From the NCBI GenBank assembly GCA_000004985.1, contig GG738847.1: DNA of 64,000 bases; one strand, written 5' to 3'. Below are positions 1 through 64,000 of this stretch, one piece after another. Position 1 is the first letter of the stretch, and the number at the start of each line of letters is the position of its first letter. The notes beneath the pieces are model-generated. The model had not been told where the DNA came from. It ran no database searches and was given only the letters and a program-made list of their open reading frames with translations. The stretch comes from Naegleria gruberi. Its lineage: Eukaryota. Made by a program: the position numbers and the translations under genes.

Positions 1-1130
1 GGTGTGATATTCGGTTTCGTATCGAACGAATGTTTCCATGGAGGATTCTAACTTGGCCTTTGTCATTCTCTTGATGAGATAATCTTCATAGACAAATCTG
101 GAATTGAGTGGCTTTCTGATTGGATTATTGACCTTTCGTCTTGGTTTTGTTTCATGATAAGTTGAAACATTTCCTTGGAAATAAATCAAAGTTTCATCCT
201 CAAAGGACATGTCACCATATTTACAAACATGTGATGTTGAAGTTTCCTTCAAAACATGATCAAATTGTTCAGCAATAGTTTCCTTTCGAATATCACAAAA
301 ATCAGTATCATTCATCCAATTAATCGAATAGCAATCATTCAAATAAGCTCCAAATATATCACTATAATCACATGCATACGATGATTCAAAAGGAGTCGAA
401 GCAGTTTCTGCATAAACATTCAAATTAGCATTCAGTACAGAATTAAACATGCTTCCACTCTCACAAGCTTCCACATAAAACAACACTTGACTATACATTC
501 TCTTCTTATACATATACTGAAGTGTTTCTAATAAATCTTTCGAATGCAATACATTAAATCCAGGGAAAGCCAAAATATTGGTAGCTCCATGATCAGCAAA
601 ATAAATGAAAATCCTATCATTTGGTCCACTTTTCAATGTCTTTCCATTTCCTCTAGTGATATTCGAATCTCCTCTGAGAACTGAGAGGAAAACATCAGGT
701 GTAACATCTTCACCTCTATAATCAATAGCTTCCTTTCCAGGATAAACATTGGTGCCATTATATTCATTGATAATGACACCTTTTTGTGGGTTATCATGAT
801 TGAAGGCAATGTCATCGAACATGAAGGTGATAATATTTGAAGCAGGAATTCCTCTATCAGTTACAATTTTGTAAGCATGACAAATCTAGAGTTTACAAAA
901 ATTGTAAAGTGGCTTAATGAGAAATGAAAAGGTAGATTGAAACTTACATCGGCTTGATGTCTATAGTTAAAGTATCCATTCGAACCTGCTACGAGAATAA
1001 CCCAATTTTGACCTTTCGGATTTTGAACATTAAATGTTGGATTATTTTTGTTAATATTAAAAGAAGAAACTCTGGAGAGTAAACAGAGAAAGCCAACAAT
1101 CAACAACACTGAATGTAGTTTAGCTTGCAT
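1..1130 (-). CDS. Legumain / asparaginyl endopeptidase (peptidase family C13); 3' end runs off the window (no stop seen). Exon1 948..1130, intron 886..947 (GTAAGT..TAG), exon2 1..885
   Basis: N-terminal signal peptide (MQAKLHSVLLIVGFLCLL). Minus-strand translation gives WVILVAGSNGYFNYRHQAD|ICHAYKIVTDRGIP..FMFDDIAFNHDNP..IFIYFADHGA..YVEACESGSMF..YACDY, matching legumain blocks with catalytic His (ADHG) and Cys (EACESG). The intron position restores the HQADxCHAY block. Confidence 0.85.
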
Positions 1131-1661
1131 GATTGATGCTATTATTTTGAAGAATAAAAATCAATTGGAAAGACTATACGAATTCAATTTATAAAAAGAA
1201 ATGTATTAATCAGCATTCTTTCCAATCTAGGTGTTATTCCTTTTCAAAAATGTAGAATTCAATGAAACATTTTAGGACTATCCAAGTTATTCGAAACATT
1301 ATCATTTGGCTGATGGATAGTTAGGTTGAAAATAATTCTAAATACAATCATATGTTGCTGTTCTGTTTTGATAGATTGTCATACAAATAAGAACGCTTTT
1401 TATTTTGTAAAAGTGCTGATTACAATGCCAAGGGTGTAAGCAATGAAACCAATAATTCCATTTCTTGTTACCGTTATTAGAGAGGAGCATTATGATTAGA
1501 ATGTGTTAATAACAAAATTTTCAAAACCAATTCATTGGTATTATCAGCTAAAGAGTTAAACTTTGAAATAAATTCTATTAATTGTAGTATATTGCAATTA
1601 ACAAATGGTTTTCTTTATTCAAATACAAACCAATTATTCCTAGTCCAATTCTTTGAGTTTA

Positions 1662-3194
1662 TCATTCAGTGAATGATTTTCCTCTCCAAAATAGTAATCT
1701 TGGTTCTGTTGTACACGTTACCATATAATCCAAAGCATTAATATCCAAGGAAAGAACAGGATATACATCATCTGTTTCACTTGTATCCATTGAATCGTTG
1801 GAAGGGAGTGGTGAGTGTTCAAAATTCTTTGTGTTACAATTCAGTTTAGATACTATTGTCTCTGTTTGAATATCCCAAACATAAACATAACCATCTTCAC
1901 TACATGATAGAATTACATTTTCTTTTGGATGGAAGGTCAAGTTAACACTGAATCGATTATTTACATGTCCTGTATAATTTTTGATATTTCTCACACTAGG
2001 TCTTACTTGCCACAATCTTATAATGGCCGGTTCAGTTTCTTTAGACATTGTACTCACCAAGAGATAATTTCCATGTGGTGAGAGTTTAGCACACGAAAGA
2101 GGTGGAGCATCATGTGGGTCTTTAAGGATAGTTTTCAGACATTGACCAGTTGTTGTATCCCAAATTCTACAAAAACCATCATAGCTTGAGGTGACCAAAA
2201 GTGATCCATCACGTGAAAATGAAACTGATGTTACAGGATCTGAATGAGCTGGCAGCGTACGAAGACATTTTCCTGTCTTGACATCCCACAATCTAACAGT
2301 TTCATCATAACTTCCACTGGCAATAATATTACCACTTGGGCTGTAAGCCACACAATATGCAAATTGATTGTGTCCATGTAAAATCATTAATATTTCACCA
2401 GTTTCAGATGACCACAACCTTACAGAACCATCATCACTGGCCGAACAAATAAATAGCGAATCTGGACTCCAACAAACATCATTCACTCCTTTAATGTGTC
2501 CAACACATTTAACAGTAGGTTCTGGAACTTTAAACTTGTATGCAGTATTAATCACAATATTCGAACTTTTCTTTTCAGTAACATTTGAAAAGTCAACAGT
2601 TATACCATTCTTGGAACTGGTTGAAGTTGATGTTTTAGGATTATTATTATTATTATCAGGATTAAACACTCCTGGTGGTGTTTGCCTTGCTAATAATTCT
2701 CCACTCACATTTTCAATACTATTCTCATGATCCGATACTTTTGAAATTAAATCCCAAATTTGTATAGTTCCATCAGCCGATCCAGTAGCCAATAAACAGC
2801 TATTTGGTGATATTTTAGCTGTGCTAATAGGTTTTGAATGTACTTGTTTAATAACATCGGGAGAGAGGTCATATAAAATTTGAAACTCTACATTTCTAGG
2901 TTTAAAAGGCTTGTTATTAGTTGTTGTTCTATTATTATTTCTACTATTATTATTATTACTAGGCACATCTTCATCGTGAATTGTTTTAGAGTGTACGGAA
3001 TTTTTAATTATGCTTGGTGTTGAATTGCTCAAAACCGATGATGAAGAAGCATGATGTGATGGTGCATCAGCAGACTCTTCATCATCATCAATTATTTTAC
3101 TCTTTCTTGAAGGTGGAATGGAAGGAGAGGAACGAATGGTTGAGGAAGAACCAGTTTGGCTGCTGCTCATTTTTTTTTGGTTAATTTCCAGCAT
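1662..3194 (-). CDS. WD40-repeat protein, WDR5-like, with a ~200 aa Ser/Asn-rich N-terminal extension; alternative start at 3170 (aaaaaaaaATG)
   Basis: Single 510-aa ORF. Seven WD repeats with strong WDR5-like blocks (GHIKGVNDVCWSPDS..SASDDGSVRLW, YDETVRLWDVKTGKCLRTLPAHSDPVTSVSFSRDGSLLVTSSYDGFCRIWDTTTGQCLKT). Confidence 0.8.
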   Translation of the reverse strand: MLEINQKKMSSSQTGSSSTIRSSPSIPPSRKSKIIDDDEESADAPSHHASSSSVLSNSTPSIIKNSVHSKTIHDEDVPSNNNNSRNNNRTTTNNKPFKPRNVEFQILYDLSPDVIKQVHSKPISTAKISPNSCLLATGSADGTIQIWDLISKVSDHENSIENVSGELLARQTPPGVFNPDNNNNNPKTSTSTSSKNGITVDFSNVTEKKSSNIVINTAYKFKVPEPTVKCVGHIKGVNDVCWSPDSLFICSASDDGSVRLWSSETGEILMILHGHNQFAYCVAYSPSGNIIASGSYDETVRLWDVKTGKCLRTLPAHSDPVTSVSFSRDGSLLVTSSYDGFCRIWDTTTGQCLKTILKDPHDAPPLSCAKLSPHGNYLLVSTMSKETEPAIIRLWQVRPSVRNIKNYTGHVNNRFSVNLTFHPKENVILSCSEDGYVYVWDIQTETIVSKLNCNTKNFEHSPLPSNDSMDTSETDDVYPVLSLDINALDYMVTCTTEPRLLFWRGKSFTE

Positions 3195-3335
3195 TTCATT
3201 GATATTATATATTTAATAATACTAGTATTATAAACATTACAAAATTAGGAACTAAGCCAAAATCTATGATTGGGATAATTTTAGATTTCAACTCTATAAA
3301 AAAATTAATTGTTGAACTCCATCACTGCGCGCACC

Positions 3336-3761
3336 ATGATAGCAAATAATAGCACACACATGAATATCATCAAATCTGATCAATTCGCTCACAAAATTTG
3401 TGGTATGAATCAGAGAATGATTAACGTTTTCAGAGCTTCCCGTGATGATCCCACCAAACTCGAACAAAATTTCCTTCTCATGATTGCCAATATTAAGAGG
3501 AAAATACTTGGTGGATTAAAGTTGGAAGCATCGGAATCGATCAGTGTTGGCTTTACCTTTGGAAATGTGGCCCAAGTTTTAACGAGTCATAATTTAAATA
3601 TTCAAGAAAATGATATTGTTGTTTGTTTCCTTTTAGATACTTTGGATATTGATAGTAAGATGGTTACTGCTATTAGAAAATCATCAAAAGTAGTTGATGC
3701 AAGTGATAAATCAGCAGTTTGGAATTTACTTTACAAATTCGATGCAACTTCTTTCCAATAA
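3336..3761 (+). CDS. Hypothetical small cytosolic protein (141 aa); no confident family
   Basis: Open frame 3309..3761 begins with TTG; first ATG with context accATG is at 3336. Globular, no signal peptide or TM. Possibly an alpha/beta roadblock-like fold but no motif recognised. Confidence 0.4.
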   Translation: MIANNSTHMNIIKSDQFAHKICGMNQRMINVFRASRDDPTKLEQNFLLMIANIKRKILGGLKLEASESISVGFTFGNVAQVLTSHNLNIQENDIVVCFLLDTLDIDSKMVTAIRKSSKVVDASDKSAVWNLLYKFDATSFQ

Positions 3762-3834
3762 TAAAAACAAAAACAAGAATTAAACTAATATTAAACAACA
3801 AAATATTTCATTGTAAAATTTAGTGTCATGATAT

Positions 3835-4239
3835 TTAATTTTGTTCACCAACACATCCACATGTACGACATCCTCTCTCATCCAAAAGATAACCATTTTC
3901 ACAATGTCTAAAACAGTAAAGTTGAGCACAAGCAACTGCTGGTTTACAAGCACAAACTGGACAACCAAGTTCATTAACTTTGAAACCATTTGGACAGTAC
4001 ATTCTACACATTCTCTTATTACAAACACCAGTGACCAATTGTTGAGAAATATCACTCAATGCAACTTCTTCTTCGACACATGTACATGTTTGACAACCTT
4101 TAGCGTTTAATTCATAACCGTGACGACAGTAACGAGCACATTTGACCATTGGACAGTTTGCATTTCTTATTTCGTAGGACAAGTTGACCATCATGCTGAT
4201 GACAACGAGGAATAAACAAATGGCGAGAGTTGTTTTCAT
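3835..4239 (-). CDS. Secreted cysteine-rich mini-protein with three tandem antistasin-like domains (putative serine-protease inhibitor)
   Basis: Signal peptide MKTTLAICLFLVVISMMV. Three 26-aa units each C-x4-C-x3-C-x10-C-x2-C-x-C with a conserved G[YF]..[DN]..GC pattern (CPMVKCARYCRHGYELNAKGCQTCTC / CNKRMCRMYCPNGFKVNELGCPVCAC / CAQLYCFRHCENGYLLDERGCRTCGC). ATG at 4239 preceded by an A-run. Confidence 0.55.
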   Translation of the reverse strand: MKTTLAICLFLVVISMMVNLSYEIRNANCPMVKCARYCRHGYELNAKGCQTCTCVEEEVALSDISQQLVTGVCNKRMCRMYCPNGFKVNELGCPVCACKPAVACAQLYCFRHCENGYLLDERGCRTCGCVGEQN

Positions 4240-4482
4240 TTTTTTTTGATATTATTAGGATTCGTTGTTGAAAGGGAGAGGTCATTACTTATTCGAAATG
4301 GTGATGATTATCTTGATGATTATAATAAGTAGTATCTCATGAGATTTGGCATTATAATAATTTGAATGGGTTGTTTATAAAATCATTAGATTCCATTGTA
4401 CTTGAATCTCAACTTGCAATTTACTAGAAAAATAAATTGTAAACAAAATTGGACAAATCAAGTTGAGAAAATCAAAATGTAA

Positions 4483-4553
4483 GGGGGCGAGGGGGAATCG
4501 AACCCCCGGCCACAGCTTTGGAGGCTGCGATGTTACCATTACACCACCGCCCC
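4483..4553 (-). tRNA. tRNA-Trp (anticodon CCA)
   Basis: Minus-strand sequence GGGGCGGTGGTGTAATGGTAACATCGCAGCCTCCAAAGCTGTGGCCGGGGGTTCGATTCCCCCTCGCCCCC. Acceptor stem pairs with one G-U, anticodon loop CTCCAAA, T-arm GGGGG-TTCGATT-CCCCC. Confidence 0.85.
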
Positions 4554-4615
4554 TTACCTGTTTATTCTTATAAAATTTCGTTCTTATAATAAACATCCTT
4601 AAAGAGATAATTTTA

Positions 4616-5920
4616 TTAAAAATCAACTGATTCCATACTTAAAACTCCTCGACTAATGCAAACTGAGTAAATCTTTGAATTGGTTGAAGCAGCTATTGCA
4701 CAATCTTCAACACCCTCAATCTTTGATGAAATCTGCTTATTTACCTGCCCTGCACTATTAACCAACACATAATCTTGAATTCTGGAAACTGAAATTCCAT
4801 TTCCAAGAGCTGCCAATCCATATCCTCTTGTTGCAAAATTATAATTTTTCTGAATTTCAATATTTCCAATATTGTCTGCCTTTGAAGTAATGCCAATTAA
4901 ATTTGGAATAGCTTTTGCATCAGAGCACACAATTCGAATATCAAACACAAAGTTATTCGAATCTAGTTTGGTCACATTAGCTGTTGGACTTGCACAATTT
5001 CCATGTTGTGCCACCCAAGGATTGAACAATATAACAGATTGCTTTCCAAAACTCTTTTCAACATTGATAACACTCAAATAATCACCACCTGAAACTATTG
5101 TTTGAACACTTGCAGCTGCTATCCATCCTGGAATTCCCAAATAACTCATTGACACGATGGTATATTCCTGATTGGAAAATATTGGACTAGTTGGTTGACC
5201 TGTCAAAACTCTTAATCTAAAAACATAATTTTGACCTCCAATGTAGATCATATCATTTCCATCCCCATATTCATTTGGTACCAGAAGCATGCTACCTGTT
5301 TCCATCACTATTCTATTGTTAACTTGCCAAACAATTTCCAAGCTTGACAATTTCACACCAATAATTTGATCGGTTGAAATAATTACTAAAATGTCATGTC
5401 TTTCAGAGTATGCAGTATCCCAAACAGATCCATCTTGGAGCATTTTCAAAACTCTGAATTCAGCTTTGAAATTATTCAAAGTGTCAAACTTTACAATAAT
5501 TGGGAATGTGTAATTGAGTGTCAAAACATTGACATATACTTCAGAAGATGTCAAAATAGATTGTGTTAACTCTGATGCGGATACGGATGCAGGTAACCCT
5601 GGAAATTCAGTGATTCTAGTTGAAAGACCAGTTTGTAAATCAACCTGAACTATTTTAACAGCATTTTTCATATCAGAAACTAAACTAAAGGCCTTTCCTT
5701 GCTTGGAAGAAAACACAAGTGATTGCTTGAAATCGCCAAAATAAACATCACCACAACCAGCACAAATATTGGCATTCTCCCAATTTGCATGCGATTTGCG
5801 AAAATTAAATTTGTTTGTTCTGAACTCATCAAATTTTTGTTGTGGCCATTGGCAGTTGACAAGTGTCAACAAGAGATGGAGAATAACACAAAGCACTAGA
5901 GTGTTTTTACTTGCTGACAT
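4616..5920 (-). CDS. Secreted hypothetical protein (434 aa) with N-terminal signal peptide
   Basis: Single ORF with ATG at 5920 after an A-run. Signal peptide MSASKNTLVLCVILHLLLTLVNC, several N-glyco sequons, no TM. No recognisable catalytic motif. Confidence 0.55.
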   Translation of the reverse strand: MSASKNTLVLCVILHLLLTLVNCQWPQQKFDEFRTNKFNFRKSHANWENANICAGCGDVYFGDFKQSLVFSSKQGKAFSLVSDMKNAVKIVQVDLQTGLSTRITEFPGLPASVSASELTQSILTSSEVYVNVLTLNYTFPIIVKFDTLNNFKAEFRVLKMLQDGSVWDTAYSERHDILVIISTDQIIGVKLSSLEIVWQVNNRIVMETGSMLLVPNEYGDGNDMIYIGGQNYVFRLRVLTGQPTSPIFSNQEYTIVSMSYLGIPGWIAAASVQTIVSGGDYLSVINVEKSFGKQSVILFNPWVAQHGNCASPTANVTKLDSNNFVFDIRIVCSDAKAIPNLIGITSKADNIGNIEIQKNYNFATRGYGLAALGNGISVSRIQDYVLVNSAGQVNKQISSKIEGVEDCAIAASTNSKIYSVCISRGVLSMESVDF

Positions 5921-6092
5921 TTTTTTTCAAGATATTTCAATCTCCTCGCTCTAAATTTTTTGGTCAACTAACAATCAGTTATGAAATGATGGATTTCAAA
6001 CTCCTAGAACTCAATTTGTTCCACGATTTCTGATTCACTCAATGGAGATGATTAATTTTAATTTTCCATAGTGGAATACACATTGAGGAGTT

Positions 6093-6716
6093 TTGACGCA
6101 ATTAACAAGTTTGAATATTGGCTTTAATGGAATTGGATCTAAAGGGGCTGCCCATATAAGTGAGATGAAACTATTGACTGAATTAAATATTGAAACAAAT
6201 TATATCAAAGATGAGGGAGCTGAATCAATATCTAAATTGAAAAGCTTGACCAATCTTAAGGCAAGGGGAAACGGAATTACAGAAATAGGAGCGAATGCAA
6301 TCAGTACATTACAAAGATTGAATTGCCTTGATATAAAAGAAAATAGAATAAGATCAGAAGGAGTAATTTCCATTTCCAAGTTGACTCGTTTAACCAAACT
6401 TGATATAAGAAATAATGTTGTAACAAATGAAGGACTTGCTTCTATTGATAGGTTAGAACATTTAACAAAGTTAGTTATTACCAACAATAGGATATCTGAT
6501 GAAGGAGCATTATTTATTAGCAAGTTGAAGCATTTAAACTTTCTTGACATTAGCTCAAATAGTATTTCAGACATTGGTGCAGAATACCTCAGCAAAATGC
6601 GCACCCTAACAAGTATTAACGCAAATAGGAATGAAATTGGATCTGATGGGAAAAGATTGCTTTCTAATATGAAAATTTTAGTTTCTTATTCAAAACAAAG
6701 AGCAAGCTTATTATAA
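6093..6716 (+). CDS. Leucine-rich repeat protein (ribonuclease-inhibitor-type LRRs); 5' end unresolved, fragment or missing upstream exon
   Basis: Seven-plus ~24-aa repeats of the form L..L.L..N.I.DEGA..IS.L. Frame is closed by TGA at 6084 and the ORF-track start is TTG; first in-frame ATG is at ~6164. No clean upstream exon found in 5921..6092. Confidence 0.5.
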   Translation: MTQLTSLNIGFNGIGSKGAAHISEMKLLTELNIETNYIKDEGAESISKLKSLTNLKARGNGITEIGANAISTLQRLNCLDIKENRIRSEGVISISKLTRLTKLDIRNNVVTNEGLASIDRLEHLTKLVITNNRISDEGALFISKLKHLNFLDISSNSISDIGAEYLSKMRTLTSINANRNEIGSDGKRLLSNMKILVSYSKQRASLL

Positions 6717-6719
6717 ATT

Positions 6720-7744
6720 CTACTTTTCTCCAAAATAATTGTAATCCTTTAAATAATCAAAATCAAAATTGGTATTGAATAAAGGAGTCCTATCTCCATC
6801 ATCTATATGTTCACTTGAATCCGTTTGTTGTTGTCGCAATTCATCCTTACCAATAAACTGATTCAAGAGTTGGAGCAGAATCTTGCTTCTATCATCAAGA
6901 TTGCAAAAGTTCTGTAAATCATTCATTGTCTTGATTGATTTAATGTCCTTTCCTAACTTTCTCATAAATATTTCAAACTTTTTTGAATCATTTCCATCGC
7001 CTTCTTCATCTTGTGAGCCACTTTCATTGGTTGTTTTATTCTTTTTAGATGGTTGACCCACAATGAGTGGTAATTCACCAGATGGTGAGAATGGTGATTC
7101 ACACATTTCTCTTCTCTTCTTTTCATTATCAATCATTCGAGAAAAAACTGTCATGCCATTCAAAATATGCATCTTAGCATTCTTATCAGCACCACCACTA
7201 TTTGTGAGTACAATTATTCCAATCATGAAATTGCTGTACACTGATGAAATCTTCACCTTCTTGAATATGTCAAACTTGATGACATTTCTAGTTTTCTTTC
7301 CTTTCATACTTTCAGTGCTAAAGAGAGTCAACTTGTTAGGTTCATCTAATTGGAAAATGTAGGCAAATATCGAGTTTTGAGGCTCCTCCACACCATAAAA
7401 CAAATTGCTCAACAAGTCGACACTAATTCTATATCGAATAGTTTTTCGATGTTTAAGAATTTTGGTATCGAAAGTTTCCTCATCAATATCAGTCTCCACT
7501 GAGAATGCATCCTTTGAGTTGTGAGCAACGAATGGCCCTTCATGAAAGCTTCCTCCTCTCAATTCATTCAGTAAAACATCTCTGGCCAAGGGATGGACAG
7601 TAATCACATCTGTGGCCACAAGAGGAAGACCATAAGAAAACTTTTTAAATTGCATATTAATGGAGCACTCGACCTTTCTATTCCTCACAATAGGAGTGGT
7701 CAATACGCTTTGATGATTCAATAGACTTTCTAAATTTTTGCTCA
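6720..7744 (-). CDS. Hypothetical protein (341 aa), family not recognised
   Basis: Long minus ORF. ORF-track start at 7754 is GTG; ATG at 7744 (MSKNLESLL). Mixed charged/low-complexity C-terminal half. Confidence 0.5.
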
Positions 7745-8013
7745 TTGTGATCACAGAAATTGATTTGTTTTTGTTTTTTTTGTTTTTTTTTGTTTTTATT
7801 TCTTAATTTTTTGTATTGTTGCAGAGTTTATTGCATCACTTTGGTGTAACACTGAATCACACAACACTTTTCATGCAAGAGAAGTTGAGAATTCACCATT
7901 ACCACGGAGAGCAAATAATCATGTATTGGTGATGAGATGTTAAGGTTGCAGATACAAATAATTTCTATCTTGCTAATAATTGTTTTCTAATTTTTAATTA
8001 AAAATACAAAAAA

Positions 8014-8868
8014 ATGATAGAAAGTAAAGAAACAAAAAACATCCAACAAACAACAACAAAAACTCAAAAAGAAAACCTATCAAATTTCCTTCTCCTATTA
8101 AAACAGGGAGACATTGCCAGAGTTTCCGAAATATTTCATCATGATGATCAATTTAAAAAAAGCCTTGATGAAGATGATTTCAAAGAGTTTGGTAAAATTG
8201 CTGCCCAAAACAATTATTCAGACTTGGTTGAATTAATATTCAATGAATGGAGATTGTTGGAAACTACTGAAATTCGTCCAATCAAAGATATTGTTTTCCT
8301 TCTTGATGTTCTTATGGAGGCTTGTGAACATTCGAGTGTGGATGTGGTTAAATTCGTTCTCCCACGTATGGATACTCCCTATAGATCTCAAGTCGATTTG
8401 GTAAAGTTTATTTCTCCAATCTATTTGGGAATTACGAATTTGGATATTGTTAAATTGTATTATGAAAAGTTTGATGTGAATCAAAGTTGTTATGTCATGT
8501 CAGAAGATATGTTTAATACTGAATATGAGATTTTCCCATTGTCTCATGCAGTGGAAATGGATGCAGAGTTGAGTATTGTGAAATATTTACTTGATAAGGG
8601 AGCTAAGGTTAATGAATCGAGTGGCAGATTGTTTTATACAGCCCTATATTATGCATGTTTGGTGAGAAATGAGGAAACTACCAAGTTATTATTGAAATAT
8701 GGAGCTGATCCTCAATATGTCTTGGATACAAACAGTGAAAAGGTGATAGACTTTCTTTCGAATATTTTGGAAAATTTGAAAATAATAGAAGAAACGAAGG
8801 TGGAATTCCATGACAACCTGCAACAAAATATTTCATTAACAGATATTCAGATTTTATTTACAAATTAA
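8014..8868 (+). CDS. Ankyrin-repeat protein (284 aa)
   Basis: aaaaATG start. C-terminal ankyrin repeats (PLSHAVEMDAELSIVKYLLDKGAKVNE..TALYYACLVRNEETTKLLLKYGADP). Stop lies 12 bp from the convergent neighbour. Confidence 0.65.
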   Translation: MIESKETKNIQQTTTKTQKENLSNFLLLLKQGDIARVSEIFHHDDQFKKSLDEDDFKEFGKIAAQNNYSDLVELIFNEWRLLETTEIRPIKDIVFLLDVLMEACEHSSVDVVKFVLPRMDTPYRSQVDLVKFISPIYLGITNLDIVKLYYEKFDVNQSCYVMSEDMFNTEYEIFPLSHAVEMDAELSIVKYLLDKGAKVNESSGRLFYTALYYACLVRNEETTKLLLKYGADPQYVLDTNSEKVIDFLSNILENLKIIEETKVEFHDNLQQNISLTDIQILFTN

Positions 8869-8880
8869 AATAATTGACAT

Positions 8881-10302
8881 TTACCATTCCAAAGATCTTT
8901 TGGATAGAGATTTCAAAGTTGGACTATTTTCAGAGTAGAATTGCGAATACCATCTTCTAAATTGACCTATTGGTCCATCAGTTCTCACCAACACTGGCTT
9001 TGGAAGATAGGTTTTGGTATTCCAAATTGGAATGTCTTGTTCCACAAAGGAGGTCATCAAGATTAAAAACCACTTGGCAAAGAATCTAGGAATATACCAA
9101 GGAACATAGAGAACATGTTCAACATGTTGATGAAGAGGGCCAACTGGAGTTACGGTCTGAACGAGATCAAACTTTCCTAAAATTGTAGAAAACTCAAACA
9201 TGACCAAACCAGGTCCATATTGACCTCCCTTTACATCCACAACACTGAATGGAATTTTCAACCTATCATTCATGGCAGTTGAAACGTGTTGAACTTGAAA
9301 GTAAGCCACATGGGAATCTTCCTTCTTTTCACCTTTTTGCCACTTGGCTCCCCAAATATTCCACACAAATCCAAAAGTATTTCTCATTTCTCTATGGACA
9401 ACATTTAAATGATTGGCATCTGGTCCATTCTCTGGAATTTCCTGAATATGACAATAGATGTGATGAGCAATCTTTCCATGTGTGAAGAGATTTTGTCTTA
9501 CTGATGGTGGTTGCCAATGAGGTTCACGACCCTCTGCATCAAACCACAAATAGACGTTATCATTTCTTTCAATAATTGTATAACTCTTGGTGTGGGCTTG
9601 TGATGGAATGCCATCTCTATGTTCACACTCTTCCACTTGTTCACAAGATTCAGCCAATTTTCCACTCTTGTTTTTTGCAATATCAAGAGTTGAATCTTGA
9701 ACAGATAGCTCACTTTTGAATTGACCATTCTTTTTCAAAATTGGCATTGGAAGTGGAGAATCACCAACGGAAACACATTTTCCCTCTCCATTGAATGACC
9801 AATGATGAAATGGACATGTCAAACATTCACCATTGACACTTCCCAATGACAGATTAGCTCCCAAATGAGTACAGTAAGCATCGATAGCATGAACTGTTTT
9901 GGAATGTTGAGCTCTATAGACAGCTAGTTCTAGACCTAACATGCTCTTGTAGATTACTTGTCCAGGGGAAAGATCCCATGAATTGCAGATTTTGAACCAT
10001 CCATTTGGATAAACTGGTGGAAAGTCACCAATTCTCTTTCTACTCTTGGAAGCCAAGAAGGAAGTTCTGGTGGATGGTTTCATTTCGGAAAGTTTAGGTT
10101 CAAGATCAATGAATCTATCAAGAGGATGAAAGAATGAAGAGTAAACTTCCGAAATCAAACTCTTTAATAATTTCCATACAATTGCAAGCACAATAATTGA
10201 AACTCCCAATATGCAAATGTTATTAAAGCTTGTAATATTTTCCACATCAATTGATTGATAAATTTTGGAAAGTGACTGATGGAAGAGAGTTTCGTCTTGC
10301 AT
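8881..10302 (-). CDS. Rieske [2Fe-2S] non-heme-iron oxygenase, Neverland/DAF-36-like (cholesterol 7-desaturase family), N-terminal membrane anchor
   Basis: Rieske motif CTHLGANLSLG..x..CLTCPFHHWSF (CxH-x17-CxxH). Mononuclear iron motif DANHLNVVHREMRN (D-x2-H-x4-H). TM segment ILGVSIIVLAIVWKLL. Confidence 0.75.
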   Translation of the reverse strand: MQDETLFHQSLSKIYQSIDVENITSFNNICILGVSIIVLAIVWKLLKSLISEVYSSFFHPLDRFIDLEPKLSEMKPSTRTSFLASKSRKRIGDFPPVYPNGWFKICNSWDLSPGQVIYKSMLGLELAVYRAQHSKTVHAIDAYCTHLGANLSLGSVNGECLTCPFHHWSFNGEGKCVSVGDSPLPMPILKKNGQFKSELSVQDSTLDIAKNKSGKLAESCEQVEECEHRDGIPSQAHTKSYTIIERNDNVYLWFDAEGREPHWQPPSVRQNLFTHGKIAHHIYCHIQEIPENGPDANHLNVVHREMRNTFGFVWNIWGAKWQKGEKKEDSHVAYFQVQHVSTAMNDRLKIPFSVVDVKGGQYGPGLVMFEFSTILGKFDLVQTVTPVGPLHQHVEHVLYVPWYIPRFFAKWFLILMTSFVEQDIPIWNTKTYLPKPVLVRTDGPIGQFRRWYSQFYSENSPTLKSLSKRSLEW

Positions 10303-10558
10303 TTTGTTTTTTTAATGTTTTTGAAAGCTTATATCCCTTCACTCGGCCATTGCTTTACAACGATAGGAAGTCCTACTTTACAATGTGTTGAGGAGTTACG
10401 ATAAGATCTATAAAAGGAACAGTAAAATCCTGTACATTACAATGAAAAATAATTAACTTCTGACCCCTCTTCATTGTTCCTTGAAATTCAACTTGATATT
10501 GAACTTTAACACTTGACAATATCAACTTCCAACTTCCCAAGCAAGCTCTACAAAAAAA

Positions 10559-11161
10559 ATGTCTCAAAACCTTCTCACGGCTGCCACTACCATGAACAAT
10601 CACGAAGAAGAGCTTGAAGTTCCAGGCTTTTCATGGATTATAGAATCGGAATTGGCTGGTATGAAATTTCCATCCCTTCCCGAACATTACAAAAATTTAA
10701 ATCATCATCACATTGGTTTGGTGATTTGTGTGAATGAGAGGGTAGCTTCCTTTGTTGAACAATTACCTCATTCAGAATATTTTAATTTAATTTCTAAAAA
10801 ATTACAAAAAATAGAAAATTGTGAAGAATTTACTTATAATGTTGGAAAATTGAATATTGCTCATTTTCCTATTAATGATTATGGAGTTCCTAATATGGAA
10901 TTAATGAATGAAATGATAAAATTGGTAGAATATGTGAGAAAGGTGGATTCGAACAGGGGAATTGTTGTGCATTGCATGGCTGGACTTTCTAGGACTGGAA
11001 TGATTCTGGCATGTTTGTTGGTGAGAGTATGGAAAATGACATTTGAGGAGTCAATCAAGTTGGTCAATCAGAAGAGAGGAAGAAATGGTAGAGGAGTAAT
11101 GACTAGCAAGCAAGAAGCATTTGTGGAAGATTTTTCAAAGACTATTCCTAATATTCAATAA
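10559..11161 (+). CDS. Dual-specificity protein phosphatase, DUSP23/VH1-like low-molecular-weight type (200 aa)
   Basis: aaaaaaaATG start. Catalytic CX5R loop VVHCMAGLSRTGMILACLLV. N-terminal FSWIIESELAGMKFP resembles DUSP23 (NFSWVLPGRLAG). Confidence 0.85.
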   Translation: MSQNLLTAATTMNNHEEELEVPGFSWIIESELAGMKFPSLPEHYKNLNHHHIGLVICVNERVASFVEQLPHSEYFNLISKKLQKIENCEEFTYNVGKLNIAHFPINDYGVPNMELMNEMIKLVEYVRKVDSNRGIVVHCMAGLSRTGMILACLLVRVWKMTFEESIKLVNQKRGRNGRGVMTSKQEAFVEDFSKTIPNIQ

Positions 11162-11245
11162 GATTACTATTTTTAAATACTATTTCGAATCTTACTAATT
11201 AAGAGCTAAAAATTTACTTCTTGAATGCGTCGACCGGGAATTGAA

Positions 11246-12029
11246 ATTTCCTTTTTTGGAATTCATTTAACTTTTAATTTTATGATGAAATTATGAATGT
11301 TTTATTTTAATATTATTCATGATGTGAAACATCATGTTGAATTCTGTTCATAATATTTAATTCATGATGTGAAACATCATGTTGAATTATTAACAAATGT
11401 TGTTCTTCAATTTTTAATTGAATGTTGTTCTTTCATTGAATGTTGGAAATATTGGAAAGTTGGAAATAAAAGTTGGAAGTTAGGTAACGGGTTATGGAAT
11501 TACCTAATGTGGAAATTGAATTCAATTTTGAAATTGAATTAATACAATGTTTTTTAAATTATTATTATTTAAATGTATTTCACACATTAATTTTGATAAT
11601 GTAATATTAAAGATATTGATAATTGGGTATAGGGAAACGGAATTTCCTAATTGGGAGTCATCACACAATAAATTAAATTTATTATTTATTCATTGATGAT
11701 GTTCACAAACTTTGAATTAACATATTACATGATGAATCAATTACAAAATTAACATCACTATTATTCTGGGGGCAAAATGAACATTAACCATCGGGTAACG
11801 GAAATTGACACATATACCACTTAATTAACAAATTGAATATTAACCATCGGGTAACGGATTTTAATACATGTATTAGTATGTTGATAATTGGTCGACGCAC
11901 AGAAATTTAAATAAACAGAATTAACAAGAATAAAAGCAAAATCCTACATAAGAGTTGGAGAACGGGAAATGAAATTCCCAAATTGAGAAACACAACATGC
12001 ACAATCACAATAATTCATACTATCAAAAT
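11246..12029. mobile_element. 784-bp non-coding repetitive insertion inside the tRNA-Gly T-loop, flanked by 8-bp target-site duplication (gaattgaa at 11238..11245 and 12030..12037); non-autonomous, no ORF
   Basis: Flanks reconstitute an intact tRNA when the insert plus one octamer copy is removed. Interior contains degenerate ~50-70 bp units carrying near-palindromic cores (ccgggaattgaaatttcc, gaacgggaaatgaaattccc, ggaaacggaatttcc, ggtaacgggttatggaattacc). Also a 20-bp direct repeat attaaccatcgggtaacgga at 11784 and 11841. Termini are attt...aaat. Confidence 0.6.
11315..11388. repeat. Two copies of a 29-bp direct repeat attcatgatgtgaaacatcatgttgaatt (11315..11343 and 11360..11388), each containing the hairpin catgatg-tgaaa-catcatg
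   Basis: Exact direct repeat read from sequence, period 45 bp, inside the insertion element. Followed by short tandem motifs tgaatgttgttct x2 and gttggaa(a)t x3. Confidence 0.8.
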
Positions 12030-12139
12030 GAATTGAACCCGGGTCACGGCGATGGCAACGCCGTATTCTACCACTAAACCATCGACGCTTCTTATTAAGG
12101 TACTAAGGCTCATCAAATTTTATTCAAAATGATGTTTTA

Positions 12140-12838
12140 CTAACCAGATTTTTTACAGAAAATCCATTCCAATCCTTCATACAAATTACTCTCATTATCC
12201 GAATGTAGCACCACCATCGTATTCTCCTTCTCATATTCTTGCTCCATAAACTTCTCCACAAATTGTTTAGCCTCCAATGCACGTACTATATGGTCATTGG
12301 TTCTGTGATCCGAATAAATAACAAATAAAATAGGTCGAAAATTCTTCTTCTTTTCAGGAGGAATGAAAAAATAATCATTTTGCCTTTCCACACTATCATC
12401 ACATTTTGCACGTTTTATCATGTCTTTCAATGAAAACATATAGCCATCGAATACTTGTTCAACAGTTTGTGGCCACAATGAATGAATTCTAATCCAAATC
12501 ACAAGTGCATCTCCTCCTTTAATATAATTCGGATACAAGTATTTAATATGAGTATATTTGGAAACATCTCGATCTTCAATAAAGAAATTTTTAAATTCTG
12601 TTTTATAGATTCGAGATTCTTCTTTTATCGGAGAATGTTCATCTGTGATGTGATTTGATTCATAGAGCAGTTTAGCAATTTCCTTATATCCTTCTGCAGA
12701 TACTCCAGAAAAGGAAAAGACAAAAAACTTTTTCTGTGGTCGCCCTACATAATCATAGATTGAATATAAAAATCGATAGATACTTGATGAATAGAGCATC
12801 TGATCAAATTGTTCCAGCAGATCACTAAAATCCATCAT
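12140..12838 (-). CDS. Hypothetical protein (232 aa), family not recognised
   Basis: Minus ORF. ATG pair at 12838 (MMDFSDLLEQ) after a T/A-rich leader. No TM or signal peptide. Confidence 0.45.
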   Translation of the reverse strand: MMDFSDLLEQFDQMLYSSSIYRFLYSIYDYVGRPQKKFFVFSFSGVSAEGYKEIAKLLYESNHITDEHSPIKEESRIYKTEFKNFFIEDRDVSKYTHIKYLYPNYIKGGDALVIWIRIHSLWPQTVEQVFDGYMFSLKDMIKRAKCDDSVERQNDYFFIPPEKKKNFRPILFVIYSDHRTNDHIVRALEAKQFVEKFMEQEYEKENTMVVLHSDNESNLYEGLEWIFCKKSG

Positions 12839-13216
12839 TTTTTTAATATTTTTAATTTTAAATAAAATATTAATCAAATACTCTCATGCTCTACTTTGCT
12901 TTGGTTCTCTCTAAGTGTCATTCTATTTCTGATCATGAAAATTAAATGTTGAAAAATAGAGTTGATGGTAATGGTTGTAAAATCAGATTCAATTTTAAAA
13001 TGGCGCCTAAATTTTGAATATTTGTTACAATAAAACTGTGAGCCAATCAAAAAGTACCAATTCAGAAGTTCTGGGATAGTTGCTGATGGTTGTGCAACAC
13101 GCGCTAAAAATCCGTGCTCGACTGGAGATTTTGAAAAATGCCTCAACAAACATTTATAATGTCAAATGATAACAGTCAACTGTCCAGTATGTTAAAAAAA
13201 ACAACAACATTAAATA

Positions 13217-13540
13217 ATGAATAAGATTACTCTCTGTATTCTCTTTGCTTTGGTTGTCTTGGTTGCTCTCGTTAGTGCCCAACAACAAGAAGAACAATCC
13301 CCAGCTCAACTTTTGAGAAGTATTGCTCGTAGATTGTACCCAAATTCTTCTGATCGTCAAATTGCCAAGAAATTGTTCCCAGGTATTAGAAAGTTGAAGA
13401 AACCAAGCACTGATAAGTTGCTTAGTTTGATTTCTGCTTTGAGTGATTCCCAATCTTTCGATTGTGCTAGATATTGTGCTGGAAGTACTGGAGACTACAA
13501 GGTTTCTTGCTACCAACATTGTCAACGTTATAATTTGTAA
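13217..13540 (+). CDS. Small secreted Cys-containing peptide (107 aa)
   Basis: Signal peptide MNKITLCILFALVVLVALVSA then poly-Q. C-terminal four-Cys motif DCARYCAGSTGDYKVSCYQHCQRY. Confidence 0.5.
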   Translation: MNKITLCILFALVVLVALVSAQQQEEQSPAQLLRSIARRLYPNSSDRQIAKKLFPGIRKLKKPSTDKLLSLISALSDSQSFDCARYCAGSTGDYKVSCYQHCQRYNL

Positions 13541-13868
13541 TTTGGTCGTTGACAAAGTAGTATCAACATTTTGGCAAATTCATCATCATTCGAATAAAGT
13601 TTAGAATTTCGTCAACTACAAAACATCTATTGATAATTTCGGAACAGGGATTCACATGCACAATATTTTGAAATACAACATTACAAGCACTACTGAATTC
13701 AAATTCATACATGTATTTTAAGAATTGATTATTTATTGACACAACAATATTTAATGAAAACTTTCAATTCAAAGAGAAACTATCCATGGTTTAATAAGTA
13801 TAATATCACTACTTCAAATACTCTCATATAAAGTAGAACAAAAGCCACACAACTAACATGCAATTTCT

Positions 13869-15965
13869 TTAATATCTGCTAATAAAAAGCCATGCATTTG
13901 GTTCTTTACCAGTTATAACACAAACATCCCCAGACTCAATTTTAGGGAATCTATCCACAAGATGTTGGTTAGACAATTCTGAAAATTTTGAATATCCTCT
14001 AAATTCAGCATTTGTTTTCTTGTAAAAATCCTCTTCCACTTCATGAATCCTATCCCACAACTCTTCACTAATATGGATTGGAGCAACAACATGCCAGAAT
14101 GGCGAATTAGTAATTGTCTTGGCATTGTATTCCATTTGTTGCTTTTTTCTCATCTTTGGATCTGTGCTTTGTAAGTTTTGTTTGAATTTTTCGTTAAAGG
14201 TTGAAATTAATTCTTCCATAGATTGAGCTTTTACAATTTGCACTCTATTCAAAATTGATTCCTTCAAATGTGAATCTTCCTTATCTAGTAGAGAACTGAT
14301 CATTTCGAAATTGACTTCATTGGCAGGAATTGTAGATTTCTTCAAACTATTTCTTCCCTTGATTGTAATGGTACTTCCTTCCAACTCTTGTTTTCCAATT
14401 GATACTACAAGTGAAACTCCTTTACTCTCCCACTGATAGAACTTTTCCACATTCTTGGTTGCATATCTCATATCGGCATGAACTCTAAAACCAAATGATT
14501 TGAGTTTCTTCTCCATGCTCCTCACATTCTCATACAATATATTGGTATCACAAGATTTACTGAGCATTGGAACAATAACTATTTGATACTTGTTCATGGT
14601 AGAGTGCAGTCTCAACCCCTTGTCATCTGAGCATGAAGCTGCACAAGCTCCAAGAATTCTAGAAGATATATTGCCACAAGTTTGAAAAATTGGCTGAACA
14701 AATATTTGAGATCAATACATGTTGTGAAAAATGTGAATAACTTACAGAAGTGAAATTATCTTGTTTCAATCTATACACGATATTGTACACATCTGAAAAT
14801 ATCCTTCCATAATACTTTCATTAAATGAAACAAATTAAAGTAGAATTCACTTGAAACAACTTACATTAGTTCTTGCAATATTTACACTAGTATTTACAAA
14901 AGGTAGACTCACATCAAACACAATGGCTTGTTTACAATGTGAGAATGCCTTCCAAGGGAAGAGATGATAGCTAATACCATTCCACAAATTACAAACATTC
15001 AATAGAACTGGAAGGTAAACTCTATTCCACATTATGTCATTCATATAAGAAAGAGCATTCTCCTCTGATTCGTGACAGGTATGAATTTCATGCTGATATT
15101 GCTCCTTATTTCCATAAAACAATGGCAATTGAATTCCCTCATCACTCATTACTTGTTGAAAATTCTTTGTCTTACAAATCACCTTATATGGTAACTGAAT
15201 ATAACTCCTTATAATATTCTTAAGGTATGGGAAGATAGCCCACTCACTATTTGGTTTCAAATAAACATTTGGATAATTAAACTTCATTTCATAATCCTCA
15301 TAAATATATCCTCTACTAAGTGAAAACAATTTAGGATCCATCACATGTTGAAATGCATTGACATTGAATAATGAATTTGTTTCCTTAACCTCTTCCATTA
15401 TACTATCAACTTCAACTTGTGATGATTCATTCCACTCTGGTTCTTCATAATCATCAAATCTAACCAATGGATCAGCACCCAATTCCATCATGGCCGAATT
15501 ATTATTATTACTATTATTCATCAATTGTTGTTGATATTCTTCACCATCTTCCTGTTGTTGACTTCTTGGATTTGGATTACTATTTGATAAGGGTTGATCT
15601 CTCAAACTAACCAGCATGGGTAAATCAATCCTCTCCAATTTCTTCTCTTCTATGGCTCCGATCATTGTCTTTTGTGAGGAGGTTATTCCTTCATCCTTAT
15701 TAGAGGAGGAATCTTGATCGGAAGAGGTTTTCAGAATTTCATCAATTAATTTGGCCTTTTCCAAAGCTTCCTCCTCATCAAATCTTTCATCCACTTTGCC
15801 AAATAATTTATCCATCAATTCAAGTGCCTGTTCCTTCCAAATGATGTGTCCATCGAGTGAGTATCGTTCATCCACAAAATTCAAAATCATTGGAGAGGTA
15901 CTCCACTCCTGAAGCCAAGCTTGAAATTGTGTTAGCTCGACGGTGGTTATTCCTTGAGAAGACAT
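13869..15965 (-). CDS. Prolyl-tRNA synthetase-like protein, eukaryote/archaeal-type with C-terminal domain. Three exons: 14865..15965, 14746..14792, 13869..14693
   Basis: Class II aaRS blocks. Motif-1 region SYIQLPYKVICKTKNF ~ ProRS SYKQLP..Q.TKF. Motif-3 region PIFQTCGNISSRILGACAAS. Anticodon-binding domain YQIVIVPM..KKLKSFGFRVHADMRY..KGVSLVVSIGKQELE. C-terminal extension like eukaryotic ProRS. Introns 14793..14864 (GTAAGT..TTTTCAG) and 14694..14745 (GTAAGT..TTGTTCAG). The exon-1 donor and phase of the 47-nt micro-exon are uncertain. Confidence 0.6.
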
Positions 15966-16258
15966 TTTTTTTTAATTGATTTGAAAGTGAAGAATGCACT
16001 TGTGAAATTGATATTGTAAAGTTAGTTTGGATTGTGGTGATTATAGAGATTCATGACATGCACTTTCGAATAAATGCATTAGGTGTCTTATAGGGGATAT
16101 TTTGAAAAAATTACACCTTGAGTGAAAAGGATTATCAAGAATAAGCCTTCCTAAAACTTTCTTATAAAACCATTGTCGACAACTAATAAGAGAAATCATT
16201 TTGGCGATCAATTTTCACATGTCACCAAAATTTAAATCAAAAAAACAAATCAAAAAAA

Positions 16259-17158
16259 ATGTCATCAGCAATCCTCTCCCGTTTAGAAACCTGTGTAACT
16301 CGCTTGCAAAAAATCAATCCAAAATCATCTTCTGGTGGTAGTTCTTCATCATCAAGCGATGCTGCTCCTCAAGTTGTTGCCTATGAAGAATATTACAATG
16401 ATAATATTGTTCCATTGTTGGAAACCATGACAAAGATTGGAGGTGAAACTGCTCAAATGGTTAGTTTCTTCTTTTCAATGTTCAATATTTAATCTTCATC
16501 ACATTTTCATGTTATTATTCGAATGTTAATATACTATTGTATTATTATTTTGTAAATATTATAGAAAGATGCTGTTGAACAAGGATTCAAGGGATTAGGT
16601 AAAGTCATTGCTTTGGCTTCCACTCATCGTAAACCATCAAGTAATTATGACGAAACTATTGGTCAAATTCTTCAAAACAGTGGAATTGGACAAGCTTTGC
16701 AAACAACTGCTGATTTCCGTTTCAAGAATTTCAAATCAACTCAAGTTAATCATTTATATGCCATTGAAGAAGGTTTGAAGGTTGTTTTGTGGCCAACTAC
16801 CAATACTACTATTTCCTATGTTAAGGTATGTTTTAATTATTTTAACATCAAATATCTGATATTTGGTTTTCATTCATCACAAATTTACTTTTCACTTTGG
16901 TCTATTCTATCTATTTATGTGAATGATTTTGTTGAATATTGGATTTATATCTGAAAAATATATTAGGAAATGGTTAATGCAGTTTCATTCTATACAATGA
17001 AGGTTTTGACCTCAACAAAGACTAATAGTGATGCTGAAGTTCACAAGGCCTATGTCAACCAATGGAAAACATTGATTGAAGCCATGTCTGTTTATGTGAA
17101 GGAATTCCACATGACTGGATTGACTTTTAATCCAAAGGCTGCTCAAGAAGCTAAATAA
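16259..17158 (+). CDS. Cyclase-associated protein (CAP/Srv2) N-terminal helical-folded-domain homolog, short form (217 aa). Exons 16259..16459, 16565..16825, 16967..17158
   Basis: MSSAILSRLETCVTRL ~ CAP N-terminus (MADMQNLVERLERAVGRLE). AVSFYTMKVL..VHKAYVNQWKTLIEAMSVYVKEFHMTGLTFNP ~ CAP1 [39 protein letters not shown]. Introns 16460..16564 (GTTAGT..ATAG) and 16826..16966 (GTATGT..TTAG). In-frame TAA right after ..KAAQEAK. Confidence 0.7.
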
Positions 17159-17185
17159 ATTGTACATTATGTTGTTTTAATAAAG

Positions 17186-18067
17186 TCAATTATGACTTCC
17201 CCAAAAGAAAGTATTTCTCATCTTTTGTAATTTTTCTAATGCACCACTACATGTTCTTCCAATTTCTGTTTGTGTATCATTAATTCGTCTTAAAATAGAG
17301 TACATGTTTAGTATTTCCTCCGTTATATCACCAATAACTTTCATGTCTACATATAATTGATCGAACCACTTTCTGGCCTTTTCCTTGTTGATATTATTTT
17401 CTTCATCGTTCTTTAATATTGAAGTCATGTAAATGGATGTCAGGGACACCAGATAGGGTGGATATTTTAGAACCACCTCCGAATAGAAGCTATCATTCAC
17501 AATATTCCAACAAATCTGATACAGAGATTTATCAAGTTCTGCATCCTTTACATAGGTCATGAGGGAAGTATGAGAGTGAAAAACTGTTAAATTAAAATTC
17601 AATTGTTCCATTAAATATAATTCACATTCCAAAATTTGTTGTAGTGGGTAAGGAAAAAGTGTGGTAACATCCTTTGTATCATAATTTTGTGATGATGGTG
17701 TTTCCTTCCCCAAACATATTTGATGTATATTCTTAGCATTGAGTGGACATTCTTCGATTTTACTTGCCAACAACAATGCTGCAGCTCCCAGCAAGGCAGG
17801 ATCACAATCGGAAATACTATTCTGACAATAAAATCGTTTAAAATACACCATTGCTGTTGAAACTACTCTCAGATGGCCACCCACTTTCTTTCCAATATCT
17901 TTTAAATTTTTAATAGTACTCATCAAAATTAATTGTTTTTCCAAGGGAGAAAATTGTGCATCGGGATCGGATGTATCAAGCTGCTGAAGGGATGTTTGTG
18001 GTTGATTCGAAGAAGCTTGCTGCTGTTGTTTTTTAGATAATTGTGTTTGTATCCATTTGCTAATCAT
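17186..18067 (-). CDS. Cyclin C (CDK8/Mediator kinase-module cyclin)
   Basis: Cyclin box LRVVSTAMVYFKRFYCQNSISDCDPALLGAAALLLASKIEE. FPYPLQQILECELYLMEQLNFNLTVFH ~ human cyclin C FPYRMNHILECEFYLLELMDCCLIVYH. ATG at 18067 (MISKWIQTQ); ORF-track start upstream is non-ATG. Confidence 0.85.
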   Translation of the reverse strand: MISKWIQTQLSKKQQQQASSNQPQTSLQQLDTSDPDAQFSPLEKQLILMSTIKNLKDIGKKVGGHLRVVSTAMVYFKRFYCQNSISDCDPALLGAAALLLASKIEECPLNAKNIHQICLGKETPSSQNYDTKDVTTLFPYPLQQILECELYLMEQLNFNLTVFHSHTSLMTYVKDAELDKSLYQICWNIVNDSFYSEVVLKYPPYLVSLTSIYMTSILKNDEENNINKEKARKWFDQLYVDMKVIGDITEEILNMYSILRRINDTQTEIGRTCSGALEKLQKMRNTFFWGSHN

Positions 18068-18748
18068 GTCATTATTTCCAATAGTAATAATAATAATATT
18101 AATAATACAATAATGTTGTTTGTTATGACGATGATGGCCAACAAAATATTCAACACAATAGTAGAACATCAACAATACATCACACACGAGAAAATAAAAA
18201 CACTTCTCCTCCGATAATGTAATTTTTGATTTCTACTTACTATTGTGATGAAACCCAATAATTGTCCATTTTTTTGTATTTTTAGAATTATTAATAAATA
18301 GTATTATCATTTGTAAATTCTTATTGTTAACGTTAACAAGATTTGTTGTTATTGATCAATGATCATGAAATTGTTGATTTATTCCGAATACTACTACTCT
18401 ATCTTTTTGAATTTTTCATTATTGAATGGTCAAAAGTTAGGTGATAAAAACTTGAAATTAATGGTTAATGATGGTGATTATTTATTCTTACCTAAAGAAA
18501 ATGGTTTGATTTCCTGTGTTTCGGAAACAGCTGTAGAAAATTTGGCAGTCTTGGGCTTGATCATATATCCTCTTAATGATTCCCTTAATGAATTTTTGGT
18601 TAATTTCTACAATTTTTTCTATGAGATTTGCAAATTGTATGAATGCTAATTCAATTGGAGTTTGTTCTCTAACGAAGAAATTGACCTTCTTATGATTACC
18701 ATACATATCTATTAATGTTTGATTCTTCAAAAGCATTTGAAAAAAAAA

Positions 18749-20086
18749 ATGAAGAGAAAATATGAAGAAGATTTGCCACAAGAACAACATGATGAAGAAG
18801 TTTCCGTGTTGGCAACCCAAGAGGAGGAAGGAGTAATTTCATTACAAACACAATCATTGGAATCGACGTCGGAAGAGTTTCCAATTGTTGCCACTCAAGA
18901 GTTTGAGCAAAGTGCTCAACAACAATCTTTGAATACTCAGGATAGTTCGAGCCAAGTAGGAGATGTTATTAGTGGATTACAAACACAATCGGAAGTCGTT
19001 GAGAAGACTAGTAAGAAGTGGAAGTTTGAAAATAATTCAACAAGCAAGGATTCTAGCTTTGGAAATTATAAGAATTATTATTCATACAGGTACAATGATG
19101 TGAATGCTGCCAAACCAAAGGAAGATAGGCACTTGATTGATCCAAGATTGGAAATAATTTCAAATTGTTTAACGAATTACTTCAAAAATTCCACGGAGTC
19201 ACCAATTAACCTCAATTGTTTAGATATTGGATGTAATCAAGGGTTATTTTCAATGCAAATGGCTGACTTTTATGAATCCCAACTTGGTGTAAAGGCTGAG
19301 AAAGAAATTTCCTTGAAAAATATGAATGCAATCGATATTGATTCAGTACTAATTAGAAAAGCAAAGGATCATTTAATTAATTTGAAGAGATTCAATGCTA
19401 CAGAGAAGGATCAAGATGAGGACGACAAACTTGGCATGAGTGTTCATACTTATGTGGCTTTACATCGAGCAGAGACTCCAGAGGAAAAGGAAGAGAAAAT
19501 TTTCATCTGGAGAAATAATAGAAAATTATTGAAAGAACATTTGGACAATTCTGTGAATATTTGCCACAAATCCTACATGAATACTCTAATCGATAAGGTA
19601 CATTTCAAGGTGCAGAATTTCGTAGAAGAAATTGTAGAAACAAAGATTTCTGACTTAACAATTGAAAAGATGCAGGAAATTATTTCAAAATCAACAAACA
19701 AGACTCAGGCCACATTTAATATCATTTCTTGCTTGAGTGTAACAAAATGGGTTCACCTTAATTATGGAGATAATTCTGTAAAATTCCTATTCCACAAAAT
19801 TCACAAGCTACTCAAGCCTGGAGGAATATTCATTTTAGAACCTCAACACTGGAAAAGCTACACAAAAAAGAGAGAACTCAACTCTAAAATTCAGGAAAAC
19901 TTTAAACACATCAAATTCAGACCAACAAGCTTTCACGATTATTTGTTGAAGGAAGTTGGCTTTACTTCTAGTGAAACCTTTTTCATTGATGAAAATTCCA
20001 CTGAGACACCAACAGGAAACAAGGAAAATGAAAAAAAGAAGAAGAAGGGATTTAAGAAACGTCCAATAGTTTTTTACTATCGTTGA
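18749..20086 (+). CDS. Bin3-type SAM-dependent RNA methyltransferase (MePCE/BCDIN3 family)
   Basis: SAM-binding motif LDIGCNQGLFSMQMA. Bin3 C-terminal block IISCLSVTKWVHLNYGDNSVKFLFHKIHKLLKPGGIFILEPQHWKSY. ATG at 18749 after a 9-A run; ORF-track start 18719 is TTG. Confidence 0.8.
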   Translation: MKRKYEEDLPQEQHDEEVSVLATQEEEGVISLQTQSLESTSEEFPIVATQEFEQSAQQQSLNTQDSSSQVGDVISGLQTQSEVVEKTSKKWKFENNSTSKDSSFGNYKNYYSYRYNDVNAAKPKEDRHLIDPRLEIISNCLTNYFKNSTESPINLNCLDIGCNQGLFSMQMADFYESQLGVKAEKEISLKNMNAIDIDSVLIRKAKDHLINLKRFNATEKDQDEDDKLGMSVHTYVALHRAETPEEKEEKIFIWRNNRKLLKEHLDNSVNICHKSYMNTLIDKVHFKVQNFVEEIVETKISDLTIEKMQEIISKSTNKTQATFNIISCLSVTKWVHLNYGDNSVKFLFHKIHKLLKPGGIFILEPQHWKSYTKKRELNSKIQENFKHIKFRPTSFHDYLLKEVGFTSSETFFIDENSTETPTGNKENEKKKKKGFKKRPIVFYYR

Positions 20087-20349
20087 GATCAATAGATAGT
20101 TCTGCAGTTTCATTTCACGGATGAATGTTAGTAAAGATGATAATCAAGATGAAGAAATGAATTAAAATTAGGAAATGGTTAATTTTTTTCTTCTAGAAGG
20201 AAGAATTATTGAGAGAATTGAATCAAATCTTTAGAAATTAAAGTGTGACACTACTCAAAGAGTTGCTGCTTTATTGAAATAAGTGACCAATATAAGACAT
20301 GAAACTTTCATACTTAATACCATGAGCAAATTTTCAATATGAATGTGAA

Positions 20350-20422
20350 GGGGATGTAGCTCACATGGTAGAGCGCTTCTTTAGCATGGAAGAGGTACGG
20401 GGATCGATACCCCGCATCTCCA
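20350..20422 (+). tRNA. tRNA-Ala (anticodon AGC)
   Basis: GGGGATGTAGCTCACATGGTAGAGCGCTTCTTTAGCATGGAAGAGGTACGGGGATCGATACCCCGCATCTCCA. G3-U70 pair in acceptor stem, anticodon loop TTAGCAT. Confidence 0.85.
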
Positions 20423-20439
20423 CTCAGTATTTTTAAAGT

Positions 20440-21333
20440 TTGGAGTTTTTTGAATTCTCCAGCAAAAAGAAGAAACTTCCTAGATCTCCTTCTTTACTTT
20501 CTGAAAATAATTCCTCAGAAAGAATAGCACGAATAAATCCACTCAAATACAAAGAATGGACCAGGGAAGCAATTTACTTAATATTATGCTCTAAAGATGA
20601 GAATGGAGGTGCTGGTTTAACTGAAGATGAAGCAAAACAATTATTTAATGCTGGTTTTACAGCTACTGCAATTAGAGCAATTGTCAACAGACTTTTAGAA
20701 TCACATGATAAATCATTTGGTATTAGTTATGTGATTGATAATGCCTTAAAGTACTTTCCAAATATTTCACGTAATTTAATTGGCAAAGTTGTTGATTGGG
20801 TAGAAAGGGTTATAGTGAAACCAATGGAAAGACCTAAAACTCTCCTCCAATTAATCATAAAATCACAACAAAAACAGATCTCTGACGGTTCAGAGGAGGA
20901 CATGAAGAAATGTGTCGATCAATACGGAGAAGCAAATTCAACTCTCTTGAAAGAAAACCCAACTAAAAACTTAAAGTTTGAAGATTGGCCAAATTTTAAA
21001 CAAGAATTACTGAATGCAACAACTATTCCTTCTTCAGGTGTTAAATTTGGACACCCTGCTTTTGGTAAAAACTTTAGATCATGTGAATTACCTTTAAACG
21101 GTGACAAATTTGCCAAACAAGAGCTACCTTACTTTTCTCAATTCCATTACAAAATGGAAAAAGATGATGAATTATTTAAAAAACTTGAAGAAAAACATAG
21201 AAGTTCCATAATGTTTTTGGGTCCATCTGGTTGTGGAAAGACAACCATTAGATTACTATCTAAAAATCCAGGAATGATTTTAACTTGCACTAGTCATGCT
21301 GAATCATCAAGTGGTTTAACAACTGAATATTGA
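20440..21333 (+). CDS. Exon block of a P-loop NTPase gene, Rad17/Rad24 (RFC-like checkpoint clamp loader)-like; gene model incomplete. Downstream coding blocks 21358..21549 and 21793..22491 probably belong to the same multi-exon gene
   Basis: Walker A HRSSIMFLGPSGCGKTTIRLLSKNPGMIL ~ human RAD17 GSILLITGPPGCGKTTTLKILSKEHGIQV. Walker-B-like IAVIDEAN encoded around 21598..21621. Open frame starts with TTG immediately 3' of tRNA-Ala; no ATG at the frame start, so 5' exon or true start unresolved. Confidence 0.4.
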   Translation: MEFFEFSSKKKKLPRSPSLLSENNSSERIARINPLKYKEWTREAIYLILCSKDENGGAGLTEDEAKQLFNAGFTATAIRAIVNRLLESHDKSFGISYVIDNALKYFPNISRNLIGKVVDWVERVIVKPMERPKTLLQLIIKSQQKQISDGSEEDMKKCVDQYGEANSTLLKENPTKNLKFEDWPNFKQELLNATTIPSSGVKFGHPAFGKNFRSCELPLNGDKFAKQELPYFSQFHYKMEKDDELFKKLEEKHRSSIMFLGPSGCGKTTIRLLSKNPGMILTCTSHAESSSGLTTEY

Positions 21334-21792
21334 TTTATATTTTAAAATTAATTCAAAATGCAAGAGAAAATCCATTTGTTTTACTTTATTTGGGGAATAC
21401 TTCCATATTTGGCAAACATGCAATTAAATGGTAATACTGGGGCAAGTGGTGAAGCGTTTACCAAGTTTTATGTTCAATACACATTCACGCCTTCTAGTAT
21501 TTTAATTAAAATTTCTCAAGTATTAATTGGAGAAATTATTCAAACCTAAAATAATAATTCTACCTTATTTGGAATTCAAAATCCAATTGAAAAATTCATA
21601 GCTGTCATTGATGAAGCAAATGTTTATTCACTGTATGTATTAATTTTCAAATTTCTCTAGAATATCTCTCTAACAACAAACAGTTCACTCACAGATTCGT
21701 CCAATCTTTCACATTTAATAGGATTAAATGGTACGAAAGGAGGTCTATTAACAATCCTAACACAAGCTATTGTAAACAATAATTTCTTTCAC

Positions 21793-22491
21793 ATGTCTTT
21801 ATTCTGTGGAACCAATTTTTCGGCAGAATTTGGCAACACTTTTATTCAATCAGCACGTGTTGATAAAACAAAAGCAAAGATTGAAAATTATTATGACTTT
21901 GGAGTAATTGCCGATAGAGATTTATTTTCATTCCTTCAAAAACACATTAGAATGAACAAGAAGGAACAACGAAATTTAGAACAATTCATTTATGAAAATG
22001 ATTTTAAATATTTTAGAAGAAGATTATTTACATTGGCTTTGGAAGAATTGGAAAAAATCAAAGATGAAAGAAGTAACAATGATAAAAAATTGGTCATTGC
22101 ATTCAAGAAATCAATTGAGACATGTTTACAATATGTTTGTAATGTTATGGTAAAGAAATATTTTGGCAATTACACAACCGTAACACCAACAGAACCAGAA
22201 CCTTTCAATACACTTCAAGAAGGTATTAAGGAAGCTCTTGTTAATTATATTGCACACTATAAGTTTCCTTTTTTAGGATCAACCTTTAAGATTGAGAATA
22301 ATGCTGTTGCTGATGCCTTATTATATTCTGCATTCTCTGGTCCAGAAAATTATGAAGATAAGTGTTATTCGTTCTCTGCAAAAGACTTTTTGGGCGTTGA
22401 GTGTGCTTTTGTTCTCGATATGATTATTAATACTAAACTTTATAACAAGGAGTGTCAAATATGTAACAAGGAGAAGGAAATATGTTATTAG
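21793..22491 (+). CDS. Hypothetical coding block (232 aa), probably a C-terminal exon of the preceding Rad17-like gene
   Basis: Long open frame with good coding composition, no family motif recognised. Stop at 22491, 230 bp from the convergent flippase gene. Confidence 0.35.
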   Translation: MSLFCGTNFSAEFGNTFIQSARVDKTKAKIENYYDFGVIADRDLFSFLQKHIRMNKKEQRNLEQFIYENDFKYFRRRLFTLALEELEKIKDERSNNDKKLVIAFKKSIETCLQYVCNVMVKKYFGNYTTVTPTEPEPFNTLQEGIKEALVNYIAHYKFPFLGSTFKIENNAVADALLYSAFSGPENYEDKCYSFSAKDFLGVECAFVLDMIINTKLYNKECQICNKEKEICY

Positions 22492-22721
22492 TTCAAAGAT
22501 TGAACTGATTAAGCGAACAGATTCTTATATCAATATGGAACATATTATGATCAGTAGATTGGTAAAAAAATGGAATGAACAATAAACAATATTTGATTAC
22601 ACATCTGAGAAGTATTACAAACTTTGAACAAGTTGTTTTTGTAAACTAGCAAATAACAATTGAAATAGAATTGATTTGGATTCAAATCTTATTGAAGATG
22701 GAATTTATTAATTGGTTTTTA

Positions 22722-25700
22722 TTAAAGCTCTGATAAGCCCATCGATAATCGCACCAACTTTCTCAATTTTCCATAAAATTGGTCTAATTTTTCAGAATCA
22801 ATACTGTTGGCATCTGTTGCTGAATAGAATTGTTCTTCTCGCTGTCTGATATATGCAGATACATTATATCTAAGGAGAAGTCTGTCAGATTCATCAAGTG
22901 ACTCTTCTTCATCTGAGTCAGAGGTTGAAAGTGTTGAATATGTTGAACAACCATTACCAATTAAATGTTTGAGGTTTTTCAATAATAAAAAGAAAGATGC
23001 ATCTCTAACTCCCCATATGACCAATAAACTTGGTAAGATACATAATGAAATAGCAATTAGAGCTACCAAATAAAACAATGAATAATCTCCCAATACTAGG
23101 AAAACTCTCCACAATCTTCCTTCCAAATGTCCCAAATTTCCTCCCAAAAACGACATGCTATTAACAATAAGGAATACACAAATACTTAATCCCATTATAA
23201 CAGTTGATAATCTCAGATTTAGTAAAGAAGGGGATGGTTTTTGAGTGATACCAGGATGGAATTTTACATGATTACACCTTTCCATTATCATAACTGTTAG
23301 ATATTGTACAGAAACAATAATAAAAATCATCAAACTATTAATATGCTCCAAATCATTTTTAAATTTCCCAAATCTAGATATTTCAATATTTAGAGAATTT
23401 TCATGAAAATTTTGAGGTCTACTCAAAATATTGGCTCCATAATAACCAATTCCAAAGCAAGTGAATAATACAATAATAAAACCTTGATAGGCAGCATTCA
23501 AAAACCATAAAAATAAGCTGGTTTGTGTTAAGGTTTCTCCTCTTCTGGAGGATCTGTATAGCTCTGGAATCTTTTCTAGAGCCATATCAGAAACTTCAAA
23601 TGAATGTCCATTATTAGCACTTCCCAATTTAAGTGAAGCTGGAGTAATGTACCGTATTAAATCTCCAATTCTCACATCCCCCATAGAAAATGCAAATGGC
23701 ACAACACTAGTATAAAGGATGTTATAAAAAACCAGAGAATGGGATTGTAAAATAGTATTTCCACTGAAATAGGTGAAAAGTAAATTATAAACAAGCTGGC
23801 ATGCAGCCAAAACAACTGATTTGTACATGGTGTACTGTGAAATGAGAGCCAATCTCTTGTAACTGTTTCTTCCATGCACAAGTAAGAGACGTTTCAACAT
23901 ACTAAATCTTGGAATGCCAAAATCAGCTGCTCTAACAGCCTGTAAATGTTCTGACTCTGTATTGACCTCTTGATGAGTTTCTTGATCTATTTTGGCACTC
24001 GAACTGATACCAATACCAACATCTGCCTCTAGAATCATGTTACAATCATTTCCACCATCTCCAATAGCCAAACAAATTGGAGAGGAGAGCGATTGAAGTC
24101 TATTGTTGGAATCTTCTGAGGAGAGCGGATATTTAATGAGTCTGACAATCTTTCCTTTCAATTTGGGAGTCATTCTGCAGCTAACACATGCATTCACTGA
24201 TTTGCAAAGCTTTAAAAAAGTTGAAACATTCTCCAAATCTGTTGACTCTTGTTCATCCAATATGAAATTCAATACTCTTCCTTCAAATACTAAACATTTG
24301 AAAATATTAGATTCCAATTCATCGTATTTTTCTGAAATTATTCTCAGAGAATCTCTAACAGAGGAGAAGGAATTTCCTTTCAGATGGGATATATCGATTA
24401 AATCTTGATGTAATGAAGGAACCAGATGACAGGCATGAGCAATTTGTACAGCTGTTTCCATCTTGTCACCTGTGAGCATCCAAATAGAGATTCCAGCCTC
24501 TCTCAAGCTATCAATACACTCACCAACTCCTTCTTGAAGTTTATCTTCCATAGCAGTGGCTCCATGTAACAGAAACTCCTTCTCTATTGAATCGACAATT
24601 GGTTGTTGTTCTCCTTCTTCCATTTGTGAAATTGTTTCCAGGAAAGTGGTGACTTCCTCCATAGCAAGCTCTTTACCAGCCATAAGCATTACTCTAAGTC
24701 CTTCTTTCGAGGCAAGATTCTGAATGTGACTCAAGGTTTCTTGTAGTATTTCAGCATTTGCTTGATTGTTCATCCTCTCACAAATAACATCATCTGCTCC
24801 CTTACAGAAAATATAATATTTACACTGGTTTGGATCGTCAGATATTCTTTTTACAATTATGGACATTCTTCTTCTATCTGAAGTGAAGTGAATTACTTTC
24901 AATATATTATATTCCTCCAAAGTAAAATTATTAGCATCTGAATGGATTCTCAAAATCATTCTTTCCTCATCTCTGTAATTTAAAACAACTCCTTGATATG
25001 CTGCATATTTGACAAAGGCATCCTCTTCGGGCGAGCTCGATCTGTAATGTGGCAAGAAGGATCCACTTGTTGAATTGTCGCAATAAACTGTATGGCAAAG
25101 GGCCAAATTTCTCAGGAAGGACAATGTGCTCTCTGTAAAATTACATTGCTCATTGAGGAAACCAATTTTGTGAGTATTTATGCTGGTAGGATGATGAGAA
25201 ACTGAGGCATCAACAACCTTTCCATCAACAATAACTCTAGAGAGTGTCAATAAATTCTCTGTTAGGGTACCTGTCTTGTCACTGAAAATGTAATCTATTT
25301 GACCCAAGTCCTCTGCTACAGAAGTATTGGATGCACTAGTTCTATTCCCCTGAGCATCACATAAAAGGTCATCTTTTGGTATGAAAAACATTGAGATAAT
25401 GTACTTGGCTACATCTGACGTGATTTTCAAAGATTGTGGAATCATTAGAGAGCATAACATGGTAAATCTCAGAGGTATGATTAGGTAAGGCAATATCTTT
25501 TCAGCAAAATATTCAAGCACATCAAGAATGTAGTAACCAGTGACAAGCTTGGAATGTTGAAAATCTACGGCCGTATTAAGATAAAACATATTCTTTCCAT
25601 TATTAAAATAGAGATAATTGCCAATTAATCCAAAGGCCAATCCAATAGAAAACTGGACAATAAAAATTCCAACTACTACATGGTTGATAAAGTTATCCAT

Positions 25701-27456
25701 CTTGGTCCATTTCATTTCAACTTCCTTTCTATTCATTCCAATTTTTGTTTCATTTCCAGTATAAATTACTACAGCCAAAGCAGATGCGGTACTTTTCAAT
25801 GTTGTGCCTTGTAATAGTAAATTATTAGATGTGACTGAAAACCTGTCCATTCTATTCTTGTAGGGTACGATTATTTCACCTTTGAAATGATCCAAATCTG
25901 CATTAGGAGCATTACATTCAATAATACATGAAAAGTCATTTACCATTGATACTTCACTTTCACCACTGGAGGTAGTTAAAAGTTTCTGGATTGCACCAAT
26001 AGATTTCTTCTCCTTGTAGTGAGATTCTCCATCGAGAGCACTTGTTTCCACCCAGGCAATACCACCTGTTACTGTGGAAAAGCCTTCTTTTTTCAGGACA
26101 TTGCTTGAATGAATGAGAACCATATCAGCTCTAATCTGTTCATCATCTTGCAGATAGACAATATCTCCTGCTTGTAGTTGATAGGAAGGAATTGTTTCAG
26201 TTTTTCCATGTCTGATAATTGTCACTAATTTGCTATTAATTTCAGAGTCCTTCTGATATCTAAACAAATCATCCACTAGCTCCTTAGCTACTCCGACTGT
26301 CACGACCAATATTAAGGGAATCCACGTCGTACTTTAAAATTATGTTAAGAATGTTTCTAACTTTTTGAACTCTTATACTCACATTGGATTAGTTGGACTG
26401 GCAGCTTTCCAAAACTGAAGACAGGCCAATGCCAAAAAGTACTGATTCATTCTTAATGAAAATTGAGCACTAATACTCTTCCACAAGAAGTTGTACCATC
26501 TATACTTAGTATTACTAATTGTATTGTCAGAATATCTGGGATAATTAAAATTTCGTTCTCTTGAAAATTCTTTCCTTATTTGAATGGCTTCAGTCAATTC
26601 CTGTAAAGAATGGTATTGTTCAGAAAAGATAAATTTCCAAAAGTAATCAATTAATTCTTGCCAAAACCTTTCGAACATGGCTCTACTTTGAAACATTCCC
26701 AGTGCTGTTCTATATACAGATGCTGTTGCATGACCAGTGCTGGAATTTGCTGATGAAGTCGAAGACCTATCGTCCAATAATACAATTTGTGAATATTCAT
26801 TACATGAACAACTCGAATAAATTAAAGATCCAACTATATAAATTACATTCTTTACACAAATATTAACCAAAATATTTGTGACTTGATAAATTATTAAACA
26901 TATTAAACTTGTTATATACATTAACATTGTTTTTTGCTTGGCAAATGATTTTGCAAAATTTACAATTCTTCTTCTACCATTATTTACAGAGGGAGCAATT
27001 ACCTGATCATGATAATGTTCATGTATCAGCTGTTCCCTCTCAAAACAATGTGATTCTACATTTCCATAAATTATTCTTCGTTTTCCTTTTTGTTCCGAAT
27101 CAAATTCCTCCATAACAAGTACTGACGATGGTTGTATTTGTTCATAATCATCAGAATAATTAATATTTGACTCATCGCCATTGTTAGAAATTTCCTCTTC
27201 CTGATAATAGGCAATCTCTCCTCCTGATAATGATGAAGATGGACTTGACACCTCTTTCATAGTAGATGAACGATCTTTTCCATCATCCCGATCATCTTCC
27301 AATGTTTTACTATTATTTATTGTTGATGATGTTAATGTTGATGGATAACTATTCTCATCATCGTCATTGTTGGATGATTTCCATCCTCCTTTACTGGCTG
27401 CCACTGATGTTCGAGAGAGAATGGTTCCTCCACCATTTGTATTCATTTTTTTTAAT
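22722..27456 (-). CDS. P4-type ATPase (phospholipid flippase). Exons 26376..27456 and 22722..26324, intron 26325..26375; possible additional unrecognised intron around 26764..26937
   Basis: P-type motifs IFSDKTGTLTEN, MLTGDKMETA, AIGDGGNDCNMI. P4 N-terminal block NYPRYSDNTISNTKYRWYNFLWKSISAQFSLRMNQYFLALACLQ..SPTNP|ITTWIPLILVVTVGVAKELVDD split by a 51-nt GTGAGT..AAAG intron. Real ATG at 27456 (aaaaaaaATG). Confidence 0.85.
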
Positions 27457-27701
27457 TTCACTTCTAAAATTGGGTATTAATGGGTTGTGCTTGGAATTAA
27501 TAATTTAATGTATAATTTAATATTAAATTAAATTGTATTATTTATTGGTTGATTTGAGTGAAACTAATTTTTGAAAATTAATTTTCAATTAATATTAATG
27601 TTGTGTTCGAATATTTATATCACTAAGTTTATAATCTGGATATGTAGTTTCCACATCGAGGACTTGATTTTTTAATCTTTCCTTAAAAAGCTATTCAATA
27701 A

Positions 27702-28520
27702 TTAAATTAATTTTCCAAAAATAGAAATTTTAAAAACACGTACAGCAATGTTTCCCATAAACTTATCAAGCAATATCAAGACATCATCATGCCCATGAAA
27801 ATAAGCTCTTCTCCTAGGTGTGTGGCCTTCCTTATTTTTCACATCAACCTTAATCTTTGGATGATACAATAACAAGGCAACAATATTGAAATATCCCTCA
27901 CCACAACAATAGTGAAGTGGTGTATTTCCGAGTGAGTCCTTTACATTTACTGGTACACCTCTTGATATTCCATATTTTACAGTCTCTATATTTCCCCATT
28001 GACAAGCATGATGCAAGATATTTCTATTCATCTATATTTTCCGATCATATTAATTAATAATTATTAAAATAATAATCAATTTCCATTATCACAATTATCA
28101 CAATATATATAAACCAATCCACTCCAAAAAAGAGTTCAGAATACATACATGATCCTTTACATTAGCCTTCTCCTTCTTATCCAAAATTTCCTTCACATAT
28201 TCAGGTTTTCCCAACAACCCTGCACAATGAAAAAAGTATTCATCAATAGCCATTCCTAAATTATTTTCTAAACTACTACCACTACCACTACTAACATTAC
28301 TCCCGTTAACGTTCTTATTTTTGTTGCTTTTTGGTGACGAAGATGATGAAGAGTTATCATTGTTCCCGCCAGCAGTGTTGTTGTTCGTTGTGGATAACCA
28401 TAAATTTTGGCGGGAAGAATCAGAGAGGGAATTGTGACTTGAGGAAGAAGTAGTGTTGTTGTTGTTATTGGTCTTGTCCTTCTTTCGGAGGGAATCTAAT
28501 AATTTTCGAAATAATGTCAT
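27702..28520 (-). CDS. Small ankyrin-repeat protein (~234 aa). Exons 28149..28520 and 27702..28031, intron 28032..28148
   Basis: Exon 1 ends ..KEKANVKDH|GTATGT, exon 2 begins aaatatag|MNRNILHHACQWGNIETVKYGISRGVPVNVKDSLGNTPLHYCCGEGYFNIVALLL (ankyrin repeats). N-terminus is poly-N/S low complexity. Confidence 0.65.
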
Positions 28521-28847
28521 GTTAACGATGAAAGGTTTCTTTTTTTTTTGCTTTTACATTTGACATGTGGCAAAAGTTGGTGTCAACAGTTCACCAAACC
28601 TTACATTTCAAATAATTAATGGTCATACCAGATTTGAATAGAGTTTTGTAACTTTTTCGATTAATCTCTTACACTTTAAGGGAGGAGACATATCTATAAC
28701 AAAAATATTCGAAAGTTAACGAAACCTTGTAAATTTATTACCTGGGTTGACAAGCAGACATGCAATGAAGTGTTGCAATATCCAGCTGTCTCAATCCTCA
28801 AAAAAATAAATGTTTACTGTGAGTGAGGGTAATCGTCAACTAATAGA

Positions 28848-30743
28848 ATGAAAGAATTTGGAGACGGAATTAATTTCTCTTTGTTGGAAACTAGAAACGA
28901 AACTTTACCTTCATCAAATAGCTCTGTTTATTGTTATGAAATATTATTCGAATTGGGATCTTTGAGTAGGGATAATTCGGAATATCAGTATGGCCTCTGT
29001 CCAGATACTTGGGTAACTTTAGGAGTTTCGTCTAGTTTACTACTACTTTATTTGATTATCTTGCTTACAAGCATTGTAGGAATTGCAAAATTTTGGAACG
29101 AGGGACATATTCGAGCAAGAAGTCCAATACAAATGATCTTGACTCTAACTGCAACCACTATTTGTGTTGTATTGGCATGTTCTAGAATGATTGCTGGCAG
29201 GAGATTATTTCCATGCGGTTTATACTTGTTGGGATGTTTAATATTCCCTCAATTAACGATTATTCCATCATGCATTCGATGTATAAGAATGTATCTCTTG
29301 TATATCTTAAATTTGAAAAAGACGAAACTGGTCGAACTCAAACGAACTGCATCCATGTATCTAGGTTCTCGACCCAAAGATCATGAATTCTCAGAACCAA
29401 ACTCACCAACCTCTCCAGTTCCTCCAACTTTTAGTCCTGATTTTCAAACCCTCAATTCGTTAAATTCCGTTACAACGACCATTGATGAGGTATTTGTTGT
29501 GAATATTGAGAATGAAGATGCTGATTCAAAGATTGAGGATGGTGATATGTTTTCTAGTCCAAGATCAGATGATAAAATGATATCGAGTTATTCCTTGGCA
29601 TCACATCTCACTTCTACAGAAGGTTTTACAATGGAAGATAATGTTATACGAAAGGTTGATTCTCCACCTAGGAAAGATTCCAAGAAGGTAGATTTTGAGG
29701 CTTTCACCATTGAGTCAACCACAATCGATTGTAAGCAAATGGACAAGATTGAAAATCAACTCGAGGAGCAACACTCTGGAGTTTTCGTTCGAAAATATCA
29801 GAAACACATCAACATCCTCTCCTTCATGGTCAGCTACAAGATGTCCATTCCAATTTACATTTTCTTTCTTGGAATGCATATTGTCTTGTATTTCATTCTG
29901 GGTGGAGTTGAAAGCTATTTCCAATCAACACAGAATCAAGAAATATTCCTTCGACCTGGTGGAGATTTTTTCCTGTTCAGTCATGGGTGTGGAATGTCCT
30001 TGAATTATTCCATTATTTTGGTCTCACTCATGGCAATCTACATATTCGCAGAGATTTGTTGCTTAATTTTGAGTTTTTTCGGTGATAAGGACACATGGAA
30101 TATCAAGAGAGAAACCATTGCCTTAATTATTGTTCAAATATTGTGTGCCACGTATTTTATTATTGGAATGTCAGTGCCAATACTGATTGGAATGGTCGAG
30201 TTTTTTGTTCCATCCTCAATGGCTTTTGTGGTCATGTCCATATGTGAAGTATTCATTACGGTGTTTCTTCCGGTTGTGTACAGTTTCTTACAACATATCC
30301 GAAAGAAAAAGAGTAGTATGGAAAATAATTCATCTGATTTGTGTTTTATTCTGGCGAGAAAGAGAAGTTTTAAAATATTTCTCGACTTTGCACGGAGGAG
30401 TTTTTGTCCAGAAGCTGTCATTTGCTATGAACACATTCAACATTATAAGAAATGTTCGAAAAGAAATCGAAAGAAAGTTGCGAATAAGATATTAGAAACT
30501 TATTTAAGGTTGGGAAGTCCACTCGAGCTCAATTATCCCAATTTACAACGACTTTATGATGATTTGGAGATTAAAATCAATTCGAATGAAATACCAGAAA
30601 GTAATTTATTTGATCAAGTGGTATTTCATTGCCTTCAAGATATGAAAGAGTTATTCGAAAGGTTTAAGAATCAAAGTAAGGAAGCAAGAGATATTCTCGC
30701 TGCAAGAAAAAAGACAGAAACTAACAGCAATTCAATCACATAA
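28848..30743 (+). CDS. Seven-transmembrane protein with C-terminal RGS (regulator of G-protein signalling) domain (631 aa)
   Basis: Seven hydrophobic helices (three N-terminal, long Ser/Pro-rich loop, four more). C-terminal RGS-like block SFKIFLDFARRSFCPEAVICYEHIQHYKK..KVANKILETYLRLGSPLELNYP..LFDQVVFHCLQDMKELFERFK. Confidence 0.65.
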   Translation: MKEFGDGINFSLLETRNETLPSSNSSVYCYEILFELGSLSRDNSEYQYGLCPDTWVTLGVSSSLLLLYLIILLTSIVGIAKFWNEGHIRARSPIQMILTLTATTICVVLACSRMIAGRRLFPCGLYLLGCLIFPQLTIIPSCIRCIRMYLLYILNLKKTKLVELKRTASMYLGSRPKDHEFSEPNSPTSPVPPTFSPDFQTLNSLNSVTTTIDEVFVVNIENEDADSKIEDGDMFSSPRSDDKMISSYSLASHLTSTEGFTMEDNVIRKVDSPPRKDSKKVDFEAFTIESTTIDCKQMDKIENQLEEQHSGVFVRKYQKHINILSFMVSYKMSIPIYIFFLGMHIVLYFILGGVESYFQSTQNQEIFLRPGGDFFLFSHGCGMSLNYSIILVSLMAIYIFAEICCLILSFFGDKDTWNIKRETIALIIVQILCATYFIIGMSVPILIGMVEFFVPSSMAFVVMSICEVFITVFLPVVYSFLQHIRKKKSSMENNSSDLCFILARKRSFKIFLDFARRSFCPEAVICYEHIQHYKKCSKRNRKKVANKILETYLRLGSPLELNYPNLQRLYDDLEIKINSNEIPESNLFDQVVFHCLQDMKELFERFKNQSKEARDILAARKKTETNSNSIT

Positions 30744-31018
30744 CCTCTTCATTATCTTGTGAATATTTCAAAACACTCAATTTGGATTTTCATTGATGAA
30801 ACATTCAACGCTCCCTCCAATTCACTAAACTTTTCATTTTACAACAATTTTACAAAACTGTTCACAATTATTTCGAATATTCGAAACTCACAAAAAAACT
30901 CAATTTACTTTTTTGAGCAGCCAAAGGTCATCGCCCCTTGTCTCATTGGAACGTCTCATTCAATAACATCCTAATTAAAATTCGTTAAAAAAATTGAGTT
31001 CATTGCTTTTGTGATAAC

Positions 31019-32206
31019 ATGAAGAATAGCACCAAGTTGTTAATTTGTCAAATAATAACGTCATCCATAGTGGCCTTTGTCATGTTTGTTGTTTGGATTG
31101 GTGTTTTCTTTGGTGAAACCTATCGTAAGTTTTAATGTTATGATGATGATATTGACCTTTCGTATAAACAAATAGCCGAAATTAGAGTGAAAGAAACTTT
31201 CCTTGCCTCTACTTGTAATGTTGTAGGTAGATCAGTCGTATCATCTAAATGTTGTACCAAAGACTGTTCCTATTGTAGCTATTGCCAAAGTGGTGATAGT
31301 TGCTCATCCTTGGCTGTAACCTTGGCCATCAATTCGACATCAGGTTGTTGTGATGGTTACAAGTGTTGTGATACATGTTGCGATAAATGTCAGACATGTA
31401 CTGGTTCTGGCTCTTCAAAATCATGTTATTATCGTGATTGTAATTGTAGATGTTGCAGTAGTGTGCAGAATTTGCAATGTACTTTGACATGTAAGGAATG
31501 TTGGACACCAACTGTTACTATGGAATATCAAACAATAACCAATAGCACTGTACAAGCCAAGATCTCTAAGAGCTGTAACACTGATTACACTTGTGTTGAT
31601 AATTATTTGTCACTTTATCAACTCAATCAAACTTCACAATGTTTTTACAATCCACAAAATACTCAAGAATTGGCAACTTCGAATGAATATACTCCACACA
31701 AATTTGGAATAATGTATACATTCGCTGCATTGACTATTATTTCAGTTATTTGGTTGTTGATTGTCTTGTTTATTTCATTGGGTTTATGTTTACATAAGAA
31801 TGGTTTCATCAAGATTGAATTTACTAGAAATGGAAGTTCAGGAAGCACTAGTGCTTATCATGATGCCACTGCCACTACTACCACAATTGAAACAACGACA
31901 ACTAAACCAGTTGAAAAATCTTATGCAACTTCCACACAATCCATAACTTTAGACCAAGCAAAAGATGATTCTCATAATAATGAAGTTTATCAACCACCTG
32001 TTGTTGCTCAACCAGTTGCTGCTACTGTTGGAGGAAATGGTTTCTATGAACCAACTGGAAATGAACCAGTCAGTCAACCAGGTGTTAGTACTTTGCCATA
32101 TCCACCAACTAATGATTTCAATCCTTATCAACCATTCAATCCTAATGCTAATTACAATCCAAATGCAGACAATAATCAATATATTTCTTATGGACCTACT
32201 AATTAA
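31019..32206 (+). CDS. Type I membrane protein with Cys-rich ectodomain and Pro/Asn-rich cytoplasmic tail. Exons 31019..31124 and 31176..32206
   Basis: Exon 1 encodes a signal/anchor (MKNSTKLLICQIITSSIVAFVMFVVWIGVFFG) ending at a GTAAGT donor; 51-nt intron to aaatag. Ectodomain has dense CC/CxC clusters. TM segment FAALTIISVIWLLIVLFISLGLCL. Tail is rich in NPxY-like/PPxN motifs. Confidence 0.6.
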
Positions 32207-32493
32207 CAAGTTATCAAATAGGAATTTATACAACTCAACTTTAGAAACTAGGTTTTTATCTATTGGTTAAACGGCCAATTGAATATCATCAAATTACAAT
32301 ATTACTGGTAATTAAAAATAAATTAAATCTCTCAAATTATCTAAATATCATCTGATTCATACTAAAATCAAGAGATTTCTAAAATAGTCGTTTGTTCAAG
32401 TCAACTTTTACATTGGGTGTACTGATGAACTTGCAACTTTAGTTGTACGAATTATCAAAAAGTATAATATTAAAGTTCACAAATCAAAAAAAA

Positions 32494-33666
32494 ATGTCAC
32501 CTCCTATAGTCGTGATTGACTGTGGATCAACAATGTGCAAGGCAGGTTTTGCCGGAGAAGAAGCACCTATATCAACATTCCCTTCCGTTGTTGAATATCG
32601 AAAGACGAAATCAATCATGCTCAACCAAAGGGAGAGAGTTGGGGATAGAGTATTCTCCCAGATTGGTGTAACTTGGGCCAAGCTTCCCATCGAACGTGGC
32701 ACAATTGTGGATTGGGATGGCATGGAGAAGGTGTGGTATTACACATTTCATGATGAATTGAGAGTTGATCCTGAGAGCAATGGTGTGCTATTGACAGAGA
32801 GTGTGTTGAATGACGATACAGCTCGTGAAAAGACAACACAGATCATGTTTGAAAAGTTTAATGTGCCCTCGTTGAATCTTGAAAATCAGGCAGTCTTGTC
32901 ATTGGTTGCTTGTGATTGCCAAACTGGTGTTGTGTTGGAGAGTGGAGGTGGAATTACACAATCTGTTCCAATTTATGAAGGACGTGCCATTAAAGATGCA
33001 GTTTCTAGATTGGAATTGGGTGGAGAGGATTTGTCTGATTTGTTACATCAGATTCTAAACGAAAAGGGTAAAGTGACAAGGTATTTTGAAGAGATGTACT
33101 ATGGGGCAGAAACTAGAAGTGGACGTTGTATTTTGGAGAGTAATGGTAAGAAGGTAAATACGAATGAGAGACAGATGTCTGCAGAAATTAAGAAAAGTTG
33201 TTACGTTGCTTTGGATTTTGAAGAGGAGCTTAAACAATTCGATTCGAAAGATTATGAATTACCAGATGGAAACATGATCACGATTGAAAGTGAAAGATTC
33301 AGATGTCCAGAAGTATTGTTTCATCCAGAATCAATAGGAATGGATGTTGGTGGAATTCATGAAATGATATTCAACTCAATTGGAATGTGTAACCTTGAAT
33401 TAAGACCAGATCTTTTCAACAATGTTGTGCTTAGTGGTGGAAATACCATGTTTGAAGGTATTGGAAAAAGATTGCAAAAGGAATTATGTAGTTTAGCCCC
33501 TGTTTCCATGAATATCAAGGTTACTGCCCCACCAGAAAGACATTGCCTCAGTTGGATTGGTGGTTCAATAATGATGGCATCTTCTGCAAGCCAACAGCAG
33601 AATTTTATTTCAAAGCAAGAGTATGACGATATTGGTGCATCAATTGTTCACAGAAATTATTGTTGA
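32494..33666 (+). CDS. Actin-like / actin-related protein (390 aa, divergent actin fold)
   Basis: Collinear with actin over the full length: IVVIDCGSTMCKAGFAGEEAP, LTESVLNDDTAREKTTQIMFEKFNVP, CYVALDFEEE, YELPDGNMITIESERFRCPEVLFHP, VLSGGNTMFEGIGKRLQKEL, ISKQEYDDIGASIVHR. About half the positions differ from conventional actin. Confidence 0.8.
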   Translation: MSPPIVVIDCGSTMCKAGFAGEEAPISTFPSVVEYRKTKSIMLNQRERVGDRVFSQIGVTWAKLPIERGTIVDWDGMEKVWYYTFHDELRVDPESNGVLLTESVLNDDTAREKTTQIMFEKFNVPSLNLENQAVLSLVACDCQTGVVLESGGGITQSVPIYEGRAIKDAVSRLELGGEDLSDLLHQILNEKGKVTRYFEEMYYGAETRSGRCILESNGKKVNTNERQMSAEIKKSCYVALDFEEELKQFDSKDYELPDGNMITIESERFRCPEVLFHPESIGMDVGGIHEMIFNSIGMCNLELRPDLFNNVVLSGGNTMFEGIGKRLQKELCSLAPVSMNIKVTAPPERHCLSWIGGSIMMASSASQQQNFISKQEYDDIGASIVHRNYC

Positions 33667-33880
33667 ACCAAATGAAAAAGAATACATGTAATACATTCAT
33701 TGCCACAATTTGTGATATTTTCATTAGCCGATTTACTATTCAATATATTAATCAATCAAAATGTAATTAAGGATTTTTTATATTAAGCACTCAATAACCC
33801 GAGATTTAAAAAGGCAGCATCTTGGAACTCTATTAAAATTGTCGGTTGGAATTGAACGCAAGTTCCTTAACAAAAACAAA

Positions 33881-34396
33881 ATGCCAACACATTCAACAAG
33901 CAATCAACACAATAACGCTCAAAAAAGCAATCAGTATCTTCATTCTCATCACGAATTAACCAAAGCCGACTCTAAAAGTTCAGATCTATCCAATGTCACT
34001 GTAGAAGTTATTGGTACGCATAAGGATATTCAATTGGATGATGATTCATTGGAGATTAAGGGAAATTTAAAGATTAAGAGAATTACACAGTCGATTGTCG
34101 AGTGGGATATTCCAATCTATGATGATATTATTATTGAGAGAATATACGGAGAGGGGAAATTGTATTATCATGATGATTATCAGACTAGTCATCATCATCA
34201 ACACGTACAAAATCCTCAACTCTTGAAACATCAACAATTAATTTATGATAGTCGTTCCTCTGATAGAATTCTATGCTCCAATACAAAATATATTCGCTTA
34301 CATAGTGGTCATGCCTATCTGTTCAAACTTGCAAAATATGAAGACTCGGATGAAATTGTGGTGCATTATAGAAATAAGTACTCTTTGGATCTGTAG
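33881..34396 (+). CDS. Hypothetical His/Gln-rich protein (171 aa)
   Basis: ATG at 33881 (aaaATGccaaca); frame start upstream is TTG. No family motif recognised. Confidence 0.4.
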   Translation: MPTHSTSNQHNNAQKSNQYLHSHHELTKADSKSSDLSNVTVEVIGTHKDIQLDDDSLEIKGNLKIKRITQSIVEWDIPIYDDIIIERIYGEGKLYYHDDYQTSHHHQHVQNPQLLKHQQLIYDSRSSDRILCSNTKYIRLHSGHAYLFKLAKYEDSDEIVVHYRNKYSLDL

Positions 34397-34559
34397 CTTA
34401 ATTCTTTTTAACAAACAGCTATACTTCTTTAACATCAATATATTAGCTTAATCATTACCATCACCACTCTCCAACAACAATTCTCCACCAAATAAAAATT
34501 AAAGCCCAAATGAAATTATTCCGGTAATGATTGGCCTTTTTCGAGAATGAATATTCGCG

Positions 34560-36260
34560 ATGAATCTCCAATACAAAAAAAATATCTGTTATCCTCACAG
34601 CACAGGAGAGATGGTCAATGAAAAACAAACGGATAATCATCACGATTCCGAAAAAGATCACAAGCTTATTTATCAGCACCATCATCACGTAGCATTTAAT
34701 ATTAATCCTCCTACTGAAGATGAGAAGAATAATCAAGCCAATTCCACTACAATAGATGATCATTCATCAGAGAATAATTTATTACCCAAGATGTTATTAT
34801 TGCAACACAATCATCATCATCTTCACCATCACTTGGAAGAACACATGAGCACTGATGCTACTGATGTTACCTCTACTGATGATTTCACAGAGAGTACTGT
34901 CAATGGACATTCTCATGATGAGAGTGCTCAAGATGTTGCCATGCACAGGATTGAACAAGTTGCTGAACGTTTTGCAAATGTCACAAAAAAGAAGAGTAAG
35001 AAGGCTCTTAAATTACTGACAGAGAGTCCTTTCAATATTTTCAAAGAGATTATGGATGAAGAGGAGGAACAATCCTCTGGTGAGGAAGATTTGGAAAATA
35101 ACATACCAAAAACTGTTTCTCACTCGAGAACACAATCCATAGAATCACTTCCAAAAGAAGAAATAATTGAGGAAAATGGTGTAACAATTAATCAAACTAT
35201 TCCGAATGCTGTTGGTGACAGCAAGGAACAAAACCCTGAATCGAAGGCATTGGATGAATCCACTCACTTGGTTCAAGACACTGAATTCACTCCAAAGAAT
35301 ATTTATAATCAAGAAGATACAGGAAAGCCAATCAAATTCCACACCCACTTTTGTCTGTGCTCTTTTGATGAGACTCCTGATTTTTTGAGAAACAATCCAT
35401 TCATTAGAAATCACTATAGAAAATACTTTTCTTTCAAATTATGTCTCCAAAGTATCTTTAGATTACACAATGAAACTGTCAATATCTGGACACACATGCT
35501 TCCAATATTTGGATACGTTGCTCTCATATTCTATACCATTTACTTTATGGTTGCAGAGCATAATACTGGCTCATTCAGTGCACAAAACGTTTTGGACATG
35601 ATCATTGTTATCATTTATCTTGGATTTGCAATTAATTGCTTTTTCTGTTCATCAATGTATCACACCCTTAACTGTCACTCAAAGAAAATTTGGGGTATTT
35701 CGTACAGATGTGATGTGAGTGCCATTTCTGGACTTATTGGAAGTAGCATCATTCCAGCTCTGTACTTTAACTTGTATTGTTATGTTGGTTGGCAAATAGT
35801 TTACATTTCATCAATTGGTTTGTTTGCAGTTGTTGGAATGATTTTCCCATGCCTGCCATTCAAGAGTCCGCGTGCTCTCAAAATTTTTGGTATTGTGAGA
35901 ACTGTTTTATTCATTTCTATGGTTTTGAGTGCTATTATTCCAATTTCACACTTTTTACTTTTCATTCTTCCATTGAAACAAGAGTATACAGGTAGTTTCT
36001 ATTCGGATTACAATCAAGATTTCATGATTGGAATTATCATTGTGGTTTCATTGTATGGTCTTGGATTAGTTTTCTGGCTCACCAAATTCCCTGAAAGAGC
36101 CTTCCCTGGCAAATTTGACTTGTTCTTTTCATCACACAATATTTGGCATGCTTTCATTGTTGCTGCCAGCTCCTTATGGTATTATTATTGTCTGACTCTG
36201 TATGTTGTCAAGGTTGAAAAACTGAAACTTGGCCTCTCTTGTCCAAGTGATGCATTTTAA
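34560..36260 (+). CDS. PAQR / haemolysin-III family seven-TM receptor (adiponectin-receptor-like) with ~290 aa acidic/His-rich N-terminal extension
   Basis: PAQR motifs NETVNIWTHMLPIF, SSMYHTLNCHS, and C-terminal FSSHNIWHAFIVAAS. Seven predicted TM helices in the C-terminal 270 aa. Confidence 0.75.
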   Translation: MNLQYKKNICYPHSTGEMVNEKQTDNHHDSEKDHKLIYQHHHHVAFNINPPTEDEKNNQANSTTIDDHSSENNLLPKMLLLQHNHHHLHHHLEEHMSTDATDVTSTDDFTESTVNGHSHDESAQDVAMHRIEQVAERFANVTKKKSKKALKLLTESPFNIFKEIMDEEEEQSSGEEDLENNIPKTVSHSRTQSIESLPKEEIIEENGVTINQTIPNAVGDSKEQNPESKALDESTHLVQDTEFTPKNIYNQEDTGKPIKFHTHFCLCSFDETPDFLRNNPFIRNHYRKYFSFKLCLQSIFRLHNETVNIWTHMLPIFGYVALIFYTIYFMVAEHNTGSFSAQNVLDMIIVIIYLGFAINCFFCSSMYHTLNCHSKKIWGISYRCDVSAISGLIGSSIIPALYFNLYCYVGWQIVYISSIGLFAVVGMIFPCLPFKSPRALKIFGIVRTVLFISMVLSAIIPISHFLLFILPLKQEYTGSFYSDYNQDFMIGIIIVVSLYGLGLVFWLTKFPERAFPGKFDLFFSSHNIWHAFIVAASSLWYYYCLTLYVVKVEKLKLGLSCPSDAF

Positions 36261-36308
36261 TAAGGCAAAAAGAAATACTAACGAACTAATGTAAATAGTT
36301 AAAATAAT

Positions 36309-39300
36309 TTATTGTGAATATTTTTCAATAGCCAAATTTTGTACAAGTGAACCAAGTTCAAAGACTGATTTGATTGCTATCAGTTCATCCTTTGGTTGAA
36401 CAAAAAGAGTATTAGCATCTCTTCCATTCTTTGAAAATGCTTCATCCAGTGAGTGATTCACAAATGGTGTGCATTTAGAAGTGAGAAGAGAATGTCTGCA
36501 TAAAACAAAGAGAGCTTTTCTAGCTGCAGACAAGGCAACAGATAATCTGTGAGGATCATTCAAGTGACCAGGATGGGTAGTTCTAACAGTTGAAAGAATG
36601 ACAATGTCATTAACTTGACCTTGATATCTATCAATGGTTGTTACCACTGGATAACCCAAAGATTCACATCTTTGTTTGAGAATATCCCTAATGAGAGTCT
36701 TCTGACCTTGGTATGAAGCAAGAATGGTAATAGAGTCAGAGGAGTGACCAATTAGACGCAAATACATGTACAGTGCTACAGCATATTCAGCCTCTCCTTG
36801 ATTTTGGTACATGTGAGAGGAGAGCAATGTTTCACCTCTTCCATTCAAATCTTCCACATTTACAAGTTGATAATTAAATTTGAATCCTTTCAATTTCTCT
36901 TCAGAATATGTTACATGATCATAAGTGTTTGGATAATTCCATTTGAATAGAGGTAGTAAGGATGAAGAAATTTGAGTTGAATCGAAAGGAAGTTTGATAA
37001 TATTCTCCTCATCAATGAATCTTCCAAAACGAGCAAATAAAGATTGACTCAAGTTGGAGAATGGCTCTATTTGTTTGTTATATACCACAGGTTTCATTTG
37101 ATTTAAATCTCCAATCAAGATTATTTTCTTAATTCTCTTAGATACTGTCATTGGGATGAAAGATTCAATTTCTGAAATTCTGCCAGCATCTTCAATGATT
37201 AATGTGTCAAAATTAAAATTGAGTTCTTGGAATTCCTTTCTCTTTACAGCCGCATGAGTGGAAGTCATGGCAACTACTCTTGATTGTTGAGTAAGAACGT
37301 GGTTACATCTCGATTGGTAGGCTCTGATATTCTCCAATACCTTACATTCGTTGATGAGTTCGAATAATAATTTCAATTCGGAATATAATTCGTGAGCCAT
37401 GTCTAAATTTTCATTAAATGACTCAGACGAGAACAAATGCTCTTCATTCATAACTTCTCTAAAGTAATTTTGGAATGGGAAGTTGGTCTCAAAGAATGAA
37501 AGACTTTCATTTTCCAATTCCTTATCCTTTGAACCACACAACTCCAGGAATGACTTCCAAAGAGAGTGAATATTACCAATAAAGAAATGAGAAGCTGTTT
37601 CACATGAAATATTAGTGAATTGAGGATAGCCAAGAGAAGTAGCCAACTGTTCTAGAGTTTTCAAAACTTCAATTCTTTTTTGAATGAGGTAATTGACTCT
37701 ACCGAATTTGCTATACTCATTCTTTTCACCGCCTAGTCTAAGTAAATGTCTTTCGTGTACTTTAGAATTCTCTAATTGTTCAAATACGCTATTCAAAGCT
37801 AAATTTGACCTAGCAATAATCACTGTTCTTTGATTTGGATTTGTAACATAAATATTCTCAATAATCTTTGTTAAAACGTTATGCTTTCCGCACCCTGGAG
37901 GAGCTTGAATATAGGTGAGTCCCTTTTCTGGGCTGGTTGCTGATCGAATGGCTCTTATTTGCTCCTTACTGAATCTATAACCAGTATCGGTTGCATTAGG
38001 TGATTTCAACTCTCTAGGAATGTATGATGAGTAGGCTGTAACATTCTTCTCCAAACCAAAGGTAACAGTGAAGTAATTAGAATTGGTTGGACTAGAAGCT
38101 TTCAAATTGCTTGGAACATCTAGAGATTCCCTAATATGGTCTTCATCTTGGAAAGAATTTCTAAAATCAACTGTACTCTCAGAAGAATCGAAAGAAGGTT
38201 CATAACCAAGAATATAATCTGATAACCAACTAACAAGGTTGTTTGTTCCATTATTCATTAAATTTCTCATGCTTTCGAGAACAGCTTTGAAATTATTATC
38301 TTTTGGTTTCTGTCTTACTACCAAGTTAAAGTGAGAATAAATGTCTACTCGTGACTTTTCTTGTTCCTTTCTATCAGCAAGATATTGAATCGGATCCAAT
38401 AAGACAACCAATCTACGTTCTGGTGTTGAAAGCTCAAATTCAAGGGTTTCGTCTTGCTCGGCAACCTTTGTTTGGTTGTTAATGACATTTCCATCCGCAT
38501 CCTCTTGCCTCAACAACTCACATCCTCTAATAGAGACAATGCCAAACTTTTCATCGAATTTGGCATTTTCATTGCTGTGCATTTTGGCCTTAATTTGAAC
38601 TAGGAAAAGAATATCATTCTTTCTAATATTTTCCCATTCCTCACGAATACTTTGTGATTCAATAGAGGAAAGATTAATCGTAATGGCTCCTTCAACCTTG
38701 GATGGTGAGGTTTCTCCGATACTTGGGGGAGCAACCTCAACAAGTTCAAAAGGAGAAGTCATCGGAAGGGCCATTCTAAATCCAGAATGAAATTGTGTCT
38801 TGCCAGTTGCAGGATTCTTAGAGTATTCCAAATTAGAAATAGTATTTTCAAGAGATTGTCTCAAGCTGTATGTCTTTTCAAGTTTGAAAAGCTCATAATT
38901 TCTGAGCAAATAGTCAAACAAGGAGAGATATTGAATTCCAAGTTTTGGAATAATATTTGGTAATCCTTTGTAAGCTAAATTGGTTTGAATAGATTCATCG
39001 GTAAGACCTTCAGCCCAAATGGTCTTTTCTGTTGGATAAAGAGAAGTGGTATTGATCTTTTCTATTGGGGATGGTTTTCTTTCGTGATTGGATACTATTA
39101 ATTCAATGAGAAGCTCCTCAGAAAAATCCTCTCCAGTTTCATACTTTCCCACTAAATCTAAATGTCTACACAAATCTACTAGCTCTTCCTTTTTAATTGA
39201 AGCGAGGATCTTTTCGAGGTAATCCCTAGATTGAACTGTAGCAACTGTCTGGACGGAAAGATCCTTTAAACTTTCAGTAAAATGTTGGAATGATATTAAT

Positions 39301-40351
39301 TGCAAATTTGCAACCTTTTCAGCATAAATACCTGCATATTCTGTTGCTGACAAGACTTCTCCTGTATCGTCATTAATATCGAAATGTAAATAGAACTCGT
39401 ATTTCTCTACCAAATCAAAAAACTTTGAAGACTGTGCGCCTGTTCTTAAAAACAATCTACAATGCTCCAAAACATGAGCATCTAACAAGTATAGACGTGA
39501 AAATTTTCTTGTTGGTATTTGAGAAAGTAAATCTATTAAAAATTCTAAAAATCTTTCACAGTATGTCATTAATTCATTATTATCACCTTCTACCAAACTC
39601 TTGAGAGATTCTAAAAAGTGAGTGACAAGAGATGGAACAAAGTTTGACTTGGAATCAGAATTGTTTTTCTTTGCAGAAAATTTTTTCCAATATTTTGTTA
39701 ATCCTCTCTTTGCTATTTCATTGTTTCTTCTAGAAGGATTAACATGAGTCCACAAAGGTAGTGACACATAATCCAAACACAATCTATTTATCAAATCAAT
39801 ATGAGAGAAACAATTAATCAGAAATACGATTAATATCAGTCTTTCCTTTGTATTCCTATATTCCAAATTAATTGCCAAATTATGTAATTGTTCGAATTTA
39901 CTATCAGTAGCAATATCCTTGAAATTAGTTTGATGACATTTTTCATTAATCATTACTATTAAAGATAATATAAATTCTCTAGAGTTTTTTCCATTATCAA
40001 AATTATTCCACAATACACTATTCATGTGTTAATCAATTCATTTCCTAAGAAAACTTACTGTTCAAAATAATTCGATGAAAATAATTGTGCAAATACTCCG
40101 CTAGATTCATTCAACAAATCCATACAAATAACATCAAATACTTGATTAATTAATTGTTCATCAAGAGCAATACACTTTTCCCATCGGGTTGATAAAACTC
40201 TAATTTGTTCATCATTGGCTTGATCCACCTTCATTTTCTTACTAGAGGCCTCTGAAGATCCTTCTTCCACAGTTGTTTGTTGATGATCATCACCATTCAT
40301 ACCATCACCATTATCAGGTAACACATTTTCCTCTGGATTTTTTCTCTTCAT
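36309..40351 (-). CDS. Aquarius (AQR/IBP160/EMB-4) intron-binding spliceosomal SF1 helicase homolog. Exons 40059..40351 and 36309..40017, with a 41-nt intron 40018..40058
   Basis: Long collinear similarity to AQR. RTVIIARSNLALNSVFEQLENSKVHERHLLRLGGEKNEYSKFGRVNYLIQKRIEVL ~ AQR RTLIVTHSNQALNQLFEKI..ERHLLRLGHGEE..SRYGRVNYVLARRIELL. Helicase motifs IQAPPGCGKHNV (I), LIIEDAGRISEIE (II), ILIGDLNQMKPVV, LASYQGQ, TIDRYQGQ. N-terminal exon block YFEH|VLWNNF..LSLIVMINEKC matches the AQR N-terminus. Confidence 0.8.
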
Positions 40352-40552
40352 TTTTTTAATGCTGGAAAACAAGGTAAGAATAATGTGCTTGCTTGAAGGT
40401 GAATTGTTTTTCTTCATGTATTATCATCATTAGTGTTTATTATTATTTACAATTTTAATTATTATTATTATTCTAATAGGTTGAGAGGAAGTAAAACCAC
40501 ACGTTTTTCTTCTTCATAATAAATTATATAATGGCCATCATCCTGGTGTGAA

Positions 40553-41371
40553 TTAATCATCTAATCCCATCTTATCCAGCAAGGCATCCAAGTCTGGTGT
40601 TGGGGAGAGTAGGCAATTGTCAGCATTTCCATTGTTGTTATTACGTTTCAATGGTGAAGTAAAACATGAGAAATCATCTTCATCAGAGGAATTTGTTGTT
40701 CTCTTCTCAACAACCTTTTCAGCATCCAATTTAACAGATAAACTATTGTTGGAGGCTCCTAGTACGGTGGATGCTACTGAATTCCACATGACATTATCAG
40801 AGGAGGTCCTTTCTGCCAATTCATCATACTGGTGCTTGAGTTTGTTGTATCTTTCCTTGGCAAACATCTTTTGTTCATGCATTTCTCTCACCTTCTCTTC
40901 TAATTGTTTAATGTATTCATCTTTGAGGTCATTGTCTCTTTGCAAGTCTTTAATTCTTTCCTTTTGTTGAAAGAGGAGGAGGGAAATGTCCTTGACAGCG
41001 TTGGCAGAGGTGTTTGAAGATGATTCTGGTGACAAATCTTGCAAATGCATGGTATGCTCAACTTGGTATGGAGAGGAAATTTCATGTTGTTTTGGTGTGG
41101 TTGTTTCAGGTGTTGGAGGTGAGTCTGGAATGTGAGGTTTAGTAGTGATAGAATACCATGAAAACCAGTTCAACCACGAATTGGATCTATTGTGTCTAGT
41201 TGGTGTTTCCTTCTTTGGAGTTACTTGTTCTTCAGATTCTGTTTCACTATCTGAATCATCGGAAGGAGCCAATAATTGAAGACGTTTCTGAAGGAGAGTA
41301 GAGTTTGAAACAACGTTATTCTTGTTGGATTCCTCTTCGGCAAGAGTTTTAACTGATTGGACAAGTGACAT
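40553..41371 (-). CDS. Hypothetical Ser/Thr-rich coiled-coil protein (272 aa)
   Basis: ATG at 41371. Central heptad-rich segment KERIKDLQRDNDLKDEYIKQLEEKVREMHEQKMFAKERYNKLKHQYDEL. Confidence 0.45.
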   Translation of the reverse strand: MSLVQSVKTLAEEESNKNNVVSNSTLLQKRLQLLAPSDDSDSETESEEQVTPKKETPTRHNRSNSWLNWFSWYSITTKPHIPDSPPTPETTTPKQHEISSPYQVEHTMHLQDLSPESSSNTSANAVKDISLLLFQQKERIKDLQRDNDLKDEYIKQLEEKVREMHEQKMFAKERYNKLKHQYDELAERTSSDNVMWNSVASTVLGASNNSLSVKLDAEKVVEKRTTNSSDEDDFSCFTSPLKRNNNNGNADNCLLSPTPDLDALLDKMGLDD

Positions 41372-41437
41372 TTTTTTTAAATTTTAAATGTAACGGTAAG
41401 TTTATCAACTTTTGGTGGTTAAATTGCATTCCATGAA

Positions 41438-42367
41438 TTACTCCACAGATACATCAGAAAATACTGGTCCATCTGAATCATCGTCTCCACTGTAGTAATC
41501 GGAATTTCTTCTCATTATCTCAGCAAAATCTTGTAATCCCATTCTTCCTCCAGCAGATGCGTTCATTCTACCCAAATTCATGAATGGATTATTTGCAGCG
41601 TTTCCTCCCATAAAACTATTCATGAAAATGCTTGGGTCAATATTTGGTTGAGCTCCATTTGAGCCAGGCGTTCCAGAAGCTTGATTGAACATTGAATCAA
41701 ATGAAAAGAATGAAGAGAAATAACCAGACAATCCTAAATTCCAAGAACGGTCAATAGCAGTAAAAACTCCTTTCACAATTGTCCAATAGTCTTGAATTGA
41801 GGAGAATGGACCTCCAGGATTACTCGATTCCACATCAGATAATCCATGTTTACAATCTCTAAATACACGAATAATAATGAGTGTCACCAATAAATAATAA
41901 AACAAATTTTCAAAAAGAGTAGTCAATCCCAAATGCTTTCCTGTTGAAATAAAGTCATAAATGAAAAAGTATTCAAAAGGAACAATACTCAAAAGGAATG
42001 GGAATGAAAAGGATGTTGTGAAATAATTCTTCATCCACAATGCGAAATATCCCAAAGTAAAAACATTAAACCAATCCAACATTGAGTAGGGTTTTGCGTA
42101 ATCCTCCATTGTTAGCTGCAAACTATGTTCTGGCATTCTAACTAAATTATCAAAAAAGGGTTTGTGCACAAGATGAATTCTTCGGAACAGAGTTGTATCA
42201 TCACCGAATTCTTCTCCCAAGTAATCATGATTTTTAAACCATCCCAAGTAGATACTCGATATTAACAAGGCTGCACACACTCGAATTATACTACTCTTTC
42301 TAGATAACATTGAATTTACATTATTCACAGCAGAGAGTACTGAAAATACTCGATTGATTGTTGCCAT
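41438..42367 (-). CDS. Multi-pass membrane protein (309 aa) with Gly/Asn/Met-rich C-terminal tail; family not recognised
   Basis: ATG at 42367. About four or five hydrophobic helices (IIRVCAALLISSIYLGW, FNVFTLGYFALWM, FPFLLSIVPFEYFFIY, LFYYLLVTLIIIRVF). Acidic C-terminus. Confidence 0.45.
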   Translation of the reverse strand: MATINRVFSVLSAVNNVNSMLSRKSSIIRVCAALLISSIYLGWFKNHDYLGEEFGDDTTLFRRIHLVHKPFFDNLVRMPEHSLQLTMEDYAKPYSMLDWFNVFTLGYFALWMKNYFTTSFSFPFLLSIVPFEYFFIYDFISTGKHLGLTTLFENLFYYLLVTLIIIRVFRDCKHGLSDVESSNPGGPFSSIQDYWTIVKGVFTAIDRSWNLGLSGYFSSFFSFDSMFNQASGTPGSNGAQPNIDPSIFMNSFMGGNAANNPFMNLGRMNASAGGRMGLQDFAEIMRRNSDYYSGDDDSDGPVFSDVSVE

Positions 42368-42663
42368 TAATTTTGATGAGAATTATTCCAAAATTATTGA
42401 TGAATAGAGAGTGGATGACGATATTTTTTATGAGAGTTCTTTTGTATGGAAAGAATCTTTCCTTTACAATTATTTTGCAACAATGATATCTTACTACACA
42501 AAGAATAATGAAATTTCACAATAATGATCTAATTGTCATTGTTGTTTTTGAAAATGTTTAAAATATCACCTTCACAGTTGAAGTACTCAACTTGAAATTG
42601 GCGCAAAGATTACTGTAAAAAACTAGCGGTTTCTCATTTTACATTAATAAAAAACTGAAAAAA

Positions 42664-45569
42664 ATGAGCCTTAATAATTTTGATGAGGCTTTACTTTCCT
42701 CCTCCGAAGAGGAAAGAATGTTGATGGAGAATGGAGAGGATGATTTAGATGTTCCAAAGGAATTATCGATCGATAATATCAGAGGGATGAAAGCTAGTAT
42801 TGAGAAGAATGTTAAAGACCTTGAGGAAGCTCTTGCGGAAGTAACCACATCAAACGAAGAACCAAATCATGAATTGATCAACGAGTTGAATTTAGCCTTA
42901 GTGCAAAGTAACTTGCTCCTGGAAAAAATAGTAATCATTGAAGATGGATACAAAAAGGCTATCAAAACCGATACTCTTCTCTCACAGGAAATAACTGATC
43001 TTGCCGAACAACTAGGCTTTATTGTACCTCTACACTTAACAAAGACAATAGAAGAAATTTCGGAAAGCGTATCACCCAATACACATCTCAACAATGAAGA
43101 AGAAGAAAATGGCTTAGAAGTTAGGGAGGGTGATTACAAGTTTGTTTCATTCGATGAGTTGGAGAAGTATTTGAACGAGCCGTTACTGCCAGAAGATAGG
43201 AATCAAACTCCAAAAGATAACACTCCCCAAAGGGCAGCAGTTTCAAGTACTTCCACACCAAGTACCAATATAGTCCCAATGCAATCACCAAAAATCACTA
43301 AATCATCACCACCACAATCTTCACAACATTCACCAGCAGATTCTTTAGAAGGTGAACCTGTAACACCAATTACATCAAGAGAAAAGGAATTAAGAAAGGA
43401 ATATTTGAAGAACAGTATTAATATGAGTAAGGTTTCCTTCTCCTCCCCAACCTCAACAGCATCAATCTTTTCCACACCAGCTGTTGAGAGGAGTGACAGG
43501 AAAAATTTAGAGGGAGATGAGTATATTGAGATTACACCAATTGTGGAGGAGGAAAATCCAACTCTAACTGAGGAACAGCAACAATTGATTGAAGAACAGG
43601 ATGTTAACAACCTGTTGGAGCAACTAATGATTTACACAAACGGATTGGATGAAGCAAAGAACTCACCTCGAAATAGACCACTTGGTGATTTGATAAAGGA
43701 TATCAAGGAAGAAGAAGGCACTCCTCAGGAGAACATCTCTTCTCCTAGCATCTTTTTGAGACAAGAAGGAAATGCATCCCCTCATTACACTAGAATTACA
43801 CCTAGAGAAACACCAAGAGAACTCCCAAAAGAAATACAAAGAGAACTTCAAAAGGAAGTTGTCAGAGAAATACCAAGAGAAACTCAAAGAGTGGTCGAGA
43901 GTCCACCTAAACTTTCTGCAACCAATTTGGAAAACGAATTCATGAAGAGAGATTTGGAAGATGCAAAGAGTCAAATAAGCGTATTGAAACAGCAAGTTGA
44001 ATTCCTTCAATCCAAGGTGGCTTCAACGGAAGCTGAAAATTCGGATCTTAAAATGACAATTGAAACTCTATACGAAGCAAAGAATCAGTTCGATGCTGAT
44101 ATGCAATCTATCAAAGAAAAAGAGTAAGTTTATCTGGGTTTACAGTTCACTAACTTTTTCATTTCAAAAGAGAAAAGATTAATTTAATTGCCTCTTCTTT
44201 AGGAGACCATATTGAATTTTTGCAAGGAATGGTTGATAAACTGAAAAATGAAAGAGACAATAAGGTAATCAAACAATCAGAACAATTAACAACCATAATA
44301 GAAACACTCATAAGAAAAGAAAACACTCTTCTCGAAACAGTAGTAAACCAAATGGAAAGTGAAATGAATAATAGAAAAGTAGTGTTGGACGAAGAAATGT
44401 TAAAACTTAAAAAGATTGTTGTTGAGTGTCTGGGCGATGAAGACGAAAGTTCTTCCAAAGAAATTAGCAATGAAACTCTTCATGCTCTTCAATCTGAACT
44501 TCAGACAGTTGCTGATGAACTGAGTGAAATCAACTACTTCCCTTCTGACCCTGATGATGATATCGATAATGCTGTGACCAGAACTTTGGAGTCTCTCGAG
44601 TGCCCTGTAACAATAGAGATTGAAAGAATTGGGTATGGAGAATATTACCTTGACAGAAAATTGTATATCAAACTTGGACCTAAGGGAGAACCTCTTGTAA
44701 AGAATGGAAATGGTTTTATCACATTAACATCGTACGTGAAGAGATTGTATGCTCCTTTCTTCACAACTGAAAAGTATATCAAAGAAGAAGAGCAATTAGA
44801 AATAGAGTCACAAGCTCTTCAATCATCCAAATTTGAATCTCTTCTCCAAAAACTTTCCAAGACCAGGGATTACATTAATAACTTACAAACAACCTCAAGA
44901 TCTGGATCTAACTCACCTCCAGCTTCACCTCCAAGAAGATCATCCCCTCTCAGAAACAATACTACTCTAAATCTTTCTCAATTAAATAACAGCAATGAGA
45001 GCCCTAAAGACTCCTCTTCAAAACTCAGCCCAAGAGATGGACCAAAGTTGATTCAAAAGAAAGAGAGGCAAGAGGATGACAACAAGGAAGGAAGACCAAG
45101 CTCTGCTCCTCCAAATACTAGGTACATTAATATTCTCCAAAGAGCAGAAAAGAATAAGAAGCTTTTGCCAATCAAGCCAACCCCACAAGTAAGAAGACCA
45201 CCTCCAAACAGCATGACCTTTGATAGAAGAAATAGTCCACTTCCACCAAATTATGTCATGCATAACAACAACCTCCTTTTTGTAAAACAACCAGCAACCT
45301 ATGAAAAACAACTCTCAAACTATGAGCAAGTTTTGGCTGCTCACCAATCTGTCAAGAAACCAATTGTTCCTCAAAAGTCTGCCTCAACAAATAACAGTAG
45401 AGCATCTTCACCAAGAAATCATCCATCACAGCAGCAACAACAGCCACAAACCATCAAGTCAACAATGTTTGGTTCTATTGATTTGGGTGATCCAAAGCAA
45501 TTGGAAAAATTGAAGAAACAAGCCCTAAGAATGCAAATCCAACAATTTAGTCAAAAACCAATTCATTAA
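42664..45569 (+). CDS. Long coiled-coil protein with a GAR (Gas2-related) microtubule-binding-like domain. Two open blocks 42664..44127 and 44220..45569, probably joined by an intron starting GTAAGT at ~44126
   Basis: Block 1 is acidic and coiled-coil, ends ..QSIKEKE immediately before GTAAGT. Block 2 continues coiled-coil, then CPVTIEIERIGYGEYYLDRKLYIKLGPKGEPLVKNGNGFITLTSYVKR resembles the GAR consensus (ERIG.G.Y......V.VRVGGGW.TLEEYL.K). Then a Ser/Pro/Gln-rich tail. Acceptor position unresolved. Confidence 0.5.
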
Positions 45570-45576
45570 AATTCAT

Positions 45577-46164
45577 TTATTTCATATGTTCATCCATCAA
45601 TTGTCTAATGTCCTTCAATTCATTATGTAAAATTCTAAACTTGTCAGCAGACATTTCAAATCTTTCGTGAGTTGTAATTGATCCATCCTCTTCAGAGTGA
45701 AGAATTTTCAAGTTGAGTTGAACTGTTGGTTCATTCATTGTTTTTAAGGTTGATGATGATAAGACTAAATCTACTCTCCATTTTAATTCCTCAATTTTAG
45801 GCACTGTTAATATTTGGTAAGTTGCATGATAAAATCCAACCACTTACATCTCAAAGTTTTAGTTTTAAAATGCTGTATCAGTTTTTCCTTATAATTTTTA
45901 TATGATCTACACAAAGATTCACTGCTTTCTTTTGGTAAACCGATTTGTTGCAATTCGAGTGACAATTGTTGTTCTTCAACATTGAATCTGGCAGAATTAG
46001 AAATAATATATAAAATAGAAGCAATAGCACTCTTGACTTCCTTAATATCTTTACAAGATCCTTCAGTTCTCTTCAATGCTTTATCATACTATTCCACAAT
46101 CAACAAAATAATTTCGGAAATTAATACATACATCAAATTCTTCTGATTCAATAATTTCCTTCAT
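45577..46164 (-). CDS. COMM-domain protein (COMMD family), ~166 aa. Exons 46132..46164, 45848..46088, 45577..45803
   Basis: C-terminal COMM domain KIEELKWRVDLVLSSSTLKTMNEPTVQLNLKI..FEMSADKFRILHNELKDIRQLMDEH. Introns 46089..46131 (GTATGT..AATAG) and 45804..45847 (GTAAGT..AACAG) keep the reading frame (phase 0 / phase 1). Confidence 0.65.
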
Positions 46165-46672
46165 TACAGCAATTGATAAGAATTTCAATTGAACTGATGA
46201 CTAATAAAAATCCAATTTAATATTCCAATTTAACTGTAAAAACCTACAATATTTGCTAAAATAGCCATATTGGCCAAAAGCCAATCAGGGGCATCCAAAC
46301 CTCCACAAAAGTGAAATCTCTAAGATCGGAATTAATTCTCTCATCAATATTATTTCCAAAGATCAAAACATACCATCCTTCTTTAAATAATTTAATATGG
46401 TACACAAAAGATTTTTTCAACTATCCACACAGTGATGATGGCAAGATTTTAAATCTATTCGTTTTTTTTAAAAAAGAATTATTGAATTTTTAATAATATT
46501 CATAAAATATGAATCATAGCCAAGATACAAGTCAATCCATCGGATCTGATGACAATTACACTATTCACCATCATGGTGGTCATTAACTCTTTCCTATCAT
46601 CACATCATTAGCTATTTCTTAGTTGAAGCACAAAATTTGAAATTTATTGCTTTAAAAAAATATTTTAGAAAA

Positions 46673-47470
46673 ATGTTGCGTGCTGCTCTCACTTCTTCAA
46701 CAAAGGCCCGTCTTTGTTCAAAGAATGTTATTCATTCCTCTCAATTAGTATCATCATCAATTTCCTATACATTCATGAAGAGTTCTAATAACTCTCTTTT
46801 GCTCACGCTGCCATCTAAACAAATAAGGTTCTACGCCGAAGCACAAAGAGAAAAATCACCAAAGAGTAAACATGGAAAGGAATCAAGCTTTAAACGTTTG
46901 TGTAAGTATTAAAATTGTAGCGGAATATGTGATTGTAACAATTTTACCTTCATCACACACATTGGAATTGTCAAAATTATTTCAAATTAATTTTCATACT
47001 ATTATTTACTATCTTTAACAACAACAGCCCACGAGGAATGTGTTCAAGTTTATGACTTTTGGAAGAGCCAAGGAAAACAAATTAATTTTACATTCTATAG
47101 ACAATTCTTGCAACATTGTAATACACTCTGTTGGGACCACCCACAATATGTTGAAAAGGCCCTCTCAATTGCTGAAGACATGAAAAAGGACGGTATTGCT
47201 TGGAATCTTGAAGTTTACTTTATTTTGATCCAATGTTGCATCCGTAGTAAATCACCACAAAATTTAGACAAGGCTTTTGCTCTCCAATCTGAAATGGAAA
47301 AGTCTGGTATTCAATCAACTCAACTTATCTACAATTCACTCATTCGTGGTTGTGCTCTTTTGGATCAAGTGGAAAGAGCCAAGCCAGTTTTTACTGAAAT
47401 GATGAAGTTAAAGGATATTCCACAAGGAATCAAATTTGATGATGTCTATAAGCATCTTAAGGAATTGTAA
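46673..47470 (+). CDS. Pentatricopeptide-repeat (PPR) protein, probably mitochondrial (224 aa). Exons 46673..46901 and 47028..47470
   Basis: N-terminal presequence-like MLRAALTSSTKARL. Exon 2 has PPR-like helical repeats (VYFILIQCCIRSKSPQNLDKAFALQSEMEKSGIQSTQLIYNSLIRGCALLDQVERAKPVFTEMMK). Intron GTAAGT..AACAG with phase-1 join. Confidence 0.55.
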
Positions 47471-47723
47471 ATTGGAATATTTGACAACCAGTATAACTCC
47501 TACTCTAAATTTTTCAAACTAGAAAATGATAAAAAAACTTTATTTAAATTCAATTTATTGGCTATTATCAATTCTTCCCTTAATTGTTGGAAATTTAAAA
47601 TAAAATTCAATCAATTTTAGTAATTTTTAACCTCTCACTTTAGAAAGTCGTTTTTTTATGTTTATTTATTCAAATTGAAAATTAGGTAACAAATCCTCCT
47701 CGAAATATTTAATTTTCTAATAA

Positions 47724-48233
47724 TTATATGTTTTGCGATGATGCAAGTTTAGAAGTTTCTTCGTTCAAAATACTTTGGATGAGCAATTCATCTTCATGAA
47801 CGTTATTGCTCATTATCGTTTGAGATGTAATAGTCTTAGATTCGAGTGTAGCATTATTTTGTGGTGTAAGAAGCATATCTTCTCCTTGGTACATATCCTC
47901 ATGAATTGTTTGTTCTTCGTAAACTTGTCTGAATTGATCCTTTTGTTTGTAGCAAGCCCAACGGAATATTTGTTGGTCCTTTCTCATTTGTTCATTGAGT
48001 TCTTTAACACAAGTTGGTGAGGCATCGAACAACATCATGACCCATCTTCCCTTGAAATGTTTTTCTCTGTGTCTATACATCGGATAGGCAAGAGGTAAAA
48101 TACCCATATTATCAAGACGACGGATTACTCCCTTATTTTCAAAAACAACTTGAGCATTTCTCTTCATGACTTGGGCGACTGTTGGTAGAGCAGCCTTTGG
48201 ATTCACGAGGTACACCAATTCGTACAATGGCAT
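47724..48233 (-). CDS. Mitochondrial ribosomal protein S6 (bS6m) homolog with C-terminal extension
   Basis: MPLYELVYLVNPKA..VIRRLDNMGILPLAYPMYRHREKHFKGRWVMMLFDASPTCVKEL resembles bS6 (MPLYEL.. N-terminus and overall layout). Confidence 0.6.
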   Translation of the reverse strand: MPLYELVYLVNPKAALPTVAQVMKRNAQVVFENKGVIRRLDNMGILPLAYPMYRHREKHFKGRWVMMLFDASPTCVKELNEQMRKDQQIFRWACYKQKDQFRQVYEEQTIHEDMYQGEDMLLTPQNNATLESKTITSQTIMSNNVHEDELLIQSILNEETSKLASSQNI

Positions 48234-48456
48234 GATGTTGTTGGTGATGATGATGAAATATTTTTTTGAATTTAGAAAATAAATAAAAATAAATCATTTT
48301 AAATTAAATTTCAGGCTTCTCTAATAACCTTTCAAATATTAGAAATGAATGACCAAGAAGATGACTGTTTACTTGTTGAAATGAAGTACTTAACATGCTT
48401 ACCGCGGACGAGGATATAAATATTTAAGTAAGTTATTTTAGAAATCTTAATGTAAA

Positions 48457-48528
48457 TCGGGTGTGGTATAGTGGTAGCATTCCAGACTGTCACTCTGGCG
48501 ACCCGGGTTCAATTCCCGGCACTCGAGT
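48457..48528 (+). tRNA. tRNA-Asp (anticodon GTC)
   Basis: TCGGGTGTGGTATAGTGGTAGCATTCCAGACTGTCACTCTGGCGACCCGGGTTCAATTCCCGGCACTCGAG. Anticodon arm CCAGA-CTGTCAC-TCTGG, T-arm CCGGG-TTCAATT-CCCGG. Close to canonical eukaryotic tRNA-Asp. Confidence 0.85.
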
Positions 48529-48743
48529 AGAATTTTTTGTTAAACAATTCAATTATCATTATCATATTACTGGTTTTCATAATTTTGTAATAAACACTAG
48601 TTTATAGATATTTGTGTTTTTATTTTTGATTAAAATTGAGTATTACCTTTTTTAGAAGCCTCTGATTTCTCATGCCAAATGTTGCTCAATAAAAAATATG
48701 TGGTACTGAAAAAGTTTAGCACTGTTTTATAATTTTATTAAAT

Positions 48744-49982
48744 TTACAACAAGTTACAAATAATCAAGGAAATCAAAACAAGCAAGAAGCTAATCAATGA
48801 TTGAGAGCTAGCACCGCTAGTGGCAGCCAAATAATTTGAATTTTCACTAGAACCACTTGAAGGATCCCAAATTACATTTTCAACTCTTTCAGTCAATGAA
48901 ACCCAGAAACGAGCAACAACAGCATTGGAAGCTTCAGACTTATCCTTGATAAATTGTTCATCAGAATTCAAACTACCTTCAATATTTCTGAATGGAGTGT
49001 AAATTAACTTGCCACGAGTAACAACAGTTGGTGAACTAGAAGAATATTTGGAAATAAACTTTTGGAAACTGAAGAATGGTTTTGGAAGAATTGCTTGATT
49101 GCCATCTAATTGAGTATTCAAATCATTATCAAATTGAGAAACAGCTTGATCATCATTGGCATCATCTGGCTTTTCAACAGCTGATGATTCTCTTGTTCCA
49201 GAGCTTGGCTTTAAGGTTTCATTTTCACCTGATGATTTTTCACGTCTTGAACCACGGAATGCAACAATTGTACCCAAAGCAATCAATGAATTAGATTGAG
49301 AATATTGAATATTAGCCAATTCGAAAGAAACCTTCAATGAGGATGGATTCAATACTTGAACAACACCAGCACGAGAGGCAAACTTTGAGCTATCAATTTG
49401 AACAGTGGCAGTTGAAATGACAGCACTCATTCTAACAGTACAGAAATTGGTAATATTAGTTTCAACCAAAGCATGATAAATATATGAATTATCACTGTCG
49501 TTGAGAAGCTTCTTTGATAAATCAACAATCTTCCATGTTTGTTCACGTAAATTGTAAATCTTTACAACAGTGTCATTACCTGGTTGATAACCTTCAACTC
49601 CACTTGTCTCTTGATATTCAATAATTCTATCGACACCAAATGCAGATCCAACTACAATGGCCAACTCACGTTCAATCTTGGTAATTGGTGTGACAATCTT
49701 GATAGCAGTCTTGGCCTTCATGGCAATGAGTGGAAATCTTTCGAGTGAGGCCAGAAATTCCATCTCTGAGAAGGAACCAACAGCAGTGGCATTGAGTCTG
49801 TCCAATGTACACAAGGCCTTGCTGGTAAACTTGATGGTCTTTTCGTTTCTGTCGACTTCAATCTTTCTACGGCAGAATTTGTTGGTTGGGAAGAGTTTTG
49901 GTGTAATGTCGAAGGAGGTTGATTGAGCTGAGAGGAGAGTGGCCAAACAGCTGAGAATTACAATGAGGAATAAGAGTTTCAT
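48744..49982 (-). CDS. Probable GPI-anchored cell-surface protein (412 aa)
   Basis: Signal peptide MKLLFLIVILSCLATLLSA. Ser-rich stalk. C-terminal hydrophobic GPI-signal-like tail ATSGASSQSLISFLLVLISLIICNLL. Multiple N-glyco sequons. Confidence 0.55.
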   Translation of the reverse strand: MKLLFLIVILSCLATLLSAQSTSFDITPKLFPTNKFCRRKIEVDRNEKTIKFTSKALCTLDRLNATAVGSFSEMEFLASLERFPLIAMKAKTAIKIVTPITKIERELAIVVGSAFGVDRIIEYQETSGVEGYQPGNDTVVKIYNLREQTWKIVDLSKKLLNDSDNSYIYHALVETNITNFCTVRMSAVISTATVQIDSSKFASRAGVVQVLNPSSLKVSFELANIQYSQSNSLIALGTIVAFRGSRREKSSGENETLKPSSGTRESSAVEKPDDANDDQAVSQFDNDLNTQLDGNQAILPKPFFSFQKFISKYSSSSPTVVTRGKLIYTPFRNIEGSLNSDEQFIKDKSEASNAVVARFWVSLTERVENVIWDPSSGSSENSNYLAATSGASSQSLISFLLVLISLIICNLL

Positions 49983-50249
49983 ATTGTTTTTTTTTGTTGT
50001 GGAATATTTGTTGTATTGCTGAACATTTTAAAGGATTGTAATGGAGGGCACCTGTCGTTTGTCAATGAGTGAGTTCATGTCATGAACAAGTTGGTTGTTC
50101 TGCAACGATGAACTGCATTGTTGAAACTGGAAGTTAGAATATTCAACACTTAGAGTTCGTGGAAGGAAGAAAGAGTTCACAAGTTTGTTATTTACAATGA
50201 TTACTGTAGTTGATTGACAGGTGTATTAATTTCTTTTGCTTTCTGAATC

Positions 50250-51269
50250 TTAGCACAACATGCATTTTTCCTTTTTGTTTAGAACTGGAGCTTTGATAAG
50301 TTTCGAATAGATAAACGTCTTGACAATCAAATCTTCCAATTCTTCCAGTCCAACAAACTCTCTTGAAGATGTTGTCACATAGCTCACAGCACCCATCCGC
50401 TGAGATAGTTTCTTTCCATACGAATCATACTTTTTACACAAATAACTATTCCAATATTTTCCCAAATGAAAATCTCCTGGTTTTGAATAATCACAAATAT
50501 CAGATTTTGTTCCAACGACCAATACTGATCTGTTGTAATCCAAAAATGGTTGAATTTCTGGAAGAAATCTATCAGAAAAATCCTTCAAACACTTATTCAT
50601 CATTACTGGATTTGATATTGAATAGCACATTATAAAAATGTGACACTTGGATGGTGTATCATAAGAATAAGGAGTGTCTACTAATTGTAAACAATAACCT
50701 TCAATCCTCTTAATATCACACGAATTATAGTAACGGGGAACAGAAAAACCCTCTTCCGAATCATTGTATCTTTCATACCTAAGGTGAAGATAGTAACACA
50801 GAGTGGTCTTTCCAATACCATGTGGCCCAATGAAGCAACATCGAATTGGCTCTGATTCTTTCAGTAAATTTGCATATTCCTCCAATTTGAAATTCTCACA
50901 AAATGTCTCAAAGTTTTCAATTTCTTCCGAATATGAACTCCAAGTGTTTTTGAGTTTTTTAATTTTCTTACATTCTTTCAATTTATATGTTCGATCGACC
51001 GATTCCTTGGTTTCTCTATAAATTTTCATTAGAATTTCTCTAATATTCGTACTTTCTGCACGGAGTTTAATGGGTTCTTCTCTATTGAGCAACTTGCCAT
51101 GAATCGAAAGTTGACAGTCGAGTTGTGTTATTCTTCCTCGCCACATCCAATCACTATTTAAAAGATTGAACCAAATGGTATTGACCAACATAAGTTGGAG
51201 ATGTTCGGAAAATGAAAGAAATTTATCAACGATCGTGATGGTATCCAGTGGCAAGAGATTTAATGACAT
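50250..51269 (-). CDS. F-box-like N-terminus fused to a divergent Ras-superfamily small GTPase domain with C-terminal CaaX-like CMLC
   Basis: aaaaATG start. N-terminal LPLDTITIVDKFLSFSEHLQLMLVNTIWFNLL (F-box-like). P-loop CFIGPHGIGKTTL (G1), LQLVDTPYS (G3-like DTxY, missing GQ), VVGTKSDI (G4 [NT]KxD), TTSSRE (G5-like). Ends ..KEKCMLC. Confidence 0.5.
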   Translation of the reverse strand: MSLNLLPLDTITIVDKFLSFSEHLQLMLVNTIWFNLLNSDWMWRGRITQLDCQLSIHGKLLNREEPIKLRAESTNIREILMKIYRETKESVDRTYKLKECKKIKKLKNTWSSYSEEIENFETFCENFKLEEYANLLKESEPIRCCFIGPHGIGKTTLCYYLHLRYERYNDSEEGFSVPRYYNSCDIKRIEGYCLQLVDTPYSYDTPSKCHIFIMCYSISNPVMMNKCLKDFSDRFLPEIQPFLDYNRSVLVVGTKSDICDYSKPGDFHLGKYWNSYLCKKYDSYGKKLSQRMGAVSYVTTSSREFVGLEELEDLIVKTFIYSKLIKAPVLNKKEKCMLC

Positions 51270-51312
51270 TTTTTGATATTATTGAAGAAAATAAAGATGG
51301 TTAAAAAACAGT

Positions 51313-51366
51313 CCGATGAGACGGAATCGAACCGCCGACCACAGGATGACAGTTGTTCTTGCTACA
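51313..51366 (-). pseudogene. tRNA-Tyr(GTA)-like 3' fragment (anticodon loop to 3' end), followed by an oligo-T Pol III terminator; no 5' half found
   Basis: Minus strand GGACTGTAG-caagaacaactgtc-ATCCTGTGGTCGGCGGTTCGATTCCGTCTCATCGGA matches eukaryotic tRNA-Tyr from the anticodon loop onward (GGACTGTAGATCCTTAGGTCGCTGGTTCGATTCCGGCTCGAAGGA), with a 14-nt intron-like insert after position 37 and TTTTTT downstream. The complementary 5' acceptor CCGATGA and D-arm are absent upstream. Confidence 0.4.
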
Positions 51367-51471
51367 GTCCACTTTTATTGTCAAGAAATCTGTAGGTAGA
51401 GAAGGAAGCCAGGTAAAAAAATAATGAAATGGAATAACAAGAACCCTTCAAAATATGCAACAAACACAATA

Positions 51472-51521
51472 NNNNNNNNNNNNNNNNNNNNNNNNNNNNN
51501 NNNNNNNNNNNNNNNNNNNNN
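51472..51521. other. 50-N scaffold gap
   Basis: Exactly 50 n characters. Confidence 0.99.
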
Positions 51522-52806
51522 GACAGTAAAATCCTGTACATTACAATGAAAAATAATTAACTTCTGACCCCTCTTCATTGTTCCTTGAAATTCAACTTGA
51601 TATTGAACTTTAACACTTGACAATATCAACTTCCAACTTCCCAAGCAAGCTCTACAAAAAAAATGTCTCAAAACCTTCTCACGGCTGCCACTACCATGAA
51701 CAATCACGAAGAAGAGCTTGAAGTTCCAGGCTTTTCATGGATTATAGAATCGGAATTGGCTGGTATGAAATTTCCATCCCTTCCCGAACATTACAAAAAT
51801 TTAAATCATCATCACATTGGTTTGGTGATTTGTGTGAATGAGAGGGTAGCTTCCTTTGTTGAACAATTACCTCATTCAGAATATTTTAATTTAATTTCTA
51901 AAAAATTACAAAAAATAGAAAATTGTGAAGAATTTACTTATAATGTTGGAAAATTGAATATTGCTCATTTTCCTATTAATGATTATGGAGTTCCTAATAT
52001 GGAATTAATGAATGAAATGATAAAATTGGTAGAATATGTGAGAAAGGTGGATTCGAACAGGGGAATTGTTGTGCATTGCATGGCTGGACTTTCTAGGACT
52101 GGAATGATTCTGGCATGTTTGTTGGTGAGAGTATGGAAAATGACATTTGAGGAGTCAATCAAGTTGGTCAATCAGAAGAGAGGAAGAAATGGTAGAGGAG
52201 TAATGACTAGCAAGCAAGAAGCATTTGTGGAAGATTTTTCAAAGACTATTCCTAATATTCAATAAGATTACTATTTTTAAATACTATTTCGAATCTTACT
52301 AATTAAGAGCTAAAAATTTACTTCTTGAATGCGTCGACCGGGAATTGAAATTTCCTTTTTTGGAATTCATTTAACTTTTAATTTTATGATGAAATTATGA
52401 ATGTTTTATTTTAATATTATTCATGATGTGAAACATCATGTTGAATTCTGTTCATAATATTTAATTCATGATGTGAAACATCATGTTGAATTATTAACAA
52501 ATGTTGTTCTTCAATTTTTAATTGAATGTTGTTCTTTCATTGAATGTTGGAAATATTGGAAAGTTGGAAATAAAAGTTGGAAGTTAGGTAACGGGTTATG
52601 GAATTACCTAATGTGGAAATTGAATTCAATTTTGAAATTGAATTAATACAATGTTTTTTAAATTATTATTATTTAAATGTATTTCACACATTAATTTTGA
52701 TAATGTAATATTAAAGATATTGATAATTGGGTATAGGGAAACGGAATTTCCTAATTGGGAGTCATCACACAATAAATTAAATTTATTATTTATTCATTGA
52801 TGATGT
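51522..52806. repeat. Exact duplicate of 10418..11706 (offset 41104), bounded by N gaps
   Basis: Includes the DUSP23-like CDS and the left junction of the insertion element. Identity appears 100% over 1285 bp. The ORF track shows identical proteins at 10559..11161 and 51663..52265. Confidence 0.9.
51663..52265 (+). CDS. Second copy of the DUSP23-like phosphatase CDS (identical to 10559..11161)
   Basis: Identical 200-aa translation; lies within the gap-bounded duplicate block. Confidence 0.6.
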   Translation: MSQNLLTAATTMNNHEEELEVPGFSWIIESELAGMKFPSLPEHYKNLNHHHIGLVICVNERVASFVEQLPHSEYFNLISKKLQKIENCEEFTYNVGKLNIAHFPINDYGVPNMELMNEMIKLVEYVRKVDSNRGIVVHCMAGLSRTGMILACLLVRVWKMTFEESIKLVNQKRGRNGRGVMTSKQEAFVEDFSKTIPNIQ

Positions 52807-55800
52807 NNNNNNNNNNNNNNNNNNNNNNNNNNNNNNNNNNNNNNNNNNNNNNNNNNNNNNNNNNNNNNNNNNNNNNNNNNNNNNNNNNNNNNNNNNNNNN
52901 NNNNNNNNNNNNNNNNNNNNNNNNNNNNNNNNNNNNNNNNNNNNNNNNNNNNNNNNNNNNNNNNNNNNNNNNNNNNNNNNNNNNNNNNNNNNNNNNNNNN
53001 NNNNNNNNNNNNNNNNNNNNNNNNNNNNNNNNNNNNNNNNNNNNNNNNNNNNNNNNNNNNNNNNNNNNNNNNNNNNNNNNNNNNNNNNNNNNNNNNNNNN
53101 NNNNNNNNNNNNNNNNNNNNNNNNNNNNNNNNNNNNNNNNNNNNNNNNNNNNNNNNNNNNNNNNNNNNNNNNNNNNNNNNNNNNNNNNNNNNNNNNNNNN
53201 NNNNNNNNNNNNNNNNNNNNNNNNNNNNNNNNNNNNNNNNNNNNNNNNNNNNNNNNNNNNNNNNNNNNNNNNNNNNNNNNNNNNNNNNNNNNNNNNNNNN
53301 NNNNNNNNNNNNNNNNNNNNNNNNNNNNNNNNNNNNNNNNNNNNNNNNNNNNNNNNNNNNNNNNNNNNNNNNNNNNNNNNNNNNNNNNNNNNNNNNNNNN
53401 NNNNNNNNNNNNNNNNNNNNNNNNNNNNNNNNNNNNNNNNNNNNNNNNNNNNNNNNNNNNNNNNNNNNNNNNNNNNNNNNNNNNNNNNNNNNNNNNNNNN
53501 NNNNNNNNNNNNNNNNNNNNNNNNNNNNNNNNNNNNNNNNNNNNNNNNNNNNNNNNNNNNNNNNNNNNNNNNNNNNNNNNNNNNNNNNNNNNNNNNNNNN
53601 NNNNNNNNNNNNNNNNNNNNNNNNNNNNNNNNNNNNNNNNNNNNNNNNNNNNNNNNNNNNNNNNNNNNNNNNNNNNNNNNNNNNNNNNNNNNNNNNNNNN
53701 NNNNNNNNNNNNNNNNNNNNNNNNNNNNNNNNNNNNNNNNNNNNNNNNNNNNNNNNNNNNNNNNNNNNNNNNNNNNNNNNNNNNNNNNNNNNNNNNNNNN
53801 NNNNNNNNNNNNNNNNNNNNNNNNNNNNNNNNNNNNNNNNNNNNNNNNNNNNNNNNNNNNNNNNNNNNNNNNNNNNNNNNNNNNNNNNNNNNNNNNNNNN
53901 NNNNNNNNNNNNNNNNNNNNNNNNNNNNNNNNNNNNNNNNNNNNNNNNNNNNNNNNNNNNNNNNNNNNNNNNNNNNNNNNNNNNNNNNNNNNNNNNNNNN
54001 NNNNNNNNNNNNNNNNNNNNNNNNNNNNNNNNNNNNNNNNNNNNNNNNNNNNNNNNNNNNNNNNNNNNNNNNNNNNNNNNNNNNNNNNNNNNNNNNNNNN
54101 NNNNNNNNNNNNNNNNNNNNNNNNNNNNNNNNNNNNNNNNNNNNNNNNNNNNNNNNNNNNNNNNNNNNNNNNNNNNNNNNNNNNNNNNNNNNNNNNNNNN
54201 NNNNNNNNNNNNNNNNNNNNNNNNNNNNNNNNNNNNNNNNNNNNNNNNNNNNNNNNNNNNNNNNNNNNNNNNNNNNNNNNNNNNNNNNNNNNNNNNNNNN
54301 NNNNNNNNNNNNNNNNNNNNNNNNNNNNNNNNNNNNNNNNNNNNNNNNNNNNNNNNNNNNNNNNNNNNNNNNNNNNNNNNNNNNNNNNNNNNNNNNNNNN
54401 NNNNNNNNNNNNNNNNNNNNNNNNNNNNNNNNNNNNNNNNNNNNNNNNNNNNNNNNNNNNNNNNNNNNNNNNNNNNNNNNNNNNNNNNNNNNNNNNNNNN
54501 NNNNNNNNNNNNNNNNNNNNNNNNNNNNNNNNNNNNNNNNNNNNNNNNNNNNNNNNNNNNNNNNNNNNNNNNNNNNNNNNNNNNNNNNNNNNNNNNNNNN
54601 NNNNNNNNNNNNNNNNNNNNNNNNNNNNNNNNNNNNNNNNNNNNNNNNNNNNNNNNNNNNNNNNNNNNNNNNNNNNNNNNNNNNNNNNNNNNNNNNNNNN
54701 NNNNNNNNNNNNNNNNNNNNNNNNNNNNNNNNNNNNNNNNNNNNNNNNNNNNNNNNNNNNNNNNNNNNNNNNNNNNNNNNNNNNNNNNNNNNNNNNNNNN
54801 NNNNNNNNNNNNNNNNNNNNNNNNNNNNNNNNNNNNNNNNNNNNNNNNNNNNNNNNNNNNNNNNNNNNNNNNNNNNNNNNNNNNNNNNNNNNNNNNNNNN
54901 NNNNNNNNNNNNNNNNNNNNNNNNNNNNNNNNNNNNNNNNNNNNNNNNNNNNNNNNNNNNNNNNNNNNNNNNNNNNNNNNNNNNNNNNNNNNNNNNNNNN
55001 NNNNNNNNNNNNNNNNNNNNNNNNNNNNNNNNNNNNNNNNNNNNNNNNNNNNNNNNNNNNNNNNNNNNNNNNNNNNNNNNNNNNNNNNNNNNNNNNNNNN
55101 NNNNNNNNNNNNNNNNNNNNNNNNNNNNNNNNNNNNNNNNNNNNNNNNNNNNNNNNNNNNNNNNNNNNNNNNNNNNNNNNNNNNNNNNNNNNNNNNNNNN
55201 NNNNNNNNNNNNNNNNNNNNNNNNNNNNNNNNNNNNNNNNNNNNNNNNNNNNNNNNNNNNNNNNNNNNNNNNNNNNNNNNNNNNNNNNNNNNNNNNNNNN
55301 NNNNNNNNNNNNNNNNNNNNNNNNNNNNNNNNNNNNNNNNNNNNNNNNNNNNNNNNNNNNNNNNNNNNNNNNNNNNNNNNNNNNNNNNNNNNNNNNNNNN
55401 NNNNNNNNNNNNNNNNNNNNNNNNNNNNNNNNNNNNNNNNNNNNNNNNNNNNNNNNNNNNNNNNNNNNNNNNNNNNNNNNNNNNNNNNNNNNNNNNNNNN
55501 NNNNNNNNNNNNNNNNNNNNNNNNNNNNNNNNNNNNNNNNNNNNNNNNNNNNNNNNNNNNNNNNNNNNNNNNNNNNNNNNNNNNNNNNNNNNNNNNNNNN
55601 NNNNNNNNNNNNNNNNNNNNNNNNNNNNNNNNNNNNNNNNNNNNNNNNNNNNNNNNNNNNNNNNNNNNNNNNNNNNNNNNNNNNNNNNNNNNNNNNNNNN
55701 NNNNNNNNNNNNNNNNNNNNNNNNNNNNNNNNNNNNNNNNNNNNNNNNNNNNNNNNNNNNNNNNNNNNNNNNNNNNNNNNNNNNNNNNNNNNNNNNNNNN

Positions 55801-58800
55801 NNNNNNNNNNNNNNNNNNNNNNNNNNNNNNNNNNNNNNNNNNNNNNNNNNNNNNNNNNNNNNNNNNNNNNNNNNNNNNNNNNNNNNNNNNNNNNNNNNNN
55901 NNNNNNNNNNNNNNNNNNNNNNNNNNNNNNNNNNNNNNNNNNNNNNNNNNNNNNNNNNNNNNNNNNNNNNNNNNNNNNNNNNNNNNNNNNNNNNNNNNNN
56001 NNNNNNNNNNNNNNNNNNNNNNNNNNNNNNNNNNNNNNNNNNNNNNNNNNNNNNNNNNNNNNNNNNNNNNNNNNNNNNNNNNNNNNNNNNNNNNNNNNNN
56101 NNNNNNNNNNNNNNNNNNNNNNNNNNNNNNNNNNNNNNNNNNNNNNNNNNNNNNNNNNNNNNNNNNNNNNNNNNNNNNNNNNNNNNNNNNNNNNNNNNNN
56201 NNNNNNNNNNNNNNNNNNNNNNNNNNNNNNNNNNNNNNNNNNNNNNNNNNNNNNNNNNNNNNNNNNNNNNNNNNNNNNNNNNNNNNNNNNNNNNNNNNNN
56301 NNNNNNNNNNNNNNNNNNNNNNNNNNNNNNNNNNNNNNNNNNNNNNNNNNNNNNNNNNNNNNNNNNNNNNNNNNNNNNNNNNNNNNNNNNNNNNNNNNNN
56401 NNNNNNNNNNNNNNNNNNNNNNNNNNNNNNNNNNNNNNNNNNNNNNNNNNNNNNNNNNNNNNNNNNNNNNNNNNNNNNNNNNNNNNNNNNNNNNNNNNNN
56501 NNNNNNNNNNNNNNNNNNNNNNNNNNNNNNNNNNNNNNNNNNNNNNNNNNNNNNNNNNNNNNNNNNNNNNNNNNNNNNNNNNNNNNNNNNNNNNNNNNNN
56601 NNNNNNNNNNNNNNNNNNNNNNNNNNNNNNNNNNNNNNNNNNNNNNNNNNNNNNNNNNNNNNNNNNNNNNNNNNNNNNNNNNNNNNNNNNNNNNNNNNNN
56701 NNNNNNNNNNNNNNNNNNNNNNNNNNNNNNNNNNNNNNNNNNNNNNNNNNNNNNNNNNNNNNNNNNNNNNNNNNNNNNNNNNNNNNNNNNNNNNNNNNNN
56801 NNNNNNNNNNNNNNNNNNNNNNNNNNNNNNNNNNNNNNNNNNNNNNNNNNNNNNNNNNNNNNNNNNNNNNNNNNNNNNNNNNNNNNNNNNNNNNNNNNNN
56901 NNNNNNNNNNNNNNNNNNNNNNNNNNNNNNNNNNNNNNNNNNNNNNNNNNNNNNNNNNNNNNNNNNNNNNNNNNNNNNNNNNNNNNNNNNNNNNNNNNNN
57001 NNNNNNNNNNNNNNNNNNNNNNNNNNNNNNNNNNNNNNNNNNNNNNNNNNNNNNNNNNNNNNNNNNNNNNNNNNNNNNNNNNNNNNNNNNNNNNNNNNNN
57101 NNNNNNNNNNNNNNNNNNNNNNNNNNNNNNNNNNNNNNNNNNNNNNNNNNNNNNNNNNNNNNNNNNNNNNNNNNNNNNNNNNNNNNNNNNNNNNNNNNNN
57201 NNNNNNNNNNNNNNNNNNNNNNNNNNNNNNNNNNNNNNNNNNNNNNNNNNNNNNNNNNNNNNNNNNNNNNNNNNNNNNNNNNNNNNNNNNNNNNNNNNNN
57301 NNNNNNNNNNNNNNNNNNNNNNNNNNNNNNNNNNNNNNNNNNNNNNNNNNNNNNNNNNNNNNNNNNNNNNNNNNNNNNNNNNNNNNNNNNNNNNNNNNNN
57401 NNNNNNNNNNNNNNNNNNNNNNNNNNNNNNNNNNNNNNNNNNNNNNNNNNNNNNNNNNNNNNNNNNNNNNNNNNNNNNNNNNNNNNNNNNNNNNNNNNNN
57501 NNNNNNNNNNNNNNNNNNNNNNNNNNNNNNNNNNNNNNNNNNNNNNNNNNNNNNNNNNNNNNNNNNNNNNNNNNNNNNNNNNNNNNNNNNNNNNNNNNNN
57601 NNNNNNNNNNNNNNNNNNNNNNNNNNNNNNNNNNNNNNNNNNNNNNNNNNNNNNNNNNNNNNNNNNNNNNNNNNNNNNNNNNNNNNNNNNNNNNNNNNNN
57701 NNNNNNNNNNNNNNNNNNNNNNNNNNNNNNNNNNNNNNNNNNNNNNNNNNNNNNNNNNNNNNNNNNNNNNNNNNNNNNNNNNNNNNNNNNNNNNNNNNNN
57801 NNNNNNNNNNNNNNNNNNNNNNNNNNNNNNNNNNNNNNNNNNNNNNNNNNNNNNNNNNNNNNNNNNNNNNNNNNNNNNNNNNNNNNNNNNNNNNNNNNNN
57901 NNNNNNNNNNNNNNNNNNNNNNNNNNNNNNNNNNNNNNNNNNNNNNNNNNNNNNNNNNNNNNNNNNNNNNNNNNNNNNNNNNNNNNNNNNNNNNNNNNNN
58001 NNNNNNNNNNNNNNNNNNNNNNNNNNNNNNNNNNNNNNNNNNNNNNNNNNNNNNNNNNNNNNNNNNNNNNNNNNNNNNNNNNNNNNNNNNNNNNNNNNNN
58101 NNNNNNNNNNNNNNNNNNNNNNNNNNNNNNNNNNNNNNNNNNNNNNNNNNNNNNNNNNNNNNNNNNNNNNNNNNNNNNNNNNNNNNNNNNNNNNNNNNNN
58201 NNNNNNNNNNNNNNNNNNNNNNNNNNNNNNNNNNNNNNNNNNNNNNNNNNNNNNNNNNNNNNNNNNNNNNNNNNNNNNNNNNNNNNNNNNNNNNNNNNNN
58301 NNNNNNNNNNNNNNNNNNNNNNNNNNNNNNNNNNNNNNNNNNNNNNNNNNNNNNNNNNNNNNNNNNNNNNNNNNNNNNNNNNNNNNNNNNNNNNNNNNNN
58401 NNNNNNNNNNNNNNNNNNNNNNNNNNNNNNNNNNNNNNNNNNNNNNNNNNNNNNNNNNNNNNNNNNNNNNNNNNNNNNNNNNNNNNNNNNNNNNNNNNNN
58501 NNNNNNNNNNNNNNNNNNNNNNNNNNNNNNNNNNNNNNNNNNNNNNNNNNNNNNNNNNNNNNNNNNNNNNNNNNNNNNNNNNNNNNNNNNNNNNNNNNNN
58601 NNNNNNNNNNNNNNNNNNNNNNNNNNNNNNNNNNNNNNNNNNNNNNNNNNNNNNNNNNNNNNNNNNNNNNNNNNNNNNNNNNNNNNNNNNNNNNNNNNNN
58701 NNNNNNNNNNNNNNNNNNNNNNNNNNNNNNNNNNNNNNNNNNNNNNNNNNNNNNNNNNNNNNNNNNNNNNNNNNNNNNNNNNNNNNNNNNNNNNNNNNNN

Positions 58801-61800
58801 NNNNNNNNNNNNNNNNNNNNNNNNNNNNNNNNNNNNNNNNNNNNNNNNNNNNNNNNNNNNNNNNNNNNNNNNNNNNNNNNNNNNNNNNNNNNNNNNNNNN
58901 NNNNNNNNNNNNNNNNNNNNNNNNNNNNNNNNNNNNNNNNNNNNNNNNNNNNNNNNNNNNNNNNNNNNNNNNNNNNNNNNNNNNNNNNNNNNNNNNNNNN
59001 NNNNNNNNNNNNNNNNNNNNNNNNNNNNNNNNNNNNNNNNNNNNNNNNNNNNNNNNNNNNNNNNNNNNNNNNNNNNNNNNNNNNNNNNNNNNNNNNNNNN
59101 NNNNNNNNNNNNNNNNNNNNNNNNNNNNNNNNNNNNNNNNNNNNNNNNNNNNNNNNNNNNNNNNNNNNNNNNNNNNNNNNNNNNNNNNNNNNNNNNNNNN
59201 NNNNNNNNNNNNNNNNNNNNNNNNNNNNNNNNNNNNNNNNNNNNNNNNNNNNNNNNNNNNNNNNNNNNNNNNNNNNNNNNNNNNNNNNNNNNNNNNNNNN
59301 NNNNNNNNNNNNNNNNNNNNNNNNNNNNNNNNNNNNNNNNNNNNNNNNNNNNNNNNNNNNNNNNNNNNNNNNNNNNNNNNNNNNNNNNNNNNNNNNNNNN
59401 NNNNNNNNNNNNNNNNNNNNNNNNNNNNNNNNNNNNNNNNNNNNNNNNNNNNNNNNNNNNNNNNNNNNNNNNNNNNNNNNNNNNNNNNNNNNNNNNNNNN
59501 NNNNNNNNNNNNNNNNNNNNNNNNNNNNNNNNNNNNNNNNNNNNNNNNNNNNNNNNNNNNNNNNNNNNNNNNNNNNNNNNNNNNNNNNNNNNNNNNNNNN
59601 NNNNNNNNNNNNNNNNNNNNNNNNNNNNNNNNNNNNNNNNNNNNNNNNNNNNNNNNNNNNNNNNNNNNNNNNNNNNNNNNNNNNNNNNNNNNNNNNNNNN
59701 NNNNNNNNNNNNNNNNNNNNNNNNNNNNNNNNNNNNNNNNNNNNNNNNNNNNNNNNNNNNNNNNNNNNNNNNNNNNNNNNNNNNNNNNNNNNNNNNNNNN
59801 NNNNNNNNNNNNNNNNNNNNNNNNNNNNNNNNNNNNNNNNNNNNNNNNNNNNNNNNNNNNNNNNNNNNNNNNNNNNNNNNNNNNNNNNNNNNNNNNNNNN
59901 NNNNNNNNNNNNNNNNNNNNNNNNNNNNNNNNNNNNNNNNNNNNNNNNNNNNNNNNNNNNNNNNNNNNNNNNNNNNNNNNNNNNNNNNNNNNNNNNNNNN
60001 NNNNNNNNNNNNNNNNNNNNNNNNNNNNNNNNNNNNNNNNNNNNNNNNNNNNNNNNNNNNNNNNNNNNNNNNNNNNNNNNNNNNNNNNNNNNNNNNNNNN
60101 NNNNNNNNNNNNNNNNNNNNNNNNNNNNNNNNNNNNNNNNNNNNNNNNNNNNNNNNNNNNNNNNNNNNNNNNNNNNNNNNNNNNNNNNNNNNNNNNNNNN
60201 NNNNNNNNNNNNNNNNNNNNNNNNNNNNNNNNNNNNNNNNNNNNNNNNNNNNNNNNNNNNNNNNNNNNNNNNNNNNNNNNNNNNNNNNNNNNNNNNNNNN
60301 NNNNNNNNNNNNNNNNNNNNNNNNNNNNNNNNNNNNNNNNNNNNNNNNNNNNNNNNNNNNNNNNNNNNNNNNNNNNNNNNNNNNNNNNNNNNNNNNNNNN
60401 NNNNNNNNNNNNNNNNNNNNNNNNNNNNNNNNNNNNNNNNNNNNNNNNNNNNNNNNNNNNNNNNNNNNNNNNNNNNNNNNNNNNNNNNNNNNNNNNNNNN
60501 NNNNNNNNNNNNNNNNNNNNNNNNNNNNNNNNNNNNNNNNNNNNNNNNNNNNNNNNNNNNNNNNNNNNNNNNNNNNNNNNNNNNNNNNNNNNNNNNNNNN
60601 NNNNNNNNNNNNNNNNNNNNNNNNNNNNNNNNNNNNNNNNNNNNNNNNNNNNNNNNNNNNNNNNNNNNNNNNNNNNNNNNNNNNNNNNNNNNNNNNNNNN
60701 NNNNNNNNNNNNNNNNNNNNNNNNNNNNNNNNNNNNNNNNNNNNNNNNNNNNNNNNNNNNNNNNNNNNNNNNNNNNNNNNNNNNNNNNNNNNNNNNNNNN
60801 NNNNNNNNNNNNNNNNNNNNNNNNNNNNNNNNNNNNNNNNNNNNNNNNNNNNNNNNNNNNNNNNNNNNNNNNNNNNNNNNNNNNNNNNNNNNNNNNNNNN
60901 NNNNNNNNNNNNNNNNNNNNNNNNNNNNNNNNNNNNNNNNNNNNNNNNNNNNNNNNNNNNNNNNNNNNNNNNNNNNNNNNNNNNNNNNNNNNNNNNNNNN
61001 NNNNNNNNNNNNNNNNNNNNNNNNNNNNNNNNNNNNNNNNNNNNNNNNNNNNNNNNNNNNNNNNNNNNNNNNNNNNNNNNNNNNNNNNNNNNNNNNNNNN
61101 NNNNNNNNNNNNNNNNNNNNNNNNNNNNNNNNNNNNNNNNNNNNNNNNNNNNNNNNNNNNNNNNNNNNNNNNNNNNNNNNNNNNNNNNNNNNNNNNNNNN
61201 NNNNNNNNNNNNNNNNNNNNNNNNNNNNNNNNNNNNNNNNNNNNNNNNNNNNNNNNNNNNNNNNNNNNNNNNNNNNNNNNNNNNNNNNNNNNNNNNNNNN
61301 NNNNNNNNNNNNNNNNNNNNNNNNNNNNNNNNNNNNNNNNNNNNNNNNNNNNNNNNNNNNNNNNNNNNNNNNNNNNNNNNNNNNNNNNNNNNNNNNNNNN
61401 NNNNNNNNNNNNNNNNNNNNNNNNNNNNNNNNNNNNNNNNNNNNNNNNNNNNNNNNNNNNNNNNNNNNNNNNNNNNNNNNNNNNNNNNNNNNNNNNNNNN
61501 NNNNNNNNNNNNNNNNNNNNNNNNNNNNNNNNNNNNNNNNNNNNNNNNNNNNNNNNNNNNNNNNNNNNNNNNNNNNNNNNNNNNNNNNNNNNNNNNNNNN
61601 NNNNNNNNNNNNNNNNNNNNNNNNNNNNNNNNNNNNNNNNNNNNNNNNNNNNNNNNNNNNNNNNNNNNNNNNNNNNNNNNNNNNNNNNNNNNNNNNNNNN
61701 NNNNNNNNNNNNNNNNNNNNNNNNNNNNNNNNNNNNNNNNNNNNNNNNNNNNNNNNNNNNNNNNNNNNNNNNNNNNNNNNNNNNNNNNNNNNNNNNNNNN

Positions 61801-64000
61801 NNNNNNNNNNNNNNNNNNNNNNNNNNNNNNNNNNNNNNNNNNNNNNNNNNNNNNNNNNNNNNNNNNNNNNNNNNNNNNNNNNNNNNNNNNNNNNNNNNNN
61901 NNNNNNNNNNNNNNNNNNNNNNNNNNNNNNNNNNNNNNNNNNNNNNNNNNNNNNNNNNNNNNNNNNNNNNNNNNNNNNNNNNNNNNNNNNNNNNNNNNNN
62001 NNNNNNNNNNNNNNNNNNNNNNNNNNNNNNNNNNNNNNNNNNNNNNNNNNNNNNNNNNNNNNNNNNNNNNNNNNNNNNNNNNNNNNNNNNNNNNNNNNNN
62101 NNNNNNNNNNNNNNNNNNNNNNNNNNNNNNNNNNNNNNNNNNNNNNNNNNNNNNNNNNNNNNNNNNNNNNNNNNNNNNNNNNNNNNNNNNNNNNNNNNNN
62201 NNNNNNNNNNNNNNNNNNNNNNNNNNNNNNNNNNNNNNNNNNNNNNNNNNNNNNNNNNNNNNNNNNNNNNNNNNNNNNNNNNNNNNNNNNNNNNNNNNNN
62301 NNNNNNNNNNNNNNNNNNNNNNNNNNNNNNNNNNNNNNNNNNNNNNNNNNNNNNNNNNNNNNNNNNNNNNNNNNNNNNNNNNNNNNNNNNNNNNNNNNNN
62401 NNNNNNNNNNNNNNNNNNNNNNNNNNNNNNNNNNNNNNNNNNNNNNNNNNNNNNNNNNNNNNNNNNNNNNNNNNNNNNNNNNNNNNNNNNNNNNNNNNNN
62501 NNNNNNNNNNNNNNNNNNNNNNNNNNNNNNNNNNNNNNNNNNNNNNNNNNNNNNNNNNNNNNNNNNNNNNNNNNNNNNNNNNNNNNNNNNNNNNNNNNNN
62601 NNNNNNNNNNNNNNNNNNNNNNNNNNNNNNNNNNNNNNNNNNNNNNNNNNNNNNNNNNNNNNNNNNNNNNNNNNNNNNNNNNNNNNNNNNNNNNNNNNNN
62701 NNNNNNNNNNNNNNNNNNNNNNNNNNNNNNNNNNNNNNNNNNNNNNNNNNNNNNNNNNNNNNNNNNNNNNNNNNNNNNNNNNNNNNNNNNNNNNNNNNNN
62801 NNNNNNNNNNNNNNNNNNNNNNNNNNNNNNNNNNNNNNNNNNNNNNNNNNNNNNNNNNNNNNNNNNNNNNNNNNNNNNNNNNNNNNNNNNNNNNNNNNNN
62901 NNNNNNNNNNNNNNNNNNNNNNNNNNNNNNNNNNNNNNNNNNNNNNNNNNNNNNNNNNNNNNNNNNNNNNNNNNNNNNNNNNNNNNNNNNNNNNNNNNNN
63001 NNNNNNNNNNNNNNNNNNNNNNNNNNNNNNNNNNNNNNNNNNNNNNNNNNNNNNNNNNNNNNNNNNNNNNNNNNNNNNNNNNNNNNNNNNNNNNNNNNNN
63101 NNNNNNNNNNNNNNNNNNNNNNNNNNNNNNNNNNNNNNNNNNNNNNNNNNNNNNNNNNNNNNNNNNNNNNNNNNNNNNNNNNNNNNNNNNNNNNNNNNNN
63201 NNNNNNNNNNNNNNNNNNNNNNNNNNNNNNNNNNNNNNNNNNNNNNNNNNNNNNNNNNNNNNNNNNNNNNNNNNNNNNNNNNNNNNNNNNNNNNNNNNNN
63301 NNNNNNNNNNNNNNNNNNNNNNNNNNNNNNNNNNNNNNNNNNNNNNNNNNNNNNNNNNNNNNNNNNNNNNNNNNNNNNNNNNNNNNNNNNNNNNNNNNNN
63401 NNNNNNNNNNNNNNNNNNNNNNNNNNNNNNNNNNNNNNNNNNNNNNNNNNNNNNNNNNNNNNNNNNNNNNNNNNNNNNNNNNNNNNNNNNNNNNNNNNNN
63501 NNNNNNNNNNNNNNNNNNNNNNNNNNNNNNNNNNNNNNNNNNNNNNNNNNNNNNNNNNNNNNNNNNNNNNNNNNNNNNNNNNNNNNNNNNNNNNNNNNNN
63601 NNNNNNNNNNNNNNNNNNNNNNNNNNNNNNNNNNNNNNNNNNNNNNNNNNNNNNNNNNNNNNNNNNNNNNNNNNNNNNNNNNNNNNNNNNNNNNNNNNNN
63701 NNNNNNNNNNNNNNNNNNNNNNNNNNNNNNNNNNNNNNNNNNNNNNNNNNNNNNNNNNNNNNNNNNNNNNNNNNNNNNNNNNNNNNNNNNNNNNNNNNNN
63801 NNNNNNNNNNNNNNNNNNNNNNNNNNNNNNNNNNNNNNNNNNNNNNNNNNNNNNNNNNNNNNNNNNNNNNNNNNNNNNNNNNNNNNNNNNNNNNNNNNNN
63901 NNNNNNNNNNNNNNNNNNNNNNNNNNNNNNNNNNNNNNNNNNNNNNNNNNNNNNNNNNNNNNNNNNNNNNNNNNNNNNNNNNNNNNNNNNNNNNNNNNNN
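52807..64000. other. Assembly gap (11,194 N)
   Basis: Uninterrupted n run to the end of the window. Confidence 0.99.

What the first reader, a model, noticed from the sequence alone, without database searches (positions are those of the whole stretch)
50250..51269. F-box-like domain fused to a divergent small GTPase with CaaX-like tail
The N-terminal ~45 aa have an F-box-like hydrophobic pattern (LPLDTI..VDKFL..L...LVNTIWFNLL). The remainder has P-loop GPHGIGKTT, a G3-like DTPY that lacks the catalytic Gln, G4 TKSD, and a C-terminal CMLC. The G3 lacks the Gln and the conserved Gly, which suggests a GTP-locked or non-hydrolysing Ras-like module. If both domains are real, this would combine SCF-ubiquitin-ligase recruitment with a prenylated GTPase-like membrane switch.
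Basis: inference. Interest (0 to 1): 0.5.

Follow-up and report, generated by a model that had tools for sequence, protein, structure and literature searches.

The report
Naegleria F-box–Rho gene, switch II deleted
This is a Naegleria gruberi Rho-type small GTPase gene with a weak but real F-box at its front end, a combination already reported for this amoeba; its odd "G3 motif" comes from a recent 87-bp deletion that removed an intron plus ten codons of the switch II region, so it is ordinary in kind and possibly decaying.

Summary
ORF 50250-51269 (-) encodes 339 aa with every motif quoted. It is 100% identical to N. gruberi XP_002682426.1, "rho family member".

- **Rho domain:** Pfam Ras scores above its cut-off. 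The best sequence and fold matches are all Rho/Rac/Cdc42, and the Rho insert and CaaX are present.
- **F-box:** below Pfam's cut-off for this protein alone (E 0.12). It is supported at profile level: PDB hits are almost all F-box proteins (E 1e-4 to 1e-3), hhalign against annotated Naegleria F-box–Rac N-termini gives 92%, and the shuffle test gives p about 0.002.
- **G3 anomaly:** DTPY is not a point-mutated G3. A ~90% identical paralog carries DTPGQEDYDRLRPLSY, split by a 57-nt intron. The window copy lacks that intron plus 15 nt of each flanking exon (87 nt, in frame; Rac1 residues 60-69). The switch I Thr is Arg and Gly12 is His.

It therefore cannot be a GTP-regulated or "GTP-locked" switch. 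It is either a non-cycling prenylated F-box adaptor or a young duplicate on its way to decay. Other deletion-bearing copies are fragments, one of them frameshifted.

F-box–Rho fusions in Naegleria were published by Herman et al. 2021 (PMC8296547), although this gene is listed there as plain "Rac". Interest is low.

The parts
50250..51269 (-). Complete single-exon coding sequence (339 codons plus TAA stop) of N. gruberi XP_002682426.1
   Evidence: ORF list. 100% identity to P0001. Colinear with the paralog coding sequence in L002.
51138..51257 (-). Divergent F-box-like domain, aa 5-44 (LPLDTITIVDKFLSFSEHLQLMLVNTIWFNLLNSDWMW)
   Evidence: Pfam F-box E 0.12 and F-box-like E 0.15. Both matches span nearly the whole model but fall below the cut-off. 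The family N-terminal profile hits mostly F-box proteins in PDB: 13 of 18 listed, E from 1e-4. Without the Willaertia sequence, 5 of 6 hits are F-box/WD proteins, E 1e-3. hhalign against annotated Naegleria F-box–Rac N-termini: 92%, E 5.8e-7. Shuffle test: 34 of 20000.
50853..51137 (-). Predicted helical linker, aa 45-139, between the F-box and the G domain
   Evidence: AF2 with MSA predicts long helices at 40-60, 76-126 and 129-138, with low to moderate pLDDT. No Pfam match. The same spacing occurs in homologs P0009, P0021 and P0018.
50304..50849 (-). Rho-family G domain, aa 141-322
   Evidence: Pfam Ras 24.7 bits, above the 21.6 cut-off. phmmer against PDB: TC10, Rac1, RhoA. Foldseek top 50 are all Rho/Rac/Cdc42/ROP.
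50805..50828 (-). G1 P-loop GPHGIGKT (aa 148-155). His stands at the position of Ras/Rac Gly12.
   Evidence: Alignment A1 with Rac1, RhoA and H-Ras.
50733..50735 (-). Arg179 at the position of the invariant switch I Thr (Rac1 Thr35)
   Evidence: HMMER alignment to TC10 (VPR vs VPT). Alignment A1. The paralog has His here.
50667..50678 (-). Remnant of G3, D198-T199-P200-Y201. The deletion junction lies between 50674 and 50673. Relative to the paralog, 87 nt are missing: 15 nt of exon, a 57-nt intron and 15 nt of exon, encoding GQEDYDRLRP.
   Evidence: DNA alignments of the window with L002 and L001. Spliced L002 product. Identical corrected model for XP_002668220.1* in Herman et al. Table S8.
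50499..50510 (-). G4 motif TKSD (aa 254-257), intact
   Evidence: Alignment A1; D257 is nearly invariant.
50415..50498 (-). Rho insert region, aa 258-285 (ICDYSKPGDFHLGKYWNSYLCKKYDSYG)
   Evidence: Alignment A1: the segment is present in the window protein, Rac1 and RhoA and gapped in H-Ras. AF2 models a helix at 267-292, with aa 257-274 below pLDDT 50.
50364..50372 (-). G5 remnant T300-S301-S302 (canonical SAK/SAL)
   Evidence: Alignment A1; S301 is nearly invariant.
50253..50276 (-). Basic patch plus CaaX box, KKEKCMLC (aa 332-339)
   Evidence: Cys336 is nearly invariant in alignment A1. The CaaX is conserved in relatives: CILC, CLLC, CLIC, CLIT, CLVQ and CFLQ, CMLQ, CILQ.

Best explanation
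The gene is a young, N. gruberi-lineage-specific duplicate within Naegleria's known set of F-box–Rho ('Rac + F-box') genes. Its layout is an N-terminal divergent F-box, a helical linker of about 95 aa, a Rho-type G domain and a basic CaaX tail.

Its parent-type paralog, XP_002668220.1 with the corrected model, has a canonical switch II (DTPGQEDYDRLRPLSY) interrupted by a 57-nt intron. In the window copy an 87-bp genomic deletion removed that intron plus 15 nt of each flanking exon. This left the frame intact and excised Rac1-equivalent residues 60-69.

Together with Arg in place of the switch I Thr and His at position 12, the product keeps the nucleotide-binding elements (P-loop, TKSD, Ser of G5). 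It has lost both gamma-phosphate sensors, the catalytic Gln and most of the surface used by GEFs, GAPs, GDI and effectors.

If the protein is made, the inferred mechanism is a constitutively prenylated, membrane-anchored F-box protein. It would dock to Skp1/SCF through the F-box and use a non-cycling Rho-fold module as a static binding domain, with no GTP regulation.

Shown here: identity, architecture, the deletion and its origin (about 0.9 confidence). Inferred: Skp1 binding, prenylation, nucleotide binding, any substrate, and that the copy is functional at all. The stated confidence of 0.5 is for the whole statement including function.
For: - **Identity:** 100% match to XP_002682426.1.
- **Rho domain:**
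- **F-box at profile level:**
- **Same architecture in relatives:** P0009 and P0021 from metagenomes, Willaertia P0018 with Kelch + F-box-like + Rho, and about a dozen N. gruberi 'Rac' rows flagged F-box in Table S8.
- **Deletion:** seen in three independent sequences, namely the window, P0003 and the ENA contig L001. It is absent from L002, P0002 and P0023.
- **Paralog splice:** the spliced paralog product equals the manually corrected model of Herman et al..
- **Cost of the deletion:** the intact paralog scores 47.3 bits on Pfam Ras against 24.7 for the window copy.
- **Frame and selection:** the ORF is intact and the deletion is in frame. Pairwise dN/dS against L002 is 0.43 (Fisher p 0.001), and 0.23 in the C-terminal G-domain part.
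- **Tolerated motif loss:** other intact family members also carry degenerate G motifs, e.g. GKY and LTVADDDY in P0021 and GEGNGVTS in ACER01000199. This suggests the family tolerates loss of GTPase chemistry.
- **Published proposal:** GTPase-linked ubiquitination for these fusions.
Against: - The F-box does not reach Pfam's cut-off in this protein (12.8 vs 20.5 bits). Its AF2 confidence is low, with pLDDT 46-68.
- Deleting switch II removes the main partner-binding surface of Rho proteins, so a 'binding module' role is not obvious.
- The other deletion-bearing copies are a 5'-truncated frameshifted fragment (L001: 5 frame-breaking indels, 10 non-synonymous to 1 synonymous changes) and a 3' fragment fused into another gene model (P0003).
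- Changes specific to the window lineage are 3 non-synonymous to 1 synonymous, which is indistinguishable from neutrality.
- dN/dS is 0.79 across the G1-G2 region.
- No expression data could be consulted.
Confidence: 0.5

Rival explanations
1. The window copy is a non-functional relic in the making. A recent segmental duplicate suffered a crippling in-frame deletion of switch II and has not yet had time to pick up stops or frameshifts.
For: - Its closest relatives carrying the same deletion are clearly dead or fragmentary: L001 has 5 frame-breaking indels and a 10:1 non-synonymous to synonymous ratio, and P0003 is a 3' fragment.
- Only 4 substitutions are specific to the window lineage (3 non-synonymous, 1 synonymous), so an intact ORF is expected even under neutrality.
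- The gene lies 1.5 kb from a scaffold end, next to an assembly gap.
- Herman et al. describe birth-and-death turnover in Naegleria's F-box GTPase clades.
- The deleted residues are invariant in Rho proteins.
Against: - The ORF, start codon, F-box pattern, G1, G4 and CaaX are all intact.
- The deletion is exactly in frame and removes the whole intron.
- Overall dN/dS against the intact paralog is below 1 (0.43), though this cannot be assigned to the window branch.
- Other intact family members have degenerate G motifs.
- Herman et al. did not flag the gene as a pseudogene.
Confidence: 0.35
2. One reading: a GTP-locked, non-hydrolysing Ras-like switch that couples SCF recruitment to a permanently 'on' prenylated GTPase.
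For: - The catalytic Gln is absent and position 12 is His. Substitutions at these positions make Rnd and RhoH proteins GTPase-deficient (established knowledge).
- The P-loop and TKSD are intact.
Against: - The missing Gly/Gln are part of a 10-residue deletion of switch II, not substitutions.
- The switch I Thr is Arg.
- Without Thr35, Gly60 and the switch II helix there is no structural basis for a GTP-specific active conformation. This is an inference from the canonical loaded-spring mechanism of Ras-like GTPases.
Confidence: 0.07
3. The N-terminal 45 aa are not an F-box but a family-specific helical extension. On this view the protein is simply an atypical Rac paralog, as listed in Herman et al. 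Table S8.
For: - Pfam F-box and F-box-like matches are below the gathering cut-offs in the window protein and its paralog.
- phmmer of aa 1-139 against PDB finds nothing.
- AF2 confidence in this region is low.
- The curators did not flag an F-box for this gene.
Against: - Both Pfam models match over nearly their full length, in register.
- Profiles of the family N-termini hit mostly F-box proteins in PDB, aligned at their F-box.
- hhalign gives 92% against N-termini whose members pass or approach Pfam F-box.
- Empirical p is about 0.002 for the window sequence alone.
Confidence: 0.12
4. The P-loop belongs to another NTPase class (STAND, AAA or NACHT) rather than to a small GTPase.
For: Sub-threshold Pfam matches to nSTAND3, AAA_28, AAA_22 and NACHT.
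Against: - These matches cover only 20-45 residues around the P-loop and fall far below their cut-offs.
- The Ras match spans 173 residues and passes its cut-off.
- All sequence and fold neighbours are Rho-family proteins.
Confidence: 0.01

Closest known systems
Naegleria F-box–Rho ('Rac' + F-box, some with Kelch/BTB) genes catalogued by Herman et al. 2021 (PMC8296547, Additional file 4 and Table S8), and Willaertia magna KAL9648013.1
   Same: Same organism group and same order of parts: F-box, helical linker, Rho G domain, CaaX. The N-terminal profiles are homologous (hhalign 92%). G motifs are frequently degenerate, and the family shows lineage-specific expansion with pseudogenes.
   Different: This gene and its paralog are listed there as plain 'Rac' with no F-box flag. 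Their F-box is more divergent and sub-threshold. The window copy alone lacks switch II because of the 87-bp deletion.
RhoBTB (atypical Rho fused to BTB domains; Cul3 ubiquitin-ligase adaptor)
   Same: An atypical Rho-like domain is joined to a cullin-RING-ligase adaptor module. The logic is analogous: a GTPase fold attached to a ubiquitin ligase.
   Different: The adaptor here is an F-box (Skp1/Cul1 type), not BTB (Cul3 type). It is N-terminal rather than C-terminal. No BTB match was found. RhoBTB lacks a CaaX, whereas this protein has one. Naegleria also has true RhoBTB genes, listed separately.
TbFRP of Euglenozoa (FYVE + F-box + Rab-like GTPase; PMC3593210)
   Same: An F-box lies upstream of a Ras-superfamily G domain in another discoban lineage. 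The role of that F-box is also unknown, and a link to turnover has been proposed.
   Different: TbFRP has a FYVE domain and a Rab18-like G domain. Its authors found no N. gruberi ortholog. The protein here is Rho-type, has no FYVE domain, and is anchored by CaaX rather than by PI3P binding.
GTPase-deficient atypical Rho proteins (Rnd1-3, RhoH) and pseudo-GTPases
   Same: Deviations at positions 12 and 61 with retained nucleotide-binding motifs, and a farnesyl-type CaaX as in Rnd proteins (established knowledge).
   Different: Rnd and RhoH keep a full-length switch II and the switch I Thr, and are constitutively GTP-bound. Here ten switch II residues are physically missing and Thr35 is Arg.

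Membership tests
Rho family of Ras-superfamily small GTPases | Ras-type G-domain match above the curated threshold | tested here: met
   PF00071 scores 24.7 bits against a 21.6 cut-off, over aa 144-316. The intact paralog scores 47.3 bits.
Rho family of Ras-superfamily small GTPases | Closest relatives by sequence and fold are Rho/Rac/Cdc42 | tested here: met
   phmmer against PDB gives TC10, Rac1, RhoU and RhoA. The Foldseek top 50 are all Rho-family. The MSA used for the model was itself Rho-rich.
Rho family of Ras-superfamily small GTPases | Rho insert between G4 and G5 | tested here: met
   In alignment A1, aa 258-285 align with the Rac1 and RhoA insert and are gapped in H-Ras.
Rho family of Ras-superfamily small GTPases | G1 GxxxxGK[ST] and G4 [NT]KxD nucleotide-binding motifs | tested here: met
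   GPHGIGKT and TKSD.
Rho family of Ras-superfamily small GTPases | Switch I Thr (Thr35) and G3 DxxGQ with a full switch II | tested here: not met
   Arg179 replaces the Thr. GQEDYDRLRP is deleted relative to the paralog.
Rho family of Ras-superfamily small GTPases | C-terminal CaaX prenylation box | tested here: met
   CMLC follows KKEK. The Cys is conserved across relatives. Actual prenylation cannot be tested here.
Rho family of Ras-superfamily small GTPases | GTP binding, hydrolysis and GTP-dependent effector binding | not testable with these tools
   Requires biochemistry.
F-box proteins (SCF substrate receptors) | F-box domain match above the Pfam gathering threshold | tested here: not met
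   PF00646 scores 12.8 bits against 20.5, and PF12937 scores 12.3 against 24.3. The paralog scores 15.4 and 14.4 bits.
F-box proteins (SCF substrate receptors) | Profile-level homology to bona fide F-box domains | tested here: met
   Family N-terminal profiles hit FBXW12/19/21/24, FBXO3, beta-TrCP, FBXO4 and FBXL5 at their F-boxes, with E from 1e-4 to 1e-3. hhalign against Naegleria/Willaertia F-box–Rac N-termini gives 92%, E 5.8e-7. Six of those seven hit Pfam F-box, best E 3e-6. Shuffle test p is about 0.002.
F-box proteins (SCF substrate receptors) | Three-helix F-box fold | tested here: inconclusive
   AF2 predicts helices at 8-18, 21-27 and 31-37, but pLDDT is only 46-68.
F-box proteins (SCF substrate receptors) | Binding to Skp1 | not testable with these tools
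   No complex prediction or experiment was available.
RhoBTB | Tandem BTB domains C-terminal to the Rho domain | tested here: not met
   No BTB match at E up to 10. The protein ends 17 residues after the G domain.
TbFRP (FYVE–F-box–GTPase) | N-terminal FYVE domain and a Rab-like G domain | tested here: not met
   No FYVE match. The G domain is Rho-type. The authors found no N. gruberi ortholog.

The most novel reading that the evidence does not exclude
The switch II-less copy is expressed and kept by selection as a neofunctionalised, prenylated pseudo-GTPase F-box receptor. One possibility is a membrane-anchored, constitutively assembled SCF adaptor. Another is a decoy that competes with its intact paralog XP_002668220 for Skp1 or membrane sites. 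It would have been created in one step by a deletion that removed an intron and the switch together.
Probability: 0.2. Interest if true: 0.5.

Novelty: new member of a known kind. Interest (0 to 1): 0.25.

Why it matters
This finding has limited importance. F-box–GTPase fusions in Naegleria, and the idea of GTPase-linked ubiquitination, are already in the literature, and the gene is already annotated as a Rho family member.

Three things are added here:
- This gene and its paralog XP_002668220, listed as plain "Rac", probably belong to the F-box–Rho set.
- The apparent "Gln-less G3" is a deletion scar, not an evolved catalytic variant. This warns against reading motif loss in young paralogs as a designed GTP-locked state.
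- It is a clean example of an in-frame genomic deletion that removes an intron together with flanking codons.

If the copy proved functional, it would be a natural experiment on what a Rho fold can do without switch II.

Tried and rejected
- **Scan of genome contigs for relatives:** no relatives. That collection holds only bacteria and archaea.
- **Single-sequence AlphaFold:** pLDDT 35, unusable.
- **phmmer of aa 1-139 against PDB:** nothing.
- **Word-indexed protein search with the N-terminal alignment:** nothing.
- **Exact-sequence contig look-ups for P0001, P0002 and P0003:** not on record. NEG-M DNA of the paralogs was therefore unavailable, and ENA contigs L001 and L002 were used instead.
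- **Other NTPase classes (nSTAND3, AAA, NACHT, RsgA):** P-loop-only matches below threshold. Rejected.
- **Cryptic-splice or retrocopy origin of the deletion:** the deleted segment has no GT..AG borders, and the P0023 fragment still carries the intron. A genomic deletion is favoured. A 3-nt ACC repeat at both borders in L002 may indicate microhomology.
- **Rfam scan of the upstream tRNA-like element:** only a T-arm-like fragment.
- **L001 flanking ORFs:** no Pfam domains, so no evidence for transposon capture.
- **Literature searches for the accession numbers and for PRJEB11402:** no papers.

Full report
**Where we are**

The window is about 33% G+C. Real sequence ends at 52806, the remainder is N padding, and there is a 50-N gap at 51472-51521. 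The ORF at 50250..51269 on the minus strand is 339 codons long. It is 100% identical over its full length to NCBI XP_002682426.1 / EFC49682.1, "rho family member [Naegleria gruberi]", on a 941,567-bp scaffold. The gene therefore sits about 1.5 kb from a scaffold end. No second copy lies in the window.

**Observation**

**The GTPase part**

- Pfam Ras (PF00071) matches aa 144-316 at 24.7 bits, above the 21.6-bit cut-off.
- Hits to STAND, AAA and NACHT models cover only the P-loop and are far below threshold.
- phmmer against PDB returns TC10, Rac1 (including Naegleria fowleri Rac, 5vcu), RhoU and RhoA.
- An AlphaFold model built with an 18-sequence alignment has mean pLDDT 66.7, and roughly 75-90 across most of the G-domain core. 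Its 50 best Foldseek matches in PDB are all Rho, Rac, Cdc42 or ROP.

Aligned with Rac1, RhoA and H-Ras, the protein shows:

| Element | State in the window protein |
|---|---|
| G1 | Present (GPHGIGKT), with His at the Gly12 position |
| G4 | Present (TKSD) |
| G5 | Ser retained (TSS) |
| Rho insert | Present; absent from H-Ras |
| C-terminus | Basic patch plus CaaX (KKEKCMLC) |
| Switch I | Arg179 in place of Thr35 |

The CaaX cysteine is conserved in all relatives. Their boxes read CILC, CLLC, CLIC, CLIT, CLVQ, CFLQ, CMLQ and CILQ. The final residue is never Leu or Phe. By the usual CaaX rule this points to farnesylation rather than geranylgeranylation, which is an inference.

**What the "DTPY G3" really is**

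Searches found N. gruberi paralog fragments and two ENA metagenome contigs from a close relative.

Contig L002 carries a complete paralog that is 90-93% identical in DNA. Exactly where the window reads GACAC|TCC (DTP|Y), L002 has 87 extra nucleotides:
- ACCAGGTCAGGAAGA
- a 57-nt GTAAGT...CTCAG intron
- TTATGACAGATTAAG

Spliced, L002 encodes DTPGQEDYDRLRPLSYDKPSKCH, the textbook Rho switch II. The same sequence appears in the manually corrected model of XP_002668220.1 in Herman et al. 2021, Table S8.

This also explains two database models:
- P0002 ends in "GQEE" because the model reads through into the intron.
- P0023 shows "GQEELRPLSY", which is what splicing to an AG 9 nt downstream of the CTCAG acceptor would give.

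The window copy has therefore lost the intron plus 15 nt of each flanking exon. The loss is in frame and removes Rac1-equivalent residues 60-69: Gly60, Gln61 and the first half of switch II.

The deletion is real, not an assembly error. It is shared by the window, by P0003 on another NEG-M contig, and by the independently assembled contig L001. It costs about 23 bits of Pfam Ras score, 24.7 against 47.3 in the intact paralog. The deleted segment is not bounded by GT..AG. A 3-nt ACC repeat lies at both borders in L002, so a microhomology-mediated genomic deletion is the simplest origin. That is an inference.

**The F-box**

Evidence on the window protein alone:
- Pfam F-box and F-box-like match aa 5-44 over nearly the whole model, but only at E 0.12 and 0.15, below the cut-offs.
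- The paralog scores E 0.018-0.038.
- The window N-terminus scores 8.9 bits against an HMM built from the annotated F-box–Rac N-termini described below (alignment A5). Only 34 of 20,000 composition-matched shuffles reach that score.

Evidence from relatives and profiles:
- An exhaustive HMMER search found distant full-length relatives with the same layout: P0009 and P0006/P0021 from metagenomes, and Willaertia magna KAL9648013.1, which has Kelch + F-box-like + Rho.
- A profile of five N-termini hits mostly F-box proteins in PDB, aligned at their F-boxes, with E from 1e-4. These include FBXW12/19/21/24, FBXO3, beta-TrCP, FBXO4 and FBXL5.
- Leaving out the Willaertia sequence still gives FBXW21 and FBXW12 at E 1e-3.
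- hhalign of that profile against N-termini of Naegleria/Willaertia Rac proteins annotated with an F-box gives 92% probability, E 5.8e-7. Six of those seven sequences hit Pfam F-box, best E 3e-6.

I conclude that a divergent F-box is probable. Skp1 binding is untested, and the AF2 confidence for the three short helices is low.

**Is the copy alive?**

- Pairwise dN/dS between the window gene and L002 is 0.43 (28 synonymous and 52 non-synonymous changes; Fisher p 0.001). It is 0.79 over the G1-G2 segment and 0.23 over the C-terminal part.
- Polarised with L001, the window lineage has only four private substitutions, 3 non-synonymous and 1 synonymous. That gives no power.
- L001 has 10 non-synonymous to 1 synonymous changes plus five frame-breaking indels, and lacks the first ~130 codons. 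It is a pseudogene fragment.
- P0003 is a 3' fragment merged into a DUF4116 gene model.

The deletion-bearing lineage thus consists of one intact gene (this one) and at least two dead pieces. The data cannot separate "young functional pseudo-GTPase" from "relic not yet disrupted". I put these at roughly 0.5 and 0.35.

**Mechanism**

Established knowledge says Ras-like switches depend on Thr35 and Gly60 contacting the gamma-phosphate, and that switch II carries the catalytic Gln and much of the GEF, GAP, GDI and effector interface. All of these are missing here, while the nucleotide-binding motifs remain.

The product may therefore still bind nucleotide, but it cannot cycle or signal a GTP state. 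The "GTP-locked" reading is not supported.

If the protein is expressed, the most likely behaviour is a CaaX-anchored F-box protein that brings an inert Rho-fold module to Skp1/SCF at a membrane. This would parallel RhoBTB with Cul3. Other intact family members also have degenerate G motifs, which fits a role that does not need GTPase chemistry.

**Comparison with the literature**

Herman et al. 2021 (PMC8296547, Additional file 4) report the following:
- This points to GTPase-dependent ubiquitination.
- Some F-box Rab-like clades show birth-and-death evolution.

Table S8 lists about a dozen N. gruberi "Rac" genes with an F-box. XP_002682426.1 and XP_002668220.1* appear there as plain "Rac", with no F-box or pseudogene flag.

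TbFRP of Euglenozoa (FYVE–F-box–Rab-like GTPase) is another precedent. Its authors found no N. gruberi ortholog.

**Verdict**

The unusual G3 is a deletion scar in a young paralog. The gene is a new member of a known kind, and interest is low.

Noticed in passing
window 51308-51345 (-), 40-75 nt upstream of the ATG: A tRNA 3'-half-like remnant, CTGTGGTCGGCGGTTCGATTCC, matches tRNA-Trp(CCA) at 4483-4553 at 20 of 22 positions. It is followed by TGTTTTTT, a pol III terminator-like T-run. Neither ARAGORN nor Rfam calls a tRNA here.
   Followed up: partly
window 51472-51521 and 52807-64000: A 50-N assembly gap lies about 200 nt upstream of the gene. The scaffold ends at 52806 and the rest of the window is N padding. 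The gene family is split over small contigs in the NEG-M assembly (4,040 and 28,592 bp).
   Followed up: yes
N. gruberi proteins P0003 (XP_002668755.1) and P0023 (XP_002672299.1); P0002 (XP_002668220.1): Public gene models look wrong. P0003 fuses a DUF4116 protein to a 3' fragment of this gene family. P0023 joins an unrelated Cys-rich N-terminal region to another 3' fragment, and its GQEELRPLSY fits use of an acceptor 9 nt downstream of the canonical one. P0002 is truncated by read-through into the 57-nt intron.
   Followed up: partly
L001 2446-3286 (ENA ERZ929261 contig): A 5'-truncated, frameshifted copy carries the same switch II deletion. Its 3' flank matches the window's 3' flank up to the contig end. 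The upstream ORFs of 359 and 254 aa have no Pfam match.
   Followed up: partly
window 51663-52265 (+): The divergently oriented neighbour encodes a 200-aa dual-specificity/PTP-type phosphatase (VHCMAGLSRTG; Pfam DSPc and PTP-SAK, E 1e-12 to 1e-14).
   Followed up: partly
window 48744-49982 (-): A 412-aa ORF has an N-terminal signal-peptide-like segment, a Ser-rich middle and a hydrophobic C-terminus that looks GPI- or TM-like. It has no Pfam match.
   Followed up: no
window 47724-48233 (-) and 48457-48527 (+): A ribosomal protein S6 family gene (PF01250, E 1e-21) with a long C-terminal extension lies next to a tRNA-Asp(GTC) gene.
   Followed up: no
window about 52425-52500, read on the minus strand: Two direct copies of about 26 nt, AACATGATGTTTCACATCATGAAT, lie near the scaffold end. 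Each contains a short inverted repeat (CATGATG...CATCATG). Nearby are TTCCAAC-type short repeats.
   Followed up: no
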